DNA from: a virus
IMG/VR virus record: IMGVR_UViG_3300031228_000015
Span: 1 to 42,312 of that record
Reading direction: 5' to 3' (one strand)
DNA: 42,312 nucleotides
Shown here: one piece after another, positions 1 to 42,312 of the stretch
Numbering within the stretch: position 1 is the first letter of the stretch
How the letters are laid out: each line of letters starts with the position of its first letter
Made by a program: the position numbers and the translations under genes
Notes under the pieces: generated by a model
Databases searched by the model: none
What the model saw: only the letters and a program-made list of their open reading frames with translations
What the model was told of the DNA's origin: nothing

Positions 1-276
1 GCCGCCGCCGCCACCTACGCCAACGCCGCCGCCGCCGCCGCCACCTACGCCAACGCCGCCGCCGCCGCCGCCACCTACGCCAACGCCGCCGCCGCCGCCA
101 CCTACGCCAACGCCGCCGCCGCCGCCGCCACCTACGCCAACGCCGCCGACGACGCCGCCACCTACGCCAACGCCGCCGCCGCCGCCGCCTACGCCAACGC
201 CGCCGCCGCCGCCGCCGACGACGACGCCGCCGCCAACGCCACCTACGCCAACGCCGCCGCCGCCAACGCCGCCGCC
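1..276. repeat. Coding tandem repeat of 30-/27-bp units [(GCC)5-6 ACC TAC GCC AAC]; the same repeat occurs at 42190..42312
   Basis: Read directly. The unit gccgccgccgccacctacgccaacgccgcc is exact three times (1-90). It is followed by 27-bp and degenerate units with GAC substitutions. Nt 1-94 are identical to nt 42219-42312. Confidence 0.95.
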
Positions 277-453
277 GTCGCCGCCGTCGTCGTCGGCGGC
301 GGCGGCGGAGCGGAGAAGGCACGAGAAACGATATTCAGCATCGCCGTGGAGGGGCTTCGCCAGGCCATCGCCATCGGCCCCCATGAAGGCCTCGCTGCCC
401 ACATCGATCCCGCCGCCCGTCACGCGGCCCTGCGCGAAATGGTGTCGGCATGA
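1..453 (+). CDS. 3' part of the Ala-rich tandem-repeat protein gene (5' part at 41802..42312; the ORF crosses the window boundary)
   Basis: Frame 1 is open from base 1 to TGA at 451-453. It translates as (A5-6 TYAN)n ...AANAAAVAAVVVGGGGGAEKARETIFSIAVEGLRQAIAIGPHEGLAAHIDPAARHAALREMVSA. Its stop overlaps the next ATG (ATGA, 450-453). It is missing from the ORF track because it has no start inside the window. Confidence 0.6.
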   Translation, partial: AAAATYANAAAAAATYANAAAAAATYANAAAAATYANAAAAAATYANAADDAATYANAAAAAAYANAAAAAADDDAAANATYANAAAANAAAVAAVVVGGGGGAEKARETIFSIAVEGLRQAIAIGPHEGLAAHIDPAARHAALREMVSA

Positions 454-959
454 CGGCGTCCCGGCACATCACGGTCGCCTTTGACGACGGCCCTTTTGCG
501 GCATCGCTCGAAAGGATCGCCACTGCATTGGAACGGCTTGCAGCCATGGAAAAAATAACCCGCAAGGCACGCACCGCGGCGGCGGAAGCCACAAACGGAA
601 TCGAGCCGTGCCCCAATCCCTTCGGTTGTGAAAGCAAACCGGCGCTGGCGAACTACTCCGCCTTTGACCACACCACTTTCGTCTATTGCCAAAAATGCGA
701 GCTGCAAGGCCCGAAGGCCAAATGGGATGCCGAAGCCATCGCCAAATGGAATCAGGTCAGCCGCACCGCCGCCTTCGCCGCCCTCGTTTCGGACGAAAAG
801 GTGCGCGAACTGGTTGAAACGCTGCAATGGTTTGTCGATCGCGCCGGGCCGATCACCGCAAAGTTCGATCTCTATGGCCCTCCGGATATTGCTACCGGCC
901 TGCGCCGCCGCTTTGACCTCGCGCGTCGCTTGCTGGATGGCTTCCCCGGCATAAAGTGA
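450..959 (+). CDS. Hypothetical protein with a Lar-like (restriction-alleviation family) zinc-ribbon-type segment
   Basis: 169-aa ORF, start coupled to the upstream stop. The segment CPNPFGC...YCQKCELQGPKAKWDAEAIAKWN resembles the Lar family pattern CPFCG...CxxC...eAixaWNxR, but the first knuckle is degenerate. Confidence 0.55.
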   Translation: MTASRHITVAFDDGPFAASLERIATALERLAAMEKITRKARTAAAEATNGIEPCPNPFGCESKPALANYSAFDHTTFVYCQKCELQGPKAKWDAEAIAKWNQVSRTAAFAALVSDEKVRELVETLQWFVDRAGPITAKFDLYGPPDIATGLRRRFDLARRLLDGFPGIK

Positions 960-1107
960 TGCACCCGCATGGCCCCACGGCACCCGCGCCCGCGCATCGG
1001 GGGGAAAGGTGGTGGCGGAGGAGCGATTCAATCTATACCCCCGATTGAGCGATATCATCTGGCGCATACGCTTAAGCGCTTGATTTTAAGGCGAAAAGGA
1101 TTTTGCG

Positions 1108-1395
1108 ATGAAATACCATTGTGGGCAAGAGACCAAGGATTCGATCATACAGCACAACTTCACATCGATCGACGATGAAGGCGAGCCATTGTGCGAGCGC
1201 TGCGGGCGCCGCCTTTCTGAAATCCCGCTCCGGGAAAGGCTGAAATGGCTCTATGCCGAATTCGAGGGCATGAGCTGCGCTATCGAGCACGAATGGGGCG
1301 CCCCCAAACAACTGTACCGGGCCAATGAGGCGGCCGCCGAACGCACGGTCATGGAGGCTATCGCCATCATATCCAAAACGGAGGAACGCAAATGA
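1108..1395 (+). CDS. Hypothetical protein (95 aa, Cys-containing)
   Basis: ATG at 1108 preceded by AAAAGGA (1094-1100). The local GC is lower. Its stop overlaps the next start (ATGA at 1392-1395). Confidence 0.55.
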   Translation: MKYHCGQETKDSIIQHNFTSIDDEGEPLCERCGRRLSEIPLRERLKWLYAEFEGMSCAIEHEWGAPKQLYRANEAAAERTVMEAIAIISKTEERK

Positions 1396-1631
1396 TCGGC
1401 ACCATAACCGCCACAATCACTCTCCTCGCCGGCGGCACCGCCATCGGCATCAGCATAGGCAACATCGTTTTTTTACGCAGGATCGAGCAGCGTAATGAAG
1501 CGACAATGATGAAACTGCGCAGAATTAAAGCTGCCCTGGAAGAAGACGATGGAGGGGATGCCCCCGAATGGATCGATCAATCCGCCAAACCAGTCAGCGC
1601 GATCGAACCTTATGACCCGCCTTCGGCTTGA
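1392..1631 (+). CDS. Small membrane protein (N-terminal TM helix, acidic tail)
   Basis: 79-aa ORF. The N-terminus MIGTITATITLLAGGTAIGISIGNIVFL is hydrophobic. Translationally coupled to 1108..1395. Confidence 0.55.
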   Translation: MIGTITATITLLAGGTAIGISIGNIVFLRRIEQRNEATMMKLRRIKAALEEDDGGDAPEWIDQSAKPVSAIEPYDPPSA

Positions 1632-1791
1632 GCACCCGCTTCCTCGGCCTCTTGCGCCAGGCCTCAGCCTTAACATCATGGCGTGCGTTGATACGTGCAA
1701 GCGCCCGCGCGAGTGCGAGGAGCGCTTCCCGATCCGGCGGGTTGACCCACCGCGCCGCCCGTCACGCATCTGATCGAAGGAGGCGCCCCGC

Positions 1792-1962
1792 ATGAAACAA
1801 CTCACCCCGCGCGATCTTCAGTGTCTGCGCGATCGGCGCGACCGCAGGCACCGCACCGCGTCGCTGCTCAAATGGTGTGTCCCGTTCGAACCACCACCGC
1901 CCGCGTCGCTGCTCACCGTCAGGATCGGCGGCCGCGCGCGGGTGCCCATCCATCGCCTGTGA
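1792..1962 (+). CDS. Small basic hypothetical protein (56 aa)
   Basis: Not in the ORF track (<60 aa). ATG at 1792 lies 8 nt after GAAGGAGG (1776-1783). Translation: MKQLTPRDLQCLRDRRDRRHRTASLLKWCVPFEPPPPASLLTVRIGGRARVPIHRL. TGA at 1960-1962. Confidence 0.45.
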   Translation: MKQLTPRDLQCLRDRRDRRHRTASLLKWCVPFEPPPPASLLTVRIGGRARVPIHRL

Positions 1963-1987
1963 CGCGCGCTTTTCGAAGGGACCGCCC

Positions 1988-2227
1988 ATGAGCCATCACG
2001 ACAGGGTAATGATCACATTCTTCGCCCTCGCCCTCGCCGCCTGTATCGCCGCCATGGGCTGGGCGCAGCTCGCCGTGCGCCACCGCCGCCTCAAACGCGC
2101 CCTCCACGCCCTGCGCAAGGATCGCGATGGCTTGCGCAGGGCACTGTGGGAGAATCGCGGCGTCGAGGATGACGATATGGGAGGGGCCATCGATGCGGCA
2201 TTATGTAGCAAACGCACCAATGCGTAG
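1988..2227 (+). CDS. Small membrane protein; its last 10 codons read into the left end of the transposon
   Basis: ATG at 1988 after GAAGGGA. TM segment ITFFALALAACIAAMGWAQLAV. The ORF crosses the IS boundary at 2196. After conceptual excision it would end ...GGAIDG-TGA. Confidence 0.55.
   Translation: MSHHDRVMITFFALALAACIAAMGWAQLAVRHRRLKRALHALRKDRDGLRRALWENRGVEDDDMGGAIDAALCSKRTNA
2188..2220. repeat. Left TSD (2188-2195, CATCGATG) plus left terminal IR (2196-2220)
   Basis: 2186-2220 is the exact reverse complement of 5245-5279 (35 bp). The outer part is palindromic, so it also reads as a direct repeat. Confidence 0.85.
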
Positions 2228-2288
2228 ATGGTTATCCATCTGCGCGGTGGCGGGTGTCATCGTTTGTGGGGCAAGTGAGGCGCGGGCA

Positions 2289-3254
2289 CTAGGTGGCATA
2301 CCCGGGATAGTCGCTATTGGCCCGCAACACGAGCTTGTCACCAAAGGGCGGGCTATCGAGGTCTATCAGGCCATCATCGCGCCTTGTGTCGATCACGTCG
2401 AACAGGTGAGCGGTAAACCTGAGGCGCTTGCTCAAAGCCGTCTTGTATTTGGCAACCGTGTAGAAGCCAATTTTGACAACACTGGGCGGCGTTTCCCCGC
2501 TATTCTCACAGGAGCTTCGCCGTTCCAGCTCATCGCCGGGGAACAGTATTGCATCCTGCCACGCGATCTTGGCAGACCGGAAGTGCTTAATCGTTTCGTC
2601 CAAGTGTGCCCTTGGGTTCTCTCCGAACGCCATCGACGCAAAAAAGCTGACATCCAAGGCAGGCGTCTTTCCGATGTTCTTGACGACGTAGCGAATATGA
2701 AAATGCGGTTGCTCGTTTACCATCCTGAAGCCGATGACGTCCGTTATCTTGACGGTGATCCATGCTCGAAGTTGGGAGTCCACCCCGGCACGTGCGATCT
2801 TGTTGGCTTCCTGGCCAGCCTCGGCGGCAGCAATAGCAGCCTGAGTGGCGTTCTTGGCTTCATCGGCCATCGTCTTGGCGTGGTCGGCAGCCTTAGCGGT
2901 CGCCTCAAGCGTTTTCTTGACGATAGCGGCCACGTAGATGCTCACGCCCGTAGTGACGACAGCCGCAAGCGCCATGACCAACGCCCAAAAAGCCATTTCT
3001 TCTTGGGCCTCAAGGTCGCGCTGGGAGTGGGTTTGGCCGTTCTCGGTTACTGGATCGCGAAGCGCGCCCTCGATTTTGACAGCGGCTTCGGTGATGGCTT
3101 CTCTAACGGCAACCGACTCCGCTTCTGGATCAGCTACCTCGGATTGCTGGCCAGTGGCTTGATCGGCGCTTGCGGCTTTGTCTTGGCCGTAAGCAGCTTG
3201 GCATAGCGCTAATCCTGTAAATGCAGCGAAGACACCCCAATTGCGCTTAAACAT
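2289..3254 (-). CDS. Secreted/membrane-anchored protein of unknown function (transposon cargo)
   Basis: 321 aa. Signal-peptide-like N-terminus MFKRNWGVFAAFTGLALCQAAYG, then an acidic region and a TM helix AFWALVMALAAVVTTGVSIYVAAIV. An Ala-rich helix and a beta-rich C-terminal domain (YVVKNIGKTPALDV) follow. A same-phase antisense ORF (2127..3206) was judged spurious. Confidence 0.6.
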   Translation of the reverse strand: MFKRNWGVFAAFTGLALCQAAYGQDKAASADQATGQQSEVADPEAESVAVREAITEAAVKIEGALRDPVTENGQTHSQRDLEAQEEMAFWALVMALAAVVTTGVSIYVAAIVKKTLEATAKAADHAKTMADEAKNATQAAIAAAEAGQEANKIARAGVDSQLRAWITVKITDVIGFRMVNEQPHFHIRYVVKNIGKTPALDVSFFASMAFGENPRAHLDETIKHFRSAKIAWQDAILFPGDELERRSSCENSGETPPSVVKIGFYTVAKYKTALSKRLRFTAHLFDVIDTRRDDGLIDLDSPPFGDKLVLRANSDYPGYAT

Positions 3255-3439
3255 TGGACAAGAAACACCGCCGTGAATTTTCCCCGGCTGATCTTGTTCC
3301 TGATATTCGGCTCAGAGTCCATTACCCCAATGTCAGCGAGCTTTCCCACCAGTTCGGAGTAGGTGACGTTCCGGCGCTTCAGTTCCGCCTTCAGCATCCC
3401 CTTTACCCGATCTTCCCATTCCTTCTCCGCTACCGGCAT
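3209..3439 (-). CDS. DUF6471-like small HTH protein (putative regulator; transposon cargo)
   Basis: 76 aa. KGMLKAELKRRNVTYSELVGKLADIGVMDSEPNIRNKISRGKFTAVFLVQCLSAIG matches my recollection of the DUF6471 family. It overlaps the start of 2289..3254 by 46 nt. Confidence 0.65.
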   Translation of the reverse strand: MPVAEKEWEDRVKGMLKAELKRRNVTYSELVGKLADIGVMDSEPNIRNKISRGKFTAVFLVQCLSAIGVSSLHLQD

Positions 3440-3543
3440 CGTCTCGCTCCATGATGAGAAATATCATCATACGCGATGCATTTGCCCTTTACAACAGTGC
3501 ATAATGTCATTATCTAGAGTGCATAAGCACTGGAAACGATGAC

Positions 3544-4503
3544 ATGGCACAGCACTTTCTCCTCTCCGCCAAGGCTCGCACCCTCTCCCTCAAGGCGGTT
3601 TTCCGCATGGGCGAGGATGCCGCCTATCAGGCTTTCTGTGAGATGCGCTGGCCCGAAACCGAGGGCGAAGCGGTGTGCCCGCGTTGCGGCTGCACCGAGC
3701 ATTACAATCTTTTAACCCGCCGCAAATTCAAGTGCGTAGCCTGTCACCACCAGTTCAGCGTGACGAGTGGAACGATCTTTGCTTCGCGCAAGCTGTCGTT
3801 CACCGATCTGCTGGCGGCGATTGCGATTTTCGTGAACGGGGCGAAGGGGATTTCCGCGCTACAGGCGAGCCGCGATCTGGACGTGCAGTACAAGACCGCT
3901 TTCGTGCTGTTCCATAAGCTGCGCGAGGCGATGGCCCGCGAACTGGCTGACGCCAAGCTCAACGGCACGGTGGAAATCGATGGGGCCTATTTCGGCGGCT
4001 ACGTGAAGCCGGAGAACCGCAAGGAAGATCGCAAGGACCGCCGCCTTGTCGCGAACCGTTCGGGCAAGCGCCAGTGCGTCGTCATCATGCGCGAACGCAA
4101 GGGTCGCTCGCTTCCCTTCGTTGTCGCCAACGAGGGCGATGCCGTTCCCTATGTCCGCGACCACGTTGGCACCCTCGCCACGGTCTGCGCGGACGAAGGC
4201 AGCGGTTGGGATGCGCTCCATGCCGGTTGGGATACGCGCCGGGTCAACCACTCGGTTGCGTTCATGGACGAAGGCGTGTGCACCAATCAGGCGGAGTCGT
4301 ATTTCAGCCGCCTTCGCCGGATGGAAGTCGGAACGCACCACCACATCGCCGGGCCGTATCTCTACAGCTACGCTGGCGAGGCTGCTTGGCGCGAGGATAA
4401 TCGCCGCGTGGACAACGGTTCACAGGCGATGACGCTGACGGCGGCTGCGATGGCAGCGCGGGTTAGCCGGAATTGGAAAGCGTATTGGCAGCGCGCGGTC
4501 TAA
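3544..4503 (+). CDS. IS1595-family DDE transposase
   Basis: 319 aa. N-terminal MAQHFLLSAKARTLSL and zinc-ribbon CPRCGC...CVACHHQFSVTSGTIF are typical of IS1595-family transposases. The DDE-type body contains VEIDGAYFGG...NQAESYFSRLRR. Confidence 0.9.
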   Translation: MAQHFLLSAKARTLSLKAVFRMGEDAAYQAFCEMRWPETEGEAVCPRCGCTEHYNLLTRRKFKCVACHHQFSVTSGTIFASRKLSFTDLLAAIAIFVNGAKGISALQASRDLDVQYKTAFVLFHKLREAMARELADAKLNGTVEIDGAYFGGYVKPENRKEDRKDRRLVANRSGKRQCVVIMRERKGRSLPFVVANEGDAVPYVRDHVGTLATVCADEGSGWDALHAGWDTRRVNHSVAFMDEGVCTNQAESYFSRLRRMEVGTHHHIAGPYLYSYAGEAAWREDNRRVDNGSQAMTLTAAAMAARVSRNWKAYWQRAV

Positions 4504-4566
4504 GTCATTGAAATCGACTCACTCTTAATGCTTGAAATTCTTGAGTTTTTCACTATATCGCATCCC

Positions 4567-5076
4567 ATGGATAGGTCTGTCGCCATCGCAAACGAGTTTC
4601 TCCGGAAACCCGGCGGTGAGTCGCTTACGCAGATGCAGCTCCAAAAGCTGGTCTATATCGCGCATGGATGGAAGCTTGGCTTGTTGGGCCAGCCTCTGAC
4701 GACCGATGAACCGCAGGCGTGGGCCTATGGGCCCGTTTATCCCGACCTTTATGACCATACGAAATTCTTCGGGCGGGGGGCGATAGGCCGGGAAATTACT
4801 CCCGACGATGACGAAGCGGTTCGTTTCTTCACTGACGCTCGCAGGAGAAATGTGCGCCCTTACCGTGCCGAACTCGACGCCAACGAGCGTCAGATTATCG
4901 ATCAGGTTTGGAGGCGCTACGGAAAACTAAGCGGCGCGCGACTGTCCACGTTGACGCACCAACCTAACACACCCTGGTCGGACACTTACGACGGCGCACG
5001 CAATCGCGTGATCCCGCAGGACGAAATCCGAAACCACTACGTCGAACTGGCTGGCCGTGTCCGAGCGGGAGCTTGA
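4567..5076 (+). CDS. Panacea (DUF4065/SocA-like) antitoxin-domain protein with no adjacent co-directional toxin gene
   Basis: Motifs LTQMQLQKLVYIAHGWKLGLLGQPL, AWAYGPVYPDLY and LSTLTHQPNTPW fit the Panacea domain pattern. Start taken at ATG 4567 (MDRSVAIANEFL); an upstream ATG at 4528 is also possible. Confidence 0.75.
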   Translation: MDRSVAIANEFLRKPGGESLTQMQLQKLVYIAHGWKLGLLGQPLTTDEPQAWAYGPVYPDLYDHTKFFGRGAIGREITPDDDEAVRFFTDARRRNVRPYRAELDANERQIIDQVWRRYGKLSGARLSTLTHQPNTPWSDTYDGARNRVIPQDEIRNHYVELAGRVRAGA

Positions 5077-5218
5077 TCGCGTTGTCGAGCGTTTCGACAA
5101 CGCGGGCCATCTGTGCCAGCGCCTCTTGTGTGCGGAGCATTTCACCAGCGAGGGCGGCGCGGCGCTTCACCAAGCCATCGGTTAGGTAGTCTGTCATCGC
5201 CTGCGATACATAGCGCAT
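4964..5218 (-). pseudogene. Possible 5' remnant of a small coiled-coil protein gene
   Basis: The first ~50 aa (MTDYLTDGLVKRRAALAGEMLRTQEALAQMARVVETLDNAIKL) look protein-like. The last ~35 aa are Arg/Gly/Cys-rich and run antisense through the 3' end of 4567..5076. Confidence 0.25.
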
Positions 5219-5244
5219 AAATGACGATGACGACTATCCGCACG

Positions 5245-5277
5245 TTGGTGCGTTTGCTACATAATGCCGCATCGATG
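5245..5277. repeat. Right terminal IR (5245-5269) plus right TSD (5270-5277, CATCGATG)
   Basis: Reverse complement of 2188-2220, read directly. Confidence 0.85.
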
Positions 5278-5475
5278 GCTGATGAATCTGATAAGAAATT
5301 GGCCGCAGCTACGACACCCCATGACGAAAAACTTATTGAAACGCTTTGCGACGCTTTGATGATCGCGCTGCCTTACGTCGAAATGGCTGAGCACGATGAT
5401 ATCTACAAGCCCGGCGCCGTCCGGGCCGTTGTCAGAAAAATGCGCCACGCGCTCACGCGCGCACAATACCTCTAA
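5275..5475 (+). CDS. Hypothetical protein (66 aa), last gene of the plus-strand arm
   Basis: The ATG at 5275-5277 is formed by the last 3 nt of the right TSD. Translation: MADESDKKLAAATTPHDEKLIETLCDALMIALPYVEMAEHDD... An in-frame upstream ATG at 5221 lies inside the IS end. The 3' end overlaps the convergent gene 5472..5768 by 4 nt. Confidence 0.5.
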   Translation: MADESDKKLAAATTPHDEKLIETLCDALMIALPYVEMAEHDDIYKPGAVRAVVRKMRHALTRAQYL

Positions 5476-5768
5476 TCCCCCGAACACCCACCAAGCACCG
5501 CCAGTGCCTCGCGCAAGGCCCCGCGTAGCTCGATCGCCTTGGCCGCCAGCAGGTCCGCCGCCTGCACAGCAGAAACCCCGCCCTGCCACCCGCGGCCGCG
5601 CTCGCTTTCGATCGTCGCAGGTTCCGCCGGCACCTGATCCGGGCTCACACACGCCACCGCCACCGGCCGATCCACCTCCACCGTGCGCACCTCGATCCCC
5701 GGTCGCGGGCTTGCGCAGGCGGCCAGCGACCATAGTGTCGCCCACAACAGAATCATCCTGGCGCGCAT
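5472..5768 (-). CDS. Lipoprotein, o-spanin candidate
   Basis: ATG at 5768 lies 6 nt after GGAGGG. Signal peptide with lipobox MRARMILLWATLWSLAAC. The mature part is Pro/Val-rich (EVRTVEVDRPVAVACVSPDQVPAEP) with a C-terminal Cys. It is the last gene of the minus-strand lysis arm. Confidence 0.55.
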   Translation of the reverse strand: MRARMILLWATLWSLAACASPRPGIEVRTVEVDRPVAVACVSPDQVPAEPATIESERGRGWQGGVSAVQAADLLAAKAIELRGALREALAVLGGCSGD

Positions 5769-5916
5769 CACAAGCCCTCCGAAGTAAACAAACCCCTAAT
5801 GAAAATGCGACGAACCGTTGTCGATTGTGCTTGCCGTATACGCACATTGCGCGCATACGGGCCTTGTCAGCATGGAGTTGACCGGGCGCCTCGCCGATCA
5901 GGGGCGGAGACAAAGA

Positions 5917-6138
5917 ATGGAAAAGAAGTTCACCACTTTTCGCAGCCGCTTCGATCCGGACGTAACTTGCTTCCAGAGCAACGACTACGTGGGCCTGCTG
6001 CGAGCGATCTGCTGCAACTCGGTCACCGGCTATGTGATCGATGGGCGAAAGACGAAGGGTGAAGACATCATCAAGGTTCCATCCCATGCCGCCGATGCTG
6101 TAGCCGACCATCTCGGCCGCATGGGATGGACTCGCTAA
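5917..6138 (+). CDS. Hypothetical 73-aa protein (upstream gene of an opposite-strand two-gene moron)
   Basis: ATG at 5917 after GGAGA. Lower-GC segment. No family recognised; a HicA-like resemblance at the C-terminus is too weak to call. Confidence 0.45.
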   Translation: MEKKFTTFRSRFDPDVTCFQSNDYVGLLRAICCNSVTGYVIDGRKTKGEDIIKVPSHAADAVADHLGRMGWTR

Positions 6139-6389
6139 ATGTATTGCCGATGGGAGTTCCGCGAACTGTGACCAACCATCCGAACCGATCGCGCGGGGGG
6201 CAATCCCTCCCGCGCAATCCTTCGCCAGCGGAAGTGAAGGCCGCGCGGGGGGACGCCGGGCTAACCCAATCCGCCGCCGCCGCGCTAGTTCACACGTCGC
6301 TACGCAACTGGCAGCAATGGGAGGGCGGCGATCGGAAGATGCATCCGGCATTTTGGGACCTGTTCCGCCTGAAAACCGCGCAACCCTAA
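6126..6389 (+). CDS. XRE/YiaG-like HTH DNA-binding protein
   Basis: TNHPNRSRGG...PSPAEVKAARGDAGLTQSAAAALVHTSLRNWQQWEGGDRKMHPAFWDLFRLK matches a widespread small HTH family (WQQWE-G-R-M motif). The true start may be GTG at 6168 (MTNHPNRS...). Confidence 0.7.
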   Translation: MDSLNVLPMGVPRTVTNHPNRSRGGQSLPRNPSPAEVKAARGDAGLTQSAAAALVHTSLRNWQQWEGGDRKMHPAFWDLFRLKTAQP

Positions 6390-6829
6390 AGCCCCTCCAC
6401 CATCAGCAAGGCATCGCTCACCGGGCACGCCGCCGCATCGCCTGGCACGCTTCGCGCCGCGCTTTCCCGCAACCCCGCGATCGTGGCGGCCGATGCCTGG
6501 TTCGCCTCGCGCGCACGGGCAAGCTCGACTTCGGCCGCGGCACGCCGTCGCACGCCTTCCGCCGCCAGAGCGCGCACGCGGGCGCTCTGTTCGTCCAGCG
6601 CCGCCAGCGCGCGCTCCAGCGACGCGGCCGTCACTTCGTGCGCCGCCAACGCGATCGCGGTTTTCATCTGAGCATCAAGCAGGTCCTCCCGTGCCCAGGC
6701 CACACGCAGCATCTGCCATCCGGCAAACGCCACCAGCGCGGCGATCAGGATCATGCGCCAGTGCCGCACAACGCCGGCCACAGCCGCCTTCGCTGTGGGC
6801 GCGGCGATCAGGCTAAGCCCCGGTATCAT
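6386..6829 (-). CDS. i-spanin (Rz-like) candidate
   Basis: 147 aa. N-terminal TM (ILIAALVAFAGWQML) followed by a long Ala/Arg/Glu coiled-coil region. Lies directly downstream of the holin-like and endolysin genes. Confidence 0.55.
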   Translation of the reverse strand: MIPGLSLIAAPTAKAAVAGVVRHWRMILIAALVAFAGWQMLRVAWAREDLLDAQMKTAIALAAHEVTAASLERALAALDEQSARVRALAAEGVRRRAAAEVELARAREANQASAATIAGLRESAARSVPGDAAACPVSDALLMVEGL

Positions 6830-7148
6830 CGGCCTGCTCCCGGTGAATGTTGGTATCGATTTCCACGAATTCGCCCAGGCGCGCCTTCATCGCGTTCGCC
6901 TGCGTCGCGATCAGCACCACGCCCATCACCATGCCGATGCGCAGCCATTCGCTGTAAAGGATCACCTCGCGCAGTAGGGCCGCAGACGCCTGCCGGGGCG
7001 GCCACCACAGCAGCGCGATCACGGTGAAGCCTTCCACCGCCACGCCCAGCAGCATCCCCCAGCACATCAGCGCGCGGATCTGCCGGGCGTTCATGTTCAG
7101 CGCATAGCGCACCGATCGGGCGATCCACCCGAATGCCCAGGCGAACAT
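6813..7148 (-). CDS. Holin-like membrane protein
   Basis: Internal ATG at 7148 (MFAWAFGWIARSV...). Contains 2-3 hydrophobic helices (LMCWGMLLGVAVEGFTVIALLWW, IGMVMGVVLIATQ). Position is immediately after the endolysin gene. Confidence 0.5.
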   Translation of the reverse strand: MFAWAFGWIARSVRYALNMNARQIRALMCWGMLLGVAVEGFTVIALLWWPPRQASAALLREVILYSEWLRIGMVMGVVLIATQANAMKARLGEFVEIDTNIHREQADDTGA

Positions 7149-7204
7149 CGCCGCCACGGCGCCAGCGGCGCGGCGCGGGCGCGAAGGTGGGGAATCCCCG
7201 CCGG

Positions 7205-7795
7205 TCACAGCAACAGCGCCTTCATGTGGCCCAGCCACGCCTTGCGGTCGGCCAGCCCGTTCAGCCCGCCGTTGATCTTGCGCGTCACGCCCAGCACATC
7301 GTCCCGATCCGCCAGGGGGGAGATGCCGCGCGATTGCCAGTAATCGCACGCCACCCACAACCCGATCGAAGGCGCCGCCGCCAGTTCGGGATGCCGTTCC
7401 AGATCCAGCCCCAGCCGCCGCCCCACCGTCCGGTAATTATCGCGGCCGGTCAGCTGGATCGGGCCACGCCCCTTGTACCGCCGCCCGTCGCCCACCTGAT
7501 CGTTGCCCAGGTCCTCGCGCCCCTCATAGGCCGCGCCGCTGGCCAGTTCCTCCATCCACTTGAAGCCGCCCGATTCGTGCGCCAGCTGCGCCATGAAATG
7601 CGCCAGGCGCAGCGGCGAATCGAGCAGGCCATAGCCGTGCAACCGCACGTTGCCCGCCAGCGCCAGCTCCGCCGCGATTTCCGGCTTCGCGCCCGCCGCC
7701 GCGAACAGCGCATGCAGCGTGTTCCTGCCGATCTGCCCGTCCACCGTCACCGCCAGGCGCAACTGCATCCGTTCGATATCGTCCCGATCCATCAT
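7205..7795 (-). CDS. Endolysin, glycoside hydrolase family 19 (chitinase-like)
   Basis: AHFMAQLAHESGGF...YKGRGPIQLTGRDNY...LWVACDYW are GH19 hallmark motifs. Confidence 0.85.
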   Translation of the reverse strand: MMDRDDIERMQLRLAVTVDGQIGRNTLHALFAAAGAKPEIAAELALAGNVRLHGYGLLDSPLRLAHFMAQLAHESGGFKWMEELASGAAYEGREDLGNDQVGDGRRYKGRGPIQLTGRDNYRTVGRRLGLDLERHPELAAAPSIGLWVACDYWQSRGISPLADRDDVLGVTRKINGGLNGLADRKAWLGHMKALLL

Positions 7796-7863
7796 TCGAA
7801 TCTATCCCCTGAAAAAACCGCTTTCGACCTCACCCACGGCGGCGAAGAATGGCTTGCGTTCGA

Positions 7864-8256
7864 TCATTGGCCCGCTGCCTTTTTTGCCGCCACTGTGGCC
7901 GCCTGCATCTCATTGTTGAAATCGCCCCTGCCTTGCATGATCGCTTTGAGGCGCATGACTTCGGCCTCGCTCTCAGCGTGCTTGCGCTGGCAATCCTGAA
8001 GCCGTTCGTCGGTGTCGCGGCGGTAGGACGTGAACTCCGCCCGCAAGTCGCGTTCGGCCTGAGAGAGCCGGTTCACCTGCTGTTGAAGCGCCTCGATCAA
8101 TTCCCGCGTCACGGTGTCGATATGCTCTTCTTTCTTATCGACGCGCCCGGCTATGAAGGTTGCCAGCCACCGGACCACCAGAAAGGAAAATCCAAGACCG
8201 AAACCACCTACCCCACTGTAGGCGAGCGTCGATAGCGCAAGCTCCGGTTCGATCAT
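7864..8256 (-). CDS. Membrane-anchored coiled-coil protein (lysis-cassette associated)
   Basis: ATG at 8256 overlaps the upstream stop (ATGA). TM GVGGFGLGFSFLVVRWLATFIAG followed by a coiled coil. The upstream 136 codons of the track ORF are Arg/Pro-rich and were rejected. Confidence 0.55.
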   Translation of the reverse strand: MIEPELALSTLAYSGVGGFGLGFSFLVVRWLATFIAGRVDKKEEHIDTVTRELIEALQQQVNRLSQAERDLRAEFTSYRRDTDERLQDCQRKHAESEAEVMRLKAIMQGRGDFNNEMQAATVAAKKAAGQ

Positions 8257-8729
8257 TGGGCATGTCTCTTTCTCAGGTCGAAGTATCGCCACGGATCGAA
8301 GGTCCGGTTGAACACGGCCACGCGGTGGAGAAGCCATTCCATTGGTGGGAGCCCGATGAGCATCTGACCCGCGACGAGGTACCAGTTGGCCCACCAACTT
8401 TCCCAGGTGTGGCCGCCGTTCAGCGCTTCGAAGGCTCCTAGGGCCGTCGTCAGCGGGATGGTGGCTGCGATCAGCCGTTCGCCCGCACTGAAGGCCCTTT
8501 GCTTCGCAAAGCGTAACCAGAGAAGCCGCCCGATGATTGCCGCGTCGCAGGCCGCGAACAGCACGAGGCTGTTTTCTCCGGTCCCCCACCAGTAGCCTTG
8601 CTGCGCCGCCCATGCCGAGCAAACCAGTAGTCCGGTCGAATAGAAAGAACGGCTGTGCAGCCAAAGCGCCCCGTTAAACGAAGCGCAGAGGCCGCACAGC
8701 GCGATCTGGACAGTCAGCGTCCAATGCAT
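8253..8729 (-). CDS. Multi-pass membrane protein (possible holin/lysis regulator)
   Basis: 158 aa with 4-5 Trp-rich hydrophobic segments. Coupled to the flanking genes. Confidence 0.55.
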   Translation of the reverse strand: MHWTLTVQIALCGLCASFNGALWLHSRSFYSTGLLVCSAWAAQQGYWWGTGENSLVLFAACDAAIIGRLLWLRFAKQRAFSAGERLIAATIPLTTALGAFEALNGGHTWESWWANWYLVAGQMLIGLPPMEWLLHRVAVFNRTFDPWRYFDLRKRHAQ

Positions 8730-8863
8730 TAACCGCCGCCGCCGGGTGGCCCATTACCCGTGCCGCCCGATCTCGTTTCGGCTTGCTGACGTGCTTCAAG
8801 CATCTCGGCAATGCGCTCCAGCGCGGTGGCGATACGGTCGAGGTGATCATTCGTCTCAGGCAT
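8729..8863 (-). CDS. Small hypothetical protein (44 aa)
   Basis: Not in the track. ATG at 8863 after AAGGAG. Translation: MPETNDHLDRIATALERIAEMLEARQQAETRSGGTGNGPPGGGG. Its TAA overlaps the next ATG (TAATG). Confidence 0.4.
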   Translation of the reverse strand: MPETNDHLDRIATALERIAEMLEARQQAETRSGGTGNGPPGGGG

Positions 8864-8876
8864 TCACGGTCTCCTT

Positions 8877-10163
8877 TCAGTCAGGTATCGGAATGAGATG
8901 CGGCCGCTGTTCGAATGTGAAGCCCGCAGGCGGCTTGCCTTGTGTCCCGTCGCCGAAGTCCGCGGCCGAACAGTTGAGCAGATTGTCGATACAGTTCCCT
9001 TCCCACCGATCGCGGATCGCCGGTTCCCATGCTTCCATGTAATCGGCGTGGAAGGTCGATCCGGCAGGTTTGCCCGCCATCGCGTCGCTGCTGAATATCC
9101 ACGTCCCCGGTGTGTCGCCGGGCAGGATCGCATAAGCGAAGATCAGTGAAAGCTGAGGGATCAGGTAGGGATGCGAGGCGGGGCAGTGATACCGGCCTGA
9201 ATTCGCATCGCGCGACATATAGGCGAGATGATCCTGGTGGTTCGCGCTGTCGAGATTGCGCCCGTTCCAGCAGTCGGGCGCCTCGATCCGGGCATAGATG
9301 TGGCTGGTCGCGCGGCACCGCTCGGCAACCCCGGCCAGCGTCGGATCGCTGAACCCTGCGTTGCAGTCAAAGCTGACATGCGGCGACTGCAGGTGACCCT
9401 GGACGTAGTTCGTGCCGAAGATCGCCCGCAGTCCCACCGGTATGCCGACGCAGCCCTTGTGCGGCGCACGGGTGCACTCAGGGTCGCTCGCCGGGAGGCG
9501 CTTGTAGTAGTTGGAGATATAGTCCGGCACCACGACTTGACCGCCCGCGGGCTTGCTCAGCAGCGCCGGTAGCCAGTAGGCCGAGCGATTGAGAATATCG
9601 CCCTGGCAGGTACTCCCGCCTGCCGTGCGCAGGCTCGCATAGTCTGACGCCGCGTTCGTCCCGGTGTTGCCGAAGAACATATGCAGGTGCGACTTGCCCG
9701 GCTGCTCCGGGTACGCAATCGGATCGTCATAAGCCAGGTGGCTGACGTTGCAGATGAAGCGGAACGCGCCGACAACATCAGGGGCGGCGGAGCCCGGAAC
9801 CGGCACTTGCCGGACGTAGGACGCCAGGTCGAAGGTGGAGACAATCGGGACGATATCGTCCACCGTCAGCGGTGTGAACTCGGGTATCGGATGTTCGTCG
9901 TGGTCAGGATCGGTGGGCGGTGCAGGATCGAGGATCGCGATGGCTTGTTCCATCAAGTCTACTGTCACGCGGGCTTCGGCCACGCACTTGTCGGCCTGCT
10001 TTCGCTTGCAGTGGTATTCAGCCCGGTCGGCCGCATTCTCCGCGTCCTTGACCGCCGGGTAGGCGGCAGCGGTATCCTGCGCGGCGGCCGGGGTGCATGC
10101 GGCCGGCGCGAAGAGGAAGCAGGCCGCAGCGGCGCCCCACGCAAGATAGTGCCAGTGGATCAC
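8877..10163 (-). CDS. Secreted DUF1996 domain protein
   Basis: Signal peptide MIHWHYLAWGAAAACFLFAPAACTPAAAQ. DUF1996 motifs: GAFRFICNVSHLAYDDPIAYPEQPGKSHLHMFFGN, NRSAYWLPAL, APDCWNGRNLDSANHQDHLAY, HCPASHPYLIPQL, FHADYMEAWE. Confidence 0.8.
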   Translation of the reverse strand: MIHWHYLAWGAAAACFLFAPAACTPAAAQDTAAAYPAVKDAENAADRAEYHCKRKQADKCVAEARVTVDLMEQAIAILDPAPPTDPDHDEHPIPEFTPLTVDDIVPIVSTFDLASYVRQVPVPGSAAPDVVGAFRFICNVSHLAYDDPIAYPEQPGKSHLHMFFGNTGTNAASDYASLRTAGGSTCQGDILNRSAYWLPALLSKPAGGQVVVPDYISNYYKRLPASDPECTRAPHKGCVGIPVGLRAIFGTNYVQGHLQSPHVSFDCNAGFSDPTLAGVAERCRATSHIYARIEAPDCWNGRNLDSANHQDHLAYMSRDANSGRYHCPASHPYLIPQLSLIFAYAILPGDTPGTWIFSSDAMAGKPAGSTFHADYMEAWEPAIRDRWEGNCIDNLLNCSAADFGDGTQGKPPAGFTFEQRPHLIPIPD

Positions 10164-10210
10164 AAACCTTCTCCCTGGATCGTGGAAAATAAAAGATCGG
10201 AAATCAGCCG

Positions 10211-11038
10211 TCAGACTCGGCCAAGCACGACAATCGAACCGCCGGTCAGGTTTCCGCCCGTGGTGTTCGCCACTCTCAGCGCATCGATTGTCGATCCCGA
10301 AGCAACGAACAGCCGGGTTTGCTCTGGCCCGTGCGAGATTCCGACCGGCGGCGTCCCGTCGCCCATATTATTGAGAATAGGAACAACCCCCGAACGCGCC
10401 GAGCTGCTGCCATCGCCGAGAGGGAAACCCGATGAATCCGATTCCACGCCGCTCGAATTGATAAGAACATAGTCGCCCGTGGTGGAATAAAAGCTGCTGC
10501 CCCCATCGGTGCTGACCCGCACCATCCTGGTACCCGCGACCGAGGCCGGAATGTTCCGGCAAATGACCATCAGTTCGCTGTAGCCGCCAAGGCCGGTAAA
10601 ATCGACGTTCGCCACGTCACCCGAATGTGTCCAGCTTCCCGCCAGATCCCACCCCACACCGGCTGAAAAAATCGCCCACGCCGATCCGCTCCACACATAG
10701 AGCGCGTCTTCGTCCTGCACCCAAACCTGCAGGCCCTCGTGCCGTGCCCCAATCGGGATGTCCGCCCCATCCGAATCGTTGCCCGGCACGAAGGTCCACG
10801 CCGTGCCGGTGTAGATGGCGATCTTGTTCGCCTTGCCCACCCACGCCCCGGTGGGCGCGGCGCCCACAATGTACACGTCGCCATCCGCAGGGCTCCCCGG
10901 CGGGGTGTCCAGTCCCCGGTCGATCGCGCCTTTCTGCAGCGCGATCAGCATGTTCAGCGCTTCGTTGTGCAGCACCTCCGCCTGCGCCGGCGGGGGCGAA
11001 GGGACATAGGGGATGCCGAGATCGGGGGAATTCGCCAT
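10211..11038 (-). CDS. DUF2793-type tail fibre protein
   Basis: N-terminus PAQAEVLHNEALNMLIALQKGAI...PPGSPADGDVYIVGAAPTGAWVGKANKIAIYTGTAWTF matches the DUF2793 pattern. Lies next to the host-specificity gene. Confidence 0.75.
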   Translation of the reverse strand: MANSPDLGIPYVPSPPPAQAEVLHNEALNMLIALQKGAIDRGLDTPPGSPADGDVYIVGAAPTGAWVGKANKIAIYTGTAWTFVPGNDSDGADIPIGARHEGLQVWVQDEDALYVWSGSAWAIFSAGVGWDLAGSWTHSGDVANVDFTGLGGYSELMVICRNIPASVAGTRMVRVSTDGGSSFYSTTGDYVLINSSGVESDSSGFPLGDGSSSARSGVVPILNNMGDGTPPVGISHGPEQTRLFVASGSTIDALRVANTTGGNLTGGSIVVLGRV

Positions 11039-11112
11039 GCTTTTTCACACGCTCCGTTAACGTTTTCTCAACCTTTTGTCGTCAAACCGGGGATTGAAAG
11101 GAGTACATCGTC

Positions 11113-11274
11113 ATGAACAATTTCAAATCCGGCCAGCAGGTCATTCACCAGCTTCGCGGCCCCGGCGTGATTGAAACCGTCACCCCGGCGGGCAACCTCC
11201 ACATCCGCCTCGGCAACGGGGCTCTGCACCTCGCCTCGCCCGTCATGGTCACCCGGGCCGCAGCGGCGGTCTGA
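11113..11274 (+). CDS. Small opposite-strand hypothetical protein (53 aa) inside the tail module
   Basis: Not in the track. ATG at 11113 lies 10 nt after GAAAGGAG. Translation: MNNFKSGQQVIHQLRGPGVIETVTPAGNLHIRLGNGALHLASPVMVTRAAAAV. TGA at 11272-11274. Confidence 0.45.
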   Translation: MNNFKSGQQVIHQLRGPGVIETVTPAGNLHIRLGNGALHLASPVMVTRAAAAV

Positions 11275-11278
11275 GGGC

Positions 11279-13591
11279 TCACACCACCGCGCGGCGCGGA
11301 TGCCCGCGCCCGCGGATGCCGCTGATCTGGCACGCGTCCACCGTCACCGGATTGCCCGGCGTGATCCCGTCCGCCGTCTGCTCCGCCGCCGAATAGGGGA
11401 AGGTCGGCGCGGTCGTCGCGATCGTGCGCACGGCACTGCCCGCCACGATCACATCCAGCTCGTACCGTTCGCTTTCCTCGGCCAGCGGCGGATCGCCGCC
11501 GAACAGTCCCGCGCCCGCGATCCGGCTGCGCCGGTGGCATGTGATCGTCAGGTTGTTCGATCCGTCGCGCCTGCCGGTCACATGCACCGGTGAAAGGGGT
11601 CGCCGCCCTTCGCCCGTGCCGGTGAAGTCCTGCACGGCGGTATCGGCCTCGCTCGTCAGCACCGAAACCGGCTTGTACTGCCGCTCCGCGTTCCAGTCCC
11701 CCGCGCCGAAGTCGCTGCGCCCCAGCGTCTCCGGTTCCAGCAGCACGAACACTTCGTTCGCGCCATGGGTGCCAATCGCGTGATCGGTGCCCAAGCGCCC
11801 GCGCAGCCGATCGGAAAGCTCGTAGGTCTTCGGGGCCACCAGCGTCGCCGTGGCGAACTGGAACACCTCGCCGCCCTGCCCGTTCGCGGGACCTAGCCAC
11901 GCGGCGTTCGCCCCGTTCAGCACCGCCGATTCGGTCACGCTTTCCAGCTCGTCATCGGCGTTGTCCAGCACCACCGTCACCGGGTTGCCGCGATCCCAAT
12001 AGTCTGCCGGCCCGGAAGGCAGCGCCACGGCCACGTCGCCGATCGGCGCACGCACCGCCACGCCGCTCATCTCCGAATAGGTCGTGCCGCCATCAGACGA
12101 TCGCATGATCGTCGCCCCGCGCCACCCCGCATTGGCCGCCGTCACCGCCCAATAGAAGCCCGAATCGTCATCCGATTCGCGCACGATCGGCATGTCCATC
12201 AGCACCAGGCGCGTGGGGCCGGGCAGCTTCAGCGGGTTCGCCGGCAGCGTGCCCGGCGCGCCCGCCGCGTTGGAACGGTAGGCTTCGGGATCGGCGTTGC
12301 GCGCCTCGATCTCTATCACCCCGTTCGCCCCGCGCGTCGCCCGCGCGATCGCGAACGGCATCACCGTTTCGGCCATCGGCAGGCCCACCACGTCGCCCGC
12401 CTGCAGCCGGTGCCAGCGATCGGAAACCGGGAACCGCGCCAGGCGCCGCGCCGCCCATGCATCCCACAGCAGTGTATCCGCCAGTCTCCGAGCCTCGGTG
12501 GCGTCCAGCACCACCGGCAGTTCGCGCGATACGTTGTTCGACGCCGCGCCCAGCTGGCGCGCTGCACGCTGCGCGTTGACCTGGTAATCCAGCGCCGGGT
12601 CCGCGTATGAAACCGCCGCCTCGCGCGGCATGGCCATGGCCTGCTGCGTTTCGATGCGCATCGGCTCCTGCGCCGGCGCGCCCCCGGCCGCCGCGCCCAT
12701 GTCGTCCGCCGGGATCGTCGCCTTGATCGATCCGCCGCGGCGCACGCACCGCACCTGGCCGCCCTGCTCGGCCAGGTCGAAGTTGTACGCCAGGCCCAGC
12801 GGCTCCAGCGCGCCGAAGCCCGTCACCTCGCGCGCGATCACGAAGCCGCGGCCCGTATCGTTGATCTGCGAAACCGTGATGTCCCCGGTCGCCAGCCCGG
12901 ATCGCGTGGCGATGTCGCGTATCCAGTCGGCCACCAGCGATGAAGGGTGCCCCTCCACCTCGAATTCCAGATTGGGCAGCACATTGCCGAAATCCGCCAG
13001 TTGCAGATCCTTGATCACCACATAGGCGCTGTGGCGGTACGCTGGGGTATTGCCCACCCCTTCCTCGGCCTCGATCGTCGGGTCGATCTGCTGCGTCCCG
13101 TTGCCCTGGTAAAACCGGATCGTATCGAACACCGCGTGCGTGCCGCTGGCGCGCGTCGCCACCATCCCCACCAGCGGCGTCGGCGCGGCGGGGGCAACCG
13201 TCGCTTCGTCCAGGTCGAATATCTTTTTCGAATTCGCCCATATCCGGCGCACCATCGTGCATTCGCCGTCCCCCAGCAGGATCGCCACGCTGGTGGAATA
13301 ACTGTACTCCTTCACCGTGGGGCCGCCCTTGCCGCCCTTCTTCTTGCTGACGTGCTCCACCAGCCCGGTCGACCAGATCAGGTTCCCCGCCAGCCGGTTT
13401 TTCGCGCCATAGATCAGCGGGATCGGTGTGCCGTAAGTGGACGATGTGACCGAAAGATCCTTCAGCCGCGGCCCCTCCACCTTCGGCGCGAACAGCGCCT
13501 GATCGATGAAGCTGCCCACGGTCGAACCGATGAACCCGCCGATCGGGCCGCCAAGCGCGGTGCCCACCGCACCAAGTACCAGCGATGCCAT
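11279..13591 (-). CDS. Host-specificity/baseplate protein (RcGTA g15-like)
   Basis: 770 aa. The Gly-rich N-terminus MASLVLGAVGTALGGPIGGFIG...GPRLKDLSVTSSTYGTPIPLIYG...KKKGGKGG...YSYSTSVAILLGDG is typical of the GTA g15/phage host-specificity family. Confidence 0.85.
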   Translation of the reverse strand: MASLVLGAVGTALGGPIGGFIGSTVGSFIDQALFAPKVEGPRLKDLSVTSSTYGTPIPLIYGAKNRLAGNLIWSTGLVEHVSKKKGGKGGPTVKEYSYSTSVAILLGDGECTMVRRIWANSKKIFDLDEATVAPAAPTPLVGMVATRASGTHAVFDTIRFYQGNGTQQIDPTIEAEEGVGNTPAYRHSAYVVIKDLQLADFGNVLPNLEFEVEGHPSSLVADWIRDIATRSGLATGDITVSQINDTGRGFVIAREVTGFGALEPLGLAYNFDLAEQGGQVRCVRRGGSIKATIPADDMGAAAGGAPAQEPMRIETQQAMAMPREAAVSYADPALDYQVNAQRAARQLGAASNNVSRELPVVLDATEARRLADTLLWDAWAARRLARFPVSDRWHRLQAGDVVGLPMAETVMPFAIARATRGANGVIEIEARNADPEAYRSNAAGAPGTLPANPLKLPGPTRLVLMDMPIVRESDDDSGFYWAVTAANAGWRGATIMRSSDGGTTYSEMSGVAVRAPIGDVAVALPSGPADYWDRGNPVTVVLDNADDELESVTESAVLNGANAAWLGPANGQGGEVFQFATATLVAPKTYELSDRLRGRLGTDHAIGTHGANEVFVLLEPETLGRSDFGAGDWNAERQYKPVSVLTSEADTAVQDFTGTGEGRRPLSPVHVTGRRDGSNNLTITCHRRSRIAGAGLFGGDPPLAEESERYELDVIVAGSAVRTIATTAPTFPYSAAEQTADGITPGNPVTVDACQISGIRGRGHPRRAVV

Positions 13592-13595
13592 CAGA

Positions 13596-14057
13596 TCACC
13601 CCGCCAGCCCCGGATAGCGCCACCAGCTCGTCACCCGCTCTTGCCATTCGGCGGTAAAGCCGTGCTCCACCACCCGGCCGAAGTCGCTCAGCGCATGGAT
13701 CATCGTCCACCGGCCGCGCGCGTCCTGCGCCAGGATCGCCAGGTGCATCGGCAACTCGCGGCGCCATTCCATCCACACCACATCGCCCGGCTCCGCCGCA
13801 ATCTCGCCGCCCGCCAGCGGCAACAGGAACATCTCCAGCGCCTGGCGCATCCGTTTCGGGTGCGGTTGCCGCCCGTAATTGCCCACCGCCGCCCATGCCG
13901 CCGGGGCAATGTCGAGCACGCCGGCCGCGTGCCCCGCGCCGCGAACGAGCCCGGCGCAATCGCACCCCGCGCCCTTCGCCGCCGCCTGATGGCGGAACCG
14001 CGTGCCGATCCATGTTCGCGCCTCGGCGATCAGGCGCGCCCGCGCGGCCTCGCTCAT
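13596..14057 (-). CDS. NlpC/P60 family peptidase (RcGTA g14-like)
   Basis: ARTWIGTRFRHQ...GCDCAGLV contains the catalytic Cys motif. Size and position follow DUF2163. Confidence 0.8.
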   Translation of the reverse strand: MSEAARARLIAEARTWIGTRFRHQAAAKGAGCDCAGLVRGAGHAAGVLDIAPAAWAAVGNYGRQPHPKRMRQALEMFLLPLAGGEIAAEPGDVVWMEWRRELPMHLAILAQDARGRWTMIHALSDFGRVVEHGFTAEWQERVTSWWRYPGLAG

Positions 14058-15055
14058 CCCTGCTTTGCATCCGGCGCCTGGCTTGCCGAATCCCGGCCCG
14101 GCACCTTGTCATATCCCCCGAAGTGCTCGTACCAGTTGAACTTCGTCTTGCATGTCGTCTCCAGCAGGTCGCACCCCGGCACCGCCGAATAGGTATCGCC
14201 CGGCTCGATCGGATACAGCATCGGTTGCCACAAGGTGAACTGGCCGGTCGCCTGCACGTAATCCTTCACCTCGCCCTCCGCCCCGGCGTTCGCCCCGGTC
14301 AGCCAGGTCACGATGCCGCGATCGAACCACCCGTCCGCCTCGCTCCGCCCGCTGTCCGCGAAGATGCGCCGGTCGGCCGTGGTCGAGGCCGAAAGCGGCG
14401 CCACGCCGGTTACCGTGCCGGTTACCGTCACCGGGCCAAGATCGAAGCCGCACCGCGCATCGCCCAGCTCGAACCGGCACGATGGCGTCACCACCTGCAC
14501 CACCGCCGCCTGTTGCAGCAGCCCTCCGGGCGTCAGCACTTCCATGGTATAGCCGCGCCGCCCCTGGCTCAGCTTGCCGGTCACCCCCGTCATCAATCGC
14601 CATGGCGTCTCGCCGCTCGTGCTCCACGGCACCATCCACACCTCCACCCGCGCGCCGTCGAACAGCCCCCCGATCAGGTCGCGGTCGGCTATCGAATCGT
14701 CGCTCACTATCCCGCTGATCTCGGCATTGCCGATCTGCCCCAGCACCGCCCCCATCTCCGCCGCGGAGGCGGAAAGGCTTTCGCACGGCGAATAGGTATC
14801 GCCGCCGAACACGATCGGCATGTCGGCCGATGTGAAGGCGAACACCTCGCCATCGCGCCGCTCGATGCGCCAGCATTGCGCCCAATGCGTCAGGCACGGC
14901 GCGGTATCCACCAGCGCCAGCACCGGCGCCTGCGTCACCCGCGCTGGCGATGCTTCCATCACCAGCGCCAGCACCGGCGCCTGCGTCACCCGCGCATCCG
15001 CCTCGCCGGCTGTCAGCGCCAGCACCAGCGCCTGCGTCGTGCGGATATTGGTCAT
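14054..15055 (-). CDS. DUF2163 tail hub protein (RcGTA g13-like) with a repeat-containing N-terminal extension
   Basis: The core starts at PCLTHWAQCWRIERRDGEVFAFTSAD...GDTYSP. C-terminal CDLLETTCKTKFNWYEHFGG is BR0599-like. Three 16-17-aa repeats (ARVTQAPVLALV...) precede the core. Confidence 0.85.
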   Translation of the reverse strand: MTNIRTTQALVLALTAGEADARVTQAPVLALVMEASPARVTQAPVLALVDTAPCLTHWAQCWRIERRDGEVFAFTSADMPIVFGGDTYSPCESLSASAAEMGAVLGQIGNAEISGIVSDDSIADRDLIGGLFDGARVEVWMVPWSTSGETPWRLMTGVTGKLSQGRRGYTMEVLTPGGLLQQAAVVQVVTPSCRFELGDARCGFDLGPVTVTGTVTGVAPLSASTTADRRIFADSGRSEADGWFDRGIVTWLTGANAGAEGEVKDYVQATGQFTLWQPMLYPIEPGDTYSAVPGCDLLETTCKTKFNWYEHFGGYDKVPGRDSASQAPDAKQG

Positions 15056-16124
15056 TGCCGCATCCTAAACGTCAGGCCGTTTTCTCAAGCCGCAGCAACG
15101 CCGCGTTCGCCGCCGCGGGGGTCCATGGCGCGCCGGTCGCCGGGTCCGTCTCGAACACATCGTCCCAATAGGTATAAGCTTCGGTGATCGGCCGATCGGC
15201 CCCCGCCGCCACGCTCGCGCCTGAAACCAGCGACGCGCGCAGGTTCGCCGCGCCGGCGTCCTCCTTGCGGCTCATCGGCGCGGCGTAAAGCGCGGTCACC
15301 ACCGAAACTTCCGCCGGAAGGCCGGTCAACCCGAATTCCGAAATGTCGCCCACCGTCGCGGCGGCTATATAGGTCGTGTCACCATCCGGCGCGGCCTGGT
15401 CGATTGTTGAAAAATCGGTGCTGCCCGTGTTGCGCGTCCAGTCGGATTCAGCCGTGTCGGCATCGGGCAGCCGCGTATAAACTCGCTGCGGACCTATGAA
15501 ATCGTTGACCAGGCTGCCCGCGGTATCCCACGCAAACACGTCATCCCAATATGTCAGCGGAATGGCATTTTCGCTGCCGAACGCGACCTGGTCGATCAGC
15601 GACGTGGCCGAATTGCGCGTGTCGACGCCTGAAATGTCCAGCACCGTCACCCCGTTCACCCGCACTTCCACAGCCCCGCCGGAATCGGCGCACAATGCCT
15701 TGATCTCGTAATGGTGCCACGCCTGCGCGGTGATCACCGGGTCGCTCGTGCCCAGCACTGCGCCGCTCACATTGCCGCGCAGCACCACCACCTGCCCAGT
15801 GGTCGACAGCTTGACGCAAATCTGCGCCGCATTCCCCGAATCGCGAAACTCGGCCAGCACCACCCCGTTTGACGTGCTCGGCAGAGAACTCAGATAAATG
15901 CCCGCGCCGAAACCCACCGTGGCCCGCGTCGCGCCAGGAAACACCCGCCGCGCCTGCGTGCTGGAGTTGCCGCTGTGACTCAGCGAATTGCTCCCCGTGC
16001 GCGCCTGCGTGGCCGAAGGCGTCAGGTTGGTGCTGAGCGCGGCCCACACCCCGGCCAGCATGTTCGTCCGCCCGGTTGCCCCGGTCCCGTAATGATCGAA
16101 CCCGTCGCACCACAGCAGCGCCAT
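14627..16124. repeat. Copy 2 of a diverged tandem duplication (5' half of the DUF2163 gene plus paralog A2)
   Basis: Protein-level colinearity with 16159..17719. Homology ends at the shared ...EVWMVP codons. Confidence 0.75.
15072..16124 (-). CDS. Tail-module protein, paralog A2 (putative receptor-binding/fibre-like protein)
   Basis: 350 aa. Shares MALLWCDGFDHYGTG..., VEVRVNGVTV.DISGVDTRNS, DFIGPQR, AAGADRPITE.YTYW.DVF and APWT.AA.NAALLRLEKTA with 16643..17719. Confidence 0.7.
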   Translation of the reverse strand: MALLWCDGFDHYGTGATGRTNMLAGVWAALSTNLTPSATQARTGSNSLSHSGNSSTQARRVFPGATRATVGFGAGIYLSSLPSTSNGVVLAEFRDSGNAAQICVKLSTTGQVVVLRGNVSGAVLGTSDPVITAQAWHHYEIKALCADSGGAVEVRVNGVTVLDISGVDTRNSATSLIDQVAFGSENAIPLTYWDDVFAWDTAGSLVNDFIGPQRVYTRLPDADTAESDWTRNTGSTDFSTIDQAAPDGDTTYIAAATVGDISEFGLTGLPAEVSVVTALYAAPMSRKEDAGAANLRASLVSGASVAAGADRPITEAYTYWDDVFETDPATGAPWTPAAANAALLRLEKTA

Positions 16125-16140
16125 CTATCGCATCCTGCCT

Positions 16141-16638
16141 TCAACCGCCCCAACCATCGGGCACCATCCACACCTCGATCCGCGCACCGTCGAACAGGCC
16201 GGCCAACAGATCGTCCTCGGATATCGAATCGTCGCTGATCACGCCCACGATCTCGCCGTTGCCCACTTGCCCCAGCACCGCACCCGTTTCGATCGCTCCG
16301 GCCGAAAGCCCCTCGCACGGGGAATAGGTTTCCCCGCGGAACACCACCGGTTCGTCCGCCGTGGTGAAGGCGAACACCTCGCCGTCGCGCCGCTCGATCC
16401 GCCAGCACTGCGCCCAACGCGTCAGGCACGGCGTCCCGGCGCACAGCACGATCACCGCCGCCTGCGTCGCACGTACGCCGGCCGCGCCGTCGATCAGCGC
16501 CATCACCCCGGCCTGTGTGGCGCGCACGGCGGCGGCCTCCGGCGCCAGCACCAGCACCGCCGCCTGCGATGCCCGCGCCGCCGCCTCGCCGCCAACCAGC
16601 GCATAGACCGCCGCCTGCGTGACGCGGGCCTCGGCCAT
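16141..16638 (-). CDS. Truncated DUF2163 N-terminal paralog (165 aa, intact ORF)
   Basis: Four repeats of the (V/A)R(A/V)TQA.V..L type, then TPCLTRWAQCWRIERRDGEVFAFTTAD...FDGARIEVWMVP, ending DGWGG-stop. It aligns with residues 1-143 of 14054..15055. Confidence 0.6.
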   Translation of the reverse strand: MAEARVTQAAVYALVGGEAAARASQAAVLVLAPEAAAVRATQAGVMALIDGAAGVRATQAAVIVLCAGTPCLTRWAQCWRIERRDGEVFAFTTADEPVVFRGETYSPCEGLSAGAIETGAVLGQVGNGEIVGVISDDSISEDDLLAGLFDGARIEVWMVPDGWGG

Positions 16639-17719
16639 CGGTCTAGGCCGTCTTCTCTAGCCGCAGCAACGCCGCGTTCACCGCCGCCGCCGTCCACGGG
16701 GCGCCGGTATCAGGGTCGATCGGGAACACGTCCGCCCAATAGGTATAGACCTCGGTGATCGGCCGGTCGGCGCCCGCCGCCACCGCCGCGTTGCTGATCA
16801 TGGACACCTGCACATTGGCCGTGCCGGCAGTGAGCTTCCGCAGCATCGGCGTCACGTAAAGCGCCGTCACCGCCGAAATTTCCGGCGGCAGATCCTCCAG
16901 CGCGAATTCGGAAATATCCCCCGGCGTCGACTGCGCCTCGATATAGCTCGTGTCGCCGTCCGGCGGTACTTCGTCTATTTGCGTGTACCCCGTCACCCCG
17001 CTATCCGGCACCCAATCGTCCGCCGCGGTGTCGGCGTCGGGGACCAGCAGGTAGGCCCGCTGCGGGCCGATGAAATCGTTGATCTCGCTGCCACTGGTAT
17101 CCCAAGCGAACATATCATCGAACCGCGGGATCACGTTGGAGAGGTTTGTCCCGGTGCTGATGTTGCCGAAAGCAACTTGCGTCATCAGGCCGGCGGCGGA
17201 ATTGCGTGTGTCAACACCGCTGATATCAATAACCGTAACGCCGTTGACACGAACCTCCACCGCGCCGGCGGTATCGTCACAAGTGGCTCTGCATTCGAAA
17301 TGCTGATAGGAACCTGCCGTCACGACAGGTGCGCTGATAGCCAACAAAGTGCCGGTGGCGCCGCCTCGCTTGACTTCTATTTCGCCTGCGGTTGTCAGAA
17401 CGAACGAAAGTTGCGCCGTGTTCCCGCCATCCCTGAATTGCGCCAGCCCAAAAACATTGCTGACCGCCGGAAGCTGCGCCATATACAGCCCGTAACCGAA
17501 ACCGACAGTCGCAAGATTAGCCGTCGGAAAAACCCGCCTGGCAACCGCGAGATTATTCAAGATTGTACCGGTCGACAGGCACGCCGTGCCGGTGCGGGGG
17601 GTGGTCGCCGAAGGGGTGATGCCTGAATTGATTTCAGCCCAAACGCCCTGAAGCATGTTCGTCCGGCCCGTCGAACCGGTCCCGTAATGATCGAACCCGT
17701 CGCACCACAACAACGCCAT
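16159..17719. repeat. Copy 1 of the diverged tandem duplication (truncated DUF2163 fragment plus paralog A1)
   Basis: See 14627..16124. Confidence 0.75.
16643..17719 (-). CDS. Tail-module protein, paralog A1 (putative receptor-binding/fibre-like protein)
   Basis: 358 aa. N- and C-termini are nearly identical to A2 while the central part diverges. Confidence 0.7.
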   Translation of the reverse strand: MALLWCDGFDHYGTGSTGRTNMLQGVWAEINSGITPSATTPRTGTACLSTGTILNNLAVARRVFPTANLATVGFGYGLYMAQLPAVSNVFGLAQFRDGGNTAQLSFVLTTAGEIEVKRGGATGTLLAISAPVVTAGSYQHFECRATCDDTAGAVEVRVNGVTVIDISGVDTRNSAAGLMTQVAFGNISTGTNLSNVIPRFDDMFAWDTSGSEINDFIGPQRAYLLVPDADTAADDWVPDSGVTGYTQIDEVPPDGDTSYIEAQSTPGDISEFALEDLPPEISAVTALYVTPMLRKLTAGTANVQVSMISNAAVAAGADRPITEVYTYWADVFPIDPDTGAPWTAAAVNAALLRLEKTA

Positions 17720-17720
17720 A

Positions 17721-18389
17721 TCAACAGCTCCGCACCCCGATCAGCGCCAGGTCGGCAAAGCCGGCCGCGTTGAACGCACGCACCATCGCCGCAAAGCTGT
17801 CGTCCGCCTCGAACCGTACTTCCACGTCGAACAGGAACCCGGCGCGCACCACCTGCCCCGGCGCGGGCGCGGTTGTGAACGTCACCACCCCGCCGGGGCG
17901 GCTCACCGTCCACGGGTTCGATCCCGAAACGTCCGCCCCGTTCACCGAAACGCGCACGCTGGAAACCACCGGCAGCGTGATCGGCCGCGAATAGCTGGTC
18001 GCGCCATAGCGGTCATATGCCTTCACCAGCGAAAACTGCGTCTTCGCCCCATCCCCGGTGCCGATCACCTGGTCCAGCATCCCGATCGCGGGCGTGCTCT
18101 GCATCGGCACCATCAGCAGGTCCACGCTCGCGAAGTCGAACGGATCGCGAAACGGCCAAGTCTGCGCCGGGCCACCCATGACCAGCCAGTGCTTTTTCAG
18201 CGCCTCCACCACCTGCCAGTGCCGCACAGCCTCCGGCAGGTTGTACCGCCATAGCGGGTGCTGCCAGTTGCGGTTCGCCTGCTCCGCGCCCGAATCCACC
18301 GTCACGATCGTGGTCGAAAAGCGCGGCTCCGAATTGCACGGGTAGCCCGGCACTTCCGCCGGCATGTAAACGTCGACAAAGCGGGTCAT
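17721..18389 (-). CDS. DUF2460 distal tail protein (RcGTA g12-like)
   Basis: FVDVYMPAEV...PRFSTTIVTVDSGAEQANRNW...WPFRDPFDF matches the DUF2460/TIGR02217 pattern. Confidence 0.8.
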   Translation of the reverse strand: MTRFVDVYMPAEVPGYPCNSEPRFSTTIVTVDSGAEQANRNWQHPLWRYNLPEAVRHWQVVEALKKHWLVMGGPAQTWPFRDPFDFASVDLLMVPMQSTPAIGMLDQVIGTGDGAKTQFSLVKAYDRYGATSYSRPITLPVVSSVRVSVNGADVSGSNPWTVSRPGGVVTFTTAPAPGQVVRAGFLFDVEVRFEADDSFAAMVRAFNAAGFADLALIGVRSC

Positions 18390-18667
18390 TTATGCCCCCG
18401 CTTGCGGGCATAGGCGATCACTTCATCGCGCGTCATGCGCAGATTCCCCACCACGAACACATCCCCCGCGCCGCCCGCCACCGCGGCCCAATAGACCACG
18501 AAGCCCCGCCGTTGCAGAAACGCCTTCGCCCGCTCCAGCGGATCGGTCGCCCGGTGGTAGCGTGCCGCAGCTTCCTCGGCCGCATTCCGCTTCACCGCCT
18601 CGCGATACCCCTGCGCGGTACGCTCGCCATGCGTCATGTACTCACGGCCGCCAAGCGCACTCTTCAT
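18386..18667 (-). CDS. Hypothetical protein (93 aa)
   Basis: ATGA-coupled to both neighbours. Confidence 0.5.
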   Translation of the reverse strand: MKSALGGREYMTHGERTAQGYREAVKRNAAEEAAARYHRATDPLERAKAFLQRRGFVVYWAAVAGGAGDVFVVGNLRMTRDEVIAYARKRGHK

Positions 18668-18873
18668 GACTTCTCCATCCCGGCCCTGATCTCATCGGCC
18701 GCGATCCGCAACTGCCTCGCCGCGAACGCCGCTTCGGCCAGCTCGATCTCGGTGGGCAGTGCCCCTGAATGCGGCTGTATCCTGCCGAGATGGCGCGCAT
18801 CCTCGATCGCCGCCGCGCGCTTCTCCAGAAAACGCGCAACCCGCTCGCGGTCGATCGTGTTGCCCTGCGTCAT
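18664..18873 (-). CDS. Hypothetical protein (69 aa)
   Basis: ATG at 18873 overlaps the upstream stop. MTQGNTIDRERVARFLEKRAAAIEDARH... Confidence 0.45.
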   Translation of the reverse strand: MTQGNTIDRERVARFLEKRAAAIEDARHLGRIQPHSGALPTEIELAEAAFAARQLRIAADEIRAGMEKS

Positions 18874-19265
18874 GCCGGCTCCAATTCCAAAGGCAATGCC
18901 GGGGGGTGATCGCAAGGATCACCCCAATCCCCATCGCGCGGGAACAGCCTGAAATACGGCCAACCGCCGCACCACTCCACCCACGCGCCCGGCGGCAGCA
19001 ACGAAAGCACATACGCCGCCAAAATCGGAAGTCCGATGCCGGGTATCACCGGCAGGATCAGCCGTCCCTCCTGGCGGCGTGGGCGACCGATCCGGGCCAC
19101 CTGCGCTGTACCAAAAACCACACCGCCGGGATCAACCGGATCGTTACTGAATTCGATCTCCGCATCCACATGCGCCAAATCGAACGCCTCTCCGATCGAC
19201 GCGAGGGAACCCTGAAAGGCAGCGAGCGATTCGCCGTCTATCTCGATCGTGGTTACTACGCTCAT
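18870..19265 (-). CDS. Hypothetical protein (131 aa)
   Basis: ATG at 19265 overlaps the tape-measure stop (ATGA). MSVVTTIEIDGESLAAFQG... Confidence 0.5.
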   Translation of the reverse strand: MSVVTTIEIDGESLAAFQGSLASIGEAFDLAHVDAEIEFSNDPVDPGGVVFGTAQVARIGRPRRQEGRLILPVIPGIGLPILAAYVLSLLPPGAWVEWCGGWPYFRLFPRDGDWGDPCDHPPALPLELEPA

Positions 19266-21034
19266 GCCGGCGCCAGCCTTTGCCGCCCGGCGCGCGCGAT
19301 CTGCCGCTCCGAAGCCCGGAACGAATTCGCGTCGGGCGTGGTGATGTTGAAGATCTGCATCACCCCGCCGCCACCCGATGGCAGCACCGTCAGTCCGCCC
19401 TGGCCGCCGAAGGCCACCTCCGGCCCTTCCTCGCCCACGATTCCCCACTGGCCGCGCGGGATCGTGCCCCCTGCCTCAAAGCCGCCGGCGAAGCTGCGGG
19501 AAAGGCCGCCGAGCAATGACGACAAGAAGCCACCACCAGTGCCCTGACCACCCAATCCCGAAAAGAACGGCTGAACGAACATCTCATTCGCCAGAGAACC
19601 CGCCAGATCGGCAAGGCTACGCAGCGAAAATTCACCTCGCGAAAGCATGCCGCCGAACGCCTGCCCCACACGATCGGCGGCATGCACGAAGGCATCGCCC
19701 ACGCTCGTGGCCGCGTCCTCCGCGGGGGCGACCATGACCGAATCAAGCCGCCCGAATTCCGCGGCGATCCCATCCACCATGTCCGGGACATAGCTATTCC
19801 CCACCACGGCCACATACATCGCCTTGAACGTATCGGTAACCGCACGGATCTTGCCATTCACCCAATCCAGCACCGCGCCCAGGCGGTCCTGAATCCACTG
19901 CTTGACAGAAGAATAGAGGCGTTGGACGATCGGTCCGATCGTATCCCAGTTCTGCCAAACGGCCACAATCCCCGCCACGGCCAGCGCCAGCCAACCGATC
20001 GGCCCGGTCGCCACCAGCATCCCCGCAATCACCCGCCCAAGCGTCAGGAGGTGCGGGCCAAGTGCCACGATCCACGTCGTCAGCGTCGCACCGACGCTGA
20101 CGATACCCACGATCGCCGGGCCAAGCGTGCCCAGGATCGTGATCAGCGAACCGATCGCCAGCAATACCGGACCCAGCGCCGCCGCGATCCCGGCGATGGC
20201 CACGCCCCACGCCACCGTCTGCGGATCGAGCGTATCCAGCCATTCCACCACCCTGCCCAGCAGGTCGATCAACGGCGGCAGGATCACCGCGATTATCTCT
20301 CCGATCTTCTCCTGAAAATCGCCCCAGCTGTTCGCCAGTTGCTGCGCGCGCCCCGCGCTGGTCGCCGCCAGCGCCTCGGCCTGGCCGCCGTACTGCTTTT
20401 CCAGCTCGGCCAGCATCAGCGCCTGCGCGCCGGCCACGTCGCCGACTTCCACCATCGCCTTGATCTGTTCGCGCTGCTGGTCGGTGAAGGACACGCCCAC
20501 GCGCGAAAGCGCGGTCAGCCCGCGCACCGGATCGTTCAGCGCCTTACCCACCATGATCGCGGACGATTGCAGGTCCTGGCCAAGCCGCGCCGAAAGGTCC
20601 AGGGTGACCTTTTGCGCCCGCTCGAACACATCGCCTTGCACCTGGCCAAAGGTCAGCAGGTTCGCCGTCACCTTCGACAGGATTTCATCGTCATCGAACG
20701 TGCTGGCCTTTTGCAGATTGGCCGCCATCTCGCCAAGCTGCGCGGCGGTGAAGCCGGCCGTTTCGCCCATCGATTTCAGCGCCGCGTCCACCGCGGCAGT
20801 GGCCTTCTCGCTTTCCTGAAACGCCCTGACTGAAGATACCCCGAATGCCACCAGCGGCGCCGTCACCGCGGCCGTCATGATCGTGCCGGTCTTCTGCAGC
20901 TGGCCGCCCAGCCTGGACATCCGCTTGCCGAAGGTGTCCGCCGACTTCTCGGCACCCCTCGCGCCTTTTTCGAACGCCGCCGAATCCAGGCCAAGCCTTA
21001 CCCGCAATGCGCCGATCAGTGCTGTAATCGCCAT
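19262..21034 (-). CDS. Tail tape measure protein
   Basis: 590 aa. Helical N-terminal region, central multi-TM-like hydrophobic block and Gly-rich C-terminus. Position follows the TAC genes. Confidence 0.9.
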   Translation of the reverse strand: MAITALIGALRVRLGLDSAAFEKGARGAEKSADTFGKRMSRLGGQLQKTGTIMTAAVTAPLVAFGVSSVRAFQESEKATAAVDAALKSMGETAGFTAAQLGEMAANLQKASTFDDDEILSKVTANLLTFGQVQGDVFERAQKVTLDLSARLGQDLQSSAIMVGKALNDPVRGLTALSRVGVSFTDQQREQIKAMVEVGDVAGAQALMLAELEKQYGGQAEALAATSAGRAQQLANSWGDFQEKIGEIIAVILPPLIDLLGRVVEWLDTLDPQTVAWGVAIAGIAAALGPVLLAIGSLITILGTLGPAIVGIVSVGATLTTWIVALGPHLLTLGRVIAGMLVATGPIGWLALAVAGIVAVWQNWDTIGPIVQRLYSSVKQWIQDRLGAVLDWVNGKIRAVTDTFKAMYVAVVGNSYVPDMVDGIAAEFGRLDSVMVAPAEDAATSVGDAFVHAADRVGQAFGGMLSRGEFSLRSLADLAGSLANEMFVQPFFSGLGGQGTGGGFLSSLLGGLSRSFAGGFEAGGTIPRGQWGIVGEEGPEVAFGGQGGLTVLPSGGGGVMQIFNITTPDANSFRASERQIARAGRQRLAPA

Positions 21035-21038
21035 TACC

Positions 21039-21350
21039 CTACCTTTTCGCCTTGGGCGGCCCCAGCCCTTGCCGCTTTGCCGCGATCCGCATGTGCTCGA
21101 TCACGGTGCGCACCTCTTCCGCCTGCTGGCCGCCGGGGCCGCGCAGGATTGCCCGAATGCGCGATGCGATGTTGCGGGGCATGCGCTTGGCCCGCGTGAA
21201 GTTCGCCGTCTCGAACGCCGCCCACAGCGCGCGGGCGCTTTCCCGCCGCTCCCGCCGCGCCGCACCGGCGGCGAAGGCGTCGATCTCGCGCACGGTCATG
21301 TCCATAACCATCGGCGGGGGAACTTCCATCTCCCCCGCCAGCTCGATCAC
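21039..21350 (-). CDS. Tail assembly protein (g10.1-like), in the -1 frame relative to the upstream chaperone ORF
   Basis: GTG at 21350 overlaps the TGA of 21347..21736 (GTGA). The -1 frame stays open upstream. Confidence 0.45.
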   Translation of the reverse strand: MIELAGEMEVPPPMVMDMTVREIDAFAAGAARRERRESARALWAAFETANFTRAKRMPRNIASRIRAILRGPGGQQAEEVRTVIEHMRIAAKRQGLGPPKAKR

Positions 21351-21736
21351 CCGGTCGACCGTCCACGCGCGGGAGGGCGCGCGGATGCCTCGCCGCCGCC
21401 CTCCTTGCCTGCCGGCGCATCGCCCGATCCGCCGGCGAAGGCGTCCAGCATCGCGCCCTGGATTTCCTCAATGCCCGCGTCGTCAATCAGGTCCAGCACT
21501 TCCGCCTTGCCGATCTCCGGATGGTGGGTGCGCGTGCCCGCCCAGAAAATCGCCACCATGTCATCGGCCGAAAGGCTTTCGCCCAGCCCCTGCATCTTGC
21601 CGCCAACTTCCTGAAACGATGCCAGCCCCCAATGATCCTGCAGCGCCGCCATCGCCTTGATCGAATACCGCAGCGTGATCGCGCGGCCGCCCACCTCGAT
21701 CTGCCGGTCGGCGCTGGCCTTCCTGTTCTTCGTCAT
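21347..21736 (-). CDS. Tail assembly chaperone (GTA g10-like)
   Basis: MTKNRKASADRQIEVGGRAITLRYSIKAMAALQDHWGL... resembles the GTA gp10 chaperone family. Lies between the major tail and tape measure genes. Confidence 0.65.
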   Translation of the reverse strand: MTKNRKASADRQIEVGGRAITLRYSIKAMAALQDHWGLASFQEVGGKMQGLGESLSADDMVAIFWAGTRTHHPEIGKAEVLDLIDDAGIEEIQGAMLDAFAGGSGDAPAGKEGGGEASARPPARGRSTG

Positions 21737-21749
21737 GCCGGGCGCGCCT

Positions 21750-22184
21750 TTACGGATAGGTGGAGGCGACATCGCTCGCCGGCTTGTACGTCATCGTCGC
21801 CATCTTCACCTGGTCAGGCTCGATATCGCTCGGCGTATAGCGGATGTTGCGCACGTCGAAATCGTGTGTCGCCACCTGCACGTCGCCGTCGAATTCCACG
21901 ATCCGCGCTGCGTATTCTTCGTTCGATCCGATCAGCGAAAGGATCAGCAGCTCGGTGGGCGAACCGGGAATCCGGTTCATCTCCACTTCATAGTCGGTAT
22001 CCTCGAAAAACGTGTCCACATACTCGCGGCGGCGGCCGGGCGATTCAAGGTGCGTCGCCTCCTCTTGCTCCAGGTTCTCCGCGGGCATCTGGATACGGCG
22101 GACCTCCGCCAGCTTCGCCAGAGCGCCGGCTGTCGGATTCCACAGCCAGAATTGCGACTTGTAGCCAATCGATGCGTCCGTCAT
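21750..22184 (-). CDS. Major tail (tube) protein
   Basis: 144 aa. Position and motifs (EVRRIQMPAENLEQEEATHLES...REYVDTFFEDTDYEVEMN) fit TP901-1/GTA g9-type tube proteins. Confidence 0.75.
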   Translation of the reverse strand: MTDASIGYKSQFWLWNPTAGALAKLAEVRRIQMPAENLEQEEATHLESPGRRREYVDTFFEDTDYEVEMNRIPGSPTELLILSLIGSNEEYAARIVEFDGDVQVATHDFDVRNIRYTPSDIEPDQVKMATMTYKPASDVASTYP

Positions 22185-22203
22185 TTCACGCCTTCCTTTC
22201 CTG

Positions 22204-22593
22204 TCACGCTGGCCGATGCCAGATGGTCACGTCCACCGAAGTCCTGAAAACCACCATCGTGCCGATATCTTCGCGCCCGTCCCGCTCGGCCTGCACGAAG
22301 CCCGCGTTGAACTTCGTGGCGCCGAAGGTCGCCGGCGGCTCGATCGCGGCGATCATGGCCCGCGCGGCCTGCTTGGCAGCGGCATAGCTCGCGCCCCAGC
22401 AATCCACCTGCACCCGGTCCTCGCGCAGCGTTTGCGCGCCATCCAGCACATAGTCCCGCGCCGGGGAAATCAGTTGCAGCACGATCGCGGGCAAGCTGTC
22501 GCCCTGCGGCCGCTCCACCCAATTCACGCGCCCGGCGACCGCCTCCACCACCGCCGGATCGGCCAGCAGCCGCGCGGCCAGATCCTCTTCCAT
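22204..22593 (-). CDS. DUF3168 tail completion protein (GTA g8-like)
   Basis: LAARLLADPAVVEAVAGRVNWVERPQGDSLPAIVLQ...RVQVDCW pattern. Confidence 0.7.
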   Translation of the reverse strand: MEEDLAARLLADPAVVEAVAGRVNWVERPQGDSLPAIVLQLISPARDYVLDGAQTLREDRVQVDCWGASYAAAKQAARAMIAAIEPPATFGATKFNAGFVQAERDGREDIGTMVVFRTSVDVTIWHRPA

Positions 22594-22599
22594 GGCGCG

Positions 22600-23073
22600 C
22601 TATCCGCCCTGCTTCGCCGCCAGGCGCGCAGCGCGCGCGGCGCGGCGGCGATTGGTCTTCTCGATCTCTGACCAACCTTCCTTCGCAATGATGTCGATCG
22701 CCTCATGGGCCTTGGCATCGAAGGCTGGGCGCATATAGGGCTGCGCTGGTTGCTTGAAACTACCCGCTTCCTGGATCATCGCCTGCGGATAACCGAACTT
22801 GGTTGGCCCCATATACAGCACCACCTCGCTCGGCCCCTCCCGCTCCCGCGACCGGCCTTTCTGGCGCTTACTGCCGATCTCGATCGAGCTCTTCAGATCG
22901 TAGGGCGGCGACGTGGCCGGATCGTCCGGGGCCAGCGCGCGCGCCTCGTCGCGCATCGGCGTCAGGGCCTTGATGCCAACGCGACGCATCACCCCCTTGG
23001 CAGTCGTCCGCGGCAATTCAAGAAGCGCGCGCTCCAACTCGCGCAGCCCCTCCACTTTGAACTCAATCCGCAT
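22600..23073 (-). CDS. HK97 gp10-family tail/neck component
   Basis: MRIEFKVEGLRELERAL... and the C-terminal QEAGSFKQPAQPYMRPAF motif. Starts at 23082 or 23088 are also possible. Confidence 0.7.
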   Translation of the reverse strand: MRIEFKVEGLRELERALLELPRTTAKGVMRRVGIKALTPMRDEARALAPDDPATSPPYDLKSSIEIGSKRQKGRSREREGPSEVVLYMGPTKFGYPQAMIQEAGSFKQPAQPYMRPAFDAKAHEAIDIIAKEGWSEIEKTNRRRAARAARLAAKQGG

Positions 23074-23416
23074 TTGACACATCCCCATCCACCTGCGCTC
23101 GCCCGGCGATGATCAGTTCCTCGCGCCGCCCGCGCTCGGCCACCGCGTCGATATCGAACAGCCGCCCGGAATAGGCCACGCGATCCTTCGGGTTGACGCT
23201 GGACAGCGCCGCCGTCCACAGCACCGTGAACACGGTGGAGGCTTGTCCCTGGCGCTGCTCGGCCATGTTGCGCTCGAACCCGGTGTATTCGCGCACATGC
23301 GCCCAGCACTGCGCCATCAGCACCCAATCCATCACCGGCGCATTGAAATCGTCGCGGCCCGTTTCGGTCAGCCGCTCGATCCGGATGCGCCGGTCACGCC
23401 GCCCTGCGTCCAACAT
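23063..23416 (-). CDS. Head closure/head-tail adaptor protein
   Basis: RRIRIERLTETGRDDFNAPVMDW...WAHVREYTGFE...FTVLW...RVAYSGRLFDIDAV pattern. Confidence 0.75.
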   Translation of the reverse strand: MLDAGRRDRRIRIERLTETGRDDFNAPVMDWVLMAQCWAHVREYTGFERNMAEQRQGQASTVFTVLWTAALSSVNPKDRVAYSGRLFDIDAVAERGRREELIIAGRAQVDGDVSNAD

Positions 23417-23446
23417 CGGTGATGCCCGCTATCGGTACAGGGCCGA

Positions 23447-23797
23447 TCACATCTGCGCCGCGGCAACCAGAAGGCTGGTCACCGCGCTATAGGTCACGGC
23501 CACCTTGCCCGCATCGGAATCGTTGCGGAACGGGGTGGGCGGCGGCGGGATCACCGCGACTTCCCCGGCGCCCACCACCAGCACGATATCGGCGCGCGTC
23601 AGTTCGCCGTACTGCTGCAGCGTCACGCTGGTCTGCACCGCGTCCAGCGTCACCGTCTTCGGCGACGCGTCATCATTCTTGATCATCAGGAAGGTGCTGG
23701 CCGTCCATACGAACTTGTCGCCACCCGCATCCGCCGCCACGAAGCTCACCTCCGCGCCGCCCTCGCCGCTCAGATCCTGCGTCACCAGATCAGCCAT
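23447..23797 (-). CDS. Hypothetical structural-module protein (116 aa)
   Basis: ORF with protein-like composition between the connector genes. Confidence 0.5.
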   Translation of the reverse strand: MADLVTQDLSGEGGAEVSFVAADAGGDKFVWTASTFLMIKNDDASPKTVTLDAVQTSVTLQQYGELTRADIVLVVGAGEVAVIPPPPTPFRNDSDAGKVAVTYSAVTSLLVAAAQM

Positions 23798-23858
23798 GCT
23801 TGCTCCTCCTCGATCTTCACCACGGCCCCTTCAGGCCGAAGCCGCCTGCAAAACTTCG

Positions 23859-24455
23859 TCAAACGCCCACGTAGCGATACGGCGCGGTCAGCGTCGAAAC
23901 GCCTAATGGAATCTCGGCCGGGGCAGCCCCGATAACTATCGCCCCCCGGTTGTTGTACCAGTTCGTCGCCAGCATCTTGATCGCCGTCTTGATCGGCCAC
24001 GGCACATCGCCCGGCGCGCCGTAACCGGCCGTGGCGGCGATCCGCACCGCGTCACTCCGATCGTCCTCCACCGGCGGCGCATCGAATACGGTGCGAAACC
24101 GCACGAACGAACCCCGCGCATCGGCCAGCAGCTCGTAATCGGCGGAATCCACCGTTTGCAGCACCCCGTCCGCATCGTAATAGGTCACCGTCGCGGCACT
24201 CACATCCGGAAAGGGAAGTCGCACTTCCCGGCATGTCGGCCACGCTGCCATGGCCACGCGCCACGTTTGCATGACCAGGCACCGGCCCAGAATCCCGGTC
24301 CACCCGTCCAGGATTCCGATCGCCGCATTCAGCATGGCCGAAAGCTCCGAATCCTCATCGTCATGGTCCACCCGCGCCCACTGTTTCAGTTCCGCCAGCG
24401 ACACCGCCGGATCGGCGGGGGGCGTGATCAACACCGGGTTCAATATCCTGTCCAT
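23859..24455 (-). CDS. gp6-like head-tail connector protein
   Basis: PADPAVSLAELKQWARVDHDDEDSELSAMLNAAIGILDGWTG is typical of the phage gp6-like connector family. Confidence 0.75.
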   Translation of the reverse strand: MDRILNPVLITPPADPAVSLAELKQWARVDHDDEDSELSAMLNAAIGILDGWTGILGRCLVMQTWRVAMAAWPTCREVRLPFPDVSAATVTYYDADGVLQTVDSADYELLADARGSFVRFRTVFDAPPVEDDRSDAVRIAATAGYGAPGDVPWPIKTAIKMLATNWYNNRGAIVIGAAPAEIPLGVSTLTAPYRYVGV

Positions 24456-24488
24456 CTTCCTCGCCGCCGCTCGCCGCGCAGCGCGCGA

Positions 24489-24701
24489 TCAGCGCTCGCT
24501 CCGCGTCGCGCGCGGCTTGCTCTTGCGCTTCGGCGATGGGGCGGGTGCGGCTTCCGGCTCGTCGGGAATCGCCTCGGCAAATCCTTCCCGCACCGCAACC
24601 TGCGCCAACTCGCCGGTCACCACATCTCCGGGGCGGAACCGCCTGGTCAGCGGCTCGTCATCCGGGCGCCCGTTGAATACCTTCGTCGCCTTGGCACGCA
24701 T
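24489..24701 (-). CDS. Hypothetical protein (70 aa)
   Basis: ATG at 24701 after AAGGA. The upstream 20 codons of the track ORF were not used. Confidence 0.4.
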   Translation of the reverse strand: MRAKATKVFNGRPDDEPLTRRFRPGDVVTGELAQVAVREGFAEAIPDEPEAAPAPSPKRKSKPRATRSER

Positions 24702-24773
24702 GGCATCGGTCCTTTGAAAAAGAGGAGGGCCGCTTTCACGGCCCTCCGGTCGCACGGTCACACGGTCACACGA

Positions 24774-25190
24774 TCAGGGATTGGCGGTCGGGCCATCCTC
24801 GGGGTGGCTCAACACCGCCACCGCGCCGAACAGCGCGGCCGAGGCGTTGTTCGCCGGCGTGATGGTCAGCCGGGTGTAGCGCTTGACGCCCTTATATCCC
24901 AGCTTGCGCACCTCGTTATCGTCATCGAACTGGAAGCCTGCCGCCGCTTCGGTGCCCAGCAGGTCGCCGTCCGCCACCGCCGCCGCATCGGAGAGATCGG
25001 ATTCGTCGCCCTCCTCCAGCAGCACGGCGAACGTCGCATCGGCATCCGCGACCGAACCGATCGCGATGACGTATTCCAGGCTTTGAAAGCCCTGCCGGTC
25101 GATGATCTCGCCGACCTCGGCAGTATCGTCCGCCACCGAAACGGGGCTGATGCACCGTTCGATATGAACGCTGTTATGTAGATCCTTCAT
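24774..25190 (-). CDS. Head-associated hypothetical protein (138 aa, acidic)
   Basis: Lies immediately downstream of the capsid gene. Motif KLGYKGVKRYTRL recurs in capsid-adjacent phage proteins (recollection only). Confidence 0.55.
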   Translation of the reverse strand: MKDLHNSVHIERCISPVSVADDTAEVGEIIDRQGFQSLEYVIAIGSVADADATFAVLLEEGDESDLSDAAAVADGDLLGTEAAAGFQFDDDNEVRKLGYKGVKRYTRLTITPANNASAALFGAVAVLSHPEDGPTANP

Positions 25191-25224
25191 TGTTCGTTTC
25201 CTTCATTTGGAAGCTGGTACAAAG

Positions 25225-25257
25225 CAAGCCGCCCGCAGCGCCACCACAGGCGGCTTG
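25225..25257 (-). terminator. Possible intrinsic terminator/attenuator after the capsid gene
   Basis: 9-bp perfect stem CAAGCCGCC/GGCGGCTTG with a 15-nt loop. On the minus strand it is followed by CTTTGT. Weak U-tract. Confidence 0.3.
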
Positions 25258-25291
25258 CCCCGTATCCGACCGGAAGGGGGAAACCGGCCGG

Positions 25292-26557
25292 TCAGGTCGA
25301 ACACTTGAGCAGCTTGAGCGCCTCGAAATTGACGATCCCGCCGCCGACGCGCTTGGTCGTGTAGAACAGCACGTTCGGCTTCGAAGTGTACGGATCGCGC
25401 AGCACGCGGATGCCCGCGCGGTCGGCGATCAGGTAGGACCGCTGGAAATTGCCGAACGCCACCGGGAAGGCGTTGGCGCCCAGCGCCGGCATGTTGTCGT
25501 CGGTCGCCACCGGCTTGCCCAGGATGGTGGTGACGTTCGCCGGGCCGCTCGGCGGCGCCCACAGATAGTTGCCGTCACCATCCTTGAACTTGCGGATCGT
25601 TCCCATCACCGCGTCCGAAGTAAGCCAGCTCGCGCCGTTGCGATGCCCCTCCTTCAGCGAATAGAACAGGTCGATCAGCGCGTCGGCCGGATCGCTCGCC
25701 GCAAAATCGGCCGCCGCGCCGGTCACCGTGAAGCCCAGGTTGCCCCAGCTCCACGATGCGTTCGCAACGGTCGGATAGGCCAGGATGCCGCGCGGCTTGT
25801 TGATGCCGTTGCCCGACACAAAGGCTGCGCCTTCCTGCTCGGCGAACTCGATCGACACCTCCTCGGCCAGCCATTGGGCGACATCGATCCGCGCGTCGTC
25901 CAGCGACTTCTGCGTCGCCGCCGGCTGCGCATAGATTTCACCGGTAACGATCGCGATCTCGCGCAGCGTCGGCGTATCGGTCTCGGGGCGGGACTGCTCC
26001 TCGCCAACCCAGCCCGAACTCGCGCCGCCCATGCTAACAAGCTTCTTGTAGGTGTCGGTCGAAATGGTGATCACTCGCGCCAGGCTGCGCACCGCCGAAA
26101 CGGTGCCCAGCACGCGGTCGATCGCCGTTTCCATCTCTTCGGGCACCAGATAGCCGCCATCCGGATCGGACTGCGTGGTAAGCTTGGCCTTGACCTCAAG
26201 ATCGGAAAGCCCGGCGTCAACGCCCTTGCGGAACCACCGGCCGAAGGCCTCGGCATGCGCCGCGACATCCGGGTCCATCGCATCGCCGCCGCCCGCGCCG
26301 ACCTTCATCGCCGCGATCAGCGCGTTGGTCTCGTCAAGCGACTTCTGCAGGCTGGTGATCTCGGCGTTGATGCGGTCGACCTTTTCGGTCTGCACCACAT
26401 CGCCCATGCCCTTCTTCAGGTCGGCGATTTCCTTGTCGCGCTCTGCCTTGAAGTCCTCGAAGGCCTTCTTCAGCTCGGCAAGGATGGCGGGGGCGTTGTT
26501 GGCATCGGCGCGTACACCGACAAGCCCGCGCGCGCGGGCGTTAAGCATGATGCTCAT
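25292..26557 (-). CDS. HK97-family major capsid protein
   Basis: 421 aa. N-terminal delta-like coiled coil, then GGYLVPEE...SGWVGE...EFAEQEGAAFVSGNGINKPRGIL...FGNFQRSYLIADR. Confidence 0.95.
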   Translation of the reverse strand: MSIMLNARARGLVGVRADANNAPAILAELKKAFEDFKAERDKEIADLKKGMGDVVQTEKVDRINAEITSLQKSLDETNALIAAMKVGAGGGDAMDPDVAAHAEAFGRWFRKGVDAGLSDLEVKAKLTTQSDPDGGYLVPEEMETAIDRVLGTVSAVRSLARVITISTDTYKKLVSMGGASSGWVGEEQSRPETDTPTLREIAIVTGEIYAQPAATQKSLDDARIDVAQWLAEEVSIEFAEQEGAAFVSGNGINKPRGILAYPTVANASWSWGNLGFTVTGAAADFAASDPADALIDLFYSLKEGHRNGASWLTSDAVMGTIRKFKDGDGNYLWAPPSGPANVTTILGKPVATDDNMPALGANAFPVAFGNFQRSYLIADRAGIRVLRDPYTSKPNVLFYTTKRVGGGIVNFEALKLLKCST

Positions 26558-26566
26558 GATTGTCTC

Positions 26567-27424
26567 CTATGAGCGAATGGTCGCAAGCAGCTCGCTCAGC
26601 GAAGCTGCGGTGACGCCTGCATCGCGCGCGGCGGGGTTGCGGCCTGCATCGCGCACGGCCGCGGCGGACACCATCTCCGAAAGCATTTCGGAGCGCGTGT
26701 CCCGCGAAAAGCCGGCCCTGGCGAGCGCGGCTTCGATCTGTCGGCGGGCCATCAGCCCGCGATCCTTGTTCTTCGCCTCAGCGGCTTCGCCGGCGGACAG
26801 CGCCTCATCGACCCGATCGGCGAAGCCGCGCTCCACCGCCGCGCTCGCCCCCATGAACATCTCGGCGTCCATCAGCGCCTCGATATCCTTGCGCGCCGCA
26901 CCGGTGCGCGCCTCGTAGATATCGGCCAGCGCCGCATCGAATTCTTCGAACAGATCGGCCGAGGCGCGCATGTCGTGCCGGTTGCCGATCACCAGACCCC
27001 AGGCGTTGTGCACCATCATGAAGGTGCCGAGGCCCATGACGATCTCGTCGCCCGCCATCGCGATCACCGAAGCCGCCGAAGCCGCCCAGCCCATCACCTC
27101 GACGGTCACTTTCGCCGGGTGTGCGCGCAGCAGGTTGTAGATCGCTATCCCGTCGAACATGTCCCCGCCGGGCGAATTGATCCGCACCCTCACGTCGCGC
27201 TTGCCGATCGCGCGCAGCGCCGCCGAAACGCGCTTGGCGGTCACGCCGCCGCCGGTCCAGAAATCCTCGCCGATCACGTCGAACATCGTGATCGTGTTCT
27301 CGTCATCCTCGCCGGCGGCCAGCGGGTGCTCGGCCCAACGCGCCATCACATCGCTCGGCGCATCCCACTGGAAATTCTGCGGGCGCTGGAACTGCCGCGC
27401 CTCAGGCAGCGTGCGAAGACTCAT
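26567..27424 (-). CDS. ClpP-like (S14) prohead protease/scaffold fusion
   Basis: VRINSPGGDMFDGIAIYNLL...MGWAASAASVIAMAGD...MVHNAW. Confidence 0.9.
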   Translation of the reverse strand: MSLRTLPEARQFQRPQNFQWDAPSDVMARWAEHPLAAGEDDENTITMFDVIGEDFWTGGGVTAKRVSAALRAIGKRDVRVRINSPGGDMFDGIAIYNLLRAHPAKVTVEVMGWAASAASVIAMAGDEIVMGLGTFMMVHNAWGLVIGNRHDMRASADLFEEFDAALADIYEARTGAARKDIEALMDAEMFMGASAAVERGFADRVDEALSAGEAAEAKNKDRGLMARRQIEAALARAGFSRDTRSEMLSEMVSAAAVRDAGRNPAARDAGVTAASLSELLATIRS

Positions 27425-27427
27425 CGA

Positions 27428-28717
27428 TCAATCCTCTCCATCTTCAAGCGGCGGGCCATCGTTGTCGTCAGCGCGCTGCTCCAGGTCGCCGCCTGCGGTA
27501 TTCGGCGGGTCGTAATAGACATCGCCTTCATCGCGCGGGTTCAGATCCTCCAGCGTGCGCACTTCGTTGGGGCTGTAGACACCCCACTGCAGCGCCTTCA
27601 CATAGGCTTCCCACCGCGCCTTGATGTCGCCCTTGACCAGAGCGTTGCGGTTGAAGCGGGCATAAAGATCGGAATCTTCCACAATCAGGTCGCGGTCGAT
27701 CGTCTCTTCCCACATCGTCAGGTGGTCTTCGAGGGTCCAGGTCACGAAGCCGATCGACTGCTGCTCGATCCCCGTGCCCCAGCTCGTGGACTTTTCCGTG
27801 TCGCCGATCATGTGCGGCGGCACCCCGAAGAACATCGCAATGTCGCGGCGCGAGAAGGCCCGCGCCTCGATCCACTGCGCATCCTCCGAAGTCATCGACA
27901 TCGGCTGAAAGTCCATCCCCTCCTCAAGGATCAGAACCTTCCCCTCGCGCTCGCCGCCGGCGCGAAAATCGTCAAGGCTGGACTTGAGGAATTCCTGCCC
28001 TTCCTTGCCGAGCCTGCCGGGATGCTTCAGCGCCGCCGACACCCGCGCACCGTTGCGGAAGGTCGCCGCGCCATGCTCGGTCATCGCCAGCGATTCGCCG
28101 ATCGATTCGCGGGCATAGGAAATCACCGAAACACCATTCACCCCGTCGAGCGTCAGGCCCACCAGGTGCAGCACCTCGCGCTGTGTCAGCGCCTGCCGGC
28201 GGCCGTTCTTCCGCGTGTAGACGTAGCTCAATGACAGGTCATCGTTCTGCCGCGTCTCCACCCGGTCAGGGTGCAGCGGGATCAGCCCGATCACCTCGCC
28301 GCGCGAACGAACGATCATCGCATAGCCGTTGCCGCGCAGCAGCATGTGCGCCTGCAGCATCCGTCGGAACTGCGAGGGCGTCTGCCATTTGTTCGGCCGC
28401 CGTCGCAACACCTTCCACAACTCGGTATCCGAAGCGTCGACTCGCGTGCGCTCGTCAACCCGCCGCTTCACGTGCAGCGGCAGCGTGGCGACCGCGCCCG
28501 AAATGATCCGCACACAGGCATAGACCGCCGCCACGCGCATCGCCTTGGCCGGCGTAACGAACTGGCCCGATGCCGTCAGCGATCCGGCACGCAGCGCTTC
28601 CTCGAGATCCTGCGGCGTCCGGATGACGATCCCGCCGCCAGCATCCTGAAACGATGCGCGGGGCGCGGGAAGCTGCGGCGCCGTGCGGGGTGTGAACCAT
28701 GCTGACCAGAATGCCAT
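27428..28717 (-). CDS. HK97-family portal protein
   Basis: 429 aa. AVYACVRIISGAVATLPL...LLRGNGYA...FGVPPHMIG. Confidence 0.9.
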   Translation of the reverse strand: MAFWSAWFTPRTAPQLPAPRASFQDAGGGIVIRTPQDLEEALRAGSLTASGQFVTPAKAMRVAAVYACVRIISGAVATLPLHVKRRVDERTRVDASDTELWKVLRRRPNKWQTPSQFRRMLQAHMLLRGNGYAMIVRSRGEVIGLIPLHPDRVETRQNDDLSLSYVYTRKNGRRQALTQREVLHLVGLTLDGVNGVSVISYARESIGESLAMTEHGAATFRNGARVSAALKHPGRLGKEGQEFLKSSLDDFRAGGEREGKVLILEEGMDFQPMSMTSEDAQWIEARAFSRRDIAMFFGVPPHMIGDTEKSTSWGTGIEQQSIGFVTWTLEDHLTMWEETIDRDLIVEDSDLYARFNRNALVKGDIKARWEAYVKALQWGVYSPNEVRTLEDLNPRDEGDVYYDPPNTAGGDLEQRADDNDGPPLEDGED

Positions 28718-28720
28718 CGG

Positions 28721-30448
28721 TCAGAGCGCCAACATGCCCCGGTCCTGATAGACCGACTGCCCCGCCGCATCCGGGTTGCGCTCCAGCAGCTTTGTCGCGT
28801 TGAACGCCGCGATCAGCGGGTCGATCTTCGCCTTGCCGGCGGCCTGCTTCGTGATCAGCACCGCGTTTCCTTTCTGCTCCGCCTTCGCGTTGCCGACGCA
28901 CCACGCCATCATCGCCGAGCCGTCATGCCAAAGCGTGCCGTCCTTCAGCTTGCGCTCCATGCCCCACACAGCCGACGAAAGGCGGAAGCCCTGGCTTATC
29001 GCCACCACCGCCTCGCCGCCCAGGCCGGCTTGCGCCAGTTCGTCCACCAGCGCGCCTACGCCCTGCGGGTCCAGCCCCACGCCGCCCTTTTCCGGCAGCA
29101 GCCCGGCGTCCAGCAACCGGCGGCAGATCCCGGTGAATTCCTCCAGGTCCTGCGTCGCCGACTTGCAGATCGTCAGCGAGCCGGCCGCTTCGAAGTCGCG
29201 CAGCGCCGGGGCGATATCCTTGCGCAGGTCCAGCACATCCGGCTGCACCCACGCATGGAACCAGTAAAGCCAGTCCCGCGTCACCCGGCACCGCCCGGCC
29301 ACGCACATGCCGAACAGATCGTCCAGGCCGCCGCCGTCGCCACCGGCCACCGCCACGTCGCACCGCTCGATCAGCGTGTCCAGCGTCAGGCTCTTGTCGC
29401 CCGCCGCCTCCCACAGGTCCGCGCCGCGCCAGCGGTCGCGGCGGAGGCGAAGGCCGATCTCCACATTCAGGTGCTTGGCCAGGAATATCTGCTTGCCGTC
29501 GCCGTCGCCGCGCATCGCCTTGCCCAGCTCCGCCGCCAGCCAGTCCTCGCTCACCGATCGGCCGATGTTCGGATTGGTCACGTGGAAGTTCTTGCGCTCC
29601 AGATAGGCCTCAGCCTCGATCATCGCGGCGGGCCACTCGTAAAGCATCGGCAGGCACGCCGGGTCCACCACGTGCCCGTCGCGCACGTCGCGCATGTATT
29701 CCAGCTTCTCCTTGAACACCCCCGCCGGCGCTTCGTCGCTGTGCGTCGTCAGGTAGATCACGAACCCTTCCGGCCGCGATGCCAGGCCGCCGGTCGCCTC
29801 GCGCAGCATCGCCGATGCCGCCGGTTTCTTGCCGAACAGCCACAGCTCATCCACCAGCACGAACCCGGCCTTCTTGCCGCCCACCACGTCGCTGTCCGCC
29901 GCCACCACCTTCAGCTCGGCGCCGGTCACGCGGTGCCGGATCGTCCGCTGGTGATCGATCACATGCAGCAGGCTGTTCAGTTCATCGTCCGCCCGCACCA
30001 TGCCCCCCGCAGGGCCGAAGCTGTTGTTCGCGATCTCGATCGTCGGCGCCAGGATCAGCAGCTCGGCCAGGTGCCGCCAGTTGCGGATCAGCGCCGTCAT
30101 CATGATCCCGGCGGCGATGGTGGACTTCGCGTTCTTCTTGCTGATCAGCAGCATGAACTCGCGGATCAGCCGCTGCGCCGAAGCCTCATCGTATGCGCCG
30201 AAGATCGCTTCCACGAAGTCGAACACGAACAGGTCGCACGCCTCGCCGAAGGTCGGTTGTCCCGGCACATCCACGATGCGCAGCGACTTGAAAACCGCCA
30301 GCGATGCCTTGGCCTCCGCCGGAAACAGCGGGGCGAACGGCACCAGCGATTCCCCCGCCACGATCCGCCGCTCCCAATCCGGGCACGCGGTCGACCATGT
30401 TGGGGGCGCACGGCGAACCTCCGCCTTTGCCGCCTTCACCGGCGCCAT
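28721..30448 (-). CDS. Terminase large subunit
   Basis: 575 aa. Walker A-like [16 protein letters not shown], and a nuclease half with [10 protein letters not shown]. Confidence 0.9.
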
Positions 30449-30945
30449 CAGTTCACCGTGCGGGGGCCTGGCGGCGGCGCGAACTTGCCGGTCACCTCGT
30501 GCGCTGCCGCGCGTTGCTGCTCCTTCTTGCCCATCTTCGAACCCGCCGCCCGGCCGCCTTCACTCGCCGCGCCGCCCGTCCCCGTCGCTCCCACGCCCCG
30601 CGCCGCCACGCGCTCCGAAAGCTTGCCCAACTCGTGCTGGTCCAGTCGCTTGAAGTACCGGTCGATCGCCGAAACGTTGCCCTTCTCAATCTCGCCCCAC
30701 AGCGCGTTCAGAAGCTTGGCCTCCACCCGCGCACGCGCCTCTTCCTTCGCCGCCAGCTGGCGGGAATAATGCTTGCGCAAAGTCTTCGGATCGACGCCCA
30801 GCGCCATGGCGATCCGTTCGTCGCTCCAGTCGAACGACGCTAACTGTATGACAAGCCTACGCTTTTCATCGGTAGGCTCATGCTGCGGACGCCCGCGCTT
30901 CGGCACGTCGTAACGCACCGGGTCGCCCAGCAGGTCAAACACCAT
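30448..30945 (-). CDS. Terminase small subunit candidate
   Basis: Position directly upstream of TerL (start/stop adjacent). HTH-like [19 protein letters not shown]. First ATG at 30945; TTG at 30954 in the track. Confidence 0.55.
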
Positions 30946-31014
30946 CTCACCCAAGAAAAAATCTCCGAATGTGGGTGGCGGCGGTTCCCGGGCCGCAGGG
31001 GTTGGGAAGATTTG

Positions 31015-31332
31015 CTACCCCCCCGTGGGGTTCCCCATGGCCCGCTTGCGCCTTGCGTCGGCCGTCTTGCGTGCGTGGCATGGTATGCAGCGAAGGCGGA
31101 CGTTCCGTTTGTCCAGCGGCGCGCCGCCATCCTTCAGCTCGACCACGTGATCGCCGATGATCCGGCCGGCAGCGCCGCAAGCCTCGCACCAGCTTCCGCG
31201 CTCGCGCTTGATCTCGGCCAGCAACGCGCGCCACTCGCGCGACAGGTAAATCGAATCCGCCATCTTCGGGAGCGCCTTCACCATGGGCGGCAGCGAACCG
31301 ATCAACGGGCGCATACCCTTCAACCTGCCCAT
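31015..31332 (-). CDS. HNH endonuclease
   Basis: WCEACGAAGRIIGDHVVELKDGG...LRCIPCHARKT. Typical HNH located next to terminase in cos-type phages. Confidence 0.85.
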   Translation of the reverse strand: MGRLKGMRPLIGSLPPMVKALPKMADSIYLSREWRALLAEIKRERGSWCEACGAAGRIIGDHVVELKDGGAPLDKRNVRLRCIPCHARKTADARRKRAMGNPTGG

Positions 31333-31455
31333 TGCACCAGCACCATCCGCTTTGCCCAGCGCATCACCCAGACCATACGAAAACCGCCCCCAAGCGGCTG
31401 CTCCGGGCCGGTTCTCTAACTACTATGCGGAAAATGCTTTTAACCCCCGGTTATG

Positions 31456-32277
31456 TCAATCCCCTTTCTCTCGCTTTGCCGGATCAGTGAAACGCACCCT
31501 TCCGAAGCTCGCATGCGCCACCACACCGGGCTCGATACCGCCCTCTCGCGGATAGGCGATCTGCACCGCATCGGGGTCGCGAACCGAGCGAATCCGCCCT
31601 TGCCGGGCGGGCGGGCACCACATGTCGGCCAACGTCGTCAAGGCATCGCGCAGCGTGCGGCCCACGTATTCGGTATCGCCACGCCGCGGTTGCCCGCCCT
31701 TCCCGCGCCGGAACAACCGCGCGGCGATCTCGCGGAACGTCATGCCGTCCACCACCGAAAGCGTCACGATCAGCCCGGCCCGCGCGCCCAGCGCATGATG
31801 CGCCTGGCGCAGCACCGATGCACCCCACAGCCGCGTTTCGGTGGGCGAGGCCGGGCCACCGCCGCCGCGCACCCGGCTCATGTCCAGCGCGCAGGGGATG
31901 CCGCCCGCCGCCGCCTCGGCCGCCGCGCGATAGGTATTCGCCACCTGGTGCTGGCGCGCGTTCAACTGGCCGCGCCGGTACATCGCCTCGATCATGTCCA
32001 CGAAGCGCCGGGCACCGCGCGCGCCGCCCACCACAGGCTCATTCGTCCGCTTCTCGGCCGCCGTCTTCGCTTGCCGCTTTTGGCGGGACTTTCCCTTGTT
32101 TTTCAAACCCTTCACCTTTTTCTTGCGAGGGTTTGCGAGGGTTTGCGAGGGTTGATCGTCAACCCTCGCAGTGATTTTATCGTTACCATTCAATATCTTG
32201 TTTTCATCTTGCGAGCATAGCGAGGGTAAACCTTGCACGTGTGTATAAGAATTCATTCCCTTGGTCTTTTCGCCCAT
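31456..32277 (-). CDS. Putative DNA-binding regulator (sigma-70 region-4/LuxR-like HTH), start uncertain
   Basis: C-terminal half has GLIVTLSVVDGMTFREIAARLF. The first ~55-95 codons overlap the iteron/AT-rich origin, so the true start may be internal (GTG 32115 or ATG 31995). Confidence 0.5.
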   Translation of the reverse strand: MGEKTKGMNSYTHVQGLPSLCSQDENKILNGNDKITARVDDQPSQTLANPRKKKVKGLKNKGKSRQKRQAKTAAEKRTNEPVVGGARGARRFVDMIEAMYRRGQLNARQHQVANTYRAAAEAAAGGIPCALDMSRVRGGGGPASPTETRLWGASVLRQAHHALGARAGLIVTLSVVDGMTFREIAARLFRRGKGGQPRRGDTEYVGRTLRDALTTLADMWCPPARQGRIRSVRDPDAVQIAYPREGGIEPGVVAHASFGRVRFTDPAKREKGD

Positions 32278-32420
32278 GGCATTCGCCCCTTCTCATACGC
32301 GCGCGTAGAGGAAACCCTCGCATGCTCGCACCAGCGCCAATAACCCATTGACGCAAAACCGGAATTTACCTTGCGAGGGTTGACCTCAACCCTCGCACAA
32401 CCCTCGCAACCCTCGCGCCG
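32118..32420. promoter_or_regulatory. Iteron-type replication origin candidate
   Basis: TTGCGAGGGT occurs three times in tandem (32123-32152). A palindrome GAGGGTTGAtcgTCAACCCTC follows. Next comes an AT-rich core (~32170-32300) with partial sites. A mirrored cluster TTGCGAGGGTTGAccTCAACCCTCGCAcAACCCTCGCAACCCTCGCG lies at 32371-32417. Confidence 0.6.
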
Positions 32421-32458
32421 ACACAACGCCCCAGATGCACAAGGTAACGCCTTGAATC

Positions 32459-35203
32459 CTATCCATAATCGCCATATCCCGCCGGATAGTCGCGCCGCTC
32501 GTCAGGGTCGGCCGGAACGTCCTTCAACCGCACGTCCAGGTATTTGCGAATGCGCCCGATCTCGCGCTTGAAGCCCTTCTGCACCATGATCCCGGCAAAG
32601 CCCTTTTCGGTGTAGGGCTTCACCGAATTGGCGTGGCACCACGCGGTATAGGCGCGGTGCATGTCGCGCGCGGTCACGAACGCGCCGGACATCGGCTCGA
32701 TGCAGGCCAGCGCGAATTCGCCCACCGGGTCCATGTCCGCGCGATAGCTTTCGGTGGCCGCGTCGATCTCGCGCGGCACCTGCAACCCGTTGTGCAGGTA
32801 ATCCAGCAGGCCCTCGATCAGCCAGTTCAGGATGCCCGGCCCCTCGCTCGCGAATTCGGCCAGCACCTTTTCCATCGGCCGCCGCTGGTTCGCCGGGATG
32901 GTCACTTCCCACGGCACCAGCTTCATGCGCCGCCATATGCCTTCGTCCACGCCGCCGATCGCCGGGCGGTCGTTGCCCGATCCCACGGCCTTGAACGCCG
33001 GCGAGAATTCGAAGAACGACTCGTGCAGGTGCCGCACCAGCATGGCCTCGCCGCCGGTCAGCATCTTAAGCGTCGATTCGCGAAATCCCTGCCCGCGCGG
33101 CAGCTCGGCACACACCAACATGCGCGCGCCCGTCAGGCGGGCGAATTCGGGCGTCGCCTGGTCGCCGCGGCGGTGCTGATCGCCCGTCAGCGATTCAGCC
33201 GACAGCACCTTGGCATATCCGCCCTGCAGGCGCCGCAGCGCCTCCATGAAGGTCGATTTGCCGTTGGCGCCCAGGCCATAGTTGAACACGAAGATCTGCT
33301 CGCCGGTCATCCCGGTCAGCGCATAGCCGTGATAACGTTGCAGGAACCGGCGGATAGCCTCGCCGGGCTGGAAACGCTCGACAAAAGTGCGCCACTTCGG
33401 CGCCTTGGCCACCGGGTCGTATTCCACCGGCATCACTTTCGCTATCCGGTCCTCCCGCGCGTGTGCGTCTAGGCGCACCTTCCACACGGCGCGGTCAACC
33501 TCGAAAGGCGGGTCTTCGGGGTCATCCCCGCCAACCCTCTCCCGCACCGTCTCACGCACCACGCGCAAGGTGCCGTTTTGCAGGTTGATCGACATCGCAT
33601 CGGCGTCGATCGCGTCGGGCGCCACGGTGATGTGCGGTGCGGCCTGGGCGATCATGCCGTTAATGCGCTGGGTGTTTCCGCACGATATGGCGAACTTGCG
33701 GCGGTCGGCCTTGCGCTTGGCCAGCCTCGCCGCCGCTTCCTGCCCGTCCTTCAGCAGCTTGCGCTCGCCTTCGTCCAGATCCTCGTATTCGCGGCCCTCC
33801 AGCTTCTTCGCCGCATCGGCCAGGATCTTGTCGGCCTTGCTGTGGTGCAGGCAATCGGCCTCCAGCGCGATCCGCTCGGCCGTGCGCTGGGCGAAGCGCT
33901 GGAACGCCTCCGCGCCGCCCGCGCCCTCCCAATGGGTTCCGGCCCACCAATGCGGGCCGACATCGCGCACGCGCAGCATGTCCGCCCCGAAATGGGCGAT
34001 CAGGCGGCGTGCGTTGCCGGTATCGTTTTGCGGTTCGCGCCCGCAGGCCTCGATCGCGCCGGCATCGGGTTCGTCTCCGGCATCCGCGCCTCCGATGCCG
34101 CCCGGCGGCTTCCCCGCACCCCCACCATGGGATGGTGTTCGCGCGCTTCGTGCATCCGCGTGCTTCCCCCTCATGGGGGCTTCGGGGCGGGCAGGCTCGC
34201 CGGGGGGCAGGTCGCTGGGGATGTGTGCGGGCAGCGGCGCGCGCTCGCTACGCTTGCGCCCGGCCAGCAGCCCCACTTGCGAAAGGTCGGCCGGTTCGCG
34301 CTTGCCCGCGCGCATGCCCGAACGGATCGTGCCGGCGGACTTGCGGAAATCGGGCCACGAGCGCGCCACTTCCTCCAGCGCGCCCACCGCCTCGGCCTCA
34401 TCCAGCGCACCCGCACCCACCAGGTGGCCCAGCGCCAGCGCCGCCCGGTTCAGCGTGTCGTTGCGCGTGCCCGCCGCCGCCTCGGCCGCGCGGGCCGTCT
34501 CGGCGGCAAGGGCGGCGGCGGCATAGGCGCGGATCGCCTCCTCGCGCGCCGCGTCGACACCGCCGGGCGCGATCGATCCCGTGGGTCTCGGCGGTGGGGG
34601 CGGCGGATCGGGCCGCGCGGTGACGAAGGCGATCAGCGCGGGCGGCGCGGGCACCGGCACATCCTCGCCACCCTCCGCCCAGCGATAGGCCACGCCCTCG
34701 CACCCCTCGGCCTCGGCCTTCAACCCGCTGCGCACCGATGGCGGCACGATCACGTATCCGCCGGTTCCCCGCACATCCACGCCGCGGATCACGCCCGCGC
34801 GGTTGCGGATCGCCTCGGCGCCCGTCATCGGCAGCGCGAACCACAGGTGCAGGCCCCCGCGCGGCGTTTCGGCGGTGATCGTCGGCGGCAGCTCGCACCC
34901 CGCCTCGCGCGCCACCCGCTCCAGCACCTCGGCCGCGCTGGCGCCGTCCTTCGGGTCGATATCCACCACGAAGGCGTCCACGCGCGTGCCGGTCGGCACG
35001 CCGATCATCGCGTCGGGCCACCGGTCCCACCACCGGCGGATCTGCGCCTTGTCGCAGGTCGCGTGATACAGCCCGCCGGGCACGGGCTCGCCGCGCTCAT
35101 CCTTGTCCGCCGGCGGCGTCAGCGGCCGCTTGTCGTTCGGCGAACAAGGGAACACCGGCCATCCCGATTCGGCATAGGCCAGTGCGTGATCCAGCATTTG
35201 CAC
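32459..35203 (-). CDS. Bifunctional primase-polymerase / D5_N / P4-type SF3 helicase replication protein
   Basis: 914 aa. Prim-Pol N-terminus (GWPVFPC...VVDIDPKDG...GGLHLWF...GGYVIVPPS). C-terminal Walker A GLGANGKST and P4-family primase C-terminal region. Confidence 0.9.
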   Translation of the reverse strand: MQMLDHALAYAESGWPVFPCSPNDKRPLTPPADKDERGEPVPGGLYHATCDKAQIRRWWDRWPDAMIGVPTGTRVDAFVVDIDPKDGASAAEVLERVAREAGCELPPTITAETPRGGLHLWFALPMTGAEAIRNRAGVIRGVDVRGTGGYVIVPPSVRSGLKAEAEGCEGVAYRWAEGGEDVPVPAPPALIAFVTARPDPPPPPPRPTGSIAPGGVDAAREEAIRAYAAAALAAETARAAEAAAGTRNDTLNRAALALGHLVGAGALDEAEAVGALEEVARSWPDFRKSAGTIRSGMRAGKREPADLSQVGLLAGRKRSERAPLPAHIPSDLPPGEPARPEAPMRGKHADARSARTPSHGGGAGKPPGGIGGADAGDEPDAGAIEACGREPQNDTGNARRLIAHFGADMLRVRDVGPHWWAGTHWEGAGGAEAFQRFAQRTAERIALEADCLHHSKADKILADAAKKLEGREYEDLDEGERKLLKDGQEAAARLAKRKADRRKFAISCGNTQRINGMIAQAAPHITVAPDAIDADAMSINLQNGTLRVVRETVRERVGGDDPEDPPFEVDRAVWKVRLDAHAREDRIAKVMPVEYDPVAKAPKWRTFVERFQPGEAIRRFLQRYHGYALTGMTGEQIFVFNYGLGANGKSTFMEALRRLQGGYAKVLSAESLTGDQHRRGDQATPEFARLTGARMLVCAELPRGQGFRESTLKMLTGGEAMLVRHLHESFFEFSPAFKAVGSGNDRPAIGGVDEGIWRRMKLVPWEVTIPANQRRPMEKVLAEFASEGPGILNWLIEGLLDYLHNGLQVPREIDAATESYRADMDPVGEFALACIEPMSGAFVTARDMHRAYTAWCHANSVKPYTEKGFAGIMVQKGFKREIGRIRKYLDVRLKDVPADPDERRDYPAGYGDYG

Positions 35204-35224
35204 CGGCTTCGTGCCTTTCGGGGT

Positions 35225-35698
35225 CTAGAATGGAATGTCGTCGTCCAGATCGTCGGCCGCGCCGCCCTGGGGTTGTCCGCCGGCGCTTGTGCCGCCCGCT
35301 CCCGCGCCGCCATAGGCGCCTTCGTCTTCCGGCGGGGGCGGCCGGCCGCCTCCGGAACTGCCCAGCAGGCGCAGGATGGCGTCGAAGCCCGACAGCACGA
35401 TTTCGGTGGTCCACCGGTCGTTGCCGTCGCGGTCCTGCCACTTGCGGGTGCGGATCCGGCCGCGGATCAGTAGGTGTGATCCCTTGCGCACGTATTGTTC
35501 GGTCACGCCCACCAGGCCTTCGGAAAACACCACCACATTGTGCCATTCGGTGCGCTCGCGCTTTTCGCCGGTGGTGCGGTCCTTCCACTGCTCGGACGTG
35601 GCGAGCGAAAAGCGGGCGACCTTGCCCCCGCTTTCCATGGCCCGCACTTCAGGATCGCCGCCCACATGCCCTTCCAGCACCGCGAAATTCACGCCCAT
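35225..35698 (-). CDS. ssb: Single-stranded DNA-binding protein
   Basis: OB-fold N-terminus, Gly-rich linker and the canonical acidic tip DDDIPF. Confidence 0.95.
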   Translation of the reverse strand: MGVNFAVLEGHVGGDPEVRAMESGGKVARFSLATSEQWKDRTTGEKRERTEWHNVVVFSEGLVGVTEQYVRKGSHLLIRGRIRTRKWQDRDGNDRWTTEIVLSGFDAILRLLGSSGGGRPPPPEDEGAYGGAGAGGTSAGGQPQGGAADDLDDDIPF

Positions 35699-35701
35699 CG
35701 A

Positions 35702-36037
35702 TCAATCCCCCCGCAAACAGATTTCGGCCAGCGGGAGCGTCAGAGCACACCCCTCGCAAACACACACTTCAGCCGGACGGTCGATGACCCGCGCCGGAGG
35801 GCTGGCCGCGAAGGCAGACCCAAGAGCAGCGCTTCCGCCCATCATCATGCTGAGCCCAATGCGCTCTTTCAGTCCCTGCGCGTCAAATCCCGCGCGAACC
35901 GGCGTGACAAGCCAGAACGTAAGTCCTTTGTTGATCAAAAATTCGCCGCAACCAGCGCACTTCTTGATTCGCTGCTCAGCAATCGGCTCCATCTGTCGAA
36001 CAATTTCTTGCGCTAATCTTTCCCCGCTATTCGCCAT
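35702..36037 (-). CDS. Hypothetical Cys-rich protein (CxxC ... CxCxxC)
   Basis: 111-aa ORF tightly packed between the methyltransferase and ssb genes. Confidence 0.5.
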   Translation of the reverse strand: MANSGERLAQEIVRQMEPIAEQRIKKCAGCGEFLINKGLTFWLVTPVRAGFDAQGLKERIGLSMMMGGSAALGSAFAASPPARVIDRPAEVCVCEGCALTLPLAEICLRGD

Positions 36038-36040
36038 GAC

Positions 36041-37483
36041 TCAATCCTCCCCTATCTCTTCAATCCGATCGGCCCGATCTTGCGCCCTGTCCCGCGCGAA
36101 CGTCCCGTACACCCGTCGCCCCCCCTGTTCGGGCGCGGCGGGCAGCGCCTCGGCGCCGAACAGGCCGTGATCCTCAATGCTCGCGCCGTTGCCGGGCCTC
36201 TTGCCGCCTCGCCGCGCGATCTCCGCCTGGCGCACGCGCGGGGGTGCCAGCGCCAGTTCCATGCGCCGCGCGATGTCGGCCAGGTAATCGTCCTCGCGCT
36301 CGAACAGCACGGCGCGGCATCCCTCGCGCCAGGCCGCCTCGCCGGTGGTGCCGGTGCCGGCGAAAGGATCGAGCACCGTGCCGCCCTTCGGGCACACCAG
36401 GCGCACCAGCCATTGCTTCAGGTCCAGCGGCTTGACCGTGGGATGCTTCGATCCGATCCGGTCCTCGGCATCGGCCTTGGCGGTATAGAAGAAACGGGCA
36501 GCAGAGCTGGAATCGGCATAGGTCGCCACCATCGCCCCTTGGCCGCCGCCCGAATAAGCTCCGTTGCCACCGATGCCGAAGGCGATCCGGGCCTGACCGT
36601 TGCCGCCTCCTGCATCACCTGGAAAGCAGTCAACGACCTCATCGCTGCCGTCGTGCACGATATTGGCGGGCCATCGGCCGAGGCCATCGGGGCGATCAAT
36701 GGTGCCGCCTTGCGCGCCGAGGCCATTCCCATAAGCGTGAATCGTGGTGGTCGGACGATCACCCTTCATTGTCACGGAGCCTCCGTCATCACCCACCCGG
36801 CACCCGTCGATATTCAGCGCCCCGGTGCCATGCGCCAGCACATTGCCCGCCACCGTGCCCCCCGCGTCCCTGGCCAGCGGCCTGCGCGCCAGCACGATCG
36901 GCTCCCACGCGGGCTTGAGCGCCGTGCCCCAGCCCTGCCAAGGTTCGCTTTCCGGTGTGACCAAGCAGACGTGATCGCCTTCCTTCCGCTCGGAGGGCTT
37001 CGGCAATGACCGTGCGAAATGCCGCCCCTCCTGATTGCAGGTGGTTATCGCGATCGCGCGCTCAGCGTCGTGGCTCTTCGGAAACCCGCTGCCGTAAACC
37101 CACGCCAGCTGATCCCTGATCTCGAACCCCGCGTCCTCGATCGCGCAGGCGAGCCGGTGATAGGATCGCGTGCCGCAGAACGCCACCAGGTGCGCCCCCG
37201 GCTTCATCGCCGCCAGCACGTCCGCCCAGAACGCCGGATCGAACGCCACTTCGCCCGTATCCCACGCCTTGCCCATGAACCCGGCCGATGCGCGGGCATA
37301 GGCCTCGTTGCCCTTCGCGGGCGCCGCGCCCTTCTTGCCGAACCGCTTGACGATGCTCACCAGCGCATAGGGCGGATCGGTCACCACCGCATCGATCGTG
37401 CCCGGCTGCAGCGCCTTCACCAGCTCGCGCGAATCGCCCGCGTGCAGCCGCACCTTGCCGGCCAGGAACTCGGCGGGGTTCAT
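36041..37483 (-). CDS. N6-adenine/N4-cytosine DNA methyltransferase (beta class, DPPY first)
   Basis: Start at ATG 37483 (MNPAEFLAGKVRLHAGDS...). Motifs VVTDPPY, RWPANIVHDG, AARFFYTAKA, HPTVKPL and DPFAGTGTTG. The upstream 207 codons of the track ORF were rejected. Confidence 0.9.
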   Translation of the reverse strand: MNPAEFLAGKVRLHAGDSRELVKALQPGTIDAVVTDPPYALVSIVKRFGKKGAAPAKGNEAYARASAGFMGKAWDTGEVAFDPAFWADVLAAMKPGAHLVAFCGTRSYHRLACAIEDAGFEIRDQLAWVYGSGFPKSHDAERAIAITTCNQEGRHFARSLPKPSERKEGDHVCLVTPESEPWQGWGTALKPAWEPIVLARRPLARDAGGTVAGNVLAHGTGALNIDGCRVGDDGGSVTMKGDRPTTTIHAYGNGLGAQGGTIDRPDGLGRWPANIVHDGSDEVVDCFPGDAGGGNGQARIAFGIGGNGAYSGGGQGAMVATYADSSSAARFFYTAKADAEDRIGSKHPTVKPLDLKQWLVRLVCPKGGTVLDPFAGTGTTGEAAWREGCRAVLFEREDDYLADIARRMELALAPPRVRQAEIARRGGKRPGNGASIEDHGLFGAEALPAAPEQGGRRVYGTFARDRAQDRADRIEEIGED

Positions 37484-37623
37484 GCCGCCCGCCGCCCCAG
37501 CTCGGCCTGCAGCCCGTCCACCATCGCGATCCGCTCGCCGATCCAGCGCGCGCAGTTCACCGCCCAGCTGTTGCCCAGCGCGCGGTATCGCGGGCCGCGC
37601 GCCGCATGCTCCGCCTGGTGCAT
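37480..37623 (-). pseudogene. 47-codon ORF equal to the C-terminal end (motif X region) of a C5 cytosine methyltransferase; probable relic
   Basis: MHQAEHAARGPRYRALGNSWAVNCARWIGERIAMVDGLQAELGRRAA. RY.ALGNSWAV...WIGERI is the typical C-terminus of phage Dcm-like enzymes. It begins 4 codons after the Cro-like stop in the same frame. Its stop overlaps the next ATG. Confidence 0.45.
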
Positions 37624-37635
37624 CAGGGGGCGCCG

Positions 37636-37905
37636 TCATGCCGCGTCCGCGCGGGCGTCGGCGGCGCCGTGCAAATGTCCGGGAAGAACGAAATGGTCGG
37701 GCCTCAGCTCGCCGCCCGAAAGCTCGAACAGAGTCACCATCAGCGCTTCGGATGCCCGCTGCCGGAAACCCTCGATTCGCGACAGCCCCGATGCGTTCAC
37801 CAGCTGCACCCCGCCGTTGCGCTCCGCCATCGTCCGCGCCAGCGCGCGCAGCGAATACCCTTCGCGCTCGCGCCACAGTTTCATCGGGTGCTTGCCTGTC
37901 TCCAT
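37636..37905 (-). CDS. Cro-like XRE-family HTH regulator (first gene of the minus-strand arm)
   Basis: MKLWREREGYSLRALARTMAERNGGVQLVNASGLSRIEGFRQ. Start at 37905 or 37884. Confidence 0.65.
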   Translation of the reverse strand: METGKHPMKLWREREGYSLRALARTMAERNGGVQLVNASGLSRIEGFRQRASEALMVTLFELSGGELRPDHFVLPGHLHGAADARADAA

Positions 37906-37988
37906 TCCCGATTGATGCACCGGGCGAAACGCAATAGTCAAGCCGCTTGTTGCGTGGGGCGAAGCGCCGGGCGGTGGATAACCCGCCG
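37906..37988. promoter_or_regulatory. Divergent promoter/operator region between the two HTH regulator genes
   Basis: 83-bp intergenic gap. Direct repeat GCGAA(A/G)CGC (37924-37932, 37959-37967). Inverted CGCAA...TTGCG pair around 37929-37955. Confidence 0.4.
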
Positions 37989-38321
37989 ATGAACCGCCGC
38001 GCGGCGTGCGGCGCACGCCTGTTCATCCGCGAATGGTGCGAAATTCGCGGGCTTTCCATGCGCGAGGTTGCCCGCCGCTGCCCGGCCGGCCCAACCATCG
38101 GCACGATCTCGCGCTACAACGCCGGTTCCATGCCGTGGACGCGCGATAACCTGGCCGCCGTGGCCGGCGCGCTCGATATCCCGCCGGCATGGCTGATGTC
38201 GCGCGACGCGGTGGAACACCACCGCCTGCTTTCCGCCTGGGCGCAGCTCGGCTGTGACGATCGCGAAATTGTCATGGCGATGATCGAAACCATGCTGCGC
38301 CGGCACAAGGACCGCGCCTGA
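37989..38321 (+). CDS. CI-like XRE-family HTH regulator (no peptidase domain)
   Basis: MNRRAACGARLFIREWCEIRGLSMREVARRC...ISRYNAG. Divergent from the Cro-like gene. Confidence 0.65.
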   Translation: MNRRAACGARLFIREWCEIRGLSMREVARRCPAGPTIGTISRYNAGSMPWTRDNLAAVAGALDIPPAWLMSRDAVEHHRLLSAWAQLGCDDREIVMAMIETMLRRHKDRA

Positions 38322-38489
38322 TCCACAACCCCCGCGACTTTGCCGCTTGACAATGTGTTTTGCCCCGCGCAACATTCGCCCCAACCTGCAGTTGGGCGGA
38401 AGGCGCGATGCTACACCGGAAATCGAATGGCGCGGAACGGGCGGGGCGCACGCCCCCTTATCGCGCGCCGGCATGGGGGAACAGGCCCG

Positions 38490-38684
38490 ATGCGCCGTGT
38501 CACCTTGCTTGTCCGCGCCCTCGCCGCGCGCGAATCGCTGAACGCCGCGCGCGCCATCGTGCGGGCGGACCGGCGCGCCCCGCCCGCCCTGGTGGCGGCG
38601 ATCGATTCGCTGGCGGCGTTCAATGAACGGGAAATCGCCCGGCGATCTCGGCGGCGTAGACGTAGGCGCAGCGCGGCTCGTTGA
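38490..38684 (+). CDS. Small basic hypothetical protein (64 aa)
   Basis: ATG at 38490 after GGGGGA. C-terminal RRSRRRRRRRS tract. A TTGACA-N17-CAACAT promoter-like element lies at 38346-38374. Confidence 0.35.
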   Translation: MRRVTLLVRALAARESLNAARAIVRADRRAPPALVAAIDSLAAFNEREIARRSRRRRRRRSAAR

Positions 38685-38712
38685 ATGGGCCATCCCTCGC
38701 ACACCGTCTGGG

Positions 38713-38964
38713 ATGGCCTATGACTTCGCCGCTCTGCTTGGCCACATCTCGCGCGGCGAATGGGAAGATGCGGAGCGTGAACTCGCTGACCTTCGCGATC
38801 GCCGGTGGCGCGGCTTCGCCTGTGGCCTCCTCGATCGCCTCGCGCCGCTGATCGCCGCACGCGATCCCCACACCACCGCCGCCGAAATCGAATCCGTCAT
38901 CTTCGTGCGCGATCCGCGCATGGTCGAACGCGTCCATTCGCTGATGAAGAAAGCTCCCGCATGA
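38713..38964 (+). CDS. Hypothetical protein (83 aa)
   Basis: MAYDFAALLGHISRGEWEDAE... Its stop overlaps the dnaN-like ATG (ATGA). Confidence 0.45.
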   Translation: MAYDFAALLGHISRGEWEDAERELADLRDRRWRGFACGLLDRLAPLIAARDPHTTAAEIESVIFVRDPRMVERVHSLMKKAPA

Positions 38965-40139
38965 CCTTTTCCGCCACCCTGTCCTCGGCCGTGCTCGAAC
39001 GCGCCGCATCGCGCCTCGCCGCGCTGGTCGATTCGCGCATTTCCGTGCCGATCATGGGCAACGCCCTGCTGCGGTTCGAGGCGGGCGAGGATGGCGCCTC
39101 GGCGCTCGTGCTCGCCGCCTCCAGCATCGATCAGTCGCTCACCTTGCGGGTGGAGGCGGCGGGGGAGGGTGAATGCACCGTCTCCGCCGCCCGGCTCGCC
39201 GCCGCGGCGGCCCGGCTGCAGCGCGGGGAAAAGGTCACCCTGGCCGAAGACAAGGGCGCGCTCGTCATCCGTCAGGGGCGCACCCGCTGGCGCGTGCCCA
39301 CCCTGCCCGCCGGCGATTACCCCGCCGGGGTGATAGAGCCGGTGAAGGGGCCTTCGTTCGAAGTGGAAGGCCCCGCCTTCGCCGCTCTGCTGCACTTCGT
39401 GGCGGCCGCCGCCGCCCGCGCCGATCTCGCGCGGCCTTACCTGTGCGGCGTGCGCTTCGATTTCGATCGCGCGGCGCTCGCCGCCTCCGATGGCAACGTG
39501 CTCGCCCGCGCCGCCCTCGGCCCGCTCGCCCCGCCCAAGAGGTTCAAGGGCGCGTCCTTCACCCTGCCCAACGATGCGGTAAAGCCGCTGGCCGATCTCG
39601 CGCGCGGGTGCGAACGGCTTTCCGTCACCGTGGGGAAGGCGGCGGCCGGTTTCGCCCCCGCGCATGGCGGGGAAGTGCTGCGCTCGCAATTCATCGAAGG
39701 CGACTTTCCCGATTGGCCGCGCATCGTCCCGGCCGATCGCCAGGGCCGCTTCCGCGCCGCATCGGCCGCGCTGGCACAGGCCATCGGGCATAACGCGCTG
39801 GTCGATGGCGACGTGATCGATATCGGCAAGAAGAAGGTCCGCATTCACCGCCTGCGGTTCGATTTCGGGCAGGATCGCATCGCCGTCTCCTCGCGCAACG
39901 CCGCAGGGAATGAGGCGGAAAGCGAATGCCCCGCCACGCGGCTCGCGGGCACCGATGCCGTGCTGTTCTTCCGCGGCGAATATGCCGCCGCCGCCGCCGC
40001 TTCGTTCGGCGATGCGGCAACGATCGAATTCGGGATCGAAGATCCCATGGCCCCCGTCACCGTGGTTCCCGCCGCGGGCGATGCCCCCGCCGCACTGGCC
40101 GATGCGCCACTGCTGTGGGTGCTCATGCCGATGCGCTAG
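38961..40139 (+). CDS. dnaN: DNA polymerase III beta sliding-clamp homolog
   Basis: 392 aa. The layout is clamp-like: a hinge-type LARAASRLAALVDSRISVPIMGNALL start, three similar-length domains, GDYPA, FIEGDFPDW and a C-terminal PLLWVLMPMR. Confidence 0.8.
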   Translation: MTFSATLSSAVLERAASRLAALVDSRISVPIMGNALLRFEAGEDGASALVLAASSIDQSLTLRVEAAGEGECTVSAARLAAAAARLQRGEKVTLAEDKGALVIRQGRTRWRVPTLPAGDYPAGVIEPVKGPSFEVEGPAFAALLHFVAAAAARADLARPYLCGVRFDFDRAALAASDGNVLARAALGPLAPPKRFKGASFTLPNDAVKPLADLARGCERLSVTVGKAAAGFAPAHGGEVLRSQFIEGDFPDWPRIVPADRQGRFRAASAALAQAIGHNALVDGDVIDIGKKKVRIHRLRFDFGQDRIAVSSRNAAGNEAESECPATRLAGTDAVLFFRGEYAAAAAASFGDAATIEFGIEDPMAPVTVVPAAGDAPAALADAPLLWVLMPMR

Positions 40140-40159
40140 GGCCGAACAGGGGAAACGCC

Positions 40160-40399
40160 ATGCCCGTGCAATACATCGATGTTCCCTCGCGCCGGATCGT
40201 CAAGGGGCTCGTACGCCCTACGCGGGCTTACCGCTCGATCCTCGGCCAGATCGGCCGCGCCATGCGCGCCGGGGCGGAAGTGGATTTTTCCGCCGATCGC
40301 CTCGACGGGATTCAGGAAGGTGATGTGGTGGAGCGCGTGACCGTCACCATCGGCGATGTTCCGCCGCGTCCCGAACGGGCGGAAAGGACGCCGAAGTGA
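40160..40399 (+). CDS. Hypothetical protein (79 aa)
   Basis: ATG at 40160. Its stop overlaps the next GTG (GTGA). Confidence 0.45.
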   Translation: MPVQYIDVPSRRIVKGLVRPTRAYRSILGQIGRAMRAGAEVDFSADRLDGIQEGDVVERVTVTIGDVPPRPERAERTPK

Positions 40400-40869
40400 C
40401 TGGCCGCCGCCTCAATATCGTGCCGATCACACTGCGCGAGGCGAGCGCATTCATCACGCTGCACCATCGCCATAACAAGCCACCGCGCGGGTGGAAATTC
40501 GGCCTCGGCATTGAAGTGGATGGTCGCCTGGTCGGCGTTGCCACCGCAGGGCGCCCTGTCGCCCGGCACTTCGATGACGGGCGAACACTCGAAGTCAATC
40601 GCACCTGCACCGATGGCACACGCAACGCCAACAGCAAACTTTATGGCGCGGTCTGGCGCGCGGCAAAGGCGATGGGTTACACGCGCTGCATCACCTACAC
40701 CCAGGCAACCGAGACTGGCGCATCGCTGCGCGCGGCGGGGTGGCGGATGATCAAGGAACTTGCCGCCCGCAAGTCGTGGGCCGAGTCCAGTGGGAAGCTG
40801 AAGGCGCTCCGCGACCCTGTTGGCAATGGCGGCGTTACCCGCCAGCTGTGGGAAATATCATGCGCCTAG
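40396..40869 (+). CDS. XF1762-family protein (GNAT-fold-like, function unknown)
   Basis: IVPITLREASAFITLHHRHNKPPRGWKFGLG...GRLVGVATAGRPVARHFDDGRTLEVNRTCTDGTRNANSKLYGA..RAAKAMGY.R.ITYT...E.GASLRAAGW matches my recollection of this prophage-associated family. Confidence 0.7.
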   Translation: MTGRRLNIVPITLREASAFITLHHRHNKPPRGWKFGLGIEVDGRLVGVATAGRPVARHFDDGRTLEVNRTCTDGTRNANSKLYGAVWRAAKAMGYTRCITYTQATETGASLRAAGWRMIKELAARKSWAESSGKLKALRDPVGNGGVTRQLWEISCA

Positions 40870-41252
40870 ACGCACGCCTCTCCGCCGCCGCCCGCGTGCG
40901 AAAGGCCGATGTCGCGGCCCGTGCCCCATGCCTCGAATGCGGCGGCCCCATGGATGGCCGCCACGCCCGTGCCGAATTCTGCGGCCCGCCGTGCCGCAAG
41001 GCGTGGAACAACCGCCGCATGGTGCGCGGGGCGGAACTCTATGACCTGTTCATGGCCCACCGCTTCGATCGCGCGCGGGCGACCGAGCTTGGCCTGCTCG
41101 GCGTGGTCAACCGCATGGCCTCCTATTTTCGTGACGATGACAAGGCCGCCCGCGACGGGCGCCGGTCCTGGCGCCGGCCGGAAGCGGTGCTGGAATCCCG
41201 CCCCGGCCTGCGCGCCACCGTTTTCTATCTCAGGAAAGGCAAGCGCCGATGA
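40860..41252 (+). CDS. Hypothetical zinc-finger-like protein (130 aa)
   Basis: CLECGGP...FCGPPCRKAWNNRR. Overlaps the previous stop. Confidence 0.5.
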   Translation: MRLDARLSAAARVRKADVAARAPCLECGGPMDGRHARAEFCGPPCRKAWNNRRMVRGAELYDLFMAHRFDRARATELGLLGVVNRMASYFRDDDKAARDGRRSWRRPEAVLESRPGLRATVFYLRKGKRR

Positions 41253-41545
41253 TCAGCCTCTCCATCCCCGACATGCCGCTTCGCCGGGCGATGTGCCTGC
41301 CGGACAGGCCCGCGCGGGAAGGAATCCCCCATACCACTGGCACCGTGCTCCTCTGTCCGCAAAGCGGCAACGCCTTCATGTTCGTGCGCTCGATCACCCG
41401 GTCGACCGTCCACGCGCTGCTCGTATTCGATGATGACGGCGCGCTGGCGGGGGTGGCGGAGGCGACGCGCGACAAGCTTGACCGGCTGTTCGTGGTCGGC
41501 CGCGTCACCAATCTCCCCGCTATGCTGGAGGTGGAATGGTCATGA
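41249..41545 (+). CDS. Hypothetical protein (98 aa)
   Basis: ATGA-coupled on both sides. Confidence 0.45.
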   Translation: MISLSIPDMPLRRAMCLPDRPAREGIPHTTGTVLLCPQSGNAFMFVRSITRSTVHALLVFDDDGALAGVAEATRDKLDRLFVVGRVTNLPAMLEVEWS

Positions 41546-41760
41546 CGCGCGCCGGTCACCTCCGCTTCGCATCGGCCGGCAACGCGCGCCCGTGGGCCTT
41601 CCGTTCGCAAGCGCAGGACCCGGATCGCCGCCGCCACATCCACGGCCCCATCGTCCCTGCCGATGGCGCTCCGCTCCGCCTGGGGTGTGGAATGCCCCTG
41701 CTTGCCCTGGTGCTCAGCGTGGCGCTGTGGGCGCTCATCTGGTGGACTGTGGGGCGCTGA
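41542..41760 (+). CDS. Small protein with a C-terminal TM helix
   Basis: ATG at 41542 lies 7 nt after GGAGGTGG. C-terminus LLALVLSVALWALIWWTV. Confidence 0.45.
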   Translation: MTRAGHLRFASAGNARPWAFRSQAQDPDRRRHIHGPIVPADGAPLRLGCGMPLLALVLSVALWALIWWTVGR

Positions 41761-41801
41761 TTTTGTCTGGCGCCAATTATCTCAAGGAAAGGAATTGCAT
41801 C

Positions 41802-42312
41802 ATGTTCGATTTTTCGCAGATCACCGAAGTCCGCCTCGCCGCCGGGGCGCACGAATCGGCCGCCTCCGGTATGTGCTTCATGGAAATGGTCGCCTGGTTC
41901 AACGGTGAACAGCACAGCGATCGTCCGCAATGCGCATGCCCCGTGCTCGGCCGTTTCGGGATCAAGCTCAACGATGCTATGCCCGGCGATCTTCGTGACC
42001 GGCTGCTCAAGCCCGTCGTCCCCCTGATATCCGGCACGCGCGGATCGCTCGATGACCAGAAGCGCCGCGCGGAATTCCTGGTACTGTGGGCGGTCAACAG
42101 GGTACTGCCCGTGGTCCTGCGCATGCGCGGGCAGGAGGCCCGCGCGGTGGCTTGCGAAAACGCTCGCACCCTCGCGGAAGCACGCCAGGCCGCCGCCGCC
42201 ACCTACGCCAACGCCGCCGCCGCCGCCGCCACCTACGCCAACGCCGCCGCCGCCGCCGCCACCTACGCCAACGCCGCCGCCGCCGCCGCCACCTACGCCA
42301 ACGCCGCCGCCG
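41802..42312 (+). CDS. 5' part of the Ala-rich tandem-repeat protein gene (open at the window end; continues at 1..453)
   Basis: ATG at 41802 after AAGGAAAGGA. The N-terminal domain MFDFSQITEVRLAAGAHESAASGMCFMEMVAWFNGEQHSDRPQCACPVLGRF...LNDAMPGDLRDRLL runs into (AAAATYANAA)n with no stop. The frame agrees with frame 1 at the window start under 34-, 64- or 94-nt overlap. Confidence 0.7.
   Translation, partial: MFDFSQITEVRLAAGAHESAASGMCFMEMVAWFNGEQHSDRPQCACPVLGRFGIKLNDAMPGDLRDRLLKPVVPLISGTRGSLDDQKRRAEFLVLWAVNRVLPVVLRMRGQEARAVACENARTLAEARQAAAATYANAAAAAATYANAAAAAATYANAAAAAATYANAAA
42190..42312. repeat. Coding 30-bp tandem repeat (four TYAN units) at the window end
   Basis: Read directly. 42219-42312 is identical to 1-94. 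Confidence 0.95.

Follow-up and report, generated by a model that had tools for sequence, protein, structure and literature searches.

The window, which is the whole 42,312-bp stretch of DNA analysed here, represents a siphovirus-like phage genome with genes for terminase, portal, capsid, tape measure, tail, endolysin and primase. Between two phage ORFs lies an element bounded by inverted repeats (IRs) and by two copies of a target-site duplication (TSD), with the following features:

1988..2227, plus strand: upstream phage ORF, from reading of the sequence; no Pfam family
2188..2195, unstranded: left TSD copy CATCGATG, read directly, equal in size to the TSDs at 10 related insertions
2196..2220, plus strand: IRL CGGCATTATGTAGCAAACGCACCAA; imperfect pairing runs on to 2232
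2289..3254, minus strand: membrane-protein gene, 321 aa; no family in Pfam, NCBIfam or PADLOC
3209..3439, minus strand: DUF6471 gene, 76 aa (Pfam, 1e-30)
3440..3543, unstranded: putative divergent control region; blocks conserved in an alignment of 10 relatives
3544..4503, plus strand: IS1595-family transposase gene, 319 aa, full length (Pfam, NCBIfam, alignment)
4528..5076, plus strand: Panacea-domain (SocA-like antitoxin) gene (Pfam SocA_Panacea PF13274, 2.5e-23)
4964..5218, minus strand: remnant ORF of a coiled-coil (CC) gene, by protein alignment; also placed in the CC family by jackhmmer
5245..5269, minus strand: IRR, perfect complement of IRL
5270..5277, unstranded: right TSD copy CATCGATG, read directly
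5274..5475, plus strand: putative downstream phage ORF (MADESDKK...), from reading of the sequence

Positions 2186-2220 and 5245-5279 (35 bp) are exact reverse complements of each other, and the inverted match of the element ends, when extended to arms 2186-2232 and 5233-5279, covers 47 nt at 89%. The 25-mer CGGCATTATGTAGCAAACGCACCAA occurs at exactly two sites in the window, one on each strand, also when 3 or 6 mismatches are allowed, and 0 times in 100 shuffles of the sequence. Directly outside these 25-bp IRs stand the CATCGATG copies at 2188-2195 and 5270-5277, and the element terminus CGG(C/T)ATTATGTAGCAA recurs in relatives. Four ORFs accompany the transposase ORF inside the IRs. The G+C content of the element is 57.8% against 66.4% in the remaining window, of which no other 3-kb stretch is as low in GC. 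The first-pass annotation had described the 35-bp inverted repeat as 25-bp IRs plus an 8-bp direct repeat, which direct reading showed to be exact, and its claim of a lower GC content likewise held.

The transposase is encoded by one uninterrupted ORF of 319 aa, a length matching that of its relatives. The product matches Pfam PF12762 (DDE_Tnp_IS1595; 6.3e-37, profile positions 1-153 of 153), PF12760 (Zn_ribbon_IS1595; 4.8e-14) and NCBIfam NF033547 (transpos_IS1595; 153 bits, cut-off 75), in agreement with the IS1595-type DDE gene originally called at 3544..4503. The Zn-ribbon cysteines C45, C48, C64 and C67 are invariant in the alignment, as is R258, and none of the candidate catalytic residues D146, D217 and E251 varies among 15 relatives. 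The protein shares 94% identity with a metagenomic copy and 88% with that of Croceicoccus ponticola, and our search returned at least 7,996 relatives at E <= 1e-30. The IS group abounds in Alphaproteobacteria, and the element is an ordinary member of this widespread alphaproteobacterial family.

The relatives range from 3.1 to 7.1 kb in size, and the group has a common layout: IRL, membrane-protein gene, DUF6471 gene, control region, transposase gene, variable slot, coiled-coil/wHTH gene and IRR. The product of 2289..3254 combines a signal-like N-terminus with one predicted transmembrane helix and a beta-sandwich at the C-terminus; in public gene calls the protein begins at Met87 (235 aa, P0241). 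Its AF2 model is poor (pLDDT 57), with an Ig-like C-terminal domain. Only 6 database relatives were found, and 21 loci have a remote homologue at this position; the gene is a recurrent though fast-evolving left-arm gene of this IS group. The DUF6471 gene, here divergent from the transposase gene, adjoins the latter in 38 loci and is a conserved backbone gene of the group. Its AF2 model (pLDDT 82) predicts a four-helix, Xre/HipB/C-protein-like HTH fold, for which the top Foldseek matches are HipB, Xre, CI-NTD and C.Esp1396I (TM about 0.6), none of them significant (best E 0.26).

The control region contains a palindrome, ATGATGA-N6-TCATCAT, at 3451-3470, two 22-nt direct repeats (3483-3504 and 3505-3526), both with AGTGCATAA at the end, and two promoter-like sites on the minus strand. 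A -35-like TTGACA box is present in the control region of relatives and reads TTTACA in this copy. The Xre-like DUF6471 protein and/or the CC protein may regulate the divergent promoter region via the palindrome and the GTGCATA repeats.

The Panacea domain is complete (positions 1-112 of 113 in PF13274), and the true start of the gene is likely the ATG at 4567. Against the NCBIfam SocA equivalog model the protein scores 79.7 bits, under the cut-off of 190. No toxin gene adjoins the Panacea gene, which is flanked by the transposase gene upstream and by the CC remnant and IRR downstream; the sole ORF downstream is a 42-codon GTG ORF antisense to the CC remnant. Panacea genes were found in 5 further loci of the family set, and in at least three loci (L011, L095 and L170) the gene lies inside an element beside backbone genes. 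A partner ORF follows it in L011, L170 and the IMG/VR homologue L177. The full CC gene of relatives encodes ~141-166 aa with coiled-coil and winged-helix-like parts, the family giving weak winged-helix matches, and adjoins the right end; it is present in 45 loci and full length in most relatives where found. In the remnant, homology is limited to the first ~50 codons (about 5068-5218) and the C-terminal domain is missing, while nucleotides 5203-5269 are 78% identical to L019 8424-8490. The first-pass annotation had counted passenger genes including DUF6471, the Panacea gene and a 'truncated ORF'. This stands for the Panacea gene, the only clearly variable cargo among the element's genes; DUF6471 belongs rather with the backbone, and the 'truncated ORF' is a remnant of the conserved backbone CC gene.

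Because a partner ORF follows the Panacea gene in the three loci named above, and because the break in CC homology (about 5068) lies right beside the stop codon of the Panacea gene (5076), this copy may formerly have held a Panacea antitoxin-toxin pair in its slot, which recombination would fill and empty. One deletion would then have taken the toxin gene together with the 3' 60% of the CC gene, so that only an orphan antitoxin gene and a remnant of 84 codons stayed behind. As with the regulatory roles above, we infer this deletion, and likewise the present mobility of a copy whose CC gene is truncated. It is conceivable, although we lean against it, that loss of the CC C-terminus has disabled regulation or transposition and that the copy is a stranded non-autonomous relic, dead weight for the phage: about 50 of about 145 codons remain of a gene that is otherwise mostly full length, and the minimal multi-copy form keeps only this gene besides the transposase gene. 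However, host copies could supply the CC function in trans, and the intact, perfect state of the transposase gene, the two IRs and the TSD suggests that the event was recent. This alternative bears on whether the copy is active today and does not conflict with the origin by transposition favoured below.

A wider reading, which we regard as unlikely, sees in the long IS1595 elements classed as 'IS with passenger genes' a conserved four-gene mobile unit (membrane protein, Xre-like DUF6471, transposase and coiled-coil/wHTH protein) with slots for conflict genes, and takes the orphan Panacea antitoxin as counter-defence in the phage. If so, the conserved genes other than the transposase gene would work for the element, in its regulation, maintenance or exclusion; Panacea genes, HicA-like TA parts and a methylase-Mrr fusion would collect in one or two exchangeable slots; and the Panacea antitoxin would counter a host toxin-antitoxin or abortive-infection system. 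A PADLOC run on the element's proteins yielded no meaningful match, the best E-values (0.001-0.008) being to unrelated Cas models; it gave no support to the initial suggestion of defence or anti-defence cargo, which remains speculation.

The CGGnnTTATGTAGCA termini recur in ten further insertions of relatives, which lie in phage contigs, chromosomes and plasmids. The 8-bp TSDs of these insertions differ between sites, are non-palindromic and are directly repeated over exactly 8 bp. Seven are as follows:

L013a: TSD CTATCTTC, 3,467-bp unit, perfect 8-bp TSD
L019/L020: TSD CATGATGC, 3,753-bp unit, perfect 8-bp TSD, glycosyltransferase-domain ORFs on both flanks
L022: TSD GAATTTCA, 3,137-bp unit, perfect 8-bp TSD
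L052: TSD AGCGCCTC, 4,140-bp unit, perfect 8-bp TSD
L055: TSD CAGTTCCG, 4,065-bp unit, perfect 8-bp TSD
L094: TSD AAAATTTC, 4,306-bp unit, perfect 8-bp TSD
L129: TSD GATCATTC, 3,885-bp unit, perfect 8-bp TSD

The L023 TSD matches at 7/8 positions, and Rhodovastum atsumiense G2-11 harbors two 100% identical 1,596-bp copies on two plasmids, with TSDs GATCGATC and CGAACACG, which hold only the transposase and CC genes. A TSD is absent from five related units with both ends visible (L006, L009, L013b, L014 and L015). The same termini with their own TSDs at 10 sites bear out the first-pass view of one 3.07-kb IS1595 element with an 8-bp TSD.

Since the TSD of the window copy is palindromic, CATCGATG being its own reverse complement, it can also be read on this copy alone as an extension of the IRs, and here the two readings are inseparable. 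Arrival of the block by recombination instead of transposition, with no target duplication, would also agree with the five relatives devoid of a TSD, but is very unlikely given that the exact 8-bp repeats outside the CGG terminus vary from site to site at the 10 insertions and are not palindromic, and given that removal of one CATCGATG copy restores a normal stop/start gene junction. We find it highly implausible, too, that the real IS spans just the transposase gene between ends close to it and that the outer 35-bp repeat stems from a composite or nested structure or from a phage feature. Typical IS1595 members are about 1 kb, and in a distant lineage (L014 and the Rhodovastum plasmids; about 53-55% identity) the left end adjoins the transposase gene, about 75-100 bp upstream of it (L014, L175/L176). 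The right end of this lineage, however, still lies beyond a second gene, so that even the minimal form has the CC gene inside it. Wherever a relative's transposase is 57-94% identical, the whole multi-gene unit lies between the IRs and TSDs, and the window contains no second IR-like site, and no closer IR/TSD pair around the transposase gene, at up to 6 mismatches. From this comparison, the whole 3,074-bp unit is the mobile element.

At the insertion point, 10 IS-encoded codons replace the last codon of the upstream ORF 1988..2227 (...GGAID-AALCSKRTNA and stop, against a predicted ...GGAIDG and stop), and the right TSD copy rebuilds the ATG of the downstream ORF 5274..5475, whose predicted ribosome-binding site, GGGAGGGG (2177-2184), now lies 3 kb away. 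When the element and one TSD copy were taken out in silico, the result was GGGAGGGGCCATCGATGGCTGA, in which an SD precedes an ATG that overlaps the stop codon of the upstream ORF, as is normal where phage genes meet; the uninterrupted phage junction is predicted to read ...GGGGCCATCGATGGCTGA.... The first-pass annotation had proposed a search for the empty site. The exact junction was absent from IMG/VR, 28 metagenome matches to the junction 18-mer were all unrelated, and the flanking phage proteins had no relatives in IMG/VR; no related phage locus turned up. Although the window is a metagenome contig and IS elements are classic misassembly sites, a chimeric join via a repeated IS is scarcely credible, given that both flanks are phage-like in composition, that with one TSD copy they form a coherent gene junction not expected of a chimera, and that the contig ends overlap one another as in a circular genome. 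The insertion is real and recent.

The literature on the IS1595 family, the ISNha5 subgroup included, describes 8-bp TSDs, a Zn finger and a DDE domain; the N-terminal zinc ribbon is found in all subgroups but IS1016, and ISNha5 is a 'transporter IS' (tIS) whose passengers are transcription regulators. In ISfinder, the ISNha5 subgroup has ends CGGnnTT, sizes of 3.45-7.9 kb and a DDER/K motif. The element combines a DDE_Tnp_IS1595 domain, a zinc ribbon, IRs with an 8-bp TSD and a single transposase ORF with non-transposase genes inside the IRs, among them a regulator-like passenger (DUF6471, with fold matches that are not significant). Its ends, CGGCATT, fit CGGnnTT, the D, D, E plus R/K pattern is present, and its 3,074 bp fall just below the size range, consistent with an internal deletion. 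Judged by these criteria, the element most likely fits the ISNha5 subgroup; there was no Nitrobacter record among the plasmid matches (the ISNha5 reference is from Nitrobacter hamburgensis). With the tIS of Siguier, Gagnevin and Chandler (2009) it shares a single Zn-ribbon and DDE_Tnp_IS1595 transposase, IRs, an 8-bp TSD, and a length of several kb reached through extra genes inside the IRs, small transcription-regulator-like proteins included. It differs from them in lying in a phage genome with an orphan Panacea gene, and our comparison suggests that the 'passenger' regulators are conserved backbone genes.

Taken as a whole, the locus is best explained, with high confidence, by transposition of an IS1595-family tIS, most likely of the ISNha5 subgroup, into a phage gene junction. 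A single transposase with Zn-ribbon and DDE domains would have recognised the 25-bp terminal repeats beginning CGG and moved the whole unit between two small, translationally coupled phage genes, with duplication of an 8-bp target, CATCGATG. A Sphingomonadales host (Erythrobacteraceae-like) is the probable donor. Phages have a low tolerance for insertion sequences and are considered weak vehicles for them; a clean, recent, gene-carrying IS of 3 kb in a complete-looking phage genome is therefore a useful example, though not unprecedented, of the way in which accessory genes pass from hosts into phages. What the comparison shows may be of more use than this one insertion: the IS group has conserved uncharacterised companions (DUF6471, a ~145-aa coiled-coil protein and a fast-evolving membrane protein), a set that places DUF6471 in a genomic context and suggests a role for it that can be tested.

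The complete Panacea domain is shared with the PanA/Panacea antitoxins of PanAT pairs and with SocA of SocAB, from which the element's putative antitoxin differs in having no adjacent toxin gene and a score below the SocA cut-off. Lima-Mendez and colleagues reportedly described in 2020 Tn3-family transposons with toxin-antitoxin modules adjoining the transposition genes. TA-type genes lie beside the transposase gene here too, and Panacea modules recur in the slot of several relatives, but the element has a transposase of another family and no resolvase or res site, is much smaller and carries the antitoxin half only. The minimal two-gene relatives (such as the 1,596-bp Rhodovastum element and L014) resemble it in their termini, CG[G/C]CATTATGTAGCA, their 8-bp TSD (not in L014, as noted), their homologous transposase, and a CC gene convergent with the transposase gene and adjoining the right end. 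They are devoid of the DUF6471 gene, the membrane-protein gene and the cargo slot, and are multi-copy and identical; compared with them, the window copy has an extra left arm and a truncated CC gene.

The arms at 2186-2220 and 5245-5279 form an exact 35-bp inverted repeat, as the first-pass annotation had described, and pair less well, at 89%, when extended to 47 nt. The 42,312-bp window contains the inner 25 bp, CGGCATTATGTAGCAAACGCACCAA, at two sites only, even when 3 or 6 mismatches are allowed, and 0 shuffled sequences gave any match to this end. The 25-bp repeats are flanked immediately, at 2188-2195 and 5270-5277, by the direct repeat CATCGATG, which had been proposed as an 8-bp target-site duplication (TSD). 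The enclosed element (2196-5269, 3,074 bp) is the lowest 3-kb stretch in G+C content in the window, with 57.8% compared with 66.4% for the genome, in agreement with the lower GC ascribed to it. Taken by itself, the window copy leaves the duplication ambiguous: CATCGATG is palindromic and can be read as more inverted repeat.

We collected related elements from four sources: the 21-mer core of the end, which is present in five IMG/VR contigs; transposase homologues, which gave 13 further viral loci; exact-protein look-ups, which led to chromosomal copies; and a degenerate end pattern across GTDB genomes, for which many of the matches listed arose by chance and loci were kept only where protein homology confirmed them. 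The direct repeats around the units listed below are 8 bp long, unrelated and non-palindromic, and are perfect in all but L023.

Related units with both ends visible: locus, TSD, length
L013a, CTATCTTC, 3,467 bp
L019/L020, CATGATGC, 3,753 bp, glycosyltransferase-domain ORFs on either side
L022 (Croceicoccus ponticola), GAATTTCA, 3,137 bp
L052 (Sphingomonas aracearum), AGCGCCTC, 4,140 bp
L055 (Mesorhizobium), CAGTTCCG, 4,065 bp
L094, AAAATTTC, 4,306 bp
L129 (Phenylobacterium), GATCATTC, 3,885 bp
L023 (Qipengyuania), TGAAACT[G/C], 3,519 bp, 7/8 positions matching

As judged from these sequences, the relatives settle the ambiguity of the window copy in favor of a target duplication. Their termini all start at CGG and their flanks differ, which bears out the proposed boundaries of the element. 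The observation is real, and its interpretation as an IS1595-family transposon with passenger genes is essentially right. Two plasmids of Rhodovastum atsumiense G2-11 each carry a 1,596-bp copy (L175 and L176, both at 4904-6499); these copies are 100% identical and have their own TSDs, GATCGATC and CGAACACG, which shows an IS family active in multiple copies. No TSD was found at five units (L006, L009, L013b, L014 and L015), which we attribute to later recombination between copies; this remains a caveat.

The elements of three different Erythrobacteraceae-like genomes (L022, 4763-7899; L023, 4660-8178; L172, about 3300-7500) adjoin rpmH-rnpA-yidD-yidC, and that of L172 interrupts a Mg-chelatase/ComM-like gene. 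The TSDs of L022 and L023 are near reverse complements, suggesting either that the target is recurrent or that an old insertion was inverted afterwards.

The window element contains the following features:
2289-3254, minus strand, 321-aa membrane-protein gene
3209-3439, minus strand, DUF6471 gene
3451-3470, palindrome ATGATGA-N6-TCATCAT at the DUF6471 start
3483-3526, two 22-nt direct repeats, each ending AGTGCATAA, with GTGCATA motifs 22 nt apart
3544-4503, plus strand, transposase gene
4528-5076, plus strand, Panacea gene
4964-5218, minus strand, truncated ORF

A profile search confirmed that the transposase is of the IS1595 type, with the IS1595 DDE and Zn-ribbon domains, and the DUF6471 domain assigned to its neighbor was also recovered. 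The transposase is full length, and its Zn-ribbon cysteines as well as D146, D217, E251 and R258 are invariant. In almost all relatives (38 loci), the DUF6471 gene is located about 100 bp upstream of the transposase gene in the divergent orientation, and this pairing persists down to about 45% transposase identity. DUF6471 was modeled with confidence (pLDDT 82) as a four-helix HTH, for which the best structural matches were HipB, Xre proteins, the N-terminal domain of TP901-1 CI and restriction-modification (R-M) controller proteins, at TM ~0.6 and with E-values that are not significant. The intergenic region (3440-3543) is conserved among relatives at the DNA level and also holds a TTGACA-like box; its palindrome and 22-nt repeats are candidate operators. 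In the simplest reading, DUF6471 would be a small repressor acting on the two divergent promoters, an arrangement found in many IS and R-M control modules.

The truncated ORF had been counted among the passengers. It is indeed truncated, consisting of the first ~50 codons (MRYV...LVKRRAALAGEM...LDNAIKL) of a coiled-coil (CC) gene, but it is not free cargo: the CC gene is conserved in 45 loci, where it encodes 141-166 aa and lies beside the right end, in convergent orientation to the transposase gene. Homology of the remnant ends at about 5068, beside the Panacea stop codon at 5076. The CC protein carries a coiled coil at its N-terminus, gives weak winged-helix signals, belongs to no Pfam family and is annotated in RefSeq only as hypothetical. 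This gene is the sole companion retained in the minimal 1.6-kb form: the Rhodovastum copies comprise two genes, for the transposase and a 141-aa coiled-coil protein, which makes the CC gene a core IS gene. At L013, a 2.9-kb unit (9063-11941) lies 870 bp from a complete element; it has family-type inverted repeats, a coiled-coil gene and other ORFs, without a transposase gene or TSD, and may be a non-autonomous derivative.

No domain was assigned to the 321-aa ORF. Its remote homologues occupy the same position at 21 loci and share an R-D/E-L-x-A-Q-x-x-M-A-x-W-A motif and a transmembrane helix; the gene is fast-evolving and is replaced by other genes in some lineages. The structure model was poor (pLDDT 57) and gave no more than an 'Ig-like C-terminal domain'. 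Public gene callers place the start at Met87, resulting in a 235-aa protein (P0241). The 321-aa form has a signal-like N-terminus that aligns with the L020 and L023 homologues, and is therefore probably correct.

The claim that the transposon carries passenger genes holds for the Panacea gene, in which the SocA_Panacea domain was confirmed; most of the other genes are conserved companions of the transposase gene. By comparison with the relatives, only the Panacea gene clearly qualifies as variable cargo in the window copy. In the relatives, the variable region is found chiefly between the transposase gene and the CC gene. It contains mostly unknown ORFs, along with a HicA-like gene, a proteasome-like gene and, in L011 and L170, Panacea genes; the Panacea gene of L095 adjoins the CC gene. 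The left arm carries a methylase-Mrr fusion or a GH113/DUF5648 protein in other lineages. Pfam searches with 20 more cargo ORFs of relatives were mostly empty and returned only proteasome-like, weak HicA and weak GNAT matches, while a separate Pfam scan of the relatives' cargo identified the methylase-Mrr fusion, the GH113/DUF5648 protein and a Panacea gene. At L009, a gene in the left arm (3981-5642) encodes a 553-aa fusion of a DNA methylase with an Mrr-type nuclease domain, while a weak HicA-like ORF occupies the right slot (6954-7499) together with a small partner ORF.

The window Panacea protein is not a SocA equivalog, and, unlike a PanAT pair, its gene has no adjacent toxin gene. In L011, L170 and L177 a partner ORF comes after the Panacea gene; the window gene has none on its 3′ side, and the CC gene breaks off at this very position. 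Both features would be explained by a single deletion that took out a toxin gene together with the 3′ portion of the CC gene, a scenario to which we give an even chance. Among viral Panacea homologues the nearest, at 52% identity, is that of L177 (IMG/VR, 1-2226). There the gene overlaps a downstream ORF of 150 aa with C-terminal transmembrane helices, and an integrase gene comes next; this arrangement resembles a PanA-membrane-toxin pair at the end of a prophage. PADLOC matched no defence model among the element proteins, and the suggested defence or anti-defence role of the cargo was supported by none of the tests run.

The defining features of the IS1595 family are the DDE_Tnp_IS1595 domain, a Zn finger and TSDs of 8 bp, and ISNha5 is one of its subgroups. 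The term 'transporter IS', for IS copies with passenger genes, was defined on this family, and ISNha5 is cited as such an element, with transcription regulators as passengers. Relatives of the window transposase are very numerous, at least 7,996 at E ≤ 1e-30 as counted among the 8,000 candidates scored; the nearest named relatives among these 8,000 are from Croceicoccus, Qipengyuania, Novosphingobium and Allosphingosinicella, and the plasmid-borne relatives are all alphaproteobacterial. Given this taxonomy, the donor and the phage host were probably members of the Sphingomonadales. GenBank phages yielded no close transposase relative, with only two matches, at 25-30% identity, and the complete element had no megablast match among GenBank phages or PLSDB plasmids. 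ISNha5-type elements are 3.45-7.9 kb in length, with 8-bp duplications and CGGnnTT ends in the ISfinder table. The window termini (CGGCATT) and the sizes of the relatives (3.1-7.1 kb) fit this description, so that, by these general criteria, the window element likely falls in the ISNha5 subgroup. It is an already described kind of element, an ISNha5-like transporter IS of the IS1595 family. What is new here is that most 'passengers' are conserved companions of the transposase, and that the element resides in a phage, an uncommon location because IS are poorly tolerated by phages.

The window is the genome of a tailed phage, in which the genes for terminase, portal, major head, tape measure, tail, endolysin, primase and methyltransferase lie mostly on the minus strand. 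The 10 window ORFs scanned did not include an integrase. Its first 94 nt are identical to its last 94 nt, and both contig ends (1-264 and 42189-42312) lie within a 27-30-nt tandem repeat with the unit GCCGCCGCCGCCACCTACGCCAACGCC; thus the contig probably represents a phage genome that is circularly closed, with the closure inside a repeat. The element is inserted past the lysis genes, in a block of small plus-strand ORFs without assigned function. Removal of the element and one TSD copy in silico gave ...GATATGGGAGGGGCCATCGATGGCTGATGAA..., with the empty junction GGGAGGGGCCATCGATGGCTGATGAA. In this reconstruction, the upstream ORF (from 1988) terminates in ...GGAIDG-TGA, the ATG of the downstream ORF overlaps this stop codon, and a ribosome-binding site, GGGAGGGG, is located 6 nt upstream of the ATG, so that it reads as an ordinary coupled phage gene junction. 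By the insertion, the last codon of the upstream ORF was swapped for ten IS-derived codons, and the downstream ATG (5274) was preserved, with its ribosome-binding site now 3 kb away. As for the uninterrupted allele, the exact 19-mer junction was not found in IMG/VR, and an 18-mer junction had 28 metagenome matches, 0 of which were related to the flanks. Neither flanking phage protein has relatives in IMG/VR. In blastn against phages, the left flank gave no match, and the sole match of the right flank was a conserved endolysin segment.

The lysis block adjoining the insertion (5472-7795, minus strand) comprises:
7205-7795, minus strand, endolysin (PHROG endolysin, 1e-50)
6386-6829, minus strand, 147-aa ORF, spanin-like by eye only
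5472-5771, minus strand, 99-aa ORF with a lipoprotein-type signal (LAAC), spanin-like by eye only

Elsewhere in the window, 40396-40869 has a weak Mom-family match (3.7e-5, below the cut-off), and 35225-35698 is a clear SSB gene.

What the first reader, a model, noticed from the sequence alone, without database searches (positions are those of the whole stretch)
4504..5220. Orphan Panacea (PanA-type) antitoxin-domain gene without a recognisable toxin partner
4567..5076 carries Panacea/DUF4065-like motifs (LTQMQLQKLVYIAHGW, AWAYGPVYPDLY, LTHQPNTPW). Described PanA antitoxins sit next to, and co-directional with, their toxin gene. Here the upstream neighbour is the transposase stop. Downstream there is only a convergent 84-codon ORF (4964..5218). 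Its first ~50 aa look like a real coiled coil, and its tail is antisense to the Panacea gene. Three readings are possible: a phage- or transposon-borne antitoxin that neutralises a host toxin (counter-defence), a non-canonical partner, or a decayed TA locus.
Basis: partly seen in the sequence, partly recalled or inferred. Interest (0 to 1): 0.65.

Follow-up and report, generated by a model that had tools for sequence, protein, structure and literature searches.

The report
Toxin-less PanA antitoxin on a phage-borne transposon
This is a genuine, intact Panacea-type antitoxin gene whose membrane-toxin partner was removed by a ~1.2-kb deletion inside a cargo-carrying IS1595-family transposon that sits in a phage genome, so it is a decayed toxin-antitoxin pair, not a new kind of system.

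Summary
Window 4567..5076 encodes a 169-aa standalone Panacea (PF13274) protein. It lies directly after an IS1595-family transposase gene and has no toxin gene beside it. Relatives explain why. In 177 of 221 related loci PanA is followed, with overlap, by a conserved ~134-aa gene for a coiled-coil protein with two transmembrane helices (a PanT-like membrane toxin). The closest relatives (L231 82%, L232 78%, L235 73% identical) all have it. L235 shows the window's gene order with the toxin; L232 shows PanA-PanT-43aa-p144. The window has lost about 1.2 kb: panT, a 43-codon ORF and the 3' two-thirds of a convergent 144-aa gene. The block is cargo of a 3,074-bp transposon (2196..5269) with 25-bp perfect inverted repeats and an 8-bp target duplication, inserted between two genes of a 42-kb siphovirus-like genome. 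PanA keeps its conserved leader and all family-invariant residues and gives a confident model. It could still act in trans (anti-addiction or counter-defence), but nothing here shows that. The origin is ordinary; the transposon context is mildly interesting.

The parts
2188..2195 (.). Left copy of the 8-bp target-site duplication, CATCGATG
   Evidence: It is identical to 5270-5277 and directly abuts the inverted repeat. An 8-bp duplication is typical of the IS1595 family (PMC8101967).
2196..2220 (+). Left terminal inverted repeat (IRL), CGGCATTATGTAGCAAACGCACCAA
   Evidence: It matches the reverse complement of 5245-5269 at 25 of 25 positions. The same core is found at the ends of related elements in L047, L081, L011, L152, L125 and L133 and in 14 viral contigs.
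2289..3254 (-). Transposon backbone or cargo gene for a 321-aa membrane protein of unknown function ('TM321')
   Evidence: Minus-strand homologues sit at the same position in L081 (250 aa), L235 (175-aa partial) and L246 (311 aa, E 1.9e-12). No Pfam, NCBIfam or PADLOC hit. L246 carries it without PanA.
3209..3439 (-). DUF6471 gene (76 aa), divergent from the transposase gene
   Evidence: PF20075, E 1e-30. The divergent DUF6471/tnp pair recurs in L133, L152, L235, L241, L245, L246, L248 and L250.
3544..4503 (+). IS1595-family transposase (319 aa), apparently intact
   Evidence: PF12762 at 1-153 of 153 profile positions, E 6e-37, plus the PF12760 zinc ribbon. Same length as in L235. It is 81% identical to the transposase of L248.
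4504..4566 (+). Conserved panA leader with promoter-like TTGAAA (4532-4537) and CTATAT (4553-4558)
   Evidence: The block is conserved in L081, L011, L029 and L084, starting exactly at the transposase stop codon. The promoter reading is inference. The consensus scanner did not flag it.
4567..5076 (+). panA: standalone Panacea-domain antitoxin (169 aa), intact
   Evidence: PF13274, E 2.5e-23. There are 349 homologues. It retains all 32 invariant and 15 near-invariant family residues. AF2 model: pLDDT 95.3, pTM 0.91. The fold matches viral Panacea-like proteins.
5057..5185 (+). Relic of the panT start (GTG at 5057, overlapping the panA end), now a 42-codon chimeric ORF that reads antisense into the p144 stump
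   Evidence: The GTG and the overlap geometry are as in L231, L232 and L235, where a 133-134-aa panT follows.
5077..5078 (.). Deletion junction. About 1.2 kb is missing relative to L232: panT, a 43-codon ORF and p144 codons ~41-144
   Evidence: Homology to the panA end and panT start stops here, and homology to p144 codons 1-40 starts here. The sequence AAGC(T) is shared by both parents.
5078..5197 (-). 5' stump (40 codons) of the 144-aa 'p144' backbone gene. The mechanical ORF 4964..5218 runs on as antisense of panA
   Evidence: It is 70-75% identical to P0241 and P0242. It is homologous to the full-length genes in L232 (144 aa), L081 (148 aa), L047 (143 aa) and L133 (150 aa).
5245..5269 (-). 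Right terminal inverted repeat (IRR)
   Evidence: It is the reverse complement of 2196-2220, 25 of 25 positions.
5270..5277 (.). Right copy of the target-site duplication, CATCGATG
   Evidence: Removing 2196..5277 restores an overlapping stop/start (ATGGCTGA) between phage gene 1877.. and the gene starting at 5275.

Best explanation
Window 4567..5076 is the surviving antitoxin half of a PanA-PanT toxin-antitoxin pair. In this PanA subfamily the antitoxin gene is followed, overlapping by 4-20 nt, by a ~134-aa gene. Its product has a conserved N-terminal segment, a coiled coil and two C-terminal transmembrane helices, the same general type as the experimentally validated membrane-depolarising PanT toxins.

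The pair travels as cargo in the variable slot of an IS1595-family transposon. The backbone order is IR, p144, cargo slot, tnp, DUF6471, membrane protein, IR. One copy inserted between two genes of this siphovirus-like genome and made an 8-bp duplication.

An internal deletion of about 1.2 kb then removed panT, a small ORF and most of the convergent p144 gene. It joined 1-2 nt past the panA stop codon to about p144 codon 40, at a 4-5-nt microhomology. That left panA with its own leader, and it created the misleading 84-codon convergent ORF.

Shown: domain identity, the family's partner, the deletion, the transposon ends and duplication, and the phage context.

Inferred: panA is still expressed and can still bind PanT-type toxins through the Panacea core. 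Without a cis toxin it is either a neutral relic or a trans-acting neutraliser.
For: Panacea domain.

Partner survey: 70 of 80 genome loci, and 177 of 221 loci overall, have the family partner directly downstream. Ten more have a different TM ORF there.

Partner anatomy.

Closest relatives keep panT: L231 (82% identical PanA), L232 (78%), L235 (73%), L236 and L084. L235 has the gene order membrane protein, DUF6471, tnp, PanA, PanT, collinear with window 3252-5039 at 75% nt identity. L232 has PanA, PanT, 43aa, p144(-), with window 5138-5197 matching the p144 5' end.

Junction. No PanT-like ORF anywhere in the window.

Transposon ends: 25 of 25 IRs and the 8-bp duplication CATCGATG. An independent element in L047 has its own co-varying IRs and its own 8-bp duplication AACTTATG. 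The IS1595 family makes 8-bp duplications.

Backbone without PanA occurs in viral contigs L246, L248 and L250.

Phage context: terminase, portal, major head protein, tape measure, endolysin and primase.

PanA intact: all invariant residues retained; pLDDT 95.3; no branch lengthening relative to the paired sister L231; pN 0.157 against pS 0.81 versus L081.
Against: No expression or binding data exist. The PanT family has no Pfam or NCBIfam model and only 'hypothetical' names, so its toxicity is inferred from architecture and from the PanAT literature (PMC8832971, PMC10440598), not tested.

The deletion spares the panA stop codon by 1-2 nt, and a second phage-borne copy (L081) lost panT independently. 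Both facts could hint at selection for a solo antitoxin rather than neutral decay.

The junction rests on one metagenomic contig, and the reads could not be inspected.
Confidence: 0.85

Rival explanations
1. The solo PanA is kept by selection as a trans-acting antitoxin. It would neutralise PanT toxins encoded elsewhere: on the host chromosome, on other copies of this transposon family, or in PanAT abortive-infection modules. That would protect the phage or its lysogen (counter-defence or anti-addiction). This is compatible with the deletion origin, but it claims a present function.
For: panA keeps its conserved leader, start, stop and every family-invariant residue, and it gives a confident model. 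The deletion ends 1-2 nt after the stop codon. A second phage-borne copy (L081-L083, found in three samples) lost panT by a different breakpoint yet keeps an intact panA. The cognate PanT family is common in the likely host range, Sphingomonadales and other Alphaproteobacteria.
Against: Only two orphan cases are known. Losing the toxin first is the only viable order of TA decay, so intact orphan antitoxins are expected as transients. The perfect IRs and intact duplication suggest a young insertion, so there may have been too little time for decay. Most of the purifying-selection signal accrued while the genes were paired. Most virus-borne relatives still carry a partner. The host genome is not available.
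Confidence: 0.25
2. PanA has a non-canonical partner inside the element: the convergent 84-codon ORF (4964..5218), the 42-codon chimera (5057..5185) or the 321-aa membrane protein (2289..3254).
For: These genes are physically close. The 321-aa protein has a TM segment and a coiled-coil-like stretch, loosely like PanT. In L081 its homologue lies divergent to and next to panA.
Against: ORF 4964..5218 is a truncated stump (40 of ~144 codons) of a backbone gene, plus antisense read-through. The p144 gene and the membrane-protein gene occur in PanA-less copies of the transposon: L246 has both, and L248 and L247 have p144. So they do not depend on PanA. Neither is co-directional with or overlapping panA, unlike the family's real partner. 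There are no PADLOC or Pfam toxin hits.
Confidence: 0.04
3. The apparent deletion is an assembly artefact (a chimeric join in a metagenomic contig), and the real element carries panT.
For: This is a single contig. Both contig ends lie in a tandem repeat, which shows that the assembler met repeat problems elsewhere.
Against: The junction sits at a short microhomology typical of illegitimate recombination. An analogous internal deletion ending in the p144 5' region exists in the independent contig L245. The flanking IRs and duplication are coherent.
Confidence: 0.03

Closest known systems
PanA-PanT (Panacea) type II toxin-antitoxin systems with membrane-targeting PanT (E. coli STEC O31, Bartonella apis, Helicobacter sp.; Kurata et al. 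2022, PMC8832971; Ernits et al. 2023, PMC10440598)
   Same: It is a standalone Panacea-domain antitoxin. In relatives the order is antitoxin first, with an overlapping bicistron. The partner is a small protein with a charged or coiled-coil N-terminal part and C-terminal TM helices. It occurs frequently on mobile elements and prophages.
   Different: The toxin gene is absent here. The partner family of this clade has no Pfam or NCBIfam model, and I could not link it by sequence to the validated T3, T12 or Helicobacter toxins. Toxicity and neutralisation are untested.
SocA-SocB of Caulobacter (type VI TA; NCBIfam NF047745)
   Same: It shares the Panacea/DUF4065 domain and an alphaproteobacterial setting.
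   Different: It scores 80.1 bits against an equivalog cut-off of 190. There is no SocB-like partner in the window or in relatives. The partner in relatives is a membrane protein, not a DnaN-binding toxin.
IS1595-family elements with passenger genes (Siguier, Gagnevin & Chandler 2009, cited in PMC12561309 and PMC8101967; the ISNwi1 and ISNha5 subgroup names are from my own recollection of ISfinder)
   Same: It has a DDE_Tnp_IS1595 plus zinc-ribbon transposase, short terminal IRs, an 8-bp target duplication and extra non-transposase genes between the IRs.
   Different: The IR begins CGGCATTATG rather than the GG-type ends quoted for IS1016-group members. The cargo includes a PanAT module in a slot that holds other genes in sister elements. 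It was not compared with ISfinder entries, because no tool allowed that.
Toxin-antitoxin pairs carried inside Tn3-family transposons (Lima-Mendez et al. 2020, PMC7157771)
   Same: A TA module rides inside a transposon next to the transposition genes.
   Different: The transposon family is different, the antitoxin is of the Panacea type, and this copy has lost the toxin.
Orphan or solo antitoxins acting in trans (the anti-addiction idea; phage T4 Dmd against RnlA/LsoA). These examples are from my own knowledge and were not checked in the library
   Same: An antitoxin gene without a cis toxin on a mobile element or phage.
   Different: No evidence of trans activity here. The origin by deletion of a cognate toxin is directly traceable.

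Membership tests
PanA (Panacea-domain antitoxin, PF13274) | Panacea/DUF4065 domain above Pfam's gathering threshold | tested here: met
   83.6 bits against a 25.7 cut-off, E 2.5e-23, covering 112 of 113 profile positions. Also phrog_1281, E 6e-39.
PanAT two-gene TA locus (criteria of Kurata et al. 2022: partner within 100 nt, architecture conserved across species) | Adjacent conserved partner (PanT) gene | tested here: not met
   There is no PanT-like ORF in the window. The feature is met in relatives (177 of 221 loci) and in the closest ones, L231, L232 and L235.
PanAT two-gene TA locus | The toxin arrests growth and PanA neutralises it by direct binding | not testable with these tools
   This needs co-expression and pull-down assays. 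It is inferred only from PMC8832971 and PMC10440598.
SocA antitoxin (NCBIfam NF047745 equivalog) | Score above the equivalog cut-off, plus a SocB partner | tested here: not met
   80.1 bits against a cut-off of 190. There is no SocB-like neighbour.
IS1595-family transposable element | Transposase with a DDE_Tnp_IS1595 catalytic domain and an N-terminal zinc ribbon | tested here: met
   PF12762, E 6e-37, full length; PF12760, E 5e-14.
IS1595-family transposable element | Terminal inverted repeats flanked by an 8-bp target-site duplication | tested here: met
   The IRs match at 25 of 25 positions (2196-2220 and 5245-5269). The duplication CATCGATG lies at 2188-2195 and 5270-5277. A second element in L047 has the duplication AACTTATG. 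The family rule is from PMC8101967.
IS1595-family transposable element | Assignment to a named ISfinder subgroup with passenger genes | not tested
Known anti-phage defence systems (PADLOC-DB) | A match to a defence-system protein model | tested here: not met
   No PADLOC hit for PanA, the 84-codon ORF or the 321-aa protein. There are only chance-level hits for tnp and DUF6471.

The most novel reading that the evidence does not exclude
Phage-borne copies of this IS1595-family cargo transposon repeatedly shed the membrane toxin but keep PanA. The solo antitoxin would then disarm PanT-based abortive-infection or addiction modules of the same widespread alphaproteobacterial family, working as a transposon-delivered anti-toxin 'vaccine' for phage or lysogen. 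The variable slot between p144 and tnp would be a general exchange site for TA or defence cargo.
Probability: 0.2. Interest if true: 0.6.

Novelty: new member of a known kind. Interest (0 to 1): 0.3.

Why it matters
This settles the finding. The orphan status is real, but it comes from a traceable deletion of a conventional PanT-type membrane toxin, not from a new pairing rule.

It also supplies a clean natural series: intact (L235, L232), toxin-deleted (window) and independently toxin-deleted (L081). That series can be used to test whether solo Panacea antitoxins act in trans.

The side result is an IS1595-family transposon with a conserved backbone (p144, tnp, DUF6471, membrane protein) and a swappable cargo slot. 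The slot can carry PanAT in either orientation, and the element inserts into phage genomes. This is a plausible route by which TA modules, and their orphaned halves, move between phages and hosts.

Tried and rejected
Searches that found nothing useful:
- blastn (distant mode) of 3000-6500 against 50,697 GenBank phages: no match.
- PADLOC: nothing meaningful.
- PDB by sequence and by fold: no significant match, so no solved Panacea relative was found. BFVD gave only unnamed or Panacea-annotated viral proteins.
- Rfam (E up to 1) on 1800-5800 and tRNA scan: nothing.
- Profile search with the PanT family: 372 hits, all 'hypothetical' with no Pfam domain. No hit could be tied to the validated B. 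apis or E. coli PanT.
- Search with the 40-aa p144 stump: only two short proteins. The contig of one of them was uninformative.

Ideas dropped:
- The 35-bp perfect repeat was first read as an invertible-segment site, or as the promoter/operator of the p144 gene, because the core lies upstream of every p144 gene. I rejected this in favour of transposon termini once the 8-bp duplications were seen in two independent elements. The extra 10 bp of apparent repeat in the window is the palindromic duplication CATCGATG plus two chance bases.
- Strand of the 2127-3254 region: GC3 and pairwise BLAST could not decide between the + (359 aa) and - (321 aa) ORFs. I chose the minus strand because L081, L235 and L246 share the motif RDL.AQE..A.WA-TM-QRPW on that strand.
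- tblastx of the window against L081 was mostly noise.
- dN/dS could not be turned into evidence for selection on the orphan state. dS is saturated, and the two orphans are not sister taxa.

Full report
**1. Checking the observation**

Window 4528..5076 contains a full-length SocA_Panacea domain (PF13274, E 2.5e-23, 83.6 bits against a 25.7 cut-off). A search of 5.8 billion proteins gave 349 homologues of about 165-175 aa. All align from the Met at 4567, so the gene is 4567..5076 (169 aa).

- The upstream gene 3544..4503 is an IS1595-family transposase with a DDE domain and a zinc ribbon.
- Further upstream, and divergent, is a DUF6471 gene (3439..3209).
- Downstream, the 84-codon convergent ORF 4964..5218 overlaps the panA 3' end.
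- PADLOC recognises none of these as defence proteins.
- Rfam and tRNA scans of the region are empty.

**2. What the family normally looks like**

I fetched 80 loci from species-representative genomes, 80 from metagenomes and 66 from viral contigs, then clustered the flanking ORFs. One neighbour stands out. It is a co-directional ORF of about 130-150 aa whose start overlaps the panA stop (median offset -4 nt). It is present in 70 of the first 80 loci.

With a profile HMM of this partner, 177 of 221 loci that have at least 450 nt of downstream sequence carry it. Ten more carry a different small TM ORF in the same position.

The partner has three parts:
- a conserved N-terminal segment (IDPSVIGNAPV);
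- a coiled-coil stretch;
- two hydrophobic helices (KVFWFVV.YC..VG... and IIAGSTAVSVIGLIGMVISGLFG).

It has no Pfam or NCBIfam model, and every source calls it 'hypothetical'. In architecture it resembles the membrane-depolarising PanT toxins validated by Kurata et al. Ernits et al. showed that standalone Panacea binds the N-terminal region and the helix preceding the TM segment of such toxins (PMC8832971, PMC10440598). That this family is toxic is an inference.

**3. The partner is missing here, and the deletion can be traced**

Neither tblastn with 70 partner proteins nor the HMM finds a partner anywhere in the 42-kb window. The closest relatives all have it.

| Locus | PanA identity to window | Gene order |
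|---|---|---|
| L231 | 82% | PanA, PanT (133 aa) |
| L232 | 78% | tnp 3' end, PanA, PanT (134 aa), 43-aa ORF, convergent 144-aa gene ('p144') |
| L235 | 73% | membrane protein(-), DUF6471(-), tnp(+), PanA(+), PanT(+) |

- L235 has the window's own gene order, collinear with window 3252-5039 at 75% nt identity.
- Window 5138-5197 matches the 5' end of the L232 p144 gene.
- On the p144 coding strand, the window reads MTDYLTDGLVKRRAALAGEMLRTQEALAQMARVVETLDNA and then continues into the reverse complement of the panA end.

So the window lacks about 1.2 kb relative to L232: all of panT beyond its first few codons, the 43-codon ORF, and p144 codons ~41-144. The join lies 1-2 nt after the panA stop codon, at a 4-5-nt microhomology (AAGC[T]).

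The panT GTG start (5057) survives. It now opens a 42-codon chimeric ORF.

**4. The block is cargo of a transposon inserted in a phage genome**

A sequence first seen as a 30-bp exact match to L081 proved to be a pair of inverted repeats. Positions 2196-2220 match the reverse complement of 5245-5269 at 25 of 25 positions. Each repeat is abutted by the same 8 bp, CATCGATG (2188-2195 and 5270-5277). Because this duplication is a palindrome, the repeat appears to be 35 bp long.

Several results support the reading as transposon ends:
- Removing 2196..5277 restores a typical overlapping stop/start (ATGGCTGA) between two phage genes.
- An independent element in an Acetobacteraceae genome (L047) has its own co-varying pair of IRs (GTATTATGTAGCAAGCACACCTAGCGCA) and its own 8-bp duplication, AACTTATG.
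- IS1595-family elements characteristically make 8-bp duplications (PMC8101967).
- The IR core occurs in 14 viral contigs.

These viral contigs show a conserved backbone: IR, p144, variable slot, tnp, DUF6471, (membrane protein), IR. The slot holds other genes and no PanA in L246, L248 and L250. In L047 and L133 the slot holds PanA-PanT in the opposite orientation.

The window itself is a complete-looking siphovirus-type genome with terminase, portal, major head protein, tape measure, tail protein, endolysin, primase and methyltransferase. Both contig ends fall in the same 27/30-nt tandem repeat.

**5. Candidate alternative partners**

The p144 gene and the 321-aa membrane-protein gene (2289..3254, minus strand) are backbone genes. 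They occur in PanA-less copies of the element: L246 has both, and L248 and L247 have p144. They are not co-directional with panA, and neither matches any toxin or defence model. I regard the 'non-canonical partner' reading as unlikely.

**6. Is the orphan functional?**

panA looks undamaged:
- It keeps the 63-nt leader that is conserved in L081, L011, L029 and L084 from the transposase stop codon onward. The leader contains TTGAAA and CTATAT motifs placed for a near-leaderless mRNA. That placement is inference, and the consensus scanner did not flag the site.
- It retains all 32 invariant and 15 near-invariant family residues.
- Its AF2 model is very confident (pLDDT 95.3, pTM 0.91).
- The fold matches viral Panacea-like proteins (TM up to 0.77), but no solved structure.
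- Its branch is no longer than that of its paired sister L231.

A second phage-borne copy (L081-L083, 78% identical, seen in three samples) is also toxin-less. It retains about 17 panT codons followed by an unrelated 61-codon ORF. It also lies outside the window+L231+L232 group in a neighbour-joining tree. The two toxin losses therefore look independent.

Non-synonymous divergence between the two orphans is low (pN 0.157) and synonymous sites are saturated (pS 0.81). Most of that history was probably spent in the paired state, so it does not prove selection on the solo gene.

Losing the toxin first is the only tolerated order of TA decay. The perfect IRs and intact duplication also suggest a young insertion. 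An intact orphan is therefore expected even without selection.

**7. Comparison with known systems, and verdict**

- The gene is a member of the Panacea (PanA) antitoxin family by domain.
- It is not a SocA equivalog (80 bits against a cut-off of 190).
- The locus fails the two-gene PanAT criterion because the toxin has been deleted.
- About half of all Panacea proteins are not in recognisable TA loci anyway.
- TA modules inside transposons are known for the Tn3 family (PMC7157771), and IS1595-family elements with passenger genes were described by Siguier et al. 2009 (cited).

The finding is thus a real but ordinary decayed TA pair. It has a tidy evolutionary explanation and a moderately interesting carrier. 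The counter-defence or anti-addiction idea remains open and can be tested with the sequences identified here.

Noticed in passing
window 2188-5277: A 3,074-bp IS1595-family transposon with 25-bp perfect IRs and the 8-bp duplication CATCGATG is inserted exactly at the stop/start overlap of two phage genes. Sister elements share the backbone (p144, tnp, DUF6471, membrane protein) but carry different genes in the slot between p144 and the tnp 3' end.
   Followed up: partly
L047 3166-7288; L133 109-2999: In these elements the PanA-PanT pair sits in the same slot but in the opposite orientation relative to tnp (convergent with tnp, co-directional with p143/p150). This suggests that the pair is exchanged as a cassette.
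   Followed up: partly
L245 2958-4639: A 1.7-kb copy of the transposon has an internal deletion running from tnp codon ~71 to p143 codon ~59. This is a second case, besides the window, of a deletion ending in the 5' third of the p144 gene. It may reflect a hotspot or a cis requirement for IR-proximal sequence.
   Followed up: no
L081 6505-6799: In the other orphan copy, ~17 codons of panT remain. They are followed by an unrelated 61-codon ORF (MAQGKTPTIRKNVTFSQATIDYLEDL...) that has no family hit and overlaps the 3' end of the intact 148-aa p144 gene.
   Followed up: partly
window 5078-5197 (stump); full length in L232 1545-1979, L081 6780-7226, L047 3256-3687: The p144 family (143-150 aa) is always the first gene inside one IR. 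Its only family hit is a weak HARE-HTH match (E 0.005). It may be a DNA-binding accessory or regulator of the transposon; its function is unknown.
   Followed up: partly
window 1-264 and 42189-42312: Both contig ends lie in the same 27/30-nt tandem repeat (GCCGCCGCCGCCACCTACGCCAACGCC...). The 42.3-kb contig is probably circular or circularly permuted, with the assembly broken inside the array.
   Followed up: partly
window 2127-3254: Long ORFs on both strands (359 aa on +, 321 aa on -) are both partly conserved in L081. The public gene call for L081 uses the plus strand, but homologues in L235 and L246 support the minus strand.
   Followed up: partly
window 5472-7795: A lysis region lies next to the insertion: the endolysin (7205..7795, phrog_181, E 1e-50) and a small ORF 5472..5771 with a lipoprotein-like signal (LAAC) that looks like an o-spanin. 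L081 carries its copy of the transposon in the equivalent place beside its own lysis genes, with non-homologous left flanks.
   Followed up: no
window 4532-4567: The conserved TTGAAA and CTATAT motifs end about 8 nt before the panA ATG, and no Shine-Dalgarno sequence is visible. This suggests a leaderless or near-leaderless panA mRNA.
   Followed up: no

Follow-up and report, generated by a model that had tools for sequence, protein, structure and literature searches.

The closest described counterparts of the baseplate hub considered here are g13 of RcGTA (PDB 6TBA/6TEH), the R4C hub (8GTC) and lambda gpL. In RcGTA and R4C, the hub's attachment domain docks on the distal tail protein (Dit), whose six docking positions are all occupied, three each by hub and megatron domains (PMC7296036, PMC10276861), leaving no obvious free site where an additional hub-derived protein could bind. 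Also comparable are tandem cassettes of receptor-binding proteins or adhesins, and 'evolved' Dit and Tal proteins with inserted CBMs or LamG domains. We analysed a 42,312-nucleotide stretch of viral DNA (IMG/VR record IMGVR_UViG_3300031228_000015; hereafter, the window), in which a tail-tip duplication takes in a lectin-like gene, A, along with the beginning of the hub gene. The half hub left over from this duplication, here called hubN, is a gene kept by selection, judging from related phages.

On the minus strand, the window carries TMP, g12, A1, hubN, A2, the full hub, the NlpC/P60 gene and g15, in that order (Table 1). The ORFs and order that the initial annotation gave between g12 and the NlpC/P60 gene are correct, and DNA and protein alignments bear out its repeat unit of A plus the 5' half of the hub gene, with DNA repeats 1532-1595 nt apart (73-80% identity) and homology that stops at the EVWMVP codons (16159/14627). 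The g12 product matches PF09343 (E 5e-49) and scores 133.4 bits against TIGR02217 ('phage distal tail protein, Rcc01695 family'), slightly below the cut-off of 136.65. Tail PHROGs are matched by g14, whose position is kept in ~70 related loci, and g15 matches PF13550 (E 1.4e-30), PF23666 (Rcc01698_C; E 1.1e-27) and phrog_4271 (E 6e-196). No promoter-like or terminator-like sites were found inside the duplicated block. The hubN start codon lies 4 nt downstream of the A1 stop and has no Shine-Dalgarno motif of its own; its tight coupling to the A stop is seen in four lineages, and the N-terminal Met context M-x-x-A-R-x-T-Q is conserved. In most relatives, the spacer between g12 and A is similar in length to the junction spacer of the window and also holds a Shine-Dalgarno motif. 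The DNA is 66-69% GC, and long open frames arise easily in it.

Table 1. Positions of the duplicated block and its neighbours in the window
Feature	Position	Strand	Remarks
g12, distal tail protein (Dit), DUF2460 / TIGR02217	17721..18389	-	upstream edge of duplicated block
A1, 358 aa, upstream copy	16643..17719	-	phrog_2448 member, ConA-like jelly roll and C-terminal beta domain
hubN, 165 aa, stand-alone truncated baseplate hub paralogue	16141..16638	-	repeats and first ~2/3 of attachment domain
Four 17-aa RxTQxxxLxL repeats forming the hubN N-terminus	16435..16635	-	51-nt direct repeats in DNA
Spacer, 16 nt, hubN stop to A2 start (duplication junction)	16125..16140	-	AGGA Shine-Dalgarno motif inside
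A2, 350 aa, downstream copy, paralogous to A1	15072..16124	-	homology to A1
Full-length baseplate hub, 333 aa, lambda gpL / RcGTA g13 type	14054..15055	-	PF09931 and PF09356
g14, NlpC/P60-like peptidase, lambda gpK-like position	13596..14057	-	downstream edge of block; PF00877 weak, E 1e-3
g15, central tail-tip protein ('megatron'/gpJ-like), 770 aa	11279..13591	-	PF13550 and PF23666
DUF2793 protein, 275 aa, separate fibre-like candidate downstream of g15	10211..11038	-	PF10983 E 4e-20

The hub of the window is a full member of the RcGTA, R4C and lambda group, which it resembles in its attachment domain, its four-Cys BR0599 part and its position between Dit and NlpC/P60. It matches PF09931 over profile positions 13-160 of 160 (E 6.5e-38), the extent of a full-length attachment domain, and PF09356 (E 5.6e-21), the C-terminal BR0599 part, where four cysteines (in CRFELGDARC and PGCDLLETTC) align to RcGTA g13 and mark a predicted Fe-S site. 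Matches to TIGR02218 (E 7.8e-49; 166.7 bits, cut-off 80.5) and to the hubs of 6tba (E 8e-35) and 8gtc (E 1.8e-30) agree with this assignment. Unlike GTA-type hubs, both the hub and hubN carry N-terminal 17-aa RxTQ repeats; the hub has three (~14903-15052) within its hubN-homologous stretch (14627-15055). In relatives, the hub N-terminus is, to judge from sequence, a display platform: it bears Laminin_G_3 domains in loci L016 and L001, is extended by 200-800 aa in most of the best 150 representatives, and is fused in frame to an A-like C-terminus in L025. Such relatives, which bear Laminin_G_3/ConA-like domains through the RxTQ repeats, recall the 'evolved' Dit and Tal proteins, whereas the window has its ConA-like modules as separate proteins and bare repeats at both hub-type N-termini.

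hubN shares homology with the opening ~2/3 of the RcGTA and R4C hubs' attachment domain, the part that docks on Dit, and lacks the last ~40 attachment-domain residues present in these hubs and in gpL. It corresponds, as originally proposed, to hub residues 1-143 (62% identical, E 3e-66), the single gap in the alignment being one whole 17-aa repeat. Its RxTQ motifs stand at R5, R22, R39 and R56 (spacing 17), the last of them 14 aa before the domain start. Only positions 13-98 of 160 in PF09931 are matched, an incomplete attachment domain, along with positions 1-80 of 266 in TIGR02218 (61.2 bits, cut-off 80.5). Homology ends at ~residue 103 of the 142-residue RcGTA attachment domain, and the ORF stops 5 codons later (...EVWMVP-DGWGG, then stop); ion-binding, oligosaccharide-binding and clip domains are absent. 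Because it is cut inside the attachment domain, hubN is not a clean domain. Its AF2 model is partly confident (pLDDT 65), with the repeats below 50.

A1 and A2 share 61% identity from end to end (E 2e-148), are reciprocal best hits in a search among 5.8 billion proteins, and are sisters in the tree (bootstrap 98). They had been described as nearly identical at both termini and diverged in the centre; this trend exists, but dN in successive 60-codon windows (0.34, 0.47, 0.34, 0.26, 0.34, 0.20) forms a gradient and no sharp pattern, and conserved N- and C-termini are family-wide (63 homologues) and not peculiar to this pair. A jelly-roll or LamG fold had been guessed, and AF2 and Foldseek agree on it. 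The A1 model (pLDDT 93.9, pTM 0.90) consists of a ConA-like jelly roll (~residues 1-215) and a small C-terminal beta domain, and the beta-sandwich jelly roll places A1 and A2 in the concanavalin A-like (LamG-like) superfamily by fold; at the sequence level, neither matches a Pfam or NCBIfam family such as Laminin_G_3. At E<=1e-3, Foldseek gives 415 PDB matches, with jelly-roll lyases, legume and ERGIC lectins, CBM66 and sialidase lectin domains at the top. The best matches of A1, which include PL36 Aly36B, PL7 lyases, ConA-like lectins and CBM66, reach E 3e-8 to 1e-5 and TM 0.5-0.6 normalised to the target, but A has an extra C-terminal beta domain, and profile comparison of A1/A2 with Aly36B falls short of significance (E 0.28 across 75 residues).

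Among PHROGs, A1 matches only phrog_2448, which has no assigned function (E 8.5e-36). The A1 fold is nevertheless widespread and often multi-copy in phages, with TM 0.8-0.9 to many phage proteins. A structural analogue in AchV4 (TM 0.80) is annotated 'virion structural protein', and LC-MS/MS detected the AchV4 tail-module proteins that bear this name, a result for the module that is not tied to the analogue gene itself (PMC7996906). The A homologue gp315 of phiCbK is not flagged as virion-associated. Fold and position suggest that A is a receptor-binding protein. Two or three adjacent A paralogues occur in many phages (L067, L079, L080, L112-115 and Mesorhizobium phage Cp1R7A-A1), and structural analogues come in several copies in Serratia JS26 and Roseovarius phage 1, as in tandem receptor-binding cassettes; the window differs in that its unit includes part of a core baseplate gene, retained as a gene of its own.

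hubN is found beyond this contig and is common to the clade of the window's closest relatives, which is a new observation; keyword searches of a limited set of papers found no free-standing truncated hub paralogue. Orthologues (P0122, P0124-P0127) occur in five other lineages, and P0126, from L026/27, is present on 10 contigs, 7 of which are 20-50 kb long. The hubN-bearing loci are nearest to the window, with g12 64-70% identical versus <=58% in all others, and the four closest relatives by g12 have the order g12-A-hubN-A-hub. This order occurs in L026/27, L029/30 and L032, and A-hubN in L031 and L033-36. What is conserved is the upstream A with hubN, followed by A-hub, by A, two ORFs and hub, by g14, or by an uncharacterised ORF; L031 reads A-hubN-g14-g15, without a full hub. 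Comparison with single-copy relatives, which the initial annotation had recommended, sets this clade apart from ~110 other related hub-bearing loci that have one full hub and no hubN. An hmmsearch of 1.84 billion representatives revealed no further true short hub form among the 150 best matches. The six short hub forms all end 0-5 residues after VWMVPW, so their end point is conserved.

The claim that the truncated ORF is maintained and is not debris holds up in these orthologues, which share its end point, and in the dN/dS comparison that had been proposed for the copies. Over the domain part, orthologous hubN pairs show dN/dS of 0.12-0.18 (dN 0.17-0.21, dS 1.1-1.5), compared with 0.25 for the hub N-domain, and orthologous hubN is as constrained as the real hub domain; hubN is under purifying selection at the protein level. 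Between hubN and the hub of the window, dN/dS is 0.33 over the domain part and ~1 over the repeats, which reach 0.37-0.42 between orthologues. Relative to 19 outgroup hubs, the window's hubN has 6 derived amino-acid changes versus 8 in the full hub and keeps 22 of 24 family-conserved sites, a pattern that excludes neutral decay (binomial p between 1e-4 and 1e-2). Of the features expected of a pseudogene, frameshifts, premature stops, excess changes and a lack of orthologues are all missing, and only the dN/dS of ~1 in the window's repeats is present. Because orthologue dN/dS is so low and every indel is in frame, hubN is a selected gene and not debris. True debris within the family includes an out-of-frame A(1-64)/hub(242-330) remnant in L025, decayed GTA-like genes in L037 and a frameshifted hub, P0267.

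We put slightly better than even odds on the block being an inherited locus of two cassettes that encode accessory tail-tip proteins of a lambda/RcGTA-type siphophage. Each cassette consists of a jelly-roll A followed by a hub-type N-terminus (17-aa RxTQ repeats and the start of the attachment domain), which is part of the real hub in the second cassette and free-standing, as hubN, in the first. The duplication would have arisen once, by unequal or illegitimate recombination, and A1/A2 and hubN/hub would later have been partly homogenised by gene conversion in the window's lineage. A1 and A2 would be virion tail-tip proteins that bind, or possibly cleave, host surface polysaccharide, and having two diverged copies would broaden or alter the range of surfaces to which the phage can adhere. 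Made together with A1, hubN would place, assemble or stabilise the extra accessory protein at the Dit-hub junction, through its attachment-domain part and/or its repeats. This adaptor or anchor role is the weakest step, and a doubtful one: phages often have A-A arrays but no hubN, which means that an adaptor is not a general requirement, and since A is also present in 55 loci without hub-type N-terminal RxTQ repeats, A in general needs no hub-type partner. It is also rather doubtful that hubN is a structural component that makes an extra tail-tip docking platform, either by forming a hetero-oligomer with the hub or by attaching laterally to Dit or hub. If it is, one phage could mount two different ConA-like adhesins, the portable host-range unit in this group would be an adhesin with its own hub-derived anchor, and L031 would imply that the short form can replace the hub in docking on Dit.

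Pairs of fibre and chaperone genes are a common phage pattern, and hubN might by this precedent be an assembly factor absent from mature particles, acting either as the upstream A protein's chaperone or as a short-lived cap or competitor at Dit that times hub incorporation. The upstream A and hubN are conserved whatever comes next, a truncated domain with low-confidence repeats would suit a transient binder, and the RcGTA and R4C baseplates have no free Dit site. However, hubN has no homology to any known chaperone, and it is dispensed with where A is single-copy or forms A-A arrays, and we regard this role as unlikely.

It is quite improbable that hubN matters as DNA, serving as a homology arm, an extra copy of the hub's most conserved segment, for the exchange, stacking or loss of A cassettes among related phages while repeated gene conversion from the hub preserves its coding appearance. 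The break does fall where the hub N-domain is most conserved, at FDGA.VEVWMVPW. Moreover, the downstream A is swapped between L026 and L029 (41% identity) whereas the upstream A and hubN are orthologous, and L025 holds another stacked, decayed A-hub cassette. The window also shows signs of gene conversion: dS varies unevenly over the unit, from 2.3-2.6 in the central part of A to 0.57 at its C-terminus and 0.47 in hubN/hub, and three-way site patterns switch along the hubN/hub domain in a mosaic (Fisher p 0.014), so the copies look partly homogenised. This, and an arrangement common to the closest relatives, contradicts a duplication private to this phage and diverging in place. On the other hand, the L026, L029 and L032 fragments group together and not with their own hubs (L026 and L029 as a pair in the tree), with roughly star-like three-way patterns, which argues against recent overwriting there. 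dN in hubN is low despite dS above 1, and the conserved Met context and A-stop coupling suggest translation.

Recurrent independent duplications of A + hub(1-143), in the window and in L026/L029/L032, with VWMVPW as a hot spot or the sole tolerated truncation, are very unlikely. Distance trees do pair the window's copies with each other (hubN and hub are sisters, bootstrap 87, and each other's closest relatives), and dS between its hubN and hub is 0.51 in this comparison, versus 0.84-1.04 to the L033 hubN. Yet the end point falls within 0-5 residues in six lineages that form one clade by g12, and the uneven dS of the window's unit is unexpected from one clean duplication. In addition, near the breakpoint and at column 45 the window's hubN has states that are specific to fragments and that it has in common with foreign ones; at column 45, Gly is found in 4 of 6 fragments and 5 of 158 background hubs, and Ser in the paired hubs. 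Taken alone, the pairing of A1 with A2 and of hubN with hub would fit a separate, younger duplication.

A private, recent tandem duplication, with A2 (or A1) as the novelty under selection and the 165-aa ORF as debris left at the junction and not yet decayed, is extremely improbable: the sister pairs and reciprocal best hits, the ease with which frames stay open at this GC content, the dN/dS of the repeats and the missing Shine-Dalgarno motif would fit it, but it is largely refuted because hubN orthologues with the same end residue exist in five other lineages, the window's closest relatives, and it is further opposed by their low dN/dS at dS >1, by the lack of excess derived changes or frameshifting indels in the window's hubN, and by the different look of true debris in L025, L037 and P0267.

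Mesorhizobium phage Cp1R7A-A1 has two A paralogues and, just upstream of them, a gene for a 'putative tail fiber protein' that its annotation likens to DUF2793 proteins.

The tail-tip module of this virus contains a tandem duplication in which a gene for a lectin-like protein (A) and the beginning of the adjoining gene for the baseplate hub (333 aa) are repeated, giving the paralogues A1 and A2 and a truncated hub paralogue, hubN, between them. A1 and A2 are 61% identical over their full length, and hubN aligns to hub residues 1-143 at 62% identity, with one whole 17-amino-acid repeat as the sole gap. The DNA copies of the unit are spaced 1532-1595 nt apart with 73-80% identity, and all indels within their coding parts are multiples of three. 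Past the EVWMVP codons, where homology stops, hubN has five more codons (DGWGG) and then TGA, followed by a 16-nt spacer with an AGGA motif before the A2 start. The initial annotation had described this layout (A1, a 165-aa ORF, A2 and the full hub, with the break at EVWMVP), and alignment of proteins and DNA confirms it. When the last hubN codons, stop and spacer were compared with the 3' end of g12 and with the g12-A spacers of relatives to trace how the junction arose, both spacer styles occurred among relatives, and a 20-nt similarity was too weak to point to a source. The longest perfect A1/A2 identity in the unit is 34 nt, in codons 3-14 (LLWCDGFDHYGT), and may be a small conversion tract or may reflect constraint on the translation-start region.

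Coordinates of features in the window and in two related loci
Feature	Sequence	Position	Strand	Description
g12	window	17721-18389	-	distal tail protein (Dit); DUF2460 / TIGR02217
A1	window	16643-17719	-	358 aa
34-nt identity	window	17676-17709 (A1), 16081-16114 (A2)		
hubN	window	16141-16638	-	165-aa ORF
A2	window	15072-16124	-	350 aa
hub	window	14054-15055	-	PF09931 + PF09356; TIGR02218; PDB 6TBA hub, E 8e-35
17-aa repeats	window	14903-15052 (hub), 16435-16635 (hubN)		also in related loci L004, L007, L008, L014, L016, L021, L024 and others
End of homology	window	16159 / 14627		EVWMVP codons
g14	window	13596-14057	-	NlpC/P60-like
g15	window	11279-13591	-	central tail-tip protein; Phage-tail_3 + Rcc01698_C
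DUF1996 gene	window	8877-10163	-	428 aa, E 1.5e-35
Transposase	window	3544-4503	+	IS1595 family; DDE_Tnp_IS1595, E 6e-37
SocA/Panacea gene	window	4528-5076	+	antitoxin domain
GC peak	window	34001-35000		75.7% GC
Primase-helicase	window	32459-35203		Prim-Pol/D5
Short-form locus	L031	846-1400 and flanks		A-hubN (184 aa)-g14-g15
A-hub fusion	L025	42-2486		fusion of 646+ aa, then a decayed second cassette

From sequence comparisons we conclude that hubN is a protein-coding gene under purifying selection. Within the window, Nei-Gojobori estimates of dN/dS are 0.25 for A1 versus A2 (dS 1.28 overall) and, for hubN versus hub, 0.33 in the 91-codon domain part (dS 0.51) and 0.97 in the repeat part (dS 0.40). 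When differences between the two are polarised with 19 outgroup hubs, 6 derived changes fall in hubN and 8 in hub, whereas 75-87% of changes would be expected on the hubN branch if hubN were neutral and hub constrained, a model that makes the split seen here improbable (p between 1e-4 and 1e-2). Of the 24 positions with at least 90% conservation across the family, hubN retains 22. Among orthologous hubN genes from three related loci (L026, L029 and L032), dN/dS in the domain part is 0.12-0.18 (dS 1.1-1.5, dN 0.17-0.21), compared with 0.25 for the hub N-domain between L026 and L029 (dS 0.73, dN 0.18); the repeat part gives 0.37-0.42 (dS 1.1-1.2, dN 0.40-0.50). The earlier proposal that the truncated ORF is maintained is thus well supported by the orthologues, and in its domain part both comparisons lie below the ratio near 1 of neutral decay.

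Conversion from a selected hub could mimic constraint on hubN. However, among L026, L029 and L032 the fragments remain grouped with one another and three-way site patterns are close to star-like, so the low hubN dN is not explicable by gene conversion. Neighbour-joining places the fragments of L026 and L029 and both hubs in one clade (bootstrap 90), within which the fragments group together (bootstrap 71), apart from their own hubs, indicating that hubN predates the L026/L029 split and was retained in both. Real debris looks unlike hubN: the related locus L025 carries a decayed second cassette behind a fused A-hub gene, in which A(1-64) is joined out of frame to hub(242-330), protein P0267 is a frameshifted hub, and L037 is a decayed GTA-like cluster. 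The last, on a bacterial chromosome (ENA ERZ25039523 contig_21369, 421 kb), is a GTA-like or prophage cluster in decay: its DUF2460 and hub genes are truncated to 88 and 137 aa, and a trypsin-like gene has been inserted on the other strand. It provides a useful picture of real decay in the hub family.

With hubN as query, further short PF09931 proteins of 149-184 aa were found in related loci. The order is g12-A-hubN-A-hub-g14-g15 in L026/L027, apparently near-complete at about 42.3 kb, where 10 contigs encode protein P0126, seven of them 20-50 kb long and one measuring 42,310 bp; g12-A-hubN-A-hub in L029/L030, where the hub has an N-terminal extension of ~400 aa; g12-A-hubN-A, two ORFs and then hub in L032; and A-hubN in L033-L036. 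L031 (sample SRR21707651) has A-hubN directly followed by g14 and g15. The constant unit is the upstream A plus hubN, irrespective of downstream genes. All six short forms terminate 0-5 residues past the VWMVPW motif, with the C-termini VWMVPWA, VWMVPWVPLN, VWMVPWTPQA, VWMVPWQDEP, VWMVPWK and, in the window, VWMVP-DG-W-GG. In L031, from which a full-length hub is absent, the g14 ATG falls inside the Pro-Trp codons of this motif (CCATGG); the locus is either a defective deletion variant or from a phage for which the short form suffices.

None of the loci retrieved by searching with A (22 viral, 79 metagenome and 21 genome loci) contains hubN, and where they have a hub it is one full-length copy. 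The g12 identity to that of the window is 64-70% in fragment-bearing loci and at most 58% in every other locus; by this independent marker, the fragment-bearing loci are exactly the closest relatives of the window. An exhaustive profile search of 1.84 billion representatives gave 141 matches at E <= 1e-30, and the best 150 matches are nearly all full hubs, the few of intermediate length running past VWMVPW or being frameshifted. The short PF09931 proteins P0130-P0142 were rejected as hubN counterparts: they are GTA-type hubs without repeats, cut at varied positions by contig ends or decay. A literature search on DUF2163/DUF2460 fragments found nothing relevant. That hubN is a real gene was revealed solely by comparison with related genomes, and annotators should be aware that a "fragment" adjoining its full-length parent can be a real gene.

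In trees, A1/A2 (bootstrap 98) and hubN/hub (bootstrap 87) of the window are sister pairs, and A1 and A2 are reciprocal best matches among 5.8 billion proteins. Taken alone, these observations would suggest a younger duplication in the window. The common end point, clade distribution, uneven dS and a mosaic of sites point instead to an old duplication with partial homogenisation. Within the window unit, dS is 2.3-2.6 in mid-A, 0.57 in the last 60 codons of A and 0.47 for hubN/hub. Over the first two thirds of the domain, hubN and hub of the window agree with each other at informative sites, but in the last third hubN matches the foreign fragment of L033 at 14 sites and hub at only 4 (Fisher p 0.014 for the switch along the domain). 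Column 45 is Gly in four of six fragments, including that of the window, whereas the three paired hubs all have Ser there and just 5 of 158 background hubs have Gly. A single origin of the duplication seems the more likely history, though not a proven one.

Protein A belongs to phrog_2448 and has no Pfam or NCBIfam matches. An AlphaFold model built from 63 homologues (pLDDT 93.9, pTM 0.90) is nearly all beta, and its N-terminal two thirds match concanavalin-A-like jelly rolls, such as the PL36 alginate lyase Aly36B (E 3e-8), a sialidase lectin domain, Cip1, legume and ERGIC lectins and CBM66; a LamG/jelly-roll fold, guessed initially, is thus borne out. A may bind or cleave sugar; its link to polysaccharide lyases consists of fold likeness and a weak PL36 profile match that is non-significant by sequence (E 0.28). 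The whole two-domain fold recurs in many phage proteins (TM 0.8-0.9), often several per genome. One, in Achromobacter phage AchV4, is annotated as a virion structural protein, and tail-module proteins so named in this phage were detected by LC-MS/MS (PMC7996906). Homologues of A are found in tail modules. In 'Tetraselmis viridis virus S20', the closest annotated phage, one A gene lies between Dit and hub, Mesorhizobium phage Cp1R7A-A1 has two copies adjoining putative tail fibres, in Sphingomonas phage Lucius the homologue is the N-terminal part of a 'putative tail fiber', and in phiCbK it is the last gene of the tail module. It is common for A genes to stand in tandem, up to three in a row, with no hubN; in distant phages such arrays occur at loci L067/L070, L079, L046/L048, L080/L096, L112-L115 and L002. 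The downstream A slot is only 41% identical between the close relatives L026 and L029.

Both hub and hubN start with one to five copies of a 17-aa repeat (RxTQ repeat; consensus (P/D)-A-R-x-T-Q-A-A-V-L-V-L), the final copy lying almost always exactly 14 residues ahead of the attachment domain. The repeat is absent from GTA-type hubs, corresponds to no Pfam family, and is not confidently modelled by AF2. In relatives it joins the hub to N-terminal Laminin_G_3/ConA-like domains (L001; L016, with two copies, E 8e-44), and most of the best 150 representatives have extensions of 200-800 aa ahead of the repeats. Extended hubs are found in L008, L014, L021, L001, L016 and L029 and in representatives P0145-P0290. 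In L025 an A-like C-terminal domain is fused in frame to a full hub via a single RxTQ repeat. The hub N-terminus thus seems to serve in general for the display of lectin-like domains. Such extensions and fusions mark the stretch from Dit to the hub core as a hypervariable locus for lectin-like modules, of which the arrangement in the window is one variant. Docking of A on the repeats was also considered and has no co-occurrence support: repeats are present in 68 of 80 hub loci and in only 2 of 57 A loci without a hub match, and so track the hub lineage.

The lambda/GTA-type hub is treated as an invariant core part, present in three copies per tail. hubN holds the repeats and roughly the first 100 residues of the attachment domain, and nothing else of the hub. 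In its partly confident model, pLDDT is about 90 for the beta core and below 50 for the repeats, and the best PDB matches are hub proteins, weakly recovered by Foldseek (E 9e-3). In solved systems the distal tail protein docks mainly on the attachment domain (residues 1-142 in RcGTA, 1-141 in R4C), and the hub Fe-S domain is reported to be essential for tail assembly (PMC7296036, PMC10276861). In four lineages the start of hubN shows tight coupling to the stop of the A gene ahead of it, and no promoter-like or terminator-like site by which hubN or A2 would be transcribed separately was found within the block. The best reading, which we infer, is that hubN would be co-expressed with A1 and might help to place or assemble the extra accessory protein at the Dit-hub junction. 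Such a role for the fragment is plausible, although it is weakened by A-A arrays lacking hubN, by the 55 loci with A but without repeats, and by solved baseplates, which have no free Dit sites. Alternatively, hubN might act in assembly without being part of the virion, or might serve at the DNA level as a homology arm through which cassettes are exchanged. Fusion of hubN with the preceding A or with A2, by read-through or frameshifting, was rejected: frame relations (0 or +1) and spacers (1-60 nt) differ between lineages, and there is thus no conserved recoding signal.

Accessory adhesin cassettes in siphophage tail tips are a known kind of system, and the window holds a variant of it; unusually, a core baseplate protein here has a truncated paralogue that is itself a conserved gene. 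A selected hub paralogue beside a duplicated lectin-like gene suggests that tail tips can be extended modularly with part of a core protein, in which case the arrangement would offer a defined adhesin and anchor cassette for the study or engineering of host range in alphaproteobacterial siphophages and GTA-like particles.

The window, a whole metagenome contig of 42.3 kb, looks like a complete siphophage genome, with no nucleotide-level relatives among GenBank phages. Its minus strand carries the lambda/RcGTA-type tail-tip module and genes for terminase, portal, ClpP-type protease, HK97-type capsid, tail tube and tape measure. A DUF2793 fibre-like gene lies 3' of g15, with the DUF1996 gene directly 3' of it at the end of the tail module; a DNA methylase and a primase-helicase are encoded elsewhere. 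The transposase gene and the adjoining SocA/Panacea gene are on the strand opposite to the phage genes, in a contig end of lower GC content (57-60% versus ~66%), and this segment looks like an insertion into the phage genome. The GC peak lies within the primase-helicase gene, far above the contig mean.
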